Shown here: piece by piece, positions 1 through 32,000 of the stretch
Position numbering within the stretch: the stretch's first letter is position 1
How the letters are laid out: each line of letters begins with the position of its first letter
Assembly (NCBI GenBank): GCA_025210235.1
Contig: JAOASG010000044.1
Location: forward strand, 193,075 to 225,074
Direction of reading: 5' to 3'
DNA: 32,000 bases
Origin: Vallitalea sp.
GTDB lineage: Bacteria > Bacillota > Clostridia > Lachnospirales > Vallitaleaceae
Program-made: the position numbers and the translations under genes
The notes under the pieces: generated by a model
The model's input: only the letters and a program-made list of their open reading frames with translations
What the model was told of the DNA's origin: nothing
Database searches by the model: none

Positions 1-45
1 TATTAAATCCATTATACTACTCATTAGAATCCCCCTCTAATAGCT

Positions 46-528
46 TTATTTCCGTTTAAATTTTTCATTAATGTATTTGATTGTTTCATTAGGAACCATC
101 TTACTTATGTCTCCACCATACATAGCAATTTCTTTAACTATACTAGCACTTAAAAAAGAATATTCTACTCTTGTAATCAAACATATAGTCTCAATATTAT
201 TGTCAAGACTATAATTAGTCTGAGCAATTTGTAATTCATATTCAAAATCCGATACTGCTCGAAATCCTCTAACAATAATTTCCGCATTTTTTTCTTTTAA
301 AAAATCTACTAATAATCCCGAAAAACTATCTACTTCAACGTTATCCAAATCTTTGGTTAAAGATTTTAATAGTTCAACTCTTTCCTCTATTGAAAATAAA
401 GGATTTTTGGAACTATTATGTAATACACCTACAATAAGTTTATCTACTAGTTTTGCACTTCTTTTTATTATATCTAAATGACCATTAGTAGCAGGGTCAA
501 AACTTCCTGGATATACAGCAATTCTCAT
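46..528 (-). CDS. coaD: phosphopantetheine adenylyltransferase
   Basis: ORF 46..549. [21 protein letters not shown] carries the nucleotidyltransferase HxGH-type motif and the length fits CoaD. Start trimmed to ATG at 528, which follows an AGGAGTG RBS. Confidence 0.93.
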
Positions 529-704
529 TTTAGTCACTCCTAAATACAAAGGAGCTATTACTCCATTTGTTTATTATTGTAAATTATCTTTAGTATCTTA
601 GATAATTGCTTAATCAGTAATCAACTTCTTTACATAAAATATATATCTTATGTTCAGTCGCATCTATATATTGTATTAAAGAATCAAAGACATGTAATTA
701 GCAA

Positions 705-1259
705 TTATTCATACCTTATAAAAGTAAGTTTATTTGTTCTAAATATTTTTTCTTTTTCTATATAATATTTTGTGCTATTAATAAAATCAAAGTTTGTGTT
801 GATTGAACTTTCACATACTAACAATCCATCTTTTTCAAGTAAATCTTTTTCTTCAATTAAAGAAATAATCTTAGTTTCCCATCCATTATCATATGGTGGA
901 TCCATAAAAATAATATTAAATTTCTCGTTATTATCTTGTAATTTATTTATTGCATTTAAAACATCTATTTTGTAAATTATAGCCTTATCAGCTAATTTAG
1001 TTTTTTCTAGATTTTCTTGTATGCATTTTATAGAATCAATACTTTTTTCTACAAAAGTAACCTTGTCAGCTCCTCTACTTAGAGCTTCTATTCCAATTGC
1101 ACCACTTCCACTAAATAAATCTAAAAAAGAACTATTATATACTTCCATATTAATTATGTTAAACAATGTTTCTTTCGTTCTATCCGTTGTAGGTCTAACA
1201 TCTAACCCACTTGGTGTTACTAAATTAATTCTTCTTGCTTTACCAGATATTACTCTCAT
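705..1259 (-). CDS. rsmD: 16S rRNA (guanine966-N2)-methyltransferase RsmD
   Basis: ORF 705..1274. MRVISGKARR N-terminus, SAM-binding DLFSGSGAIGIEALSRGA and catalytic DPPY motif. Start trimmed to ATG 1259, downstream of GGAAAGGAAA. Confidence 0.9.
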   Translation of the reverse strand: MRVISGKARRINLVTPSGLDVRPTTDRTKETLFNIINMEVYNSSFLDLFSGSGAIGIEALSRGADKVTFVEKSIDSIKCIQENLEKTKLADKAIIYKIDVLNAINKLQDNNEKFNIIFMDPPYDNGWETKIISLIEEKDLLEKDGLLVCESSINTNFDFINSTKYYIEKEKIFRTNKLTFIRYE

Positions 1260-1372
1260 ATGTTTCCTTTCCATTCGACACTATTATTATAATATACACT
1301 ATTATTTTAACTCATTGACATAAATTGTCAATAAGCATTCTGTTCGATATATTTATTTTTTTCAAAAGCATC

Positions 1373-1412
1373 AAAAAAACCGCTAATCCAAAATAGGAAA
1401 ATCACGGTTTTT
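1373..1412 (-). terminator. putative rho-independent terminator downstream of the SASP gene
   Basis: AAAAACCG (1375-1382) pairs with CGGTTTTT (1405-1412), with a U-run on the minus strand. The stem is weak and AT-rich. Confidence 0.4.
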
Positions 1413-1421
1413 CTGAAAATA

Positions 1422-1613
1422 TTATTGACCCATTAAATTTTGTTCTGCTCTTTCAATTAATTTCTTAACCATATATCCACCAACTGAACCATTTTGAGCT
1501 GATGTTAAGTCACCATTGTAACCTTGTTTCAAAGGTACTCCAATTTCATTTGCTACTTCATATTTAAATTTTTCTAATGCTTCTCTTGCTTGTGGTACTA
1601 CATTCTTTGCCAT
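1422..1613 (-). CDS. alpha/beta-type small acid-soluble spore protein
   Basis: ORF 1422..1628. KFKYEVANEIGVPL...GSVGGYMVKKLIE matches the two conserved SASP blocks. ATG at 1613 lies 8 nt after a GGAGGG RBS. A forespore-type CATTGTA -10-like hexamer is at 1633-1639 (minus strand). Confidence 0.9.
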   Translation of the reverse strand: MAKNVVPQAREALEKFKYEVANEIGVPLKQGYNGDLTSAQNGSVGGYMVKKLIERAEQNLMGQ

Positions 1614-1792
1614 ACCTAGACCCTCCAATTCTTACAATGCTAAATTTTAGTGTCCTCTTCGAAGAGATGTAATTAGGTTACGATATTATTATATGTATAT
1701 TAATTAATATTACACTAGTAAATACTGTATTTAAAACTAAAAAAATGCAATTTTAATAATTAATTTTTTTTGGAATTTGTGGTTTGACGTGT

Positions 1793-2183
1793 GGCTCGGG
1801 GAGGGTATATGGTATTATAATAACTTGCCTTACCTGTGAAGCGGCCGGTCAGCGTTATTCTAATACCATATACCCTTGTCATGGATACGTTATTGCAAAC
1901 GATAGTTTGTGGGGTCAAAGGTATTTTCAATAGTTGATGATAGCTACTATTTTTAAATATCACCACTAGCCTAATACTAGCCAAGTAGGTTGATAGGTAT
2001 TAAAAAGTAGTGACTTTAAATCTTCCTTAGAAAACACTTTGTGAATGGAAAAATGGTTTCCGTTAAGAAAATTAAATGTTTGACTGCAAGGAGTTTTTAA
2101 TTTTTAGGAAACCATTTTGGAATGAACTTAGTTTTTCTTAGGAACGATTTAACTGAACGGATTTTTAATACCTATCAACCTAC
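1793..2183 (+). ncRNA. unclassified ORF-free structured element, copy A (hairpin H1 + linker + ~200-nt rod)
   Basis: No credible ORF. Homologous to 21683-22171. H1 at 1803-1875 has 22-nt arms. The rod has a perfect 22-bp base (1985-2006 with 2162-2183) and a perfect 12-bp inner stem (2050-2061 with 2107-2118). Plus strand is only tentatively favoured, because the conserved internal loops are purine-rich on that strand. Confidence 0.6.
1803..1875. repeat. conserved hairpin repeat H1, copy A
   Basis: Arms GGGTATATGGTATTATAATAAC (1803-1824) and GTTATTCTAATACCATATACCC (1854-1875) pair at 21 of 22 positions. The 29-nt loop contains GAAGCGGCCGGTC. Differs from 21693-21766 by 2 substitutions and 1 indel. 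Confidence 0.85.
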
Positions 2184-2224
2184 GACCGTCTTGTACAGTA
2201 TTTAGTTTGACGAAAACCTCAAGT

Positions 2225-4279
2225 TTATAAAAATATCTGTTTAATACTCTCCGAAAAATACTTTAAAATCTTTTCATTCAAATATTTATACTGATCACTC
2301 TCTAGATGTTTATCCTCATCTAATATTTGCCTAGCCAAGCTATTAGCCTCTTTTAATACATCCATATCTCTAAATATATCTCCAATATTAAATTCTGGAA
2401 GTCCATGTTGTTTTAAGCCAAATACATCTCCTGGTCCTCTAAGTTTTAAATCATATTCAGAAATTACAAATCCATCTGTATACTTACACATAATATCCAT
2501 TCTTTTTTTAGTAATATTATTTTTTGAATCTGTAATTAGTATGCAATAAGATTTATGCTTTCCTCTTCCTACTCTACCTCTAAGCTGGTGAAGTCCTGCG
2601 AGTCCAAATCTCTCTGCATTTTCTATTATCATCATAGTTGCATTAGGAACATTGACACCAACTTCTATTACTGTTGTAGATACAAGTACATTAATCTCAT
2701 TATCACTAAATCTCTCCATTATTTCATTTTTTTCTTTTGCTTTCATTTTTCCATGTAAATAATCAATCTTAGCGCTACTATCAATTTTATCTTTTAATTT
2801 TTCAGTATATGAAATTACAGACTCAAGTTCTAATGTATCAGAATCTTCTACCATGGGACAAATAATATATACTTGTCTTCCACTATTAATTTCTCTCTGA
2901 ATAAAAGAATATATACGTTCTCTATAAGAAGTATTTACTGCATAAGTTTCTATTTTTTGCCTTCCTGGAGGCATTTCATCGATTATAGAAACATCCATAT
3001 CTCCATATACTATAAGAGCTAATGTCCTTGGTATTGGTGTTGCACTCATAACAAGAATATGTGGATAATTGCCTTTTTCCGCTAAGATTTTCCTTTGTTT
3101 TACTCCAAATCTATGTTGTTCATCCGTTATTACTAATGCAAGATTTTTAAACTCAACTTTTTCTTGAATGATAGCATGAGTCCCAATTAATATATTAATT
3201 TCACCTGATTTTAACTTATTATAAATGATTTCTTTATTTTTTTTAGTAACAGATCCAACTAATAATTCAACTTTTATTCCTAATGGAGTTAATAACTCTG
3301 AGATTGATTTAAAGTGCTGTTTTGCTAATACTTCAGTTGGAGCCATCATACATCCTTGATAATTATTATCTGCTATTATAACTAGTGCTAAAGCTGCTAT
3401 AATAGTTTTACCTGAACCAACATCTCCTTGGACCAATCTATTCATAGTTTTATTAGACATCAAGTCCTCTTTTATTTCACTCCATACTTTTTGTTGAGCA
3501 CCAGTTAAAGAATACGGTAACGATTTAATTAATTTATTTTCACTGTCTCCTAAAGATATATTAAAATTATTAATAATATCATTAGAATGACCTTTTATTA
3601 AATTCAATCCTAATGCAAACAGTAAAAATTCATCAAAAACTAGTCTCCTTCGGGCAATTTCAAGAGATTGAAAACTATCTGGATTATGAATTTGTTTAAT
3701 AGAATAATTATATTCTGCTAAATTGTACTTAGCTTTAATACTATTATTCAAAAAATCTTTCAAGCTATTATCAGTATACTCTATAGCTTGTCTAATAATA
3801 GTACTTATGAAATTCATAGAAATATCTTTTGTAAGCGGATATATCGGCTTTAGTCTATTTATATTAGTTTTATATTTTGACACCTCTATCATTTCTGGTG
3901 AGCTCATTTGAATCATATTATATTTATTTTCAACCTTACCTTTAAACACATATTTGCTTCCAATTTTTAATTTATTTTTTAGATATGGTTGAGAAAACCA
4001 AATAGCAAATATTTCTCCAGTATTGTCCCTAATTTTAGTTTTAGTTAAAATCAAAGTTTTCTTTCTTATGTTTTGTGTTGATAAACATATTGTACCTTCT
4101 ATAACATTTATTTCATTCATTTTAATATCTGCTATTTTAGTTATGGGCATAATTGTTTCATAGTCTCTAGGATAATAGTTTAATAAATCTTCTATTGTTT
4201 GTATTCTAGCTTTTTGTAATACTTTACTTTTTTTATCTCCTATTCCCTTTAAAACCGTTACAGATAAATTTGTATTCAT
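2225..4279 (-). CDS. recG: ATP-dependent DNA helicase RecG
   Basis: ORF 2225..4330. Wedge-domain N-terminus, Walker A GDVGSGKT, DEQH box, QLRGRVGRG motif VI. Start trimmed to ATG 4279 (MNTNLSVTVLKGIG), 7 nt after GGAGG. The upstream ORF extension overlaps a terminator hairpin. Confidence 0.95.
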   Translation of the reverse strand: MNTNLSVTVLKGIGDKKSKVLQKARIQTIEDLLNYYPRDYETIMPITKIADIKMNEINVIEGTICLSTQNIRKKTLILTKTKIRDNTGEIFAIWFSQPYLKNKLKIGSKYVFKGKVENKYNMIQMSSPEMIEVSKYKTNINRLKPIYPLTKDISMNFISTIIRQAIEYTDNSLKDFLNNSIKAKYNLAEYNYSIKQIHNPDSFQSLEIARRRLVFDEFLLFALGLNLIKGHSNDIINNFNISLGDSENKLIKSLPYSLTGAQQKVWSEIKEDLMSNKTMNRLVQGDVGSGKTIIAALALVIIADNNYQGCMMAPTEVLAKQHFKSISELLTPLGIKVELLVGSVTKKNKEIIYNKLKSGEINILIGTHAIIQEKVEFKNLALVITDEQHRFGVKQRKILAEKGNYPHILVMSATPIPRTLALIVYGDMDVSIIDEMPPGRQKIETYAVNTSYRERIYSFIQREINSGRQVYIICPMVEDSDTLELESVISYTEKLKDKIDSSAKIDYLHGKMKAKEKNEIMERFSDNEINVLVSTTVIEVGVNVPNATMMIIENAERFGLAGLHQLRGRVGRGKHKSYCILITDSKNNITKKRMDIMCKYTDGFVISEYDLKLRGPGDVFGLKQHGLPEFNIGDIFRDMDVLKEANSLARQILDEDKHLESDQYKYLNEKILKYFSESIKQIFL

Positions 4280-4299
4280 ATAAACCTCCACTTTAAAGG

Positions 4300-4327
4300 C
4301 AAAATAGACTGTCTCTATAAGACAGTC
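4300..4327 (-). terminator. putative terminator/attenuator between yloV and recG
   Basis: GACTGTCT (4307-4314) pairs with AGACAGTC (4320-4327) around a 5-nt loop, followed on the minus strand by TATTTT. Confidence 0.5.
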
Positions 4328-4370
4328 CAAATTTCACTAATAATATTAGAATGTTTAGCTTCGTAACATA

Positions 4371-6041
4371 TTATTCTACTGATAGTATATAATAATATAG
4401 TGGTTGACCACCATAATGAACTTCTACATCACAATCTTCGTAATTTTCTTCTATATATTTTCCGAATTCATCTGCAATATCCTTATCTACTTCTTGACCA
4501 TAGTATATAATAACTAACTCACTTTCATCGTTTATTAACTGTTTAACTAATTCCTTAGCCGCAATATCTAAATCTTTTTGAACTGAAAGAATTTTATCAT
4601 TACCTATTCCAAGGATATCTCCTTCTCTAATTTCTTTCTCATCGATGCTAGTATCTCTAACAGCAAAGGTTAGCTGCCCCGTAGAAACGTCTAACATAGA
4701 TTCTTCCATATTTTCAATATTTTCTTCAATATCTTTCTCAAATTCAAAGCTAATCATAGCAGAAATACCTTGTGGTATTGATTTTGAGTTAATAACAATA
4801 ACATTTTTATCTTCACATAATTCACTTGCTTGTTTAGCCGCTAATATTATATTCTTATTATTAGGTAGAATAAATACATTATCAGCATTTACTTCTTTGA
4901 TTGCGTTCAACACATCCTCTGTACTAGGATTCATAGTTTGACCGCCTTTAATAATATAATCAACTCCTAAGCTCCTAAAAATCTCGTTTAATCCTTCTCC
5001 AATAGATACTGCAACAAAACCTATTTCTTTTCTTTCCTCAGGTATTGGAGTCGTTATATTAACAGCTTCGTGTTCTTCTTTAGAGATAACTCTAGCTGAA
5101 TGTTGTTGCCTCATATTATCAATCTTTAAGTTCACTAATTCCCCTAATTCTAACGCTTTTTGAATAGCTAAACCTGGGTCATTAGTATGTACATGAACTT
5201 TAATAATATCATCATAACCAGCAACCACAATTGAATCACCTAAAGTTTCTAAGTAATCTCTAAAAGTGTAACTATCCTCTTCAGTGCTAGCTGGATTATT
5301 TACATTAATAATAAATTCTGTACAATAACCAAATTTGATGTTTTCAGTTGCTAAACTACCATCTAAATGTACATCATTTTCTTTTGTAAGTGTATCTGAA
5401 GCAATGTCAAAATCTAATTCTTTTCCTTCTTCAAGTGATTTAAGTGCACCTCTAAAGATATATATAAGTCCTTGTCCACCAGCGTCTACAACACCTGCTT
5501 GCTTTAAAACATCTAACATTTCTGGAGTTTTTTGGAGGACTTCTTCTGCATGTTTAATACCTTCTCTAAAAACAAACTCAACATCGTTTGAATCCACTGA
5601 TAACATAGATACTCTTTCAGCCATTTCCCTAGCTACTGTAAGTATTGTCCCTTCTTTTGGCTTCATAACTGCTCTATACGCAGTTTCTACACCTTTTTGA
5701 AAAGATTGTGCTAAAACCAAAGTATCAATTCTTTCATTTTCTCCTATTACTTTTGCAAAACCTCTAAGTAACTGAGACAATATAACACCTGAATTCCCTC
5801 TAGCTCCTCTAAGTGAACCAGATGAAATTGCTTTAGCTACTTCTTTAATATTATTAAAATCACAACTGCTTACTTCTTTAGCTGCTGACAATATTGTCAA
5901 AGACATATTTGTTCCTGTATCTCCATCTGGAACTGGAAAGACGTTTAATTTGTCAACATACGCCTTCTTAGATTCCAATTTTTTTGCTCCTGAAACAAAC
6001 ATTTTCTTTAATGTAATTGAATCTATATATTCTATAGCCAC
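4371..6041 (-). CDS. yloV: DAK2-domain protein, YloV/FakA-like (fatty acid kinase subunit family)
   Basis: 556 aa. N-terminal Dak2 signature VFPVPDGDTGTNM...GARGNSGVILSQ. Conserved position after asp23/yloU and before recG. Confidence 0.88.
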   Translation of the reverse strand: MAIEYIDSITLKKMFVSGAKKLESKKAYVDKLNVFPVPDGDTGTNMSLTILSAAKEVSSCDFNNIKEVAKAISSGSLRGARGNSGVILSQLLRGFAKVIGENERIDTLVLAQSFQKGVETAYRAVMKPKEGTILTVAREMAERVSMLSVDSNDVEFVFREGIKHAEEVLQKTPEMLDVLKQAGVVDAGGQGLIYIFRGALKSLEEGKELDFDIASDTLTKENDVHLDGSLATENIKFGYCTEFIINVNNPASTEEDSYTFRDYLETLGDSIVVAGYDDIIKVHVHTNDPGLAIQKALELGELVNLKIDNMRQQHSARVISKEEHEAVNITTPIPEERKEIGFVAVSIGEGLNEIFRSLGVDYIIKGGQTMNPSTEDVLNAIKEVNADNVFILPNNKNIILAAKQASELCEDKNVIVINSKSIPQGISAMISFEFEKDIEENIENMEESMLDVSTGQLTFAVRDTSIDEKEIREGDILGIGNDKILSVQKDLDIAAKELVKQLINDESELVIIYYGQEVDKDIADEFGKYIEENYEDCDVEVHYGGQPLYYYILSVE

Positions 6042-6074
6042 AACTTTTCCTCCTCGATAAATACTTCCTTAAGG

Positions 6075-6428
6075 CTAATCAACTCTAACGCCTTCAACAA
6101 AAAAATTAATCTTTCCTACTTCCATTCCTGTGAAGTTTTCAAGTTTATATTTTACATTATTAATTAAATTATCTGCAACCGCTCTTATATTAATTCCATA
6201 TTCAATAATTACATGAAAATCTATTGATATAATATTATTTAATACATCTACTTTTATACCTTTTGTTAAACTCTCTCTTTTAAGTAATCTAACAATCCCA
6301 TTAGTAACATTAATTGATGCCATACCAACTATACCAAAACACTCAATAGCTGTTAATCCCGCTACTTTAGCTATTACTTCATTATCAATGGTAATATCTC
6401 CAATATTTGATCCAATCCTTCCAGTCAT
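6075..6428 (-). CDS. yloU: Asp23/Gls24 family envelope stress protein (YloU-like)
   Basis: 117 aa with Asp23-family pattern (ITIDNEVIAKVAGLTAIECFGIVGM). Synteny with yloV. Confidence 0.85.
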   Translation of the reverse strand: MTGRIGSNIGDITIDNEVIAKVAGLTAIECFGIVGMASINVTNGIVRLLKRESLTKGIKVDVLNNIISIDFHVIIEYGINIRAVADNLINNVKYKLENFTGMEVGKINFFVEGVRVD

Positions 6429-6834
6429 ATAATAAACCTCCTTTTTTATTTTTTATTTAAGTAATTTCAAAACTACATTTAGTTAATTCTTTTAATACAA
6501 TATGTGGATTTCCACTTATAATAAGAACTACATATTGTATATAAAGATTAAATCTTGTTTTGGAATTACCTATTTTTTATTAGATAATTTTTATTACCTA
6601 ATGTTGTATTAAAAATAATTACTTATTATTATAATTGTAAATAAATATTCAAAGTACCCATTTGCACTCTTAGATTCTAGAAATTATTCGTTTTATTTAA
6701 ACAGTATTTCTATCGATATTATTAAAATATTTTCTTTTTCTTAAATTATTATAATCTAATACTTGCATTATGTCCACTTTTTTGTTAAAATTGTTTTGTT
6801 GTAAATACGTACGTATTATTAAGGAGGTGCAATT

Positions 6835-7020
6835 ATGGCTAAGTGTGATATTTGTGATAAAAGCGTTCATTTCGGAATTAAAGTGAGCCATTCTCATAAA
6901 AGAGCTAATAAAATGTGGAAACCTAACATTAGAAGAGTTAGAGCAATCGTAAATGGTCAACCAAAAAGATTAAATGTTTGTTCTAAATGTTTAAAATCAG
7001 GTGCGGTAGAACGTGCATAA
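6835..7020 (+). CDS. rpmB: 50S ribosomal protein L28 (Cys-containing, zinc-ribbon type)
   Basis: 61 aa MAKCDICDK...VSHSHKRANK...VCSKCLKSGAVERA. AAGGAGG RBS 7 nt upstream. The only plus-strand gene in the window. Confidence 0.95.
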   Translation: MAKCDICDKSVHFGIKVSHSHKRANKMWKPNIRRVRAIVNGQPKRLNVCSKCLKSGAVERA

Positions 7021-7098
7021 AATAATCCCCATTCATGGGAGGTCTGCTGAAAATTTTTTAGACTTTTCAGTAGACTTAATCATGGGGATTATTTTTTT
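7021..7098 (+). terminator. rho-independent terminator of rpmB (compound hairpin, possibly bidirectional)
   Basis: AATAATCCCCAT (7021-7032) pairs with ATGGGGATTATT (7082-7093), followed by a T-run. An inner hairpin pairs GTCTGCTGAAAA with TTTTCAGTAGAC. Confidence 0.8.
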
Positions 7099-7178
7099 GT
7101 ATTTTAATATAGAAAAGTTCATTACTTTACAGAAAAACTTCCCTATAATTCCTAAAAAATTTGCGTAGCAAATTTTAG

Positions 7179-7337
7179 TTAACATTTTAATAACCAAATA
7201 CCTATACATAATAAAGTAAGTGAAAGAACAACACCTACAGCTCCTTTAGGTAATATAGAAATTAATAATGTGCCTAAAGCTATGGATATTAAAATAACGC
7301 CTATTAATTTTGTTCTAAAGCACATTTTTTTCACCAT
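7179..7337 (-). CDS. hypothetical small membrane protein (52 aa, two hydrophobic segments)
   Basis: Below the ORF-track cutoff, translated by hand: MVKKMCFRTKLIGVILISIALGTLLISILPKGAVGVVLSLTLLCIGIWLLKC. No strong RBS. The alternative ATG at 7325 follows GGTGA. Confidence 0.35.
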   Translation of the reverse strand: MVKKMCFRTKLIGVILISIALGTLLISILPKGAVGVVLSLTLLCIGIWLLKC

Positions 7338-7392
7338 ACTACAAGTATCATTATATTATATGTTAAATATCTAAACTTAATTACCAAAATAT

Positions 7393-8034
7393 CTAATCCC
7401 TTGATTTAATTATAATAAGTACTCCATCTCTAATACTTATTGTAGCTTCATCACCAATCAATTCGTTACTAATTCCAATAGAAAGCCCCTGTTCCATAGT
7501 ATATTCGTTTAATTCATACTTCAAACCGCTAGTTGTAATACCTGAAACATTGTTTGTAAATGGAATCAAAGAAATATATTTATAACTATCTCTTTTTAGT
7601 TTTATATTGGTATTTAAAAGCGTAATAACATTATTTCTATTAATTATTCGGCATTTAATCCCTTCTTTTAATGGAATTAATAGAATATGTATATTTGCTA
7701 ATGTGTGATCTATTCTACTTCCTATGCCACCAAAAATATCTATATGTTTACTTCCCATTTTAACAGCTTCTAAAATAGCTAAATGTGTATCAGTCTCATT
7801 TTTTTCCGCAATAAACCTTTTTAATTTAATGTTAGTATTATTTGATAATTCTTTAATCACTTCTTGATTTATTGAATCAAAATCGCCTATCATTAAATCA
7901 GGTAAAACAGAAATATTATATAAATATTCTACTCCTTTATCTACACCTATTATATAATCATATTTATTTTGTTTTAAAAAATCCCGAAGATAATCTAAAT
8001 CCAGACTACCTCCAGTAATTATTAATGTTCTCAT
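7393..8034 (-). CDS. thiN: thiamine pyrophosphokinase
   Basis: 213 aa with GDFDS motif and the position after rpe (YloS-like). Its start overlaps the rpe stop (TAATG). Confidence 0.88.
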   Translation of the reverse strand: MRTLIITGGSLDLDYLRDFLKQNKYDYIIGVDKGVEYLYNISVLPDLMIGDFDSINQEVIKELSNNTNIKLKRFIAEKNETDTHLAILEAVKMGSKHIDIFGGIGSRIDHTLANIHILLIPLKEGIKCRIINRNNVITLLNTNIKLKRDSYKYISLIPFTNNVSGITTSGLKYELNEYTMEQGLSIGISNELIGDEATISIRDGVLIIIKSRD

Positions 8035-8699
8035 TACTTACTCCCATCATCAAAAACTTCTCTAAAATCTTTAACTCTTTTATTAATATCATTACAATTA
8101 AAAACTGCTGAACCTGCTACAATTACATTCGCACCAGCATCTACTATTGTTTTTACATTATCAAGACAAACTCCACCATCTACTTCAATATCACATTTTA
8201 ATCCTCTACCACAGATTATATCTTTTAATGTACTTATTTTATTCAAAGAAGATTTAATAAATTTTTGTCCTCCAAAACCTGGGTTAACAGACATAATAAG
8301 TACCATATCTAAATCTTCTAACACATATTCTAATGTACTAATAGGTGTCGCTGGATTTAAAGATACCCCTGCTTTTAATCCATAACTTTTTATTAGGGAT
8401 ACAGTCCTGTGTAAATGCTTACAAGCTTCTGCATGAACAGTTATAATATCTGCTCCTGCATTTTTAAAATCTTCAATATATCTACTTGGCTCTTCTACCA
8501 TTAGATGTACATCAAATACTTTATCTGTATAATCTCTAATACTTTTAATGATCGGAACTCCAAATGATATATTTGGTACAAAGGAACCATCCATAACATC
8601 TATGTGTATATAATCACAACCAGCTTCATCAATTTTTTTAATATCTTGCCCTAAATTAGCAAAATCTGCTGATAATATTGAAGGTGCTAATTTTACCAT
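8034..8699 (-). CDS. rpe: ribulose-phosphate 3-epimerase
   Basis: 221 aa. [25 protein letters not shown] motifs. Confidence 0.95.
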
Positions 8700-8700
8700 T

Positions 8701-9579
8701 TTACCATCTCCTTATATCTTTTAATTCATTGTATAATAATGTATAGCTATCATATCTTGATTTACTTATTTCTCCCTTTTCTAATGCGTCTTTAACAGCA
8801 CAGTTTGGTTCACTAATATGATTACATCCATAGAACTTACACTTATCTTTATATCTTTCAAATTCTATAAAATAATTTTTTAAATCATCTTTTTCAATAT
8901 CATTAATATCTAATGAACTAAACCCAGGGGTATCTACAACATAACTATATTTATCAAAAGCAAGCAAAGTAGCATATCTAGTTGTATGTTTACCTCTTTT
9001 AATTTTTTGACTTATTTCACCTGTTTCTAAATCTTCAACTTTTTGTACTAAATTAAGTATCGATGATTTCCCTACTCCAGATGGTCCTGCAAAAACAGTT
9101 GTATTATTAATTAATATATCTTTTAGTGGTGAAATTCCTATATCTCCAATAGCACTTGTTAAAAGAACATTATATCCAGCACTTATATATATTTTTTTAA
9201 TCTCTTCTGCTTCTTGCTTTGATACTGTATCTACTTTATTAAAACAAATAACTACATGAATATTTTGTCGTTCAGCCATAATTAAAAATTTATCTAACAG
9301 GTTAAAATTAGGTTTTGGATTATCTAAAGCAAAAACTATAACTGCTTGGTCTATATTTGAAACTGTTGGTCTTACAAGACTATTCTTCCTAGGTAATACT
9401 TCTAATATATTACCTTTTAATTCTTCGTTTTCAAGTACATCTATTTCTACATTATCACCAATAAGAGGTTTAATTTTTTTATTTCTAAAAACACCCCTTG
9501 CTTTACATTCAAACACTCCCTTATTGGGAACATGAATATAGTAAAACCCAGCAATTCCTTTAATGATTTTACCTGTCAT
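8701..9579 (-). CDS. rsgA: ribosome small subunit-dependent GTPase A
   Basis: 292 aa. Circularly permuted GTPase (NKVD ... GPSGVGKSS) and C-terminal Cys zinc knuckle. Confidence 0.93.
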
Positions 9580-11492
9580 TAATTAGCCTCCTCTTTAAAT
9601 ACAAAGGGTTGTTCATATTGAAATACGTCATCAAGGTATGTCTTAATAATAGCGTCTCCTTCTCCATATACAGTAATAGTTAATGGGAAATCTTCAAATT
9701 TAACTAATTTATTAAATACAACATTTTCTTTACCCTTATTAACTAGAATAATTTTTACTTTCCCCTCAGTTTGATCAATATTTAACATATCATGAATTAT
9801 AACCGTTTGTGTAAGAACAACTTTTTTCCCTAAACTTATAGCAACATCAATAACATAATTCTCTTTTACTTCTTCACCTTGTTCTACTGTTTGGCTTATA
9901 ACTTGCCCTTTAGGCACTGAGTCATGATAAATTGTTGTTACATGACCTAATACAAGATTTTTTTCTAATAATTTATTAGTTGCTTGTTGCTTAGTTAGTC
10001 CTTTTAAATTTGGTACTTCCACTGTTTTATCTTTTTTACCTTCGCTTACAACTATAGTAACGACTCCATCTTTCTTTAACTGGGTTCCAGTATCTGGGCT
10101 ATGTCTTATTACATTGCCAAGTGGTATTATATCATGATATTCTCTTTCAATCTTATAAGTTAAACCAGCTTCTGTTATATATTTTTGTGCAAATGTAAAT
10201 CTCATATTGTCAACATCAGGTACAGGAAACATTTGTATTCCTTTACTTACAGTTAGTTTAACTACTTGATCATCTTCAGCAACAGTATTTTCTTTAGGTT
10301 CTTGATTAATTATTTGGTTCTTATCATATTTATTATCATAAACCTCTTCAACTACCTCAAATTCTATCTTTTTGTCATCAAATATATCTTGGGCTTCTGA
10401 TAACAATTTCCCCTCAACATTAGGTATAATTGTTTGTGGTTTTGGTTTAAATTTATCTTTTAGACTATTAAATACGAAGAAAGCTATTATTGATACAAGT
10501 ATTATAGCTGATACTATTCCTAATGCTACAACTATTTTTTCTATTAGTGGTTTTTTATTTGTATCAGTAACTATTTCTTTTTCATTCCATATTTTTTCCA
10601 TATCATTATCTGACATAAAAAGAGTTGGAGAATCATCTATCTCTTTTATATTTACAAAATCATCGTCTGGAGATACGTTTGCTTTTTTCAAATCCTCCAT
10701 CAATTCATGTGCGCTTGAATATCTAAATTCAGCTTTTTTGAGCGTTGCTTTTATTATTATAGATTCCAAACATTTTGTTATGTCAGGATTTTTGTCTCTT
10801 GGGCTTGGTAAATCTTCATGAATATGAAGAAGCGCAACTGAAACTGGGCTATCACCTTGATAAGGCAATGTACCGGTAGCCATTTCATACATAGTTATAC
10901 CAAGTGAATATAAATCACTCTTTTCATCACTAAAGCCACCCCTTGCTTGTTCAGGAGAGATATAATGTACAGAACCACTTGCATTAGTTGGAGCAACTAT
11001 AGTTTTATCTGTAGCTACTCTTGCAATACCAAAATCTGCTACTTTAGCAATTCCATCTTTTGTAATAATAATATTTTGAGGCTTAATATCCCTATGTATA
11101 ATATGATTATCATGGGCATGTTCCAATGCAGAAGCAATAGACGCAGTAATTCTAATAGTCTCAGCGTCAGATAAAGGGGCATTATTTTTTATATATTCCT
11201 TTAGAGTTACTCCTTGTAAATACTCCATAACTATATAATAAATTTTTCTATCACTACCTACATCATATATATTAACAATATTTTGATGTGATAAACTCGC
11301 TGCTGATTGAGCTTCTATTTTAAATTTTTTTACAAAGTCATCGTCTGAACAAAATTCATCTCTAAGTACTTTTACTGCAACATATCTCTCAAGTTTATTA
11401 CATTTAGCTTTATATACAATAGACATCCCACCTGAACCAATTTTTTCAATAATCTCATATCTATTACTTAAAACTACTCCTGGCTGTAACAT
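9579..11492 (-). CDS. prkC: Ser/Thr protein kinase with PASTA repeats (PrkC/PknB)
   Basis: 637 aa. Hanks kinase motifs (GSGGMSIVYKA, HRDIKPQN, DFG), one TM segment, three PASTA-like repeats. GAGGTGA RBS. Confidence 0.93.
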   Translation of the reverse strand: MLQPGVVLSNRYEIIEKIGSGGMSIVYKAKCNKLERYVAVKVLRDEFCSDDDFVKKFKIEAQSAASLSHQNIVNIYDVGSDRKIYYIVMEYLQGVTLKEYIKNNAPLSDAETIRITASIASALEHAHDNHIIHRDIKPQNIIITKDGIAKVADFGIARVATDKTIVAPTNASGSVHYISPEQARGGFSDEKSDLYSLGITMYEMATGTLPYQGDSPVSVALLHIHEDLPSPRDKNPDITKCLESIIIKATLKKAEFRYSSAHELMEDLKKANVSPDDDFVNIKEIDDSPTLFMSDNDMEKIWNEKEIVTDTNKKPLIEKIVVALGIVSAIILVSIIAFFVFNSLKDKFKPKPQTIIPNVEGKLLSEAQDIFDDKKIEFEVVEEVYDNKYDKNQIINQEPKENTVAEDDQVVKLTVSKGIQMFPVPDVDNMRFTFAQKYITEAGLTYKIEREYHDIIPLGNVIRHSPDTGTQLKKDGVVTIVVSEGKKDKTVEVPNLKGLTKQQATNKLLEKNLVLGHVTTIYHDSVPKGQVISQTVEQGEEVKENYVIDVAISLGKKVVLTQTVIIHDMLNIDQTEGKVKIILVNKGKENVVFNKLVKFEDFPLTITVYGEGDAIIKTYLDDVFQYEQPFVFKEEAN

Positions 11493-11503
11493 TAAATATC
11501 ACC

Positions 11504-12226
11504 TCATTCCCCGTTTATTAATACCGTTGCTATATTATCAGTCCCACCATTATTAAGAGCAAGAGTAATTAATTCATCTAGTTTATCTTCTTGTTTTTTA
11601 TTAGAACCAACTACATTAAGAATTGTTTCATCTTCAAGCATATTAGTTAATCCATCTGAACACATTAGAATATATTCTTTTTCTGTAATATTTAAAGTAA
11701 ATATATCACATTCAATACTTTCATCTACACCAACTGCTCTAGTAATTATATTTTTATTTGGATGATTCTTTCCTTCTAATCTCGTAAGTTTTCCAGTACT
11801 AATCATTTCTTCAACCAAAGAATGATCTATCGTAATTTGTTTTATAGTATCATTTATTAAGTATAATCTACTGTCCCCAACATTAGCCACATACAATTTA
11901 TCATTCTCAATTGAGCATACTATAAAAGTAGTACCCATTCCAGAATAAGCTTCATCTGTTACTGATTTATTATAAATAAATTTATTTATGTAATTAATTC
12001 CATTGATAAAAGCATTAGATATATAGCTATCATTATTTGCCTCTATATATTTAACAAATTCTTCAACAGCACACATTGAAGCATATTCTCCAGCTTTGTG
12101 ACCTCCCATTCCATCTGCAATAATATATAGATTAGGAAGGCTTCCAATTTTATCATTAGAAATGTAAAAACTATCCTGATTAATATCTCTTATTTTCCCT
12201 ATATGGGTTTTTCCAATAGCTTTCAT
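11504..12226 (-). CDS. prpC: PP2C-family Ser/Thr phosphatase (Stp/PrpC)
   Basis: 240 aa. DGMGGH and GGTDNIT-like motifs. Paired with prkC. Confidence 0.92.
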   Translation of the reverse strand: MKAIGKTHIGKIRDINQDSFYISNDKIGSLPNLYIIADGMGGHKAGEYASMCAVEEFVKYIEANNDSYISNAFINGINYINKFIYNKSVTDEAYSGMGTTFIVCSIENDKLYVANVGDSRLYLINDTIKQITIDHSLVEEMISTGKLTRLEGKNHPNKNIITRAVGVDESIECDIFTLNITEKEYILMCSDGLTNMLEDETILNVVGSNKKQEDKLDELITLALNNGGTDNIATVLINGE

Positions 12227-12256
12227 ATAACCTCCTATAATTAAGTAATTGCGATA

Positions 12257-13291
12257 CTATTTTTTATTATATGTCCTTCTAAGTTGACCACATGCTGCAT
12301 TTATATCTCCACCTAATTCACGTCTAATAGTAGTAGTAATCTTGTTATTTTCCAACACATCTCTAAATCTATAAATAGAATCCTTATTGCTATGTCTATA
12401 ATTTCTTTCACTTATCTCATTAACAGGTATTAAATTTACGTGGCACAACATCCCTTTTAAAACCTTTGATAATTCTAAAGCACATTCTTTTGAATCATTT
12501 ACTCCTCTAACTAAACTATATTCAAATGTTATTCTTCTTTTCGTTTTATCTATATAATCCTTACAAGCATTTATTAATTGCTCATAATCATAAATATTTG
12601 CTACAGGCATTAGAGTCTTTCTAATAGTATTATTAGGAGCATGTAAAGATATTGCTAGTGTAATTTGTAGATTTTCTTCCGCCAATTCATATATTTTATC
12701 TATTATACCACAAGTTGATACAGTTATGTTTCTTGCACCAATATTCATTCCTTCTTTTGAATTAATTATTTCAATAAATTTTATTAAAACATTATAATTA
12801 TCCAGTGGCTCACCAGTTCCCATAACAACTATATTTGATATTTTTTTACCACTTAATCTATTTATTTCATATACTTGTCCTAACATTTCAGATACTAAAA
12901 GCTGTCGTTCTAGTCCACCAATTGTTGAAGCACAAAATTTACATCCCATTCTACATCCAACTTGAGAAGATATACAAACTGAATTACCATGCTTATAAGA
13001 CATTAAAACACTTTCAACAACATTATGATCATTTAATTCAAATAAATATTTAATAGTACCATCTTTTGACTTAACTTGCCTAATTTTATTAAGCTTAGTT
13101 ATATTACATTTTTCTTCTAATTTATCTTGTAAAACCTTAGGTAAATTTGTCATTTCATTAAAAGAACAAACTCTTTTTTCATGTAACCATTGATATATTT
13201 GCTTAGATCTAAATTTCTTCTCATCGATACTTAACATTAAATCTGATAATTCTTCTATAGTCATTGATAAAATATCAATCTTATTATTCAT
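12257..13291 (-). CDS. rlmN: 23S rRNA/tRNA adenine-C2 methyltransferase, radical SAM
   Basis: 344 aa. CRMGCKFC radical-SAM cluster motif. RlmN-like N- and C-termini. Confidence 0.93.
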   Translation of the reverse strand: MNNKIDILSMTIEELSDLMLSIDEKKFRSKQIYQWLHEKRVCSFNEMTNLPKVLQDKLEEKCNITKLNKIRQVKSKDGTIKYLFELNDHNVVESVLMSYKHGNSVCISSQVGCRMGCKFCASTIGGLERQLLVSEMLGQVYEINRLSGKKISNIVVMGTGEPLDNYNVLIKFIEIINSKEGMNIGARNITVSTCGIIDKIYELAEENLQITLAISLHAPNNTIRKTLMPVANIYDYEQLINACKDYIDKTKRRITFEYSLVRGVNDSKECALELSKVLKGMLCHVNLIPVNEISERNYRHSNKDSIYRFRDVLENNKITTTIRRELGGDINAACGQLRRTYNKK

Positions 13292-13328
13292 AGTATAGTT
13301 CCTTCCGTGTGCCTCACTTTAAACAACT

Positions 13329-14705
13329 TTATATACCTACTCTTCTTAACTTGGCAATAAAAAATCCATCTGTATTATTAAATCCTGGTAATAACTGAAT
13401 ACATCCATTTATATCACTATTTAATTCATTTGGTAACTCTTCTCTAATATCTACAAGTTTAAATTCAGGATATTTATCAATAAACCACTTAATATTATCA
13501 ATATTTTCTTGAGGATTTATAGTACAGGTACTGTACATAAGTATACCATCCACTTTTACATATTGGTAAACTACATTTAATATATCTCTTTGAAGACTAA
13601 CTAAGCTATCAATATTTTCTTTAGTCATGTTATATTTAATATCTGGTTTTTTTCTTATAATTCCAAGTCCAGAACAAGGTACATCTGCAATAACTATATC
13701 TGCTTTTTCTTTTAATGATTTATCAAGATCTAATGCGCTATGTTTTTGTACTATAATATTGTTTAACTGTAGTCTTTTTACATTTTCCTTAATAAGATTT
13801 AATTTCTTTGTATATATATCTCTTGAATAAACACATCCTGTATTTTGTAATTTTTCAGCTACATGAGTAGTTTTTCCACCTGGTGCAGCGCACACGTCAA
13901 TAACTGTATCATTCTTTTGAACGCTTGCTAAATGACCTACTAACATTGAACTTTCATCTTGCACCGAAAATTTACCTTCTACAAACGACTGCAAACTCCT
14001 AATATTATCATAGTTTGATATTTTAAATGCATATTCAAATATATCACTATTTTCAACTTCTATATTATTTTTCTCAAGTTCTTTTCTTAAATCTAGTGTA
14101 TTTGTTTTAGTTAAATTACACCTTATATTTGTTTTGATTGTTTTATTACTATTTTCGCATATTTGCTTTACAGTTTCATAATCATATTGACTTAGCCACA
14201 TTTTAATAAGCCACTTTGGAAAAGAATATGTCACAGATAAAAATTCTATGGGATTAATTTTTTCATCTGGAAAAGTAATTAAGTGGACATTTCTTCCTAT
14301 ATTACGAAGAACACCATTAACAAATCCAGATAAATTATTAAATTTTCTTTTTTTTGTTAATTTTACTGCTTCATTGCAAATAGCTGACATTGGTACTTTG
14401 TCCATATATTTAATTTGATATACTGATAGTCTAAGTATAATTAAGATTGTATTTTTCATCTTACTAGTTTTTGTTTTGGAAAATTGATTAATAATATAAT
14501 CAATAGTTATCTGATTCTCTACTGTACCCTCAACTATTCTGGTAATAAACGCTCTATCTTTTTTTGACAAATAATTATGTTCATTTAAATATTTGTCTAT
14601 AGCTATATTCGTATATGCTTTATCTACAAAAATATTGTGTAAAATATTTAAAACCATATTTCTAGTATTTACTTTATTAGTCACGTTGTTATTTAAGTTA
14701 GTCAT
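13329..14705 (-). CDS. rsmB: 16S rRNA (cytosine967-C5)-methyltransferase
   Basis: ORF 13329..14720. NusB-like N-domain, then DVCAAPGGKT and DVPCSGLG methyltransferase motifs. ATG 14705 is preferred because a GGGGG purine run lies upstream, but 14720 is possible. Confidence 0.9.
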   Translation of the reverse strand: MTNLNNNVTNKVNTRNMVLNILHNIFVDKAYTNIAIDKYLNEHNYLSKKDRAFITRIVEGTVENQITIDYIINQFSKTKTSKMKNTILIILRLSVYQIKYMDKVPMSAICNEAVKLTKKRKFNNLSGFVNGVLRNIGRNVHLITFPDEKINPIEFLSVTYSFPKWLIKMWLSQYDYETVKQICENSNKTIKTNIRCNLTKTNTLDLRKELEKNNIEVENSDIFEYAFKISNYDNIRSLQSFVEGKFSVQDESSMLVGHLASVQKNDTVIDVCAAPGGKTTHVAEKLQNTGCVYSRDIYTKKLNLIKENVKRLQLNNIIVQKHSALDLDKSLKEKADIVIADVPCSGLGIIRKKPDIKYNMTKENIDSLVSLQRDILNVVYQYVKVDGILMYSTCTINPQENIDNIKWFIDKYPEFKLVDIREELPNELNSDINGCIQLLPGFNNTDGFFIAKLRRVGI

Positions 14706-14734
14706 AGCTACCCCCAACATCTTTTGTATTCAAT

Positions 14735-15442
14735 TTAATCATCTCTTCCTCCAAGAATCAAGAGTAATCTTAGTAAACTTGATATTGAAGATGCTGCAGC
14801 AGCTACATATGTAAGTCCTGCCGCTGATAAAACTTTTTTAGTTGGTACTATTTCATCATGAGAAAGATAACCTTCTCCTTCTAAAATGGCAATCGCACGA
14901 TTAGATGCATTAAATTCAACTGGTAAAGTAACTAATTGAAAAATTACCACAGCTGTAAATAAAATAATACCTATTTTTAAGAAAAATACACTTGCAATTA
15001 AGCCTATAAATATAATAGGGAATGCAAGTTTAGAAGAAATATTAACAACTGGATATATAGTATGTCTAAGTTTTAAAAAAGAATATCCAGTATTATGTTG
15101 AATAGCATGACCACATTCATGTGCTGCTACACCAATAGCAGCAATAGACTGATTATTATAAACTGCATCGGATAAATTTAAAACTTTTGTTTTTGGATTA
15201 TAATTATCAGTTAATTTTCCACTAATATGTTCTACTCTAACATCATATATACCAGCTCTTCTTAATATCATCTCTGCAATTTCTTTCCCAGTGTAACCTC
15301 TAGAATTTCTATATCCTGAATACTTTTTAAATGTTGATGATACTTTTGCCTGGGCATACATTGATAAAATCATTGCAGGAACTAATAAAATGATTGTGGG
15401 ATCATAAAATAAACCAAATCCGCCTATTGGCACATTTATCAT
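14735..15442 (-). CDS. membrane zinc metallopeptidase, YugP-like
   Basis: 235 aa. HECGHAIQH (HExxH) between hydrophobic segments. ATGA overlap with the fmt stop. Confidence 0.8.
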   Translation of the reverse strand: MINVPIGGFGLFYDPTIILLVPAMILSMYAQAKVSSTFKKYSGYRNSRGYTGKEIAEMILRRAGIYDVRVEHISGKLTDNYNPKTKVLNLSDAVYNNQSIAAIGVAAHECGHAIQHNTGYSFLKLRHTIYPVVNISSKLAFPIIFIGLIASVFFLKIGIILFTAVVIFQLVTLPVEFNASNRAIAILEGEGYLSHDEIVPTKKVLSAAGLTYVAAAASSISSLLRLLLILGGRDD

Positions 15443-16374
15443 CTCCTTCCTAAAACTTCTCCAATCTCTAAATTATGCCCTCTTAAAAAAGCATCTGCTG
15501 TCATTCTTTTCTTTCCTTGTAATTGTACTTCTTTAAGTAAAAGACTGTTATTTTTGCATTTTATTACAAATCCATCTTTTAATATATCAACTATTTCACC
15601 TGAATTTCCTTTATATTTATCTTCTATTACAGTAGCTGACCAGATTTTTAATATTTTATTTTGTAAGTAAGTGTATGCACTAGGCCAAGGATTAAGCCCT
15701 CTAACTAATAATTCTATTTCTCTAGCTTCTTTGTCCCAATCAATATTCCCCATACTTTTTTCTAACATTGGAGCATATGTTGACTTTTCTGAATCTTGTT
15801 TTTCTCTAACAATATTATTATTTTGCACTTCTTTAAGAGTTTTAATCAATAATTTTGCTCCAACAACGGATAATTTATCATGCAATGAACCACCTGTATC
15901 TGTATCTTCAATTTTAACTGTTTCTTTTAATAACATATCCCCAGTATCTAACCCAACATCCATAAACATTGTAGTTATACCAGTTTCACTTTCTCCGTTT
16001 ATAAGAGACCATTGAATAGGTCCAGCTCCTCTATATTTTGGAAGTAGTGATGCATGAACATTGATACAACCATACTTAGGTAAATCTAATATTCTTTTAG
16101 GTAATATTTTACCAAAGGCTATAACAACTATTACATCTGGATTTATTTCTTCCATATTGGCCACAAAATCTTCTTCACTTAATTTTTGTGGTTGATATAC
16201 ATTAATATTGTTATTAATAGCTACTTCCTTTACAGGTGTAAATAATACTTTATTACCTCTTCCTTTTGGTTTATCCGGTTTCGTTACAACTGCAACAACT
16301 TCATGTTCTGAATCTATTAACTCCTGTAAAGTTGGAACAGAAAAATCAGGAGTTCCCATAAAAACTACTTTCAT
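15439..16374 (-). CDS. fmt: methionyl-tRNA formyltransferase
   Basis: 311 aa. MKVVFMGTPDF, HASLLPKYRGAGPI motifs. Confidence 0.95.
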   Translation of the reverse strand: MKVVFMGTPDFSVPTLQELIDSEHEVVAVVTKPDKPKGRGNKVLFTPVKEVAINNNINVYQPQKLSEEDFVANMEEINPDVIVVIAFGKILPKRILDLPKYGCINVHASLLPKYRGAGPIQWSLINGESETGITTMFMDVGLDTGDMLLKETVKIEDTDTGGSLHDKLSVVGAKLLIKTLKEVQNNNIVREKQDSEKSTYAPMLEKSMGNIDWDKEAREIELLVRGLNPWPSAYTYLQNKILKIWSATVIEDKYKGNSGEIVDILKDGFVIKCKNNSLLLKEVQLQGKKRMTADAFLRGHNLEIGEVLGRR

Positions 16375-16390
16375 TTATTCTCGCCCTCTC

Positions 16391-16843
16391 TTAATCTTCG
16401 CTTATTTCTTCTGCTATATCTATAAATAGTTTTCCATCAAGATGGTCTGTTTCATGACATAAAGCTACAGCTAATAATTCTGTTCCTTCAACAACTATTT
16501 CTTCACCATCTAGATTAAGTGCTTGTGCTTTAACATAAGATGGTCGTTTAACATTACCCACTTTACCTGGAATACTTAAACATCCTTCAGGATTTATTTG
16601 TTCACCTTTTACTTCATCAATCTTTGGATTAATTAATACTATAGGACCTTCACCTACATCAATAACTACCAGTCGTTTAAGTATACCTACTTGAGGGGCT
16701 GCTAACCCTACTCCATTTGCATCATACATTGTATCTAACATATCTTTTGCTAATATCTTTATATTCTTTGTTATCTTCGTAATTTCTCTGCACTTTTTCC
16801 TTAAAATTTCGTCGCCTTCAACTCTTATTTGTCTTAAAGCCAT
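16391..16843 (-). CDS. def: peptide deformylase
   Basis: 150 aa. [18 protein letters not shown] motifs. Confidence 0.95.
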
Positions 16844-16961
16844 TATAAATTCACTCCTCTTACATTTTTTGATAAGTAATGAAATTCTTCCAGTTGATTA
16901 TTTATTACAACATTAAAATCCTTAGTTTTTCAATTACTATTATATAATTAATAATAATTGG

Positions 16962-19193
16962 TTAATATGAGATTAACGGATTAATATCAATATGTATTGA
17001 GATATCTTTATATTTGCCTGTTAATCTTTCCATATATTTATTAACAAAATTTAATAACTGATTATATTTATTACCTTTTAATAAAATCACTCTTCTATAA
17101 GTATTGTTTATTTTTGATACATTAGCTGGTGAAGGTCCAATAACCTCAATATCTACTTTAGATAAAATATAACACAAATCTCTTTTAAGCATATATGAAC
17201 TTTCTATTAATTGTTTTTCGTTAGTTGATTGAAGTAACATCGTAAGCAAATTGGAAAATGGAGGATAATTCATTAGATGTCTATATTTTATTTCAGCTTC
17301 ATAAAACCCTTTATAATCTTGTTCTTTTGATTTTATTATACTATAGTGTTCGGGTGTATATGACTGTATTATCGCTGTTCCTTGCAAATTACCTCTTCCT
17401 GCTCTACCTGTAACTTGTGTTAGTAATTGAAAAGTCCTTTCTGAAGCTCTAAAATCACTCATATATAAAGATAAATCAGCTGCCAGCACTCCAACTAGTG
17501 TAACATTTGGAAAATCATGTCCCTTAGCAATCATTTGAGTTCCTATAAGAATATCTGCCTTGCCTTTTCTAAACATACCTAAAATAGTATCATAGCTATT
17601 TTTTTTAGTTGTAGTATCAAGGTCCATCCTAAGAACTTTTGCTGAAGGAAATTCTTTTTTAGTATATTCTTCTACTTTTTGAGTCCCAATACCAAATTGT
17701 TTAATATATTTAGAGTTACAAGATGGACATTTACTAACCATATTTATTGTTTTACCACAGTAGTGACATATAAGTTTATTTCCTTGTGCATGGTATGTAT
17801 ATGGAATATCGCAGTTATCACATTTGAGAACATGACCACATTGTCTACAAGATACAAACCTAGAATATCCTCTTCTATTTAGAAATAATATTATTTGTTC
17901 ATTATTATCAAGCTTTTTCTCAATTTCATCTTTTAATAATTTACTGAATATAGATTTATTACCATTTACTAATTCTTCACGCATATCTACAATTTCAACA
18001 TTAAGTTCGTTAGTAGTAGCTGCTTTTTCTTTTAACTCTAATAAAGTATAAACACCTTTTTTTGCTAGATAATAGCTTTCTAAGCATGGCGTAGCAGAAC
18101 CTAATATAACTGTTGCCCCAGTCATTTCTGCTCTTTTTATTGCAACTTCTTTGGCATGATATTTCGGTGATATTTCTGATTTATAAGTCATCTCATGCTC
18201 TTCATCTATAATAATTATACCAAGATTATTAAAAGGAGCAAATACAGCAGAACGAGGTCCTATCATAATAGAAATTTTACCTTCTTTAGCCATTCTCCAT
18301 GCATCATATCTTTCACCATTAGATAATCTACTATGCATAACACCTACTTTATCTCCAAATCTAGCTATAAATCGTTTAACTGTCTGAGGAGTTAAAGAAA
18401 TCTCAGGTATTAGAACAATAGCTTGCTTTCCTTCATCTAATACTTTTTGTATAATTTGTATATATATTTCGGTTTTTCCACTACCAGTTATACCATGAAC
18501 TAAAAAAACTTCATTATTGTTTCCTAAGTTTTTACTTATTCTATCAATTACTGTTTGTTGACTTTTATTAGGCAATTTATTATTTGTTTTTTTAATATTA
18601 TTTGCATTATAAGGATTTCTATATACTTGTTTTGATATAATTTTAATTAGTCCCTTTTTTTCTAAATTATTCAAAACAGAAGTTGATATATTGACATCCT
18701 TTAATATACTGCTTTGTTTACAACTTTTATTAATAAGTAAATAATTACCCGCTCTACTAAGACCACTATATTTTTTCTTATCCCATAACTTAATATAGCC
18801 TTGTAATTGTTTAGTATCAATATTTCTAATAATTTGTTTCTCGGTTTTATTGTTCATTTGTTTATTAACTGGTATTAGTGTTCTAAGTGCCGATAAAATT
18901 GTACATGCATATCTTTCTTTCATCCATATAGCTAAATTCATCAAATGAGTTTCAATAGTCATATTCATAGCTACTAAGCTATGTATTTCCTTAATTTTAT
19001 TTACATCAAAATCAGGTTCATCAGTAAAACCAACCACATATCCATTAATATTGTTAGTTCGTTTACCAAAAGGTATGCTAACAATCATTCCAATTTCAAT
19101 TTTATCTTTCAAGTCTTCTGGAATGCGATATTGAAATATTTTATCTAACTTTGAATGAGATATATCAACAATTATATTTGCAAATGTTTTCAT
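16962..19193 (-). CDS. priA: primosomal replication restart helicase PriA
   Basis: 743 aa. GITGSGKT Walker A, DEEH box, Cys-rich zinc-binding insert (CRQCGHVLKCDNCD...CHYCG...CPSC). Confidence 0.95.
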   Translation of the reverse strand: MKTFANIIVDISHSKLDKIFQYRIPEDLKDKIEIGMIVSIPFGKRTNNINGYVVGFTDEPDFDVNKIKEIHSLVAMNMTIETHLMNLAIWMKERYACTILSALRTLIPVNKQMNNKTEKQIIRNIDTKQLQGYIKLWDKKKYSGLSRAGNYLLINKSCKQSSILKDVNISTSVLNNLEKKGLIKIISKQVYRNPYNANNIKKTNNKLPNKSQQTVIDRISKNLGNNNEVFLVHGITGSGKTEIYIQIIQKVLDEGKQAIVLIPEISLTPQTVKRFIARFGDKVGVMHSRLSNGERYDAWRMAKEGKISIMIGPRSAVFAPFNNLGIIIIDEEHEMTYKSEISPKYHAKEVAIKRAEMTGATVILGSATPCLESYYLAKKGVYTLLELKEKAATTNELNVEIVDMREELVNGNKSIFSKLLKDEIEKKLDNNEQIILFLNRRGYSRFVSCRQCGHVLKCDNCDIPYTYHAQGNKLICHYCGKTINMVSKCPSCNSKYIKQFGIGTQKVEEYTKKEFPSAKVLRMDLDTTTKKNSYDTILGMFRKGKADILIGTQMIAKGHDFPNVTLVGVLAADLSLYMSDFRASERTFQLLTQVTGRAGRGNLQGTAIIQSYTPEHYSIIKSKEQDYKGFYEAEIKYRHLMNYPPFSNLLTMLLQSTNEKQLIESSYMLKRDLCYILSKVDIEVIGPSPANVSKINNTYRRVILLKGNKYNQLLNFVNKYMERLTGKYKDISIHIDINPLISY

Positions 19194-19385
19194 GATATCT
19201 TTCCTTTGTATGAACTAACACCTTTGATTAAACTACAAAGAGTATTGAATATAATTTTTTGTAGAATAACCATACCTTTATTTATCATTATATCATATGA
19301 ATAATTATATAACAATGTTGCAAAAATGCCCTATTATATCCTTAACTCTTGAATTTTATGTGCTTAATTATAACTTCCCTATACG

Positions 19386-19410
19386 ACAAAAAAGCGAGGG
19401 GAATCCCTCG
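19386..19410 (-). terminator. rho-independent terminator after rpoZ
   Basis: CGAGGG (19395-19400) pairs with CCCTCG (19405-19410) around a 4-nt loop, followed on the minus strand by T6. It starts directly after the rpoZ stop codon. Confidence 0.85.
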
Positions 19411-19641
19411 TTAATTGTTTGATGTAATATCAATTTTTCCTTCATATAACTCATTTACTGCATTAGATAGAGGTTTTGTATATCTTCCGTTTTCAAGAAG
19501 AATTTCGTCTCCTCCTATAATTTCTCTAGCTCTTTTTGATGATGCAATAACAATAGAATACCTACTTTTTAATTTTTCTTCATCATCACTCATTCTATTA
19601 TTTATTGTTTTCATTAAATCTGAATAAGATGGGTGTAACAT
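19411..19641 (-). CDS. rpoZ: DNA-directed RNA polymerase subunit omega
   Basis: 76 aa. SRYSIVIASSKRAREI motif. Directly follows gmk. AAGGAGAG RBS. Confidence 0.9.
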   Translation of the reverse strand: MLHPSYSDLMKTINNRMSDDEEKLKSRYSIVIASSKRAREIIGGDEILLENGRYTKPLSNAVNELYEGKIDITSNN

Positions 19642-20274
19642 CTATATCTCTCCTTTCAATAGTTCCTCAAATTCTCCTATTAACTTTTGTTTAAGGGTAA
19701 TATTTCTTGCAGCAGCTTTATTTTCTGCATTAATTATTGAATGAATATCTTCTACACATTCTTCTAAATCATCATTAATTACAATATAATCATATTTATC
19801 TATTATATTTACTTCTTCATAAGAACGCTTCAATCTTTTATTAATAATATCTGAACTCTCAGTTCCTCTTTTCTCTAATCTTTTTTTAAGATCAGTTACT
19901 TTTGGAGTTGTAATAAAGATTAAAACTGCATCTTCATATTGTGATTTTATATCAATAGCTCCTTGCATCTCTATTTCTAGAATTACATTCTTGCCTTGCT
20001 CAAGATTAGATTCAACAAACTTCTTAGGTGTTCCATAATAATTATCACAGTAACTTGCCCATTCTATAAGTTCATTGTCCTTAATCATTCTTTCAAATTC
20101 ATCACGGCTATCAAAAAAATATTCTCTTCCATGTTGTTCATATTCTCGTGGTTTTCTAGTAGTAGATGATATTGATAATACATAGTCACCTTTTGATAAA
20201 AGTTCTTTTACTACAGTACCTTTTCCAGCACCAGAAAATCCTGATATAATTATAAGTATTCCCTTTTTTATCAT
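19642..20274 (-). CDS. gmk: guanylate kinase
   Basis: 210 aa. GFSGAGKGT P-loop, STTRKPR motif. Confidence 0.95.
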   Translation of the reverse strand: MIKKGILIIISGFSGAGKGTVVKELLSKGDYVLSISSTTRKPREYEQHGREYFFDSRDEFERMIKDNELIEWASYCDNYYGTPKKFVESNLEQGKNVILEIEMQGAIDIKSQYEDAVLIFITTPKVTDLKKRLEKRGTESSDIINKRLKRSYEEVNIIDKYDYIVINDDLEECVEDIHSIINAENKAAARNITLKQKLIGEFEELLKGEI

Positions 20275-20347
20275 ATTATCACCTTTTATTATGTTTTTTC
20301 TAGGTAATTGAAAAACTAAGAATTCTAACAGTTTTACAATTACTTAT

Positions 20348-20608
20348 TTAAGTTTCTTTTATATCTATGTTATCTTTTTGCAACCTTTGACCTATTGTTT
20401 CGGGAATTATAGCTGATAATATAATATGCCCACTATCCATTATAATAACAGCTCTTGTTTTCCTACCGTGAGTTGCATCAATTACTTTTCCATCATCCCT
20501 ACCGTTTTGTACTAATCTTTTAATTGGCGCAGATTCGGGACTAATAATACTTATAATTCTATTCGCCGATACCATATTCCCATACCCTATATTAACTAGA
20601 TGTATCAT
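20348..20608 (-). CDS. remA: DUF370 protein, RemA-like biofilm/extracellular-matrix regulator
   Basis: 86 aa. [29 protein letters not shown]...[12 protein letters not shown] matches the RemA/YlzA family. Synteny yicC-remA-gmk. Confidence 0.88.
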
Positions 20609-20621
20609 ATTAAATCCTCAC

Positions 20622-21497
20622 TTATTCAATATTTTGGATTTGCTCACGAATTTTTTCAATTTCGGTTTTAAGCTCTAACCCATTATTAGATATTGTAACA
20701 TCATTTGATTTTGATAATATAGTATTAGATTCTCTGTTCATTTCTTGTAAAAGAAAATCTAATTTACGCCCTATTGGTATGTTTTTATCTAGAGTCTCTT
20801 TCATATGCTCTATATGACTTTCAAGTCTAACGATTTCTTCATCAACACAACACTTATCTGCAAAAATAGCTACTTCAACAGCTAATCTTGATTCATCAAT
20901 AGAATTCTTTAATAATTCATTAATTCTATTTTCAAGTTTTATTTTATATTCTTCTACTACATATGGTGCTCTTTCTTTAATGTTTTGTACTAATGTATTA
21001 ATTGTATTGAGTTTTTGTATTATGTCTTTTTTCAACAATTCACCTTCAGTGGCTCTTGTTTCAATAAGTTTATCAACAGCTATTTCTACTGCATGATGCA
21101 TAATATCCCATAATAATTCTTCATCCATCTGTTGTTCTTCTAAAGTAATAACATCAGGATATCTAGTCATGTGTGATACCTTTATATCATTATCTAAACC
21201 GTATTTTTCACTAATTATTTCAAAATACTTTAGATACTGACTAATTAAGTCTTCATTAAGTTTAATACATTCATTTCCTTCAGAATTATCTTCGTAAGAA
21301 ATATAGATATCAATTTTACCTCTAGATATTCTTTGTTTAATATAATTTCTTATATTATTTTCTAAAAAACTTATTTTTTTTGGCATTCTAATATTAATAT
21401 CACAATATCTATGATTAACAGATTTTATTTCAACTGTCATCTTTCTATCATTTGATACATATTCACCTCTGCCAAAACCAGTCATACTTTTAACCAA
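20622..21497 (-). CDS. yloC: YicC/YloC family stress-induced endoribonuclease-like protein
   Basis: ORF 20622..21506 (GTG). KSMTGFGRG N-terminus and C-terminal DUF1732-like EIEKIREQIQNIE. The start is ambiguous: GTG 21506, TTG 21497 or ATG 21485. Confidence 0.88.
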   Translation of the reverse strand: MVKSMTGFGRGEYVSNDRKMTVEIKSVNHRYCDINIRMPKKISFLENNIRNYIKQRISRGKIDIYISYEDNSEGNECIKLNEDLISQYLKYFEIISEKYGLDNDIKVSHMTRYPDVITLEEQQMDEELLWDIMHHAVEIAVDKLIETRATEGELLKKDIIQKLNTINTLVQNIKERAPYVVEEYKIKLENRINELLKNSIDESRLAVEVAIFADKCCVDEEIVRLESHIEHMKETLDKNIPIGRKLDFLLQEMNRESNTILSKSNDVTISNNGLELKTEIEKIREQIQNIE

Positions 21498-21682
21498 TAC
21501 AATCACTCATTTCTAATATATTTCCACATAAATAAATGTAAAAACATATTTTAGTTTCTTTTCTTTACATAATATCCTTAGGGTATTATACCCTACTAAG
21601 CATATCTAGTCAACCGAACTAATTTATGTCTAAACTAATTCTAAGATAAATCATTCCAATATAAATCCATTAGTTCACATAT

Positions 21683-22171
21683 AGCTCGTGATGGGTATAT
21701 GGTATTATAATAACTTGCCTTACCCTGAGAAGCGGCCGGTCTGCGTTATTCTAATACCATATACCCTTTTGAGGGTACGTTATTGCATACTTGAATATGA
21801 AGTATTTATCGTGAGTACCTAGGCTTGACTATTAGCATACTAGACAAGTAAGTATTCCTTTTTAGTTAACTTAAGTAATAACTATTATATCTTTTTCAGT
21901 TTAGTCTGCTAAGCCCTTCTTTAATATTGACTTACTACCACATTAATTAGCCCAGCCAATGGGTATTTATTTATGGAAGTTTTATTTATAAATGATTCGC
22001 TAGACTTACTTAATGAATGGAAATGAAATTTTCCGTGAAAAAAACACGACGTTTTTTTAGCTCATCTGAAGCACGGACGCTGAATATGAGCGTTAGGAAA
22101 ATTTCATTGGAATGAATTTAGTAAGTCACAAGAATTTATCCTAAAACTGGAATAAATAAATACCCATTGGC
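21683..22171 (+). ncRNA. unclassified ORF-free structured element, copy B (paralogue of 1793-2183)
   Basis: H1 at 21693-21766. Conserved linker GGTACGTTATTGCATAC. An extra ~95-nt domain is closed by AGTAAGT/ACTTACT. The rod has a perfect 20-bp base (21955-21974 with 22152-22171), an 8-bp stem (22003-22010 with 22120-22127) and a perfect 12-bp stem (22023-22034 with 22096-22107). Strand is tentative. Confidence 0.6.
21693..21766. repeat. conserved hairpin repeat H1, copy B
   Basis: Same 22-nt arms as copy A (21693-21714 and 21745-21766). 30-nt loop TTGCCTTACCCTGAGAAGCGGCCGGTCTGC. Confidence 0.85.
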
Positions 22172-22201
22172 GGAAGACTATGTTGATATTAATCTTCTAA
22201 T

Positions 22202-24190
22202 CTATTTGAATTGATTTTCATGTTTTTTAAAGAAATCAAAACGTGGCTCTAAATATTTAAGTTTATGATCAGTAGCATTTTCAGCAAAATAATGTATAGG
22301 TTCAAAAATATAATCCCAGTTCCATATATTCGCATTTACATTTAAATATTCTCTTACCAATTCACAGCTGCTTGGAGCAATTGGATGTATTAATGTAATA
22401 GCAGTACGCACGCCATGAAAAGCATCTATTAATACTTGTTTTCTCAAATCATTATCATCATTGGTATCTGCTTGTTTCATTTTATTAACCCAGTACTTAT
22501 TAAGTTTACGAATATAACTATCTAAAACATATATAATTCTATGAAAATCATGATTATACATATGTTTTTCATAATTTAAAACAGCATCTTCAGATAGCTT
22601 TCTTATCTCTTCGCTAACTTCTCCTTGTGGAATACTTGAATCAAAATATTTTTGTGCCGTATAGAAACTAGATCTAATAATTCTATTAAATACATTAGTA
22701 AGTAAGTTTCCGTCTTTTAAAACAGTATCATTTCCTGTTCTCTCTTCTTCATCCATAAAAGCTTCCGGCATAAAGCTAACACTTTTCTTAGCTAATCCTA
22801 GACTTAAAAAGTGCATTCTTAACTGTTCATGTGTGTAATGATCAAGTAATTCATGAGCCATAGGTGGTTTAATTTCACTACTACTACTTGCTTTTTTATC
22901 CATAAATAATACATGATTATTAGGAATTAAATGAGGTAAATTAATATTATCAAAATTTAAGTCTTCTTTGTTTTTATCAAGCAACGCTAAAAACATTCCC
23001 ATTTCTGCAATACCATAAAAATATATATTATCTTCACCTATAAATTGGTATACTTTAGAATCTTTTGAGTTAAACCATTCTTTCCAAGCATCTTGATCTT
23101 TACCAATAGATTCAAGATATGTTCTTGCAAAAGATATTGGTGCCCATAAAGATTCAGGCCAAACCCAAAAAGTTAAATCTTTTAAATCTTCTTTTTCTGG
23201 AACACTAATACCCCAATCAATATTACCAGATAATCTAAATGGAACTAATGTTTTACCTGTTCTAAATCTTAATCCCATTTCATCAAATACTTTTCTAGCC
23301 TTATCTCTATCATCTAAATTATCAAATACAAAAGTAATAGAAGGTTTTTTTGGTTCATCAATCATTGTATGTTTAGGTAATTTCTCTTGTATACTAGATA
23401 TATCACCTTCTATTTGCTTACGTTTAACATAAATAATTGGTGGTTTTAGAAATTCTTCTATAGTTTTTAATAAATATTTACGACAATTAGAATTTTTCTT
23501 AAGGTATTCTATATACTCTTTCAAAACATCTGTATATTCATCTAATTTGAAGTACCAATTTGTAACTTCTCTAAGTTCTGGTGTTTTTCCTGATAAAACA
23601 CTTTTAGGATCAATTAACTCACTAGGCATATACATATGTCCTAATGAACATTCATCAGCATATCCTTTATCAGAGTTACAACCTTCTATAGGACATTTTC
23701 CTACTACTTGTCTACCATTTAATAAAACTTTTTCTTCTGGATCATAGAACTGTGGAGTAGATAATTTAACTAGATAGTCATTATCATATAACTTATTAAA
23801 TATCTCATCAGATACTTGTTTATGAATTTCACTAGCTCTATCTAATGCTGAAGCAGCATATAAATTAAGATTAATTTCATATTTATCTAGTACTTCTTTT
23901 TGTTTTATATGATTTTCTCTTACATAATCTTCAATGGAACCTTCATATTGATTTTCATCAACTAATTTTTTATAACTTGCTAAAATAGGAGAACCATAAC
24001 AATCCGTCCCAGAAACAAAAATAACATTTTCTTCTCCAATTCTGTCTCTTAAAAATCTTGCATAAGTATCTGCATGAATAAATACCCCGCCAACATGACC
24101 AAAATGTAATTCTTTATTACCATAAGGCATACCTGCTGTTACAATAGCTCTTTTTGGAAAAATAGGTCTTTTTCTTGTATACTCTTTCAT
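22202..24190 (-). CDS. metG: methionine--tRNA ligase-like class I aminoacyl-tRNA synthetase (divergent, long form)
   Basis: ORF 22202..24235. HFGH (HIGH) motif and GTDCYGSPI. The zinc knuckle CPIEGC...ECSLGH and PSELIDPKSVLSG align by eye to E. coli-type MetRS. KASSS replaces KMSKS. Start trimmed to ATG 24190 (MKEYTRKRP), 7 nt after AAGGAG. The ORF extension overlaps the T-box terminator. Confidence 0.8.
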   Translation of the reverse strand: MKEYTRKRPIFPKRAIVTAGMPYGNKELHFGHVGGVFIHADTYARFLRDRIGEENVIFVSGTDCYGSPILASYKKLVDENQYEGSIEDYVRENHIKQKEVLDKYEINLNLYAASALDRASEIHKQVSDEIFNKLYDNDYLVKLSTPQFYDPEEKVLLNGRQVVGKCPIEGCNSDKGYADECSLGHMYMPSELIDPKSVLSGKTPELREVTNWYFKLDEYTDVLKEYIEYLKKNSNCRKYLLKTIEEFLKPPIIYVKRKQIEGDISSIQEKLPKHTMIDEPKKPSITFVFDNLDDRDKARKVFDEMGLRFRTGKTLVPFRLSGNIDWGISVPEKEDLKDLTFWVWPESLWAPISFARTYLESIGKDQDAWKEWFNSKDSKVYQFIGEDNIYFYGIAEMGMFLALLDKNKEDLNFDNINLPHLIPNNHVLFMDKKASSSSEIKPPMAHELLDHYTHEQLRMHFLSLGLAKKSVSFMPEAFMDEEERTGNDTVLKDGNLLTNVFNRIIRSSFYTAQKYFDSSIPQGEVSEEIRKLSEDAVLNYEKHMYNHDFHRIIYVLDSYIRKLNKYWVNKMKQADTNDDNDLRKQVLIDAFHGVRTAITLIHPIAPSSCELVREYLNVNANIWNWDYIFEPIHYFAENATDHKLKYLEPRFDFFKKHENQFK

Positions 24191-24232
24191 AATAAGCTCC
24201 TTATATAGTTTGTTTTTAAAATTTTTTAAATA

Positions 24233-24288
24233 CAAAAAACGCTCCTACAAACATAGTATATGTTAAAAAAACATTAGTTTGTAGGGGC
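24233..24288 (-). terminator. T-box intrinsic terminator
   Basis: CCCCTACAAAC (24277-24287) pairs with GTTTGTAGGAGC (24241-24252), followed by GTTTTTTG on the minus strand. Confidence 0.85.
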
Positions 24289-24568
24289 GAATTGTATCGC
24301 GATACCACCCTAATTTATCAGTATGTCACCATACCAATCTCATCAAGTACATAGTATACTCAAGTTCTGTAACGTGAACAAACGTTATATCATCACTTAC
24401 TATATAATTAAGAAGAATTTAATAAATAACATCTCTTCTACTATAATAAGATCCGTATACGGCTTAGAGTCTTGGTTCATTAAATATCCACTATTCCTTT
24501 TTCAGCAACAGGAACTCTCTATAAGCTTTTATTTAACTACTCTTCTCGTCATTGCCTTTATCTTCATT
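24233..24568 (-). promoter_or_regulatory. T-box leader (tRNA-sensing transcription attenuator) controlling the MetRS-like gene
   Basis: Minus strand shows GACGAGAAGAGTAG (GA/K-turn plus AGTA), AGAGAG bulge, distal TTCC..GGAA loop and T-box sequence AAATTAGGGTGGTATCGCG (24296-24316). A terminator competes with the T-box. Confidence 0.9.
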
Positions 24569-24575
24569 TTTTTAC

Positions 24576-24604
24576 AGTATATTAGATGTTAAATATTTTG
24601 TCAA
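24576..24604 (-). promoter_or_regulatory. sigma-A type promoter of the T-box leader
   Basis: TTGACA (24599-24604), a 17-nt spacer, then TATACT (24576-24581) on the minus strand, immediately downstream of the citrate synthase stop. Confidence 0.7.
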
Positions 24605-24610
24605 GACATA

Positions 24611-25966
24611 TTATCTTTCACTTAACTTCTTATAATCTCTACTCTCTGTAATATTTTTATATGCAGGTCTAATTATTCTATTACATCCATAGTATTCCTC
24701 TATTCTATGTGCACACCATCCACCAATTCTAGCTATTGCAAATATAGGTGTATATAACTCAGGTGGTATTTGCAACATACTATACACAAATCCTGAATAA
24801 AAATCCACATTAGCACATATTTCTTTTGAAGATCCCTTTACTTCTGCAAATACTTCTGGTGCTAATTTTTCAATAGTCTCATATAGTTTAAATTCTTTCA
24901 TCATATCTTTTTCAATAGCTAATTCATTAGCTTTCTTTTTAAGCATAACGGCTCTTGGATCAGATAATGTATAAATCGCATGACCCATACCATAAATAAG
25001 ACCTGATTTATCATTTACTTCTTTATTTAATATTCTAGCTAAATATTTTCTAATTTCATCTTCATTTTCCCAATCTTTAATGTTGGCTTTAATATTATCC
25101 ATCATTTGTCTTACTTTATTATTAGCACCACCATGTTTTGGCCCTTTTAAAGAACCAATTGCTCCTGCTACAGCAGAGTAGGTATCTGTTCCTGAGGATG
25201 AAATTACTCTTGTAGTAAAAGCAGAGTTATTACCTCCACCATGTTCCGCATGTAGTACTAAGCATAAATCTAGTAATTCTGCCTCTGACTGAGTAAATTT
25301 ATTATCCATACGTAACATATACAAAAAGTTTTCTGCAGTACTTAAGTTTGCTGTAGTATTATGTATATATAAACTTTTATTATCATAATAATGGGACTTA
25401 GCTTGAAAAGCATATGCAACAAATATTGGGAATCTAGCTATTAATTCCATACATTGTCTTAACATATTTTCAATACTTGTATTATCAGGATCATCATCAT
25501 AAGAATAAGTTGCTAATACACATCTAGCTAATTTATTCATAATATCTGGACTTGGGGCTTTTAAAATCATATCTTCTGTAAATCCATCAGGCAATTCTCT
25601 ACTTTCCCCTAGTATCTCGTTAAACTCTTTGAGTTCACTTTTAGAAGGTAATGACCCAAATAACAATAAATAACATACTTCTTCAAACCCATATCTTTTT
25701 TCTGATTGAAATCCATCAACTATGTTCTTAACATCAATACCTCTGTAGAACAATCTACCTTCTGCAGGAATTTTTTCTTCATTTATTATATTATATCCGT
25801 TTACATCTCCAATTTCAGTAAGCCCTGCAAGAACACCAGTACCATTATTATTCCTTAATCCTCTTTTTACTCCAAATTTATCATATAGTTGTATGTCTAT
25901 CTTATTGTTTCTTTCTGCTAGATTAGTAAATTTTAGGATTCTCCTATAAATCTCTTTATTACACAT
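24611..25966 (-). CDS. citrate synthase family protein (citrate/2-methylcitrate synthase)
   Basis: ORF 24611..26014. GPKHGGAN and YGMGHAIY motifs. Start trimmed to ATG 25966 (MCNKEIY), 9 nt after AAGGAG. Confidence 0.88.
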   Translation of the reverse strand: MCNKEIYRRILKFTNLAERNNKIDIQLYDKFGVKRGLRNNNGTGVLAGLTEIGDVNGYNIINEEKIPAEGRLFYRGIDVKNIVDGFQSEKRYGFEEVCYLLLFGSLPSKSELKEFNEILGESRELPDGFTEDMILKAPSPDIMNKLARCVLATYSYDDDPDNTSIENMLRQCMELIARFPIFVAYAFQAKSHYYDNKSLYIHNTTANLSTAENFLYMLRMDNKFTQSEAELLDLCLVLHAEHGGGNNSAFTTRVISSSGTDTYSAVAGAIGSLKGPKHGGANNKVRQMMDNIKANIKDWENEDEIRKYLARILNKEVNDKSGLIYGMGHAIYTLSDPRAVMLKKKANELAIEKDMMKEFKLYETIEKLAPEVFAEVKGSSKEICANVDFYSGFVYSMLQIPPELYTPIFAIARIGGWCAHRIEEYYGCNRIIRPAYKNITESRDYKKLSER

Positions 25967-26110
25967 TAATATCAGCTCCTTAATTATATTGTATTTATAT
26001 TTATAAGCAACCATTAATAAATATAAAAATTATAGTTGATTTTTTGTATTCTTTTTTGATTTTTTTATAAAATAATATCATCATTGAAATTAATATGACA
26101 GTTTAACTAG

Positions 26111-26123
26111 AATTGTATACAAT
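26111..26123. promoter_or_regulatory. palindromic operator-like site AATTGTATACAAT (site 1)
   Basis: Perfect palindrome ATTGTATACAAT. The same core recurs at 26249-26262 and a half-site CTTGTATAC at 26184-26192. All lie in the 500-nt untranslated region upstream of citrate synthase. Confidence 0.4.
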
Positions 26124-26248
26124 CGTGCATATCATTAATTTGAGTCTTAGTTGCTCTAGAATTCGACATTTACAAAATTAATACTTGTATACTATTGTAA
26201 TATAAAATTCTCCATTTTGCAAGTATTATTCTGTTAAACGAATTGAAT

Positions 26249-26262
26249 AATTGTATACAATT
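26249..26262. promoter_or_regulatory. palindromic operator-like site AATTGTATACAATT (site 2)
   Basis: 14-bp perfect palindrome, 138 bp from site 1. Confidence 0.4.
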
Positions 26263-26443
26263 TATTAGTTTAAATATTCCAACTATTTTTACCTCACATT
26301 ATTTAGTATATTTATACGTCATTACCTTTTACTCCATTCTCCCCTCAAGAAATTTTTATAATAATATCTATCATATCTAAATAAAAACTCAATTTCTATT
26401 ATATGCTATTTTATAATTTTAATGTTATTCTTTTATAAATAGC

Positions 26444-26493
26444 AAAAAAATCATGGTGATATATAAGTTTTTACTAATATCACCATGATTTTT
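26444..26493. terminator. bidirectional rho-independent terminator ending the GH112 operon
   Basis: AATCATGGTGATAT (26449-26462) pairs with ATATCACCATGATT (26477-26490), a perfect 14-bp stem flanked by A7 on the left and a T-run on the right. Confidence 0.88.
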
Positions 26494-26515
26494 ACATAAT
26501 TATACTACTTAACGA

Positions 26516-26680
26516 TTATCTACTTTTTCTATTGTATAAATATAATTCAAATAAAATTCCAAAAAGGCCTATCAACATAATAGTTAATCCAAAATAACTC
26601 TTTATGCTTTGCCCCTTTGCAACTAAATAAATTGAAAGAACAAAAAAAACAGCCACACATAAAGCTTTAATTTTTTTCAT
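26516..26680 (-). CDS. hypothetical small membrane protein (54 aa)
   Basis: Hand-translated: MKKIKALCVAVFFVLSIYLVAKGQSIKSYFGLTIMLIGLFGILFELYLYNRKSR. Its ATG (26678-26680) abuts the GH112 stop codon (26681). Two hydrophobic segments. It sits inside the operon, before the terminator. Confidence 0.5.
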   Translation of the reverse strand: MKKIKALCVAVFFVLSIYLVAKGQSIKSYFGLTIMLIGLFGILFELYLYNRKSR

Positions 26681-28852
26681 TTAATCACCCACTATTTTTG
26701 CCCAACGAATCTCATAGGCTTCTAAATTCGTATCAAAAGCATTACCTTCTCCATTATAAATTATAGATTTTTGAGGCGTATCTGAATTATTTACTATAGC
26801 ATATTTTTTAATATCAGGATATGCATGTACCTCTACAAAAATATTATTAGCGAACCATTTATATAATTGTTCTTCCTTATGAGCACAATAATACATACTT
26901 CTTAGCAGTAATCGATTATTCTCTTCATTATACGGAAGTCCCGCCATATAAACGCATCTACCTTTTCCATATTCATTAGCGGATAAATGAACTTCTCCAT
27001 TGCTATATTCAATAATTTCTGTTTTTTCACTCAGCGAATAAATATTTTTCATACTTTCTCCAAAATCAATTGGTTTTATTGTATCTTCAGTAATGAAATG
27101 TCTCTCCTCTTGTTCTATATAATATTTATCTGTACTCAAGGAAAAACCTATTTCCTTATCTACTCCTAAAGCATCAGCTAATTGAAAATATTTTCCTTGA
27201 TAGTGTTTTGCAGAAGGTTCTCCTACACCTATAAAACCTCCTCCATTATATATCCATTTCCTAATAATAGTTATAAGTTTTTCATCAAGCCATTCCTCGC
27301 CTCCACTAAATGACGTATTATGGTCTCCAGCATTTATTAATACATCTATATCCTTTGGAATCCCTTTTTCTTTTATCTCACTAAAACTCATAAATGAAAC
27401 ATCTACATTAGCACCACTTAAACATTCTAATATTCCTAGGTATGAATAGATCTGTTTATACCATATGGCATGAGCAACCATATGAGTTTGCCATGATCTA
27501 GTTTTCCCCCATGAGTTAATAATCATAACCTTTAAACCACAATATGGCTTTATTCCTTTTATATTATTATAAATCTCTCTAAATTCATCACATACATTTT
27601 CAATATAATCTATAAATTTAGGAAACTTATAAGCTAGCGATAAATATCCACCATAACCAATTCTGTCAACAGGTTTTCTCATAATAGCACGTCTTGCAGC
27701 TATCCAATTTTCTTTTGCTTCAACTGTAGGATCATTACCTTCTTTAAAAGTATCTGGAAAGAAATAAGGCAAAAATCTACCTTCGGTATATTTGACTCCT
27801 GGAATTTCCGAAATCATCCTTAGTGTAGCTCCATTATTAACAGAACCAATAACAGCATCTATACCTATATTATGGAAATATTCACCATAAGGTTCTGTAC
27901 CAATCCAGTTATCTCCTAAGAACATCATAGCCTCTTTACCTGCTTCATGTACCTTATCAACAAGCTTCTTAGCTGTTTTTGATACAAATTGTTGTTGAAA
28001 ATCCATAAAATCCAAAAATCTTTTTGAAGGTATTCTAAAAGGATTATTATAGTAACCCTGGTCAATTATATCTTCCGGCCTTAATTTATAACCTTTTTCT
28101 TTTTCAAATGCTTCAAATGCTTCTGTCGATACACTCGCACTATAACCAAACCAATCTACAAACTTTTCTTTACCTATATTATTAAATATAAGAGTAAAAT
28201 GATAAAAAAATGTTGTAAATCTTACTACATCACTATAATCATTTTCCTTAAGCCATTTATCAATATACTCCAATATGTACTTCGCAGATTTAGTAGATCT
28301 TACATTAAAAGGGATATCATGTTCTTTTTCTCCCCAGCTATTTGTTATATGATTATACATTTGTGTTGGATCCCATATTGCATATGCCAAAAATGAAACT
28401 GTATATTTATGAAAGAGCTTTGTTTCATAAATTATTACTTTGTTTTCTACTTTATCTATATCCCACTTCTTGGTATCTACAACTTGTCCAGTGGTTCTAT
28501 CTATTACTTCCCACCATTCCTTGGGATTATGAATATAATCAGGTTTTACTTGCTGAGAAAAGTAGTTTTCCATAAAATATATTTCTAACTTATCTGAATA
28601 CGCTAAAACAAATTCACTCATTAAGTAAAACTGTTGGCACTCCTCCATATTTTCCCTTGCAAAATCATTGTGCCCTCTACTTACAAAATAGGTGCTGTAA
28701 ATCTTTGCATCTAATTTTTTAACATCTTCTGAGAGTTTAGTTCCATCACAATCTCTGATTGCATCAGCTCCCAATCTTTCTAATATCTCCTTTGTTTCTT
28801 TTAAAAATCCTTCCTCACTAGGAAGAGTCACATTACCTTTAAATTTTGCCAT
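26681..28852 (-). CDS. gnpA: 1,3-beta-galactosyl-N-acetylhexosamine phosphorylase (GH112, galacto-N-biose/lacto-N-biose phosphorylase)
   Basis: 723 aa. Many blocks resemble Bifidobacterium LnpA as I recall it: LPSEE, GADAIRxxDGT, WEVxDRTTG, YTVSFLAY, VVRFTTFFY, GKEAMMFLGD, PGVKYTEGRFLPYFFPDTF, GYGGYLSLA, GLPY. Confidence 0.9.
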   Translation of the reverse strand: MAKFKGNVTLPSEEGFLKETKEILERLGADAIRDCDGTKLSEDVKKLDAKIYSTYFVSRGHNDFARENMEECQQFYLMSEFVLAYSDKLEIYFMENYFSQQVKPDYIHNPKEWWEVIDRTTGQVVDTKKWDIDKVENKVIIYETKLFHKYTVSFLAYAIWDPTQMYNHITNSWGEKEHDIPFNVRSTKSAKYILEYIDKWLKENDYSDVVRFTTFFYHFTLIFNNIGKEKFVDWFGYSASVSTEAFEAFEKEKGYKLRPEDIIDQGYYNNPFRIPSKRFLDFMDFQQQFVSKTAKKLVDKVHEAGKEAMMFLGDNWIGTEPYGEYFHNIGIDAVIGSVNNGATLRMISEIPGVKYTEGRFLPYFFPDTFKEGNDPTVEAKENWIAARRAIMRKPVDRIGYGGYLSLAYKFPKFIDYIENVCDEFREIYNNIKGIKPYCGLKVMIINSWGKTRSWQTHMVAHAIWYKQIYSYLGILECLSGANVDVSFMSFSEIKEKGIPKDIDVLINAGDHNTSFSGGEEWLDEKLITIIRKWIYNGGGFIGVGEPSAKHYQGKYFQLADALGVDKEIGFSLSTDKYYIEQEERHFITEDTIKPIDFGESMKNIYSLSEKTEIIEYSNGEVHLSANEYGKGRCVYMAGLPYNEENNRLLLRSMYYCAHKEEQLYKWFANNIFVEVHAYPDIKKYAIVNNSDTPQKSIIYNGEGNAFDTNLEAYEIRWAKIVGD

Positions 28853-28858
28853 TATAAA

Positions 28859-29742
28859 TCACTCCTTTACTCCTCCAATACTCATTCCCTGTGTTAATCT
28901 TTTTTGTACTAATATATACAAAATTAATGTTGGGATCATTACTATTACCAACCCTGCATACATTTGCCCATAATTAGCTGCTGCCTTTTGAGATTGCATT
29001 AAATTTATTAATCCTACTGGTAAAGTTTTGGATTCTCCTGGCATCAAGGTTAAAGCTAAAATATATTCATTCCAAAAAGCTAAGAAATTAAATAATATAA
29101 CTGTTATTATGCTAGGTCTTACCATAGGAATCATTATACTAATCATTGTTCTAAAATATCCACAACCATCTATATATGCTGCTTCTTCATAAGTTCTGGA
29201 TGTTGTCTTAAAATAATTAGATATTAAATAGATTGTAAAAGGTATTGCAGAAGCAGCATAAACAATCGCTAATACAACAATATTATCTATAAATAGTCCT
29301 CTTCCTATAATCTTCATAAAATATCTATCCCAACCTAATAACATTAAAAAGATTGGAACAACGATATAGTTTACGTTAATAAAAAGACCAGCCATAAATA
29401 ATCTGTTTAGGATTTTTTTCCCTTAAATTCAAATCTAGCTAAAACATATGATGCTGGAATAGCTACCACCAACAATATAACTAACCCTAAAGATGTTACT
29501 ATAATTGAATTTAAAAAATACTCTCCCATTCTTGCTTTTTCAATAGCATCTATAAAGTTTTTAAAACAAAATCCTTTTGGTATAGCCCAAGGGTTCCCAT
29601 AAAACTCTGAATTTTCTTTTATTGACGCCATAAATACCCATAATACTGGTACTATTATACTAATAGCTAAAGTTATTAATGCTACATATATAAATAATCT
29701 ATAAATATTACTCGCTTTTATCAATTTCTTTTTCTTATTCAT
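28859..29742 (-). pseudogene. ABC sugar transporter permease (MalG/LacG-like) interrupted by a frameshift at an A7 run
   Basis: ORFs 29407..29742 (111 aa N-terminal part) and 28859..29395 (178 aa C-terminal part with an EAA-like loop, EEAAYIDGCGYFRT) together make one ~290-aa permease. They join if the minus-strand A7 (29413-29419) is read as A8 or by a -1 slip. Confidence 0.75.
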
Positions 29743-29751
29743 ATGACCCTC

Positions 29752-30642
29752 CTAGAACTGTAAGGTTTCACGTTTTGTTATTTTATTAATAATTCCCGAT
29801 AATAAGAATGAAAATAAGAAAACTGTAACACCTATAGCCATACCATAACCATAACTTGCATTGTTATAGGCTTGTTTGTACAAATAGCTTAAGAATACTT
29901 CTGAAGATCCATCTGGTCCTCCACTAGTCATTACCTTTACAAATAAGAAACTTAAATTGATAGAACTTATTATAAAAAATGTCAAAGTAGTTCTAATTGT
30001 ATCCCAAACTAAAGGCAATGTAATATTAAAAAATTGTCTTATTTTACCTGATCCATCTAGTTGTGCTGCCTCATATAACTGAATTGGTATAGAACACATG
30101 CTGGCCATATACATTACCATATAATATCCTATAGCCTGCCAAATCATTGCTCCTGCTATAGCATAAATTACAATTCTTTGATTTCCAAGAAACTGTATAT
30201 TTACCCAACTTTCCGGTTTCAATAATCTAAAAAAACCATTTATAAGTCCTTGACTAGGAGCATATATTGCTGAAAATATAGATGATATAACTACAACAGA
30301 TAATATGTTAGGTATATAAAATATAATTCTAAAAAAGTTTTCACCCTTAATGTTTTCTCGAACTAAAATGGATGCAAATACTATTGCTATAGTTAATGTT
30401 ATCACGCTAACTACCACAATAATAAAGATTGTATTTTGAAAAGATCTTAAAAAATTGGGATCTTTAATCAAAATTTTAAAATTATTTAATCCTACAAAAG
30501 CTTTTTTTGCTGACAGTCCTCCCCACTTATAAAGCGACATCTTAAATACGCTTATAGTTGGAACTATCATAAAAATTAAAAATAACAAGAGTGCAGGAGT
30601 AATACAAATAATAATAAACGATTTCAAACTTCTGTTATTCAT
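29752..30642 (-). CDS. ABC sugar transporter permease (MalF/LacF-like)
   Basis: ORF 29752..30666. Six hydrophobic segments and an EAA loop (YEAAQLDGSGKIRQFFNITLP). ATG 30642 lies 6 nt after GAGGAGG. Confidence 0.88.
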   Translation of the reverse strand: MNNRSLKSFIIICITPALLLFLIFMIVPTISVFKMSLYKWGGLSAKKAFVGLNNFKILIKDPNFLRSFQNTIFIIVVVSVITLTIAIVFASILVRENIKGENFFRIIFYIPNILSVVVISSIFSAIYAPSQGLINGFFRLLKPESWVNIQFLGNQRIVIYAIAGAMIWQAIGYYMVMYMASMCSIPIQLYEAAQLDGSGKIRQFFNITLPLVWDTIRTTLTFFIISSINLSFLFVKVMTSGGPDGSSEVFLSYLYKQAYNNASYGYGMAIGVTVFLFSFLLSGIINKITKRETLQF

Positions 30643-30668
30643 AATTTTCCTCCTCATAATAAGCAATA

Positions 30669-30739
30669 GGGCTATCGTATAAATACATTTTTAGAAATGA
30701 ATTGATATTAATGTTAAAAATGTATTATACGACAGCCCC
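30669..30739 (-). promoter_or_regulatory. long intercistronic stem-loop between the binding-protein and permease genes
   Basis: GGGCTATCGTATAAATACATTTTT pairs with AAAAATGTATTATACGACAGCCCC (~24 bp, few mismatches, 23-nt loop). There is no clear U-run, so it is more likely an mRNA-stabilising or partial-attenuation element. Confidence 0.6.
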
Positions 30740-30762
30740 ATAGCAGCTGCATTTAGAAAGTA

Positions 30763-32000
30763 CTATTCAGATTTCATAGCTTTTCTAATTTTAACTGCCG
30801 CTTCAATAACTTCTTTTTGCCATTGTTCTACAGTTTTATTCTTTGTTACAATAGAGTTTACTGTTCCAAAAAGAATTCCTTCTGAACTTGTAAGGTCAAC
30901 ACCTTCTACTGGAGGAGCTGCTGCAAATCCACCCATAGCAGCTTTCGCACCATTATCATATACTGAATAGAATAACTTGTTTTGATCTTCATCTTGCATA
31001 AATTTCGATACGCCAATTATTGGTTGTACTGCATGACCTTTCTCAAATATGATTTTTGCTGCTTCGTCAGAATACATATATGCCATAAATTTTTTAGCTA
31101 AATCAACTTCTTTAGCGCCTTCTGGTATATACATTTGTTCAAAGAATGTATATGAATATGCATCTTGATCTGCTTTTACTTTTGGTAGAGCTGTAAATCC
31201 CCATTTAAATCCATCTGCCCTAGGCGCATCTTTCATTTCTCCTGGTAACCAAGTTCCATTAGGTATAAATAAAGCTTTATTATCTAATATTAATTGTTGA
31301 TTCTTTGTAAATCCTTCTTTATTTGCTTGAGATACTGTATCCGGATGAGTATACTTAGCTAATTCACCTATTAATTCAAAGGCCTTAGTTGCCTCTTTAC
31401 TTGTCCAAGCTTCTTCTTCGTAGTTCATAGCTTCGTTAAATAAATTAGCGCCACCTACTTCATTAAGAAGTGCATAGAAGAAGGCATCAAAATATCCAGT
31501 TGTTGGATAAGTAAATAAAGAAATACCATCACTCTTAGCAGTCTCTCCAAGTGCTAATAATTCATCCCAAGTTTCAGGGAATTTATATTTTCCTTCTTCG
31601 AAAAGGTCTTTATTATAGAAAAGACCACAAGGTGAATAAAATAAAGGTACCAAATATGTTTTACCATCTCCATATGGATTTGTTATTAAAGTATCTGTAA
31701 AACCTGGTACTATTTTATCCTTCACCTTTATTCCTTCATTAGGAACTTCCATGTCTAGCACATCAGTTATATCTTGGATAGCTTTTTCTTTTATTAAAGT
31801 ATCTGTTAATTTACCTTCAGAACCAACAGCTAAATATATAATGTCTGGAATATTTCTAGCTTGAATTTGAGGTCTTAAAATTTCTGCTATATTTTTTTCA
31901 AGAGTCAATTCAATTTTTACTCCTGGATTTGCAGCTTCAAATTTAGAAGCTAACTCTTTCCAATGCTCAACTCCATATCCCCCGTTCAAACCGGCGATTT
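30763..32000 (-). CDS. ABC transporter extracellular solute-binding protein, family 1 (partial, N-terminus outside the window)
   Basis: The reading frame stays open to the window edge. Sugar-binding-protein-like composition. First gene of the permease-permease-GH112 operon. Confidence 0.85.
   Translation of the reverse strand, partial: IAGLNGGYGVEHWKELASKFEAANPGVKIELTLEKNIAEILRPQIQARNIPDIIYLAVGSEGKLTDTLIKEKAIQDITDVLDMEVPNEGIKVKDKIVPGFTDTLITNPYGDGKTYLVPLFYSPCGLFYNKDLFEEGKYKFPETWDELLALGETAKSDGISLFTYPTTGYFDAFFYALLNEVGGANLFNEAMNYEEEAWTSKEATKAFELIGELAKYTHPDTVSQANKEGFTKNQQLILDNKALFIPNGTWLPGEMKDAPRADGFKWGFTALPKVKADQDAYSYTFFEQMYIPEGAKEVDLAKKFMAYMYSDEAAKIIFEKGHAVQPIIGVSKFMQDEDQNKLFYSVYDNGAKAAMGGFAAAPPVEGVDLTSSEGILFGTVNSIVTKNKTVEQWQKEVIEAAVKIRKAMKSE

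Follow-up and report, generated by a model that had tools for sequence, protein, structure and literature searches.

In a 32,000-nt stretch of a Vallitalea sp. contig (hereafter the window), two gene-free spacers hold similar, highly structured sequences, which raises the question of what these sequences are. A preliminary description took them to be two paralogous copies (A and B) of one element with a selected RNA or single-stranded DNA fold, in contrast to a recently copied mobile repeat. In this study, we compared the two copies with each other, with other Vallitalea genomes and with known RNA and repeat families.

Results

Layout of the two composites

Copies A (1775-2205) and B (21663-22199) were found to share a 75-nt hairpin module (H1), followed by a rod of ~200 nt at the end (Table 1). 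The H1 module together with GGnTACGTTATTGCAnAC was 90% identical across 108 nt between A and B (alignment z = 55 against shuffles), and the rods were significantly alike (z = 7.8), at ~50% identity with pairing kept. Alignment of the middle segments, tails and outer flanks gave z about 0. The look-alike stretches are thus real, and H1 is nearly identical against a remainder that diverged yet still pairs, as had been described. The spacer of copy A was unlike that of copy B (z -0.06) and unlike the 5' regions of other rod copies. Minimum free energy z-scores of both copies on both strands ranged from -7.0 to -9.7. The reading frame is disrupted between the two copies by an indel in the H1 apex, so that no ORF is conserved, in agreement with the preliminary description.

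Each composite occupies a spacer whose flanking genes run in the same direction. Rod A ends 41 nt past the recG stop codon and rod B 30 nt past that of the MetRS-like gene, in each case on the opposite strand, confirming the reported position just past the 3' ends of these genes. The conserved region upstream of the small acid-soluble spore protein (SASP) gene (~1614-1742) was intact, and copy A sits beyond it. The two gaps had been called the only long ones in the housekeeping block; a third long gene-free gap (26015-26680) lies outside it. We also observed a T-box leader at 24280-24561, upstream of the MetRS-like gene, which is the sole real Rfam-like match in the window and lies outside the elements.

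Table 1. Coordinates of the two composites and of neighbouring features in the window
Feature	Position	Strand	Remarks
SASP gene, alpha/beta-type	1422..1613	-	PF00269
H1 module, copy A	1775..1906	+	H1-family HMM E 1.3e-24
Direct repeat GTTTGACG, left copy, 8 bp	1782..1789	.	brackets the whole copy A composite
Spacer H1 to rod, copy A	1907..1960	+	not conserved
Rod module, copy A	1961..2205	+	rod HMM match 1961-2211, E 9e-61
Direct repeat GTTTGACG, right copy	2205..2212	.	starts where rod A homology to other rods stops
recG	2225..4330	-	100% match to RecG of a Vallitalea sp. MAG
H1 module, copy B	21663..21797	+	H1 HMM E 6e-28
Spacer, copy B	21798..21937	+	not conserved; fold z -0.9, structure not significant
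Rod module, copy B, divergent subfamily	21938..22199	+	rod HMM E 2.4e-40
MetRS-like class I aminoacyl-tRNA synthetase gene	22202..24235	-	context of copy B

Apart from GTTTGACG, no direct repeat of 8 bp or more was present in the flanks of copy A; the chance estimate is ~0.02-0.04. The pair is a possible target-site duplication of copy A, for which this is weak evidence; the counterpart in copy B matched at only 6 of 8 positions (GTTCACAT/GTTGATAT).

The H1 module

The H1 hairpin of copy A (1802-1876, 75 nt) has 23-nt arms (1802-1824/1854-1876) that are 96% complementary, with a single T·C mismatch, around a GC-rich apex of 29 nt (1825-1853). It is preceded by the 5' flank GGCTCGGGG and followed by the 3' motif GGATACGTTATTGCAAAC, whose core TACGTTATTGCA lies at 1886-1897. 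In copy B, the hairpin (21693-21767) has 22-nt arms (21693-21714/21745-21766) that are 95% complementary, and TACGTTATTGCA recurs at 21776-21787.

An H1 HMM matched eight copies at four loci: two in the window, four in V. guaymasensis and two in V. sediminicola. The H1-type module spans ~130 nt and has a virtually perfect Watson-Crick stem of 21-23 bp. Its stems are unrelated in sequence between lineages, yet 95-100% complementary. The conserved parts are the apex of 27-29 nt (GCCUUAC...AAG...CGGUC..CG) and a short 5' flank (GGCU.C..GG), and the copy A apex is homologous to those of the V. guaymasensis and V. sediminicola hairpins, which occur without a rod. One V. sediminicola unit lacked exactly the inner 51 nt of the hairpin. 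The hairpins of these two species are preceded by (C)GATAGTAAT or CGTAGTAAT; the window H1s lack a GTAG tag. On the minus strand, H1 contains a promoter-like arrangement (TTCACA or TTCTCA, a 15-16-nt spacer and TATAAT). We dropped a promoter inside H1 as a candidate, as the arrangement may be incidental to the AT-rich stem.

The rod module

Rod A is an imperfect hairpin of ~75 bp (1985-2183; arms 1985-2061/2107-2183) with a 3' tail, ACGACCGTCTTGTACAGTATTTAG, reaching 2205. Its G/A-rich internal loops are GUGAC/CUGAAC and GAAUGGAAA/UUGGAAUGAAC, and it carries a single apical hairpin (~2062-2106) with the loop GCAAGG. The motif ACTA.....ATACTAG.CAAGTA.G, previously described as common to both copies, corresponded in copy A to a 5' tag conserved in the family (CACCACTAGCCTAATACTAGCCAAGTAGG, 1962-1989), while its match in copy B (21829-21853) was unsupported. 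We placed the tag of rod B at ~21938-21955 because the family HMM match to B begins at 21938. The rod B hairpin (21955-22171) has arms at 21955-21984/22142-22171 and 22003-22034/22096-22127, and its apex (22035-22095) holds two hairpins with the loops CACGACG and CACGGACG. The perfect outer stem measures 22 bp in rod A and 20 bp in rod B.

Across the family, the rod-type module of ~250 nt consists of a 5' tag (CACUAGCC...AGUAGG), the imperfect hairpin of ~75 bp and a short 3' tail (ACG..GUCUUG.A). The G/A-rich internal loops, which can form tandem sheared G·A pairs, and the apical hairpin are conserved. The loop sequences kept among rods are GUGA/UGAAC and GAAUGGAAA/UUGGAAUGAAC; the L437 rod, from another Vallitalea, has a perfect helix in place of the GAAUGGAAA loop. 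Rod A was 67-73% identical to the V. pronyensis-group rods, and rod B reached 46-52% identity with every other rod. The rods start with AGTAGG, AGTAGA or AGTAAA in A, L430, L431, P2 and L437, with AGTATA in P1 and with CAGCCA in B. On the folding strand, each rod contained 5-6 GGA against 2-3 expected, except for the L437 copy, which showed no enrichment, and GC content was 35% in the rod against 29% in the window.

Conservation around the rod hairpin stopped ~25 nt to each side. Within 200 nt upstream of six rod copies, no sigma-70-type promoter was found at a consistent position, and four of the six had none at all. Neither rod A nor rod B was followed by an intrinsic terminator on the plus strand, and no U-tract followed the hairpins of A or B on either strand.

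Covariation and folding strand

We analyzed covariation in six rod copies (74 pairs), using 500 shuffles and slid controls. Paired cells made up 92.8% in the rods and 77.6% in the shuffles. Changes on both sides were seen in 43 of the 74 pairs; the corresponding values were 16.7 for shuffles and no more than 14 for slid controls, and none of the 500 shuffles reached 43. These results show that the rod fold is under selection, which upholds that part of the preliminary description. G·T wobbles outnumbered A·C (21:6 by cells and 13:3 by columns, p about 0.01), favouring the window plus strand, on which the unpaired rod bases were also G-rich (16:5 and 19:9). Both strands of the rods folded almost equally well, and the long stems were almost purely Watson-Crick, with G-U in 2 of 75 and 1 of 79 pairs. 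At four of the five rod loci, the folding strand is antisense to co-directional flanking genes and therefore on the leading-strand template. IS200/IS605-type single-strand transposition has the opposite preference.

Distribution across Vallitalea

The gap between recG and the SASP gene measured 612 nt in the source genome, an uncultured Vallitalea MAG, and 154-188 nt in three sister species (the Vallitalea sp. MAG L420, V. maricola and Vallitalea sp. McD1.25). Relative to these, copy A is an insertion of ~420-460 nt; the SASP upstream region is kept and the distal part of the gap differs.

The rod HMM matched seven copies at five loci, with E-values from 1e-34 to 1e-72 and homologous copies in at least four genomes. 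Besides A and B, these were the rods of two related metagenome strains (L430 and L431) between argS and parS-parA, the rods P1 (-) and P2 (+) lying head-to-head in one gap of V. pronyensis, and the L437 rod in the gidB-noc gap; those outside the window lacked H1. No match was obtained in V. guaymasensis, V. sediminicola, the sister loci or the MAG L434, in which argS and parA are only 375 nt apart. Taken together, rods and H1s occurred in at least five genomes, including one inverted pair and one tandem array. The modules occupy non-orthologous intergenic sites; they lie in both orientations, singly or combined with each other, and some form pairs or arrays. The proposal of one element in two paralogous copies did not hold, since H1 and rod are separable and each occurs alone in other Vallitalea species. 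Nor could the contrast with a mobile repeat be maintained, given the absence of copy A from three sister species, the scattered sites and orientations, and the breaks in assemblies: short-read assemblies of the source species break inside H1 and at the rod, and two short-read contigs end inside the copy B H1.

When the L430 gap was compared with that of V. pronyensis, the rod alone could be aligned (84%) and the flanks could not. Retention of the rod at an orthologous site amid unalignable flanks suggests in-situ purifying selection, and an RNA useful to the host would explain this better than an entirely selfish repeat. The ~20-kb stretches analyzed around three marker genes contained no transposase, RAYT or other partner gene. 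The outer ends of A and B had no terminal inverted repeat in common and no consistent target duplication, and rod ends varied among copies with compensatory changes.

Searches and rejected candidates

No Rfam family reached its gathering score on copy A or B, and 6S, SRP, tmRNA, RNase P, OLE, ROOL, GOLLD, raiA, HEARO, T-box and group I/II introns gave no match at E<=10 in either copy, in keeping with the lack of a family assignment in the preliminary description. The exact 22-base pattern of the H1 apex had no match in 185,579 species genomes, and no sequence in the JGI metagenome collection fitted a pattern built from the H1 arms in which the apex was left free. Among viral contigs, three patterns of 15-17 bases gave chance matches only, with no BLAST similarity in 359 loci, and a strict rod pattern matched only a phage coding region, three times. 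A combined pattern of H1 motif and tag found nothing, and phage and plasmid collections contained no BLAST match to either copy or to the relatives. When H1 was translated in six frames, concatenated and run as a proxy nucleotide search against 5.8 billion proteins, there was again no match.

Several candidates were rejected. For 6S RNA, the central bubble and an Rfam match were absent. Retron msr/msd, IscB/TnpB omega RNA and IS110 bridge RNA were dismissed because no gene for a reverse transcriptase, nuclease or recombinase lies next to the elements and because the loops, being conserved, are not of the programmable kind. An integron attC site has the wrong size, and its core sites are absent. 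An inverton was discarded as the palindrome comprises the whole rod, not its ends alone, and an intrinsic terminator as the U-tract is missing on both strands. A CsrA sponge was set aside because GGA enrichment is only about two-fold and absent in one copy. The motif GGATAC..TATTGCAA.AC upstream of the L430 rod is not in P1 or P2, where the 5' regions cannot be aligned, and was treated as chance. A third, degenerate rod in the copy B spacer was rejected on its fold (z -0.9) and on having no rod-HMM match apart from the tag.

Discussion

Comparison with known systems

TwoAYGGAY (RF01731) was the closest RNA motif considered. Its original description gives closing (P1) stems of 24 bp (Weinberg et al. 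2010, PMC2864571), and tandem G·A pairs in the stem and binding to CsrA have been reported and proposed, respectively (PMC4333381). It occurs in Clostridia and, in Psychromonas, within longer multi-copy repeats. The rods resemble it in their long, nearly perfect closing stems around apical hairpins. Rod B matched the model at 21987-22143 with 40.6 bits, below the gathering cut-off of 43, in a search with lax filters of a 731-nt stretch only, and the match was absent from whole-window scans; we attribute it to the two hairpins in the rod B apex. Copy A gave no match at E<=10, and the V. pronyensis and L437 rods gave none at E<=1. The defining pair of adjacent hairpins with AYGGAY loops is lacking in copy A, which has one hairpin; copy B has one fitting loop (ACGGAC), and its other (ACGAC) does not fit. 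The V. pronyensis-group rods also differ in having one apical hairpin and no AYGGAY. The conserved internal loops, 5' tag and 3' tail of the rods fall outside the model, which has no counterpart of H1 either. Rod P1 scored 62 bits (E 3e-10) against a plant microRNA family, so near-threshold covariance-model matches on long hairpins are unreliable.

Among repeats, REP, BIME and REPIN sequences, mobilized by RAYT (TnpA-REP tyrosine transposases), are similarly extragenic, dispersed and commonly just downstream of genes (PMC3733652, PMC3337134). Like the modules studied here, they are seen as single units, inverted dimers and mosaic clusters that include other motifs, and their presence varies among related species. 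The REP hairpin is recognized as single-stranded DNA and may also act as an RNA hairpin. A GTAG tag marks one REP foot, and five of the seven rods have an AGTAGG-type start, counting the AGTAGA and AGTAAA variants. REP units are 20-40 bp long with stems of 5-13 bp, and GTAG repeats have been reported in Proteobacteria, Cyanobacteria, Chloroflexi and the PVC group, with Firmicutes unmentioned (PMC3733652). H1 (21-23-bp stem, 75-nt hairpin) and the rod (~75-bp stem, ~200-nt hairpin) are in contrast not short units, their apical and internal loops are more elaborate, and no RAYT gene was present in the fetched loci.

The modules also resemble MITEs in size, intergenic non-coding position, long hairpins and insertion polymorphism. 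MITE-like repeats such as Correia/CREE, ERIC, RUP and BOX are non-coding, intergenic sequences of 100-400 nt with long hairpins; they show insertion polymorphism between relatives and can carry promoter-like or processing signals. MITEs have terminal inverted repeats that are constant within a family and target duplications matching those of the parent IS. The rods differ, as their ends vary with compensatory changes, duplications are inconsistent and no parent IS was identified. With attC sites they share a conserved structure whose sequence is largely free, folding of one specific strand and conserved unpaired or extrahelical positions. Integron attC sites are 57-141 nt long, have R''/L''-L'/R' core sites and lie beside cassettes and an integrase; core sites, cassettes and integrase are all absent here.

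Interpretation and alternatives

The reading we favour, at about an even chance of being right, is that each element is a mosaic of two separable hairpin repeat modules of REP/BIME/MITE-like character, confined to the marine clostridial genus Vallitalea, one strand of which acts while single-stranded. H1 and rod are best read as uncatalogued dispersed repeat families that are possibly RNA-active, not as a conserved housekeeping RNA. With almost pure Watson-Crick stems and no conserved promoter or terminator, a dispersed hairpin repeat fits at least as well as an RNA gene. The entity that is propagated or selected would be the hairpin of one strand as single-stranded nucleic acid, and the modules would be comparable to non-autonomous repeats of REP/BIME/REPIN or MITE type, with a hairpin-recognizing HUH/Y1-type enzyme from another genomic locus as one possible agent of their copying or maintenance in trans. 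We propose that the mosaic reflects the build-up of independent modules in shared permissive spacers. Once transcribed, the hairpins could also act as RNA. Several observations count against the favoured reading: the loci examined hold no partner gene, terminal repeats and target duplications are not consistent, one orthologous site has kept its rod, the loops and wobble bias are RNA-like, and the folding strand is placed opposite to the preference of IS200/IS605-type transposition. The modules also appear to be rare overall, since the H1 peptide search and the H1 DNA-pattern scans were empty.

A serious rival, which we hold possible but clearly less probable than not, is that the rod represents a gene family for a trans-acting structured sRNA of ~250 nt, a distant relative of TwoAYGGAY with a single apical hairpin. 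Such an RNA would bind and titrate a protein through its tandem-G·A and GGA loops, for instance an L7Ae-like K-turn/GA-motif binder or CsrA, with H1 as a 5' accessory domain particular to the lineage or as an adjacent element. The strong covariation, the strand-specific wobbles and the purine-rich unpaired bases of the rods speak for it; asymmetric, conserved G/A-rich loops with a wobble strand bias are classic features of structured RNAs, and these loops could form tandem sheared G·A pairs. The rod conserved between diverged flanks, the GGA excess, the raised GC content and the copy B score against RF01731 point the same way, as do the very long closing stems described for that motif and its proposed CsrA binding, together with its tandem G·A pairs (PMC4333381). 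However, promoter and terminator are not conserved and conservation ends close to the hairpin, RNase III would be expected to act on perfect duplexes of 20-23 bp, and sites vary in occupancy by species, with a head-to-head pair and rods clustering with other hairpin repeats. A-type rods do not match TwoAYGGAY, the L437 copy has lost both the GAAUGGAAA loop and the GGA enrichment, and the plant microRNA score of P1 illustrates how long hairpins inflate covariance-model scores.

The remaining alternatives appear far weaker. It is unlikely that the hairpins act in cis, blocking read-through or antisense transcription or stabilizing 3' ends after recG and the MetRS-like gene as REP/ERIC do. In favour of this, each rod starts 30-41 nt behind the stop codon of the gene upstream, no intrinsic terminator was predicted for either gene, both strands fold almost equally well, and REPs have been reported to sit mainly past coding regions and to work as RNA hairpins (PMC3733652). 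Against this, the wobble bias marks the strand antisense to the flanking genes at four of five loci, three sister species have the same site without the element, no U-tract follows the hairpins on either strand, and P2 is oppositely oriented. Still less probable is that H1, spacer and rod form one transposable unit with an 8-bp target duplication, of which A and B would be two transposition products. The exact GTTTGACG pair (at 1782 and 2205) encloses a length in line with the insertion size (424-458 nt), and module order and orientation agree between A and B; but with H1 at 90% identity, rods at 50% and unrelated spacers, A and B cannot come from copying one unit. Copy B also lacks a clean duplication, rods and H1 are found separately elsewhere, and the estimated probability of a chance 8-mer repeat in the copy A flanks is a few per cent. 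That the hairpins are AT-rich palindromes of chance or neutral origin, with no function or mobility, scarcely merits belief: AT-rich intergenic DNA readily forms hairpins, and Rfam microRNA models match by hairpin shape alone, but the folding z-scores (-7 to -9.7) oppose this reading, and covariation far above both controls together with HMM homology across at least four genomes effectively refutes it.

A bolder claim, which we advance tentatively as doubtful, is that the rod represents a structured RNA class of ~250 nt not described before, or that rod and H1 are the first REPIN-like substrates of a hairpin-recognizing HUH enzyme to be described in Clostridia. The RNA class would be defined by the 5' tag CACUAGCC..AGUAGG, two tandem-G·A internal loops, a conserved apical hairpin and the 3' tail, and would be kin to TwoAYGGAY in architecture only. 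It would be a trans-acting, protein-binding or protein-sequestering RNA that is itself copied around Vallitalea genomes.

Significance

The modules are two uncatalogued structured intergenic families fit for Rfam or repeat databases, and the rod covariation is unusually clean for so few sequences. They are also a cautionary case, in which an apparent pair of paralogous elements is a mosaic of modules with different ages. As they break short-read assemblies of the source MAG lineage, they matter for binning and synteny analyses. Cultured species with complete genomes carry them, namely V. pronyensis the rods and V. guaymasensis the H1-type hairpins, and the architecture shared with TwoAYGGAY (long perfect closing stems, tandem G·A pairs and multi-copy repeats) makes this orphan motif of 2010 testable. 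If the reading as a new RNA class or as HUH substrates is true, it would suggest a function for the orphan TwoAYGGAY-type rods of gut Clostridia.

Structure of the two copies

Two look-alike stretches are present in the window, as the preliminary description held: copy A (1775-2205) and copy B (21663-22199), each with an H1 module, a spacer and a rod module. In both, H1 forms a hairpin of 75 nt. Together with the directly following GGnTACGTTATTGCAnAC, the H1 module was 90% identical between A and B over 108 nt (alignment z-score of 55 against shuffles), which bears out the near-identity first described. A rod of ~200 nt closes each copy. The two rods showed a significant likeness (z 7.8), and none was found between the middle segments, tails or outer flanks (z about 0). 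On either strand the folding energies were 7 to 9.7 SD lower than those of shuffles. As had been stated, no ORF is conserved, since the H1 apex carries a 1-nt indel that changes the frame. Rod A ends 41 nt from the recG stop codon and rod B 30 nt from that of the MetRS-like gene, each on the opposite strand. An 8-bp direct repeat, GTTTGACG, brackets copy A, which is suggestive at best.

The two gaps holding the copies had been called the only long gene-free ones in the housekeeping block; a third (666 nt) exists, but outside the block. It carries a terminator-like hairpin with a T-run and no rod or H1 copy. A palindrome that is kept in Vallitalea sp. McD1.25, TAGGGTATTATACCCTA, overlaps the YicC-like gene's best sigma-70-like promoter and has GGTATTATA in common with the H1 arm. 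A T-box leader lies upstream of the gene for a 677-aa MetRS-like class I aminoacyl-tRNA synthetase. Two adjacent ORFs (178 and 111 aa) resemble one ABC-transporter permease cut by a frameshift or stop, and may represent a pseudogene or an assembly error.

Positions of hairpin modules and other features (L430, metagenome contig; L433, V. pronyensis; L437, another Vallitalea; L438, V. guaymasensis; L439, V. sediminicola)
Feature	Locus	Position	Strand	Remark
H1 arms, copy A	window	1802-1824/1854-1876		23 nt, 96% complementary
H1 arms, copy B	window	21693-21714/21745-21766		22 nt, 95% complementary
Rod arms, copy A	window	1985-2061/2107-2183
Rod arms, copy B	window	21955-84/22142-71 and 22003-34/22096-127
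Palindrome	window	21580-21596
MetRS-like gene	window	22202-24235
T-box leader	window	24280-24561	-	90.2 bits (Rfam cut-off 93), E 1e-18
Third gap	window	26015-26680
Terminator-like hairpin	window	26441-26495	-
Putative split permease	window	28859-29742	-
C-rich, G-poor region	L430	5350-5548
C-rich, G-poor regions	L433	12130-12330, 12500-12700
C-rich, G-poor region	L437	3992-4190
parS cluster	L430	4930-5040
parS cluster	L433	13068-13175
Tandem units	L438	11780-12440
Fourth hairpin	L438	12865-12933		inverted
Repeat units	L439	11834-11854, 12010-12078
Nested stems	L437	4373-4557
Contigs ending in H1 or at rod outer arm	L361, L362, L412, L418, L419, L423-L427			Logan, JGI short-read, same species

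Separate occurrence of rods and H1 in other Vallitalea

Relatives were read over ~20-kb stretches around three marker genes. A search pattern built from the conserved rod loop motifs revealed true homologues on contigs L430 and L431, which derive from metagenomes and belong to a Vallitalea near V. pronyensis (90% identity in ArgRS). On these contigs the rod sits in the gap that runs from the 3' end of argS to the parS/parA region and is antisense to the genes, as in the window. The same gap of V. pronyensis contains two head-to-head rods, P1 (-) and P2 (+), and L437 has one rod in the gidB-noc gap; in a related MAG the argS-parA gap is only 375 nt, without a rod. Rod A shared 67-73% identity with the V. 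pronyensis-group rods, and rod B 46-52% with all of them. No H1 was found beside the rods of L430, L431, V. pronyensis or L437. Clusters of the parS consensus (TGTTTCACGTGAAACA) upstream of parA adjoin the rods in L430 and L433; the window itself has no parS sites. In the 200 nt 5' of the V. pronyensis-group and L437 rods, the element strand showed C 47-54 versus G 16-18, a composition like that of Rho-loading sites and absent from the window copies.

H1-based patterns gave no match in the genome and metagenome collections. H1-type hairpins were detected in the argS-parA gap, four in V. guaymasensis and two in V. sediminicola (HMM E-values of 1e-22 to 1e-37), and the HMM search found no rods in these loci. 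These hairpins have perfect 21-22-bp arms and a 27-nt apex and are interleaved with parS sites. Their arms are unrelated to those of H1; homology lies in the apex GCCTTAC...AAG...CGGTC..CG and the 5' flank GGCT.C..GG. Since rods occur without H1 and H1 without rods, the two are separable families tending to share spacers, and the window element is a mosaic, not one element in two paralogous copies as initially proposed; this accounts for the 90% identity of H1 beside 50% for the rods.

In V. guaymasensis (CP058561.1), a 254-nt unit with a parS site and an H1-type hairpin stands three times in tandem, accompanied by a fourth hairpin; the flanks are nearly C-free on that strand (35 G and no C in 100 nt). 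In V. sediminicola, two repeat units are the same apart from the hairpin, of which precisely the inner 51 nt are missing from one unit. The difference is bounded by a 10-bp repeat, TAACTAGTTA, and represents either insertion/excision or slippage deletion.

Covariation of the rods

Six rods with 74 predicted pairs were aligned and compared with 500 column shuffles and with controls whose partners were slid by 1-3 columns. Standard pairs occupied 92.8% of cells, against 77.6% in the column shuffles, and both partners had changed in 43 of the 74 pairs, compared with 16.7 in shuffles and no more than 14 in slid controls; no shuffle (0/500) reached the observed pairing and double-change values. The rod fold is under selection, and the earlier statement that pairing was kept through sequence divergence holds. 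Wobble pairs favoured the element + strand, with G·T versus A·C at 21:6 by cells and 13:3 by columns (p about 0.01, near-duplicate and outlier dropped), and unpaired positions were G-rich on that strand, indicating that one particular strand folds, as RNA or single-stranded DNA. Conserved unpaired motifs were GUGA(Y) facing (A/C)UGAAC and GAAUGGAAA facing UUGGAAUGAAC; judged by sequence, both could form tandem sheared G·A pairs. Conservation also extended to a tag at the 5' end (CACUAGCC...AGUAGG) and to a tail at the 3' end (ACG..GUCUUG.A).

Insertion at site A

Window RecG has a 100% identical counterpart in the MAG of an uncultured Vallitalea sp., and a 150-kb JGI contig was 99.6% identical to the window; the nearest genomes were V. 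maricola and Vallitalea sp. McD1.25 (78% identity in Stp). The spacer from recG to the small acid-soluble spore protein gene (SASP) measured 612 nt here versus 154-188 nt in V. maricola, McD1.25 and a third, co-occurring Vallitalea MAG. The region upstream of SASP is conserved among these species, and the difference is a ~420-460-nt block matching element A. This comparison concerns site A; synteny is broken at site B. No A-like or B-like sequence was found in 46 related loci. Same-species short-read contigs consistently stop inside H1 or at the rod outer arm.

Comparison with Rfam

No Rfam family reached its gathering score within the window, consistent with the initial failure to recognise one. 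With lax filters, rod B (21987-22143, +) scored 40.6 bits against TwoAYGGAY (RF01731; E 5.8e-5, cut-off 43), and the best matches of copy A were plant microRNA models. A homologous V. pronyensis rod reached 62 bits (E 3e-10) with the model of a plant microRNA family, indicating that long hairpins inflate covariance-model statistics. The near-match of rod B is weak evidence; copy B is only TwoAYGGAY-like, and the feature falls into none of the Rfam families at threshold.

TwoAYGGAY, which has no known function, was first described with very long closing stems (PMC2864571); a later paper suggested that it has tandem G·A pairs and binds CsrA (PMC4333381). In Psychromonas ingrahamii the motif sits within longer multi-copy repeats with other conserved modules, and a human-gut example is set in a ~330-nt rod (PMC2864571 supplement, TwoAYGGAY.sto); TwoAYGGAY may itself be a dispersed repeat. 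GGA was about two-fold enriched in the rods, an enrichment absent in one copy, which lends weak support to a CsrA-sponge role. About 350 nt from the L437 rod, two small hairpins are enclosed by nested perfect stems of 23 and 21 bp. One of these hairpins has the loop AUGGAC (an AYGGAY motif) and a 5' side that reads GCGCCUUCC, like an H1-type apex; the structure had no Rfam match.

Dispersed repeats or structured RNA

The main rival explanation is that the rods form a family of trans-acting structured sRNAs, which is compatible with a repeat nature and which we regard as possible but rather doubtful. In its favour are the G·A loops, the strand preference of the wobble pairs and the fact that the rod is conserved in situ; however, no promoter was found at a consistent position upstream of the rods, nor a + strand terminator after rod A or rod B, and the distribution is repeat-like. 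A classical RNA gene is also disfavoured by the almost wholly Watson-Crick stems (G-U in 2/75 and 1/79 pairs), by double changes exceeding single-sided ones about 4:1, and by the L430 and V. pronyensis gaps, in which the rod alone is alignable (84%).

The observations agree with intergenic repeats of REP/BIME/REPIN or MITE type that form hairpins and are both dispersed and mosaic: insertions differ between species, non-orthologous sites are occupied in both orientations, dimers and arrays occur, modules of different age adjoin, and selection or copying keeps a single-stranded hairpin. The preliminary description had favoured a selected fold over a recently copied mobile repeat; the selected fold stands, but the distribution is repeat-like, with insertion polymorphism at site A. 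REPs carry a GTAG tag, lie downstream of genes, form dimers and clusters and may also act as RNA (PMC3733652). Most rods start with AGTAGG; however, both modules are far larger than REPs and the host is a Firmicute. We read the feature as a mosaic, restricted to the genus, of two new families of hairpin repeats rather than as one conserved ncRNA; its elements break up assemblies of this lineage.

Follow-up and report, generated by a model that had tools for sequence, protein, structure and literature searches.

The 32,000-nt stretch of DNA analysed here (the window) is AT-rich (28% GC), and its real genes all lie on the minus strand within one housekeeping block: coaD, rsmD, a SASP gene, recG, fakA and onwards to priA, rpoZ, gmk, remA and yicC, after which come a MetRS-like gene and the genes for citrate synthase and lacto-N-biose phosphorylase. 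YicC and RecG are 84% and 79% identical, respectively, to proteins of named Vallitalea species, and RecG is identical to MCT4544222.1 from an NCBI MAG; judged by these two proteins, the host is an uncultured Vallitalea species. Two intergenic regions of the window are unusually long (1629-2224 and 21507-22201), and both house a plus-strand copy of the same element: copy A at ~1784-2185 and copy B at ~21674-22173 (Table 1).

The MetRS-like gene (22202-24235) encodes a 677-aa protein in which the Pfam match to class I tRNA synthetases (M type) spans only residues ~31-268. This gene was found in a second strain (L008) and in the relatives L014 and L015, was missing from the relative L012, and may be an accessory paralogue rather than the housekeeping MetRS. 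An ABC-transporter permease (BPD_transp_1) is present as two adjoining open reading frames of 178 and 111 aa (28859-29395 and 29407-29742), which may reflect a frameshift or a pseudogene; the alignment of strain L008 to the window ends at 28835, with different genes past that point. Between the lacto-N-biose phosphorylase and citrate synthase genes, a 17-bp perfect hairpin flanked by an A-tract and a T-tract (26446-26493) is an ordinary bidirectional intrinsic terminator. The yicC promoter (TTGACT-17-TATAAT, 21613-21585, minus strand) has its -10 box within the 15-nt palindrome AGGGTATTATACCCT (21590-21604; GGTATAATACC in relatives), which may be an operator. Between this promoter and copy B lies an 11-bp hairpin without a U-tract (GAACTAATTTA..TAAACTAATTC region, 21614-21641), where Rfam gave only a chance match to a miRNA model.

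Copies A and B have one order of parts in common: a 5′ hairpin domain (P0/P1), P2, a variable middle, a linker and a rod of ~200 nt. The sequences quoted for both copies in a preliminary description of this DNA were all found where it had placed them. The 5′ domains of the two copies are ~90% identical, with a P1 of 73-74 nt in both, and the spacing from 5′ domain to rod is 175 nt in copy B versus 95 nt in copy A. Copy B had been credited with an extra domain of ~95 nt closed by AGTAAGT/ACTTACT. It does hold ~80 nt more than copy A, and the two heptamers exist (21847-21853/21930-21936); minimum-energy folds, however, pair TTAGCA.ACTAGAC with GTTTAGT.TGCTAA instead, and the pairing of this domain is read from a single sequence, as strain L008 is identical there. 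The apical regions of the two rods differ as described, with two hairpins in B and one in A. The GC content of the element is 34-35% (42-43% in the 5′ domain), compared with 18-30% for other intergenic regions. No open reading frame is common to A and B, every frame being broken by an indel, and a conserved peptide inside the element was rejected.

Table 1 Features of the two copies of the element (window coordinates)
Feature	Position	Strand	Description
Copy B 5′ domain	21681-21783	+	Helix P0 (21681-21691/21769-21783) around P1; RNAalifold consensus of A and B
Copy B hairpin P1	21693-21766	+	15-bp perfect stem, 1x1 loop, 6-bp stem AATAAC/GTTATT
Copy B P1 apical region	21715-21744	+	30 nt, GC-rich, conserved ACTTGCCTTAC...GTCTGCGT
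Copy B hairpin P2	21787-21805	+	ATACTT/AAGTAT; CAAAC/GTTTG at the equivalent place in copy A
Copy B middle	21806-21936	+	~80 nt without counterpart in copy A (alignment and folds)
Linker before rod	B 21937-21959, A 1964-1984	+	ACCAC..TAGCC..AGCCAA common to both, read from sequence
Copy B rod	21955-22171	+	Basal 20-bp perfect stem 21955-21974/22152-22171
Copy B rod GGA/GGA loop	21975-21977/22149-22151	+	
Copy B rod core	22014-22023/22107-22122	+	TGAATGGAAA/TTGGAATGAATTTAGT, conserved
Copy B inner stem	22022-22034/22096-22108	+	13-bp perfect helix
Copy B rod apex	22035-22095	+	Two-hairpin junction
Copy A 5′ domain	1791-1909	+	P0 1791-1801/1879-1893, P1 1803-1875, P2 1896-1909
Copy A rod	1985-2183	+	Basal 22-bp perfect stem 1985-2006/2162-2183; GUA/GGA loop
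Copy A rod core	2042-2051/2117-2132	+	TGAATGGAAA/TTGGAATGAACTTAGT
Copy A inner stem	2050-2061/2107-2118	+	12 bp; single-hairpin apex above
8-nt direct repeat around copy A	left 1782-1789, right 2205-2212	+	GTTTGACG, exact

The basal stems of the rods, perfect over 22 bp in A and 20 bp in B as had been described, are the two longest perfect inverted repeats of the window; the longest arms in 100 first-order Markov resamples had a mean length of 13.3 bp and a maximum of 16. The further claim that these stems are unrelated in sequence does not hold: both contain a GGTATT core and agree at about half of the positions that can be aligned, and are thus diverged homologues. RNA folding gave z-scores against shuffles of -8.0 for B and -11.0 for A, and folding of B with DNA parameters gave a z-score of -10.5. 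At the inner stem (AAAATGGTTTCC/GGAAACCATTTT in A; ATGAAATTTTCC/GGAAAATTTCAT in B, inside a 13-bp helix), the copies differ at five positions and all five are compensated, exactly as first reported. When the rods were aligned rung by rung, 58 rungs proved to be paired in A as well as in B: the copies agree at 37 of them, differ on both sides at the other 21 and never differ on one side only. As the alignment maximised identity, the split between identical and changed rungs is approximate, but the lack of broken or wobble rungs is not. About 36% of the aligned rod pairs have therefore changed between A and B.

Between the helices, the non-complementary loops follow in the same order in both rods: GNA/GGA above the basal stem, a U/U mismatch, GA/GA and GGA/GGA, the last two adjoining the inner stem. 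The conserved loops yield the invariant rod motifs TGAATGGAAA and TTGGAATGAAYTTAGT, and as RNA the rod core reads UGAAUGGAAA ... UUGGAAUGAAYUUAGU. G-U pairs account for 3 of ~136 rod pairs and for none of the 24 in P1, and no wobble intermediate occurs among the 34 changed pairs of rods and P1. P1 is 97% identical between A and B, whereas identity between the rods, counted by rung, is only about 64%, which points to gene conversion of P1 or module shuffling. Strain L008 diverges from the window by 0.44% overall and by 2 differences in the 507 nt of copy B, with an identical middle region; this rate equals the background, so the strain comparison has no power on purifying selection or constraint.

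A covariance model of the A and B 5′ domain found a single further match in ~180 kb of related DNA, in the relative L014 (L014:3627-3698, 44 bits, E ~3e-9; for comparison, covariance models R1 and R2 give copy B P1 94-152 bits). This hairpin has the architecture of P1, with a 15-bp stem, a 1x1 loop, a 6-bp stem and an apical region of ~28 nt; its stems are completely rewritten, whereas the loop flanks ACTTGCYTTAC ... GTCWGCGT are kept. When P1 of A, B and L014 was aligned, 72/72 cells were paired and 13 of 24 pairs were compensated; 0/500 shuffles reached the observed values, and sliding the partners by 1-3 columns left 31-47% paired. The short third helix of P1 also covaries (ACC/GGU versus ACU/AGU). 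The proposal that compensated change maintains the helices is therefore strongly supported, by 21 two-sided against no one-sided changes in the rods and, for P1, by the L014 homologue from another species.

The L014 hairpin lies directly 3′ of the NFACT stop codon, on the same strand, and is followed by the U-tract UUUUCUAUUUUU. The rest of the spacer is a small lipoprotein gene on the other strand, conserved in L015, the sister genome of L014, which does not have the hairpin; an ACCAC..CCTA motif downstream of it, seemingly shared with the element, was rejected because that stretch encodes the conserved lipoprotein. The hairpin occurs without a rod, so P1 is a module able to occur alone, and its site is a third independent insertion site. 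No members beyond A, B and L014 were found in ~180 kb of Vallitalea DNA with blastn, regular expressions and two covariance models with filters off, and no identical multicopy members were found in the ~38 kb of this genome examined. Copies are sparse: two were found in ~38 kb of this genome and one in the 21 kb examined from L014, and ~110 kb from other relatives contained none. Three representatives are known in all, two of them from a single genome.

The three sites have mutually unrelated neighbours: recG and the SASP gene for A, the MetRS-like gene and yicC for B, and the NFACT and lipoprotein genes for the L014 hairpin. The element is missing at the orthologous sites of L014, L015, L012, V. 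guaymasensis, L021 and V. sediminicola. The spacer between the MetRS-like gene and yicC measures 228 nt in L014 and 194 nt in L015, where it contains an ordinary intrinsic terminator and the conserved yicC promoter; V. guaymasensis has 178 nt upstream of yicC, and the 286-nt spacer of L012 holds a different small palindromic element. The recG/SASP spacer is 154 nt in L021 and 188 nt in V. sediminicola (L022), compared with 611 nt in the window. As the orthologous sites of relatives are empty, A and B are lineage-specific insertions and not conserved syntenic genes. The preliminary description had named homologues with unmaintained stems as a refutation; the relatives' same sites, being empty, offer no rod homologue, and the P1 homologue in L014 keeps every pair. 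The intergenic DNA is too diverged for exact insertion junctions to be recovered from the empty-site alignments.

That description had also asked whether the arms might be terminal inverted repeats of a transposable element with target-site duplications. No terminal inverted repeats are common to the copies, and copy A alone has an 8-bp flanking direct repeat, GTTTGACG, a possible target-site duplication or recombination core whose left copy overlaps sequence alignable between A and B; the counterpart around copy B matches at only 6/8 positions (GTTCACAT at ~21673-21680 and GTTGATAT at ~22184-22191). Four independent assemblies of this organism end inside the element (L002 and L003 at ~21720, L007 at 22142 and L020 at 2112, in window coordinates), two of them in a 32-nt block that A and B share without a difference, the other two in rods, which indicates that the element disrupts short-read assembly. 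The palindromic element in copy B's place in L012 (L012:9777-9880; Vallitalea sp., JGI 3300039008) is a three-way junction of ~105 nt upstream of the yicC promoter, with a 20-bp basal stem interrupted by one bulge, two internal hairpins and a z-score of -8.5; its position suggests that this spacer is a hot spot for structured insertions.

Searches against known families were negative. Rfam 15 at gathering thresholds gave no family match over the whole window, and at E<=10 over A and B only sub-threshold chance matches (miRNA, snoRNA and CRISPR-DR models, 10-22 bits); a tRNA/tmRNA search found none, and neither copy had a blastn match among phages or plasmids. The Rfam families covered include OLE, ROOL, GOLLD, raiA, HEARO, 6S, group I/II introns, ribozymes and riboswitches. 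Without a match in Rfam or in the phage and plasmid collections, the element is previously undescribed. The pattern GCCTTACCN{3,5}GAAGCGGCCGGTC had 3 matches in 185,579 species-representative genomes, all in MAGs of 59-69% GC, and the pattern GAAGCGGCCGGN{33,42}ACGTTATTGC had 4 in a metagenome collection, all in contigs of 57-67% GC; this confinement to GC-rich contigs marks the matches as chance, and both patterns are over-specific, the L014 homologue having only ACTTGCYTTAC...GTCWGCGT conserved. When viral contigs were scanned for the 5′ loop, the rod core and the two basal-stem sequences, there were 0 matches, and a guide or spacer role of the basal stems is unsupported, with no exact match in viral contigs. 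A relaxed loop pattern gave 9 viral matches, none of which forms the hairpin. The closest of them (L024:2523-2571, also in L028 and L030; IMG/VR) lies inside a 518-aa primase-like open reading frame and was judged a coincidence; this phage frame contains 13 + 13 nt identical to the P1 apical-loop flanks, without the stem. Intrinsic terminators consist of a short GC-rich stem and a small loop with a U-tract immediately after it; a scan for them found none at the P1 or rod ends on either strand of A or B, and the plus strand has no convincing promoter upstream of the element and no terminator downstream.

Several features distinguish the two strands. The plus strand folds better in every segment tested (-142 versus -123 kcal/mol for A; -145.8 versus -143.7 kcal/mol for B). 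P0 has G-U pairs in A where B has A-U, and such exchanges pair on the plus strand only. The conserved internal loops are purine-rich on the plus strand, and the GC skew of the rods is +0.16 to +0.22, compared with -0.25 for the window. Tandem sheared G-A motifs stabilize RNA, and the purine loops of the element have that form; its GC content is raised, as is usual for structured RNA in AT-rich genomes. We interpret the plus-strand fold as being under selection, probably as RNA. The scarcity of G-U pairs, however, is unusual for RNA evolving by compensatory change and fits a DNA hairpin at least as well as RNA, and helices with almost no such pairs make a single-stranded-DNA mobile element a serious rival. 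Template switching in quasi-palindromes is an established mechanism that would also yield pairs without wobble intermediates, but it should erase non-complementary loops as well, and their conservation counts against it.

Together, these results indicate that copies A and B are paralogues, now diverged, of one modular non-coding element that is low in copy number, derived by insertion and previously undescribed. The reading we favour, tentatively and at somewhat less than an even chance, is that this element is a free-standing plus-strand RNA whose perfect helices would probably be processed by RNase III. We propose that, after insertion into otherwise short intergenic regions of one Vallitalea species, the element would be read from the plus strand, antisense to the neighbouring genes, to give a stable, structured, free-standing RNA. 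Its helices would change sequence only when both sides change, and its loops would be kept in sequence, namely the asymmetric ACUUGCYUUAC / GUCWGCGU of P1 and the purine GNA/GGA, GA/GA and GGA/GGA of the rod. A partner, most likely a protein, is presumed to recognise these loops, and the 20-22-bp perfect helices are predicted natural entry sites for RNase III. Substrates of this enzyme have about two helical turns (about 20 bp or more) of uninterrupted double-stranded RNA, and the genus has an rnc gene (L022). The data show the structure, its conservation, the origin by insertion and the absence from known families, and we infer transcription, its strand, the processing and any partner. Counting against the RNA is that ordinary sRNA genes usually do not occur at three unrelated intergenic sites without flanking DNA.

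Rather unlikely, but the most serious of the rivals, is a non-autonomous mobile DNA element that works through hairpins in single-stranded DNA. Its folded strand would be the target of a recombinase whose gene lies elsewhere in the genome, either an HUH/Y1 transposase (IS200/IS605 or REP-RAYT type) or some other structure-specific enzyme; the perfect helices would come from pairing selection on transposition-competent master copies together with template-switching correction of mismatches, and A and B would derive from diverged master copies. Such an element would account for at least three independent insertions, each missing from the orthologous sites of relatives, as well as for the lack of coding capacity, the virtual absence of G-U/G-T pairs, a fold equally strong with DNA parameters, the modular make-up with P1 alone in L014, and the assembly breaks. 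The lack of terminal inverted repeats and of a consistent target duplication is likewise as in IS200/IS605- and REP-type elements, and all three known copies face the same way with respect to the yicC operon and run opposite to the leading-strand genes. Yet the 32-kb window and the 6.5 kb that adjoin its left end contain no transposase, integrase or reverse transcriptase, and L020 contains no transposase; the copy density is low; and the two ends of the element are unlike, where IS200/IS605-type ends bear similar hairpins. The non-complementary purine loops that template switching should erase are, moreover, typical RNA motifs, and P0 requires G-U pairs. Recognition purely by fold and a few loop nucleotides could also describe a new kind of mobile, structure-defined nucleic acid, a non-coding rod-plus-hairpin unit spreading between intergenic sites that would move either as single-stranded DNA, through a structure-specific recombinase, or via an RNA intermediate; its long helices would be free for rewriting, which would give fully compensated stems without wobble intermediates. 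We regard this as distinctly improbable.

The position of the rods, which begin 30-40 nt past the stop codon of the upstream gene in both copies, fits a cis-acting RNA module carried by the flanking genes' transcripts, that is, on the minus strand of the window; between the upstream gene (recG or the MetRS-like gene) and the next promoter, the module would stabilise 3′ ends, stand in for a terminator or insulate, in the manner of REP, ERIC, Correia or SPRITE elements embedded in mRNAs. The copy B site has an ordinary intrinsic terminator in L014 and L015 and none in the window, the L014 P1 stands directly 3′ of the NFACT stop, on the same strand, before a U-tract, the minus strand of copy B folds nearly as well as the plus strand, and RNase III cleavage is documented for Correia-containing mRNAs (PMC10969869). 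We nevertheless consider such a role improbable, though a little less so than the structure-defined unit: neither A nor B has a U-tract after the rod or P1 on the minus strand, where the conserved loops turn pyrimidine, A loses 19 kcal/mol and the G-U pairs of P0 turn into A-C mismatches. The strand co-oriented with the gene in L014 is the plus strand of the element and not the minus strand, so the situations disagree, and a module of 400-500 nt far exceeds the needs of a terminator. Very improbable, last, is functionless palindromic DNA, in which decaying insertions would have their arms kept complementary only by intramolecular template switching or by mismatch repair in extruded hairpins. 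Perfect Watson-Crick helices without wobble intermediates and the very narrow taxonomic range of the element would agree with it, but the same non-complementary loops and helix order survive in A and B despite the ~36% of changed rod pairs, P1 has rewritten stems but a conserved loop sequence in different species, and the element is richer in GC than neutral intergenic DNA.

Among known systems, prokaryotic MITEs that occur in transcripts (Correia/CREE of Neisseria, ERIC, RUP and QMITE; PMC10969869) resemble the element in being small, non-coding, intergenic, variably present among close relatives and predicted to form very stable rods, with long helices open to RNase III cleavage (demonstrated for Correia elements, PMC10969869; predicted here). 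MITEs have terminal inverted repeats (PMC10969869), whereas the ends of this element, the 5′ domain and the rod base, are not mutual inverted repeats, and its arms are internal and differ between copies. Unlike MITEs, it has no consistent target-site duplication, is low in copy number (2 in ~38 kb) and is GC-richer than its surroundings rather than AT-rich, and its copies are deeply diverged yet structurally intact where MITE copies decay. The BOX elements of Streptococcus pneumoniae are built of boxA, boxB and boxC, and SPRITE elements are terminator-like. The element is like both in its modularity (P1 alone, or P1 with middle and rod), rod-like predicted fold, intergenic position and lack of a transposase link, and P1 in L014 looks terminator-like as in SPRITE; this comparison, which draws in part on PMC10969869, is one of description, with no sequence relation expected. 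BOX, however, exceeds 100 copies per genome and has conserved module sequences, whereas here the helices are rewritten and only the loops conserved. REP/BIME (RAYT) and IS200/IS605-derived hairpins are 20-40 nt long and highly repeated, resemble one another at the two ends of the element and go with a cognate Y1 transposase gene. The element described here matches them in lacking terminal inverted repeats and target duplication, in strand bias and in the weight of structure over sequence, those elements functioning via hairpins in one DNA strand; it differs in consisting of a 74-nt hairpin and a 200-nt rod, in its dissimilar end structures and in having no Y1 gene in the DNA examined.

Large structured RNAs provide the other comparison. 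OLE, ROOL, GOLLD and raiA RNAs share with the element a length of 0.4-0.5 kb, a multi-helix fold with conserved loops and covarying stems, a Bacillota host and a GC-rich intergenic region in an AT-rich genome. These RNAs are widespread and syntenic or prophage-linked, whereas the element occurs at insertion sites in one species (plus one hairpin in a relative), has no Rfam match and has unusually long, perfect helices. The rod of ~200 nt recalls 6S RNA, which is sometimes present as two paralogous copies in Bacillota, but the element has no large central bubble of the open-promoter-mimic kind and no Rfam match, is not conserved in relatives and carries an extra 5′ domain. A GC-rich long intergenic region and covariation are the features sought by the GC-IGR scheme for structured non-coding RNAs (PMC11109978), and the element has both, with 3 unique representatives. 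In that scheme, from the Breaker lab, fewer than 5 unique representatives make a low-ranking candidate (PMC11109978), so the element would rank low or as a mobile or repeat candidate. We thus regard it as a solid but low-ranking candidate, with three representatives in one genus.

Compensatory change between paralogous palindromes alone does not prove RNA function, and the element marks a sequence class that repeatedly breaks metagenome assemblies. If it is a DNA element, it would be an insertion-prone unit recognised by structure, without terminal repeats or a nearby transposase. If the plus-strand RNA is real, it would represent a new 0.4-0.5-kb class of structured RNA with unusually long perfect helices and well-defined conserved loops, for which the natural comparison of two copies would already map the nucleotides that matter.
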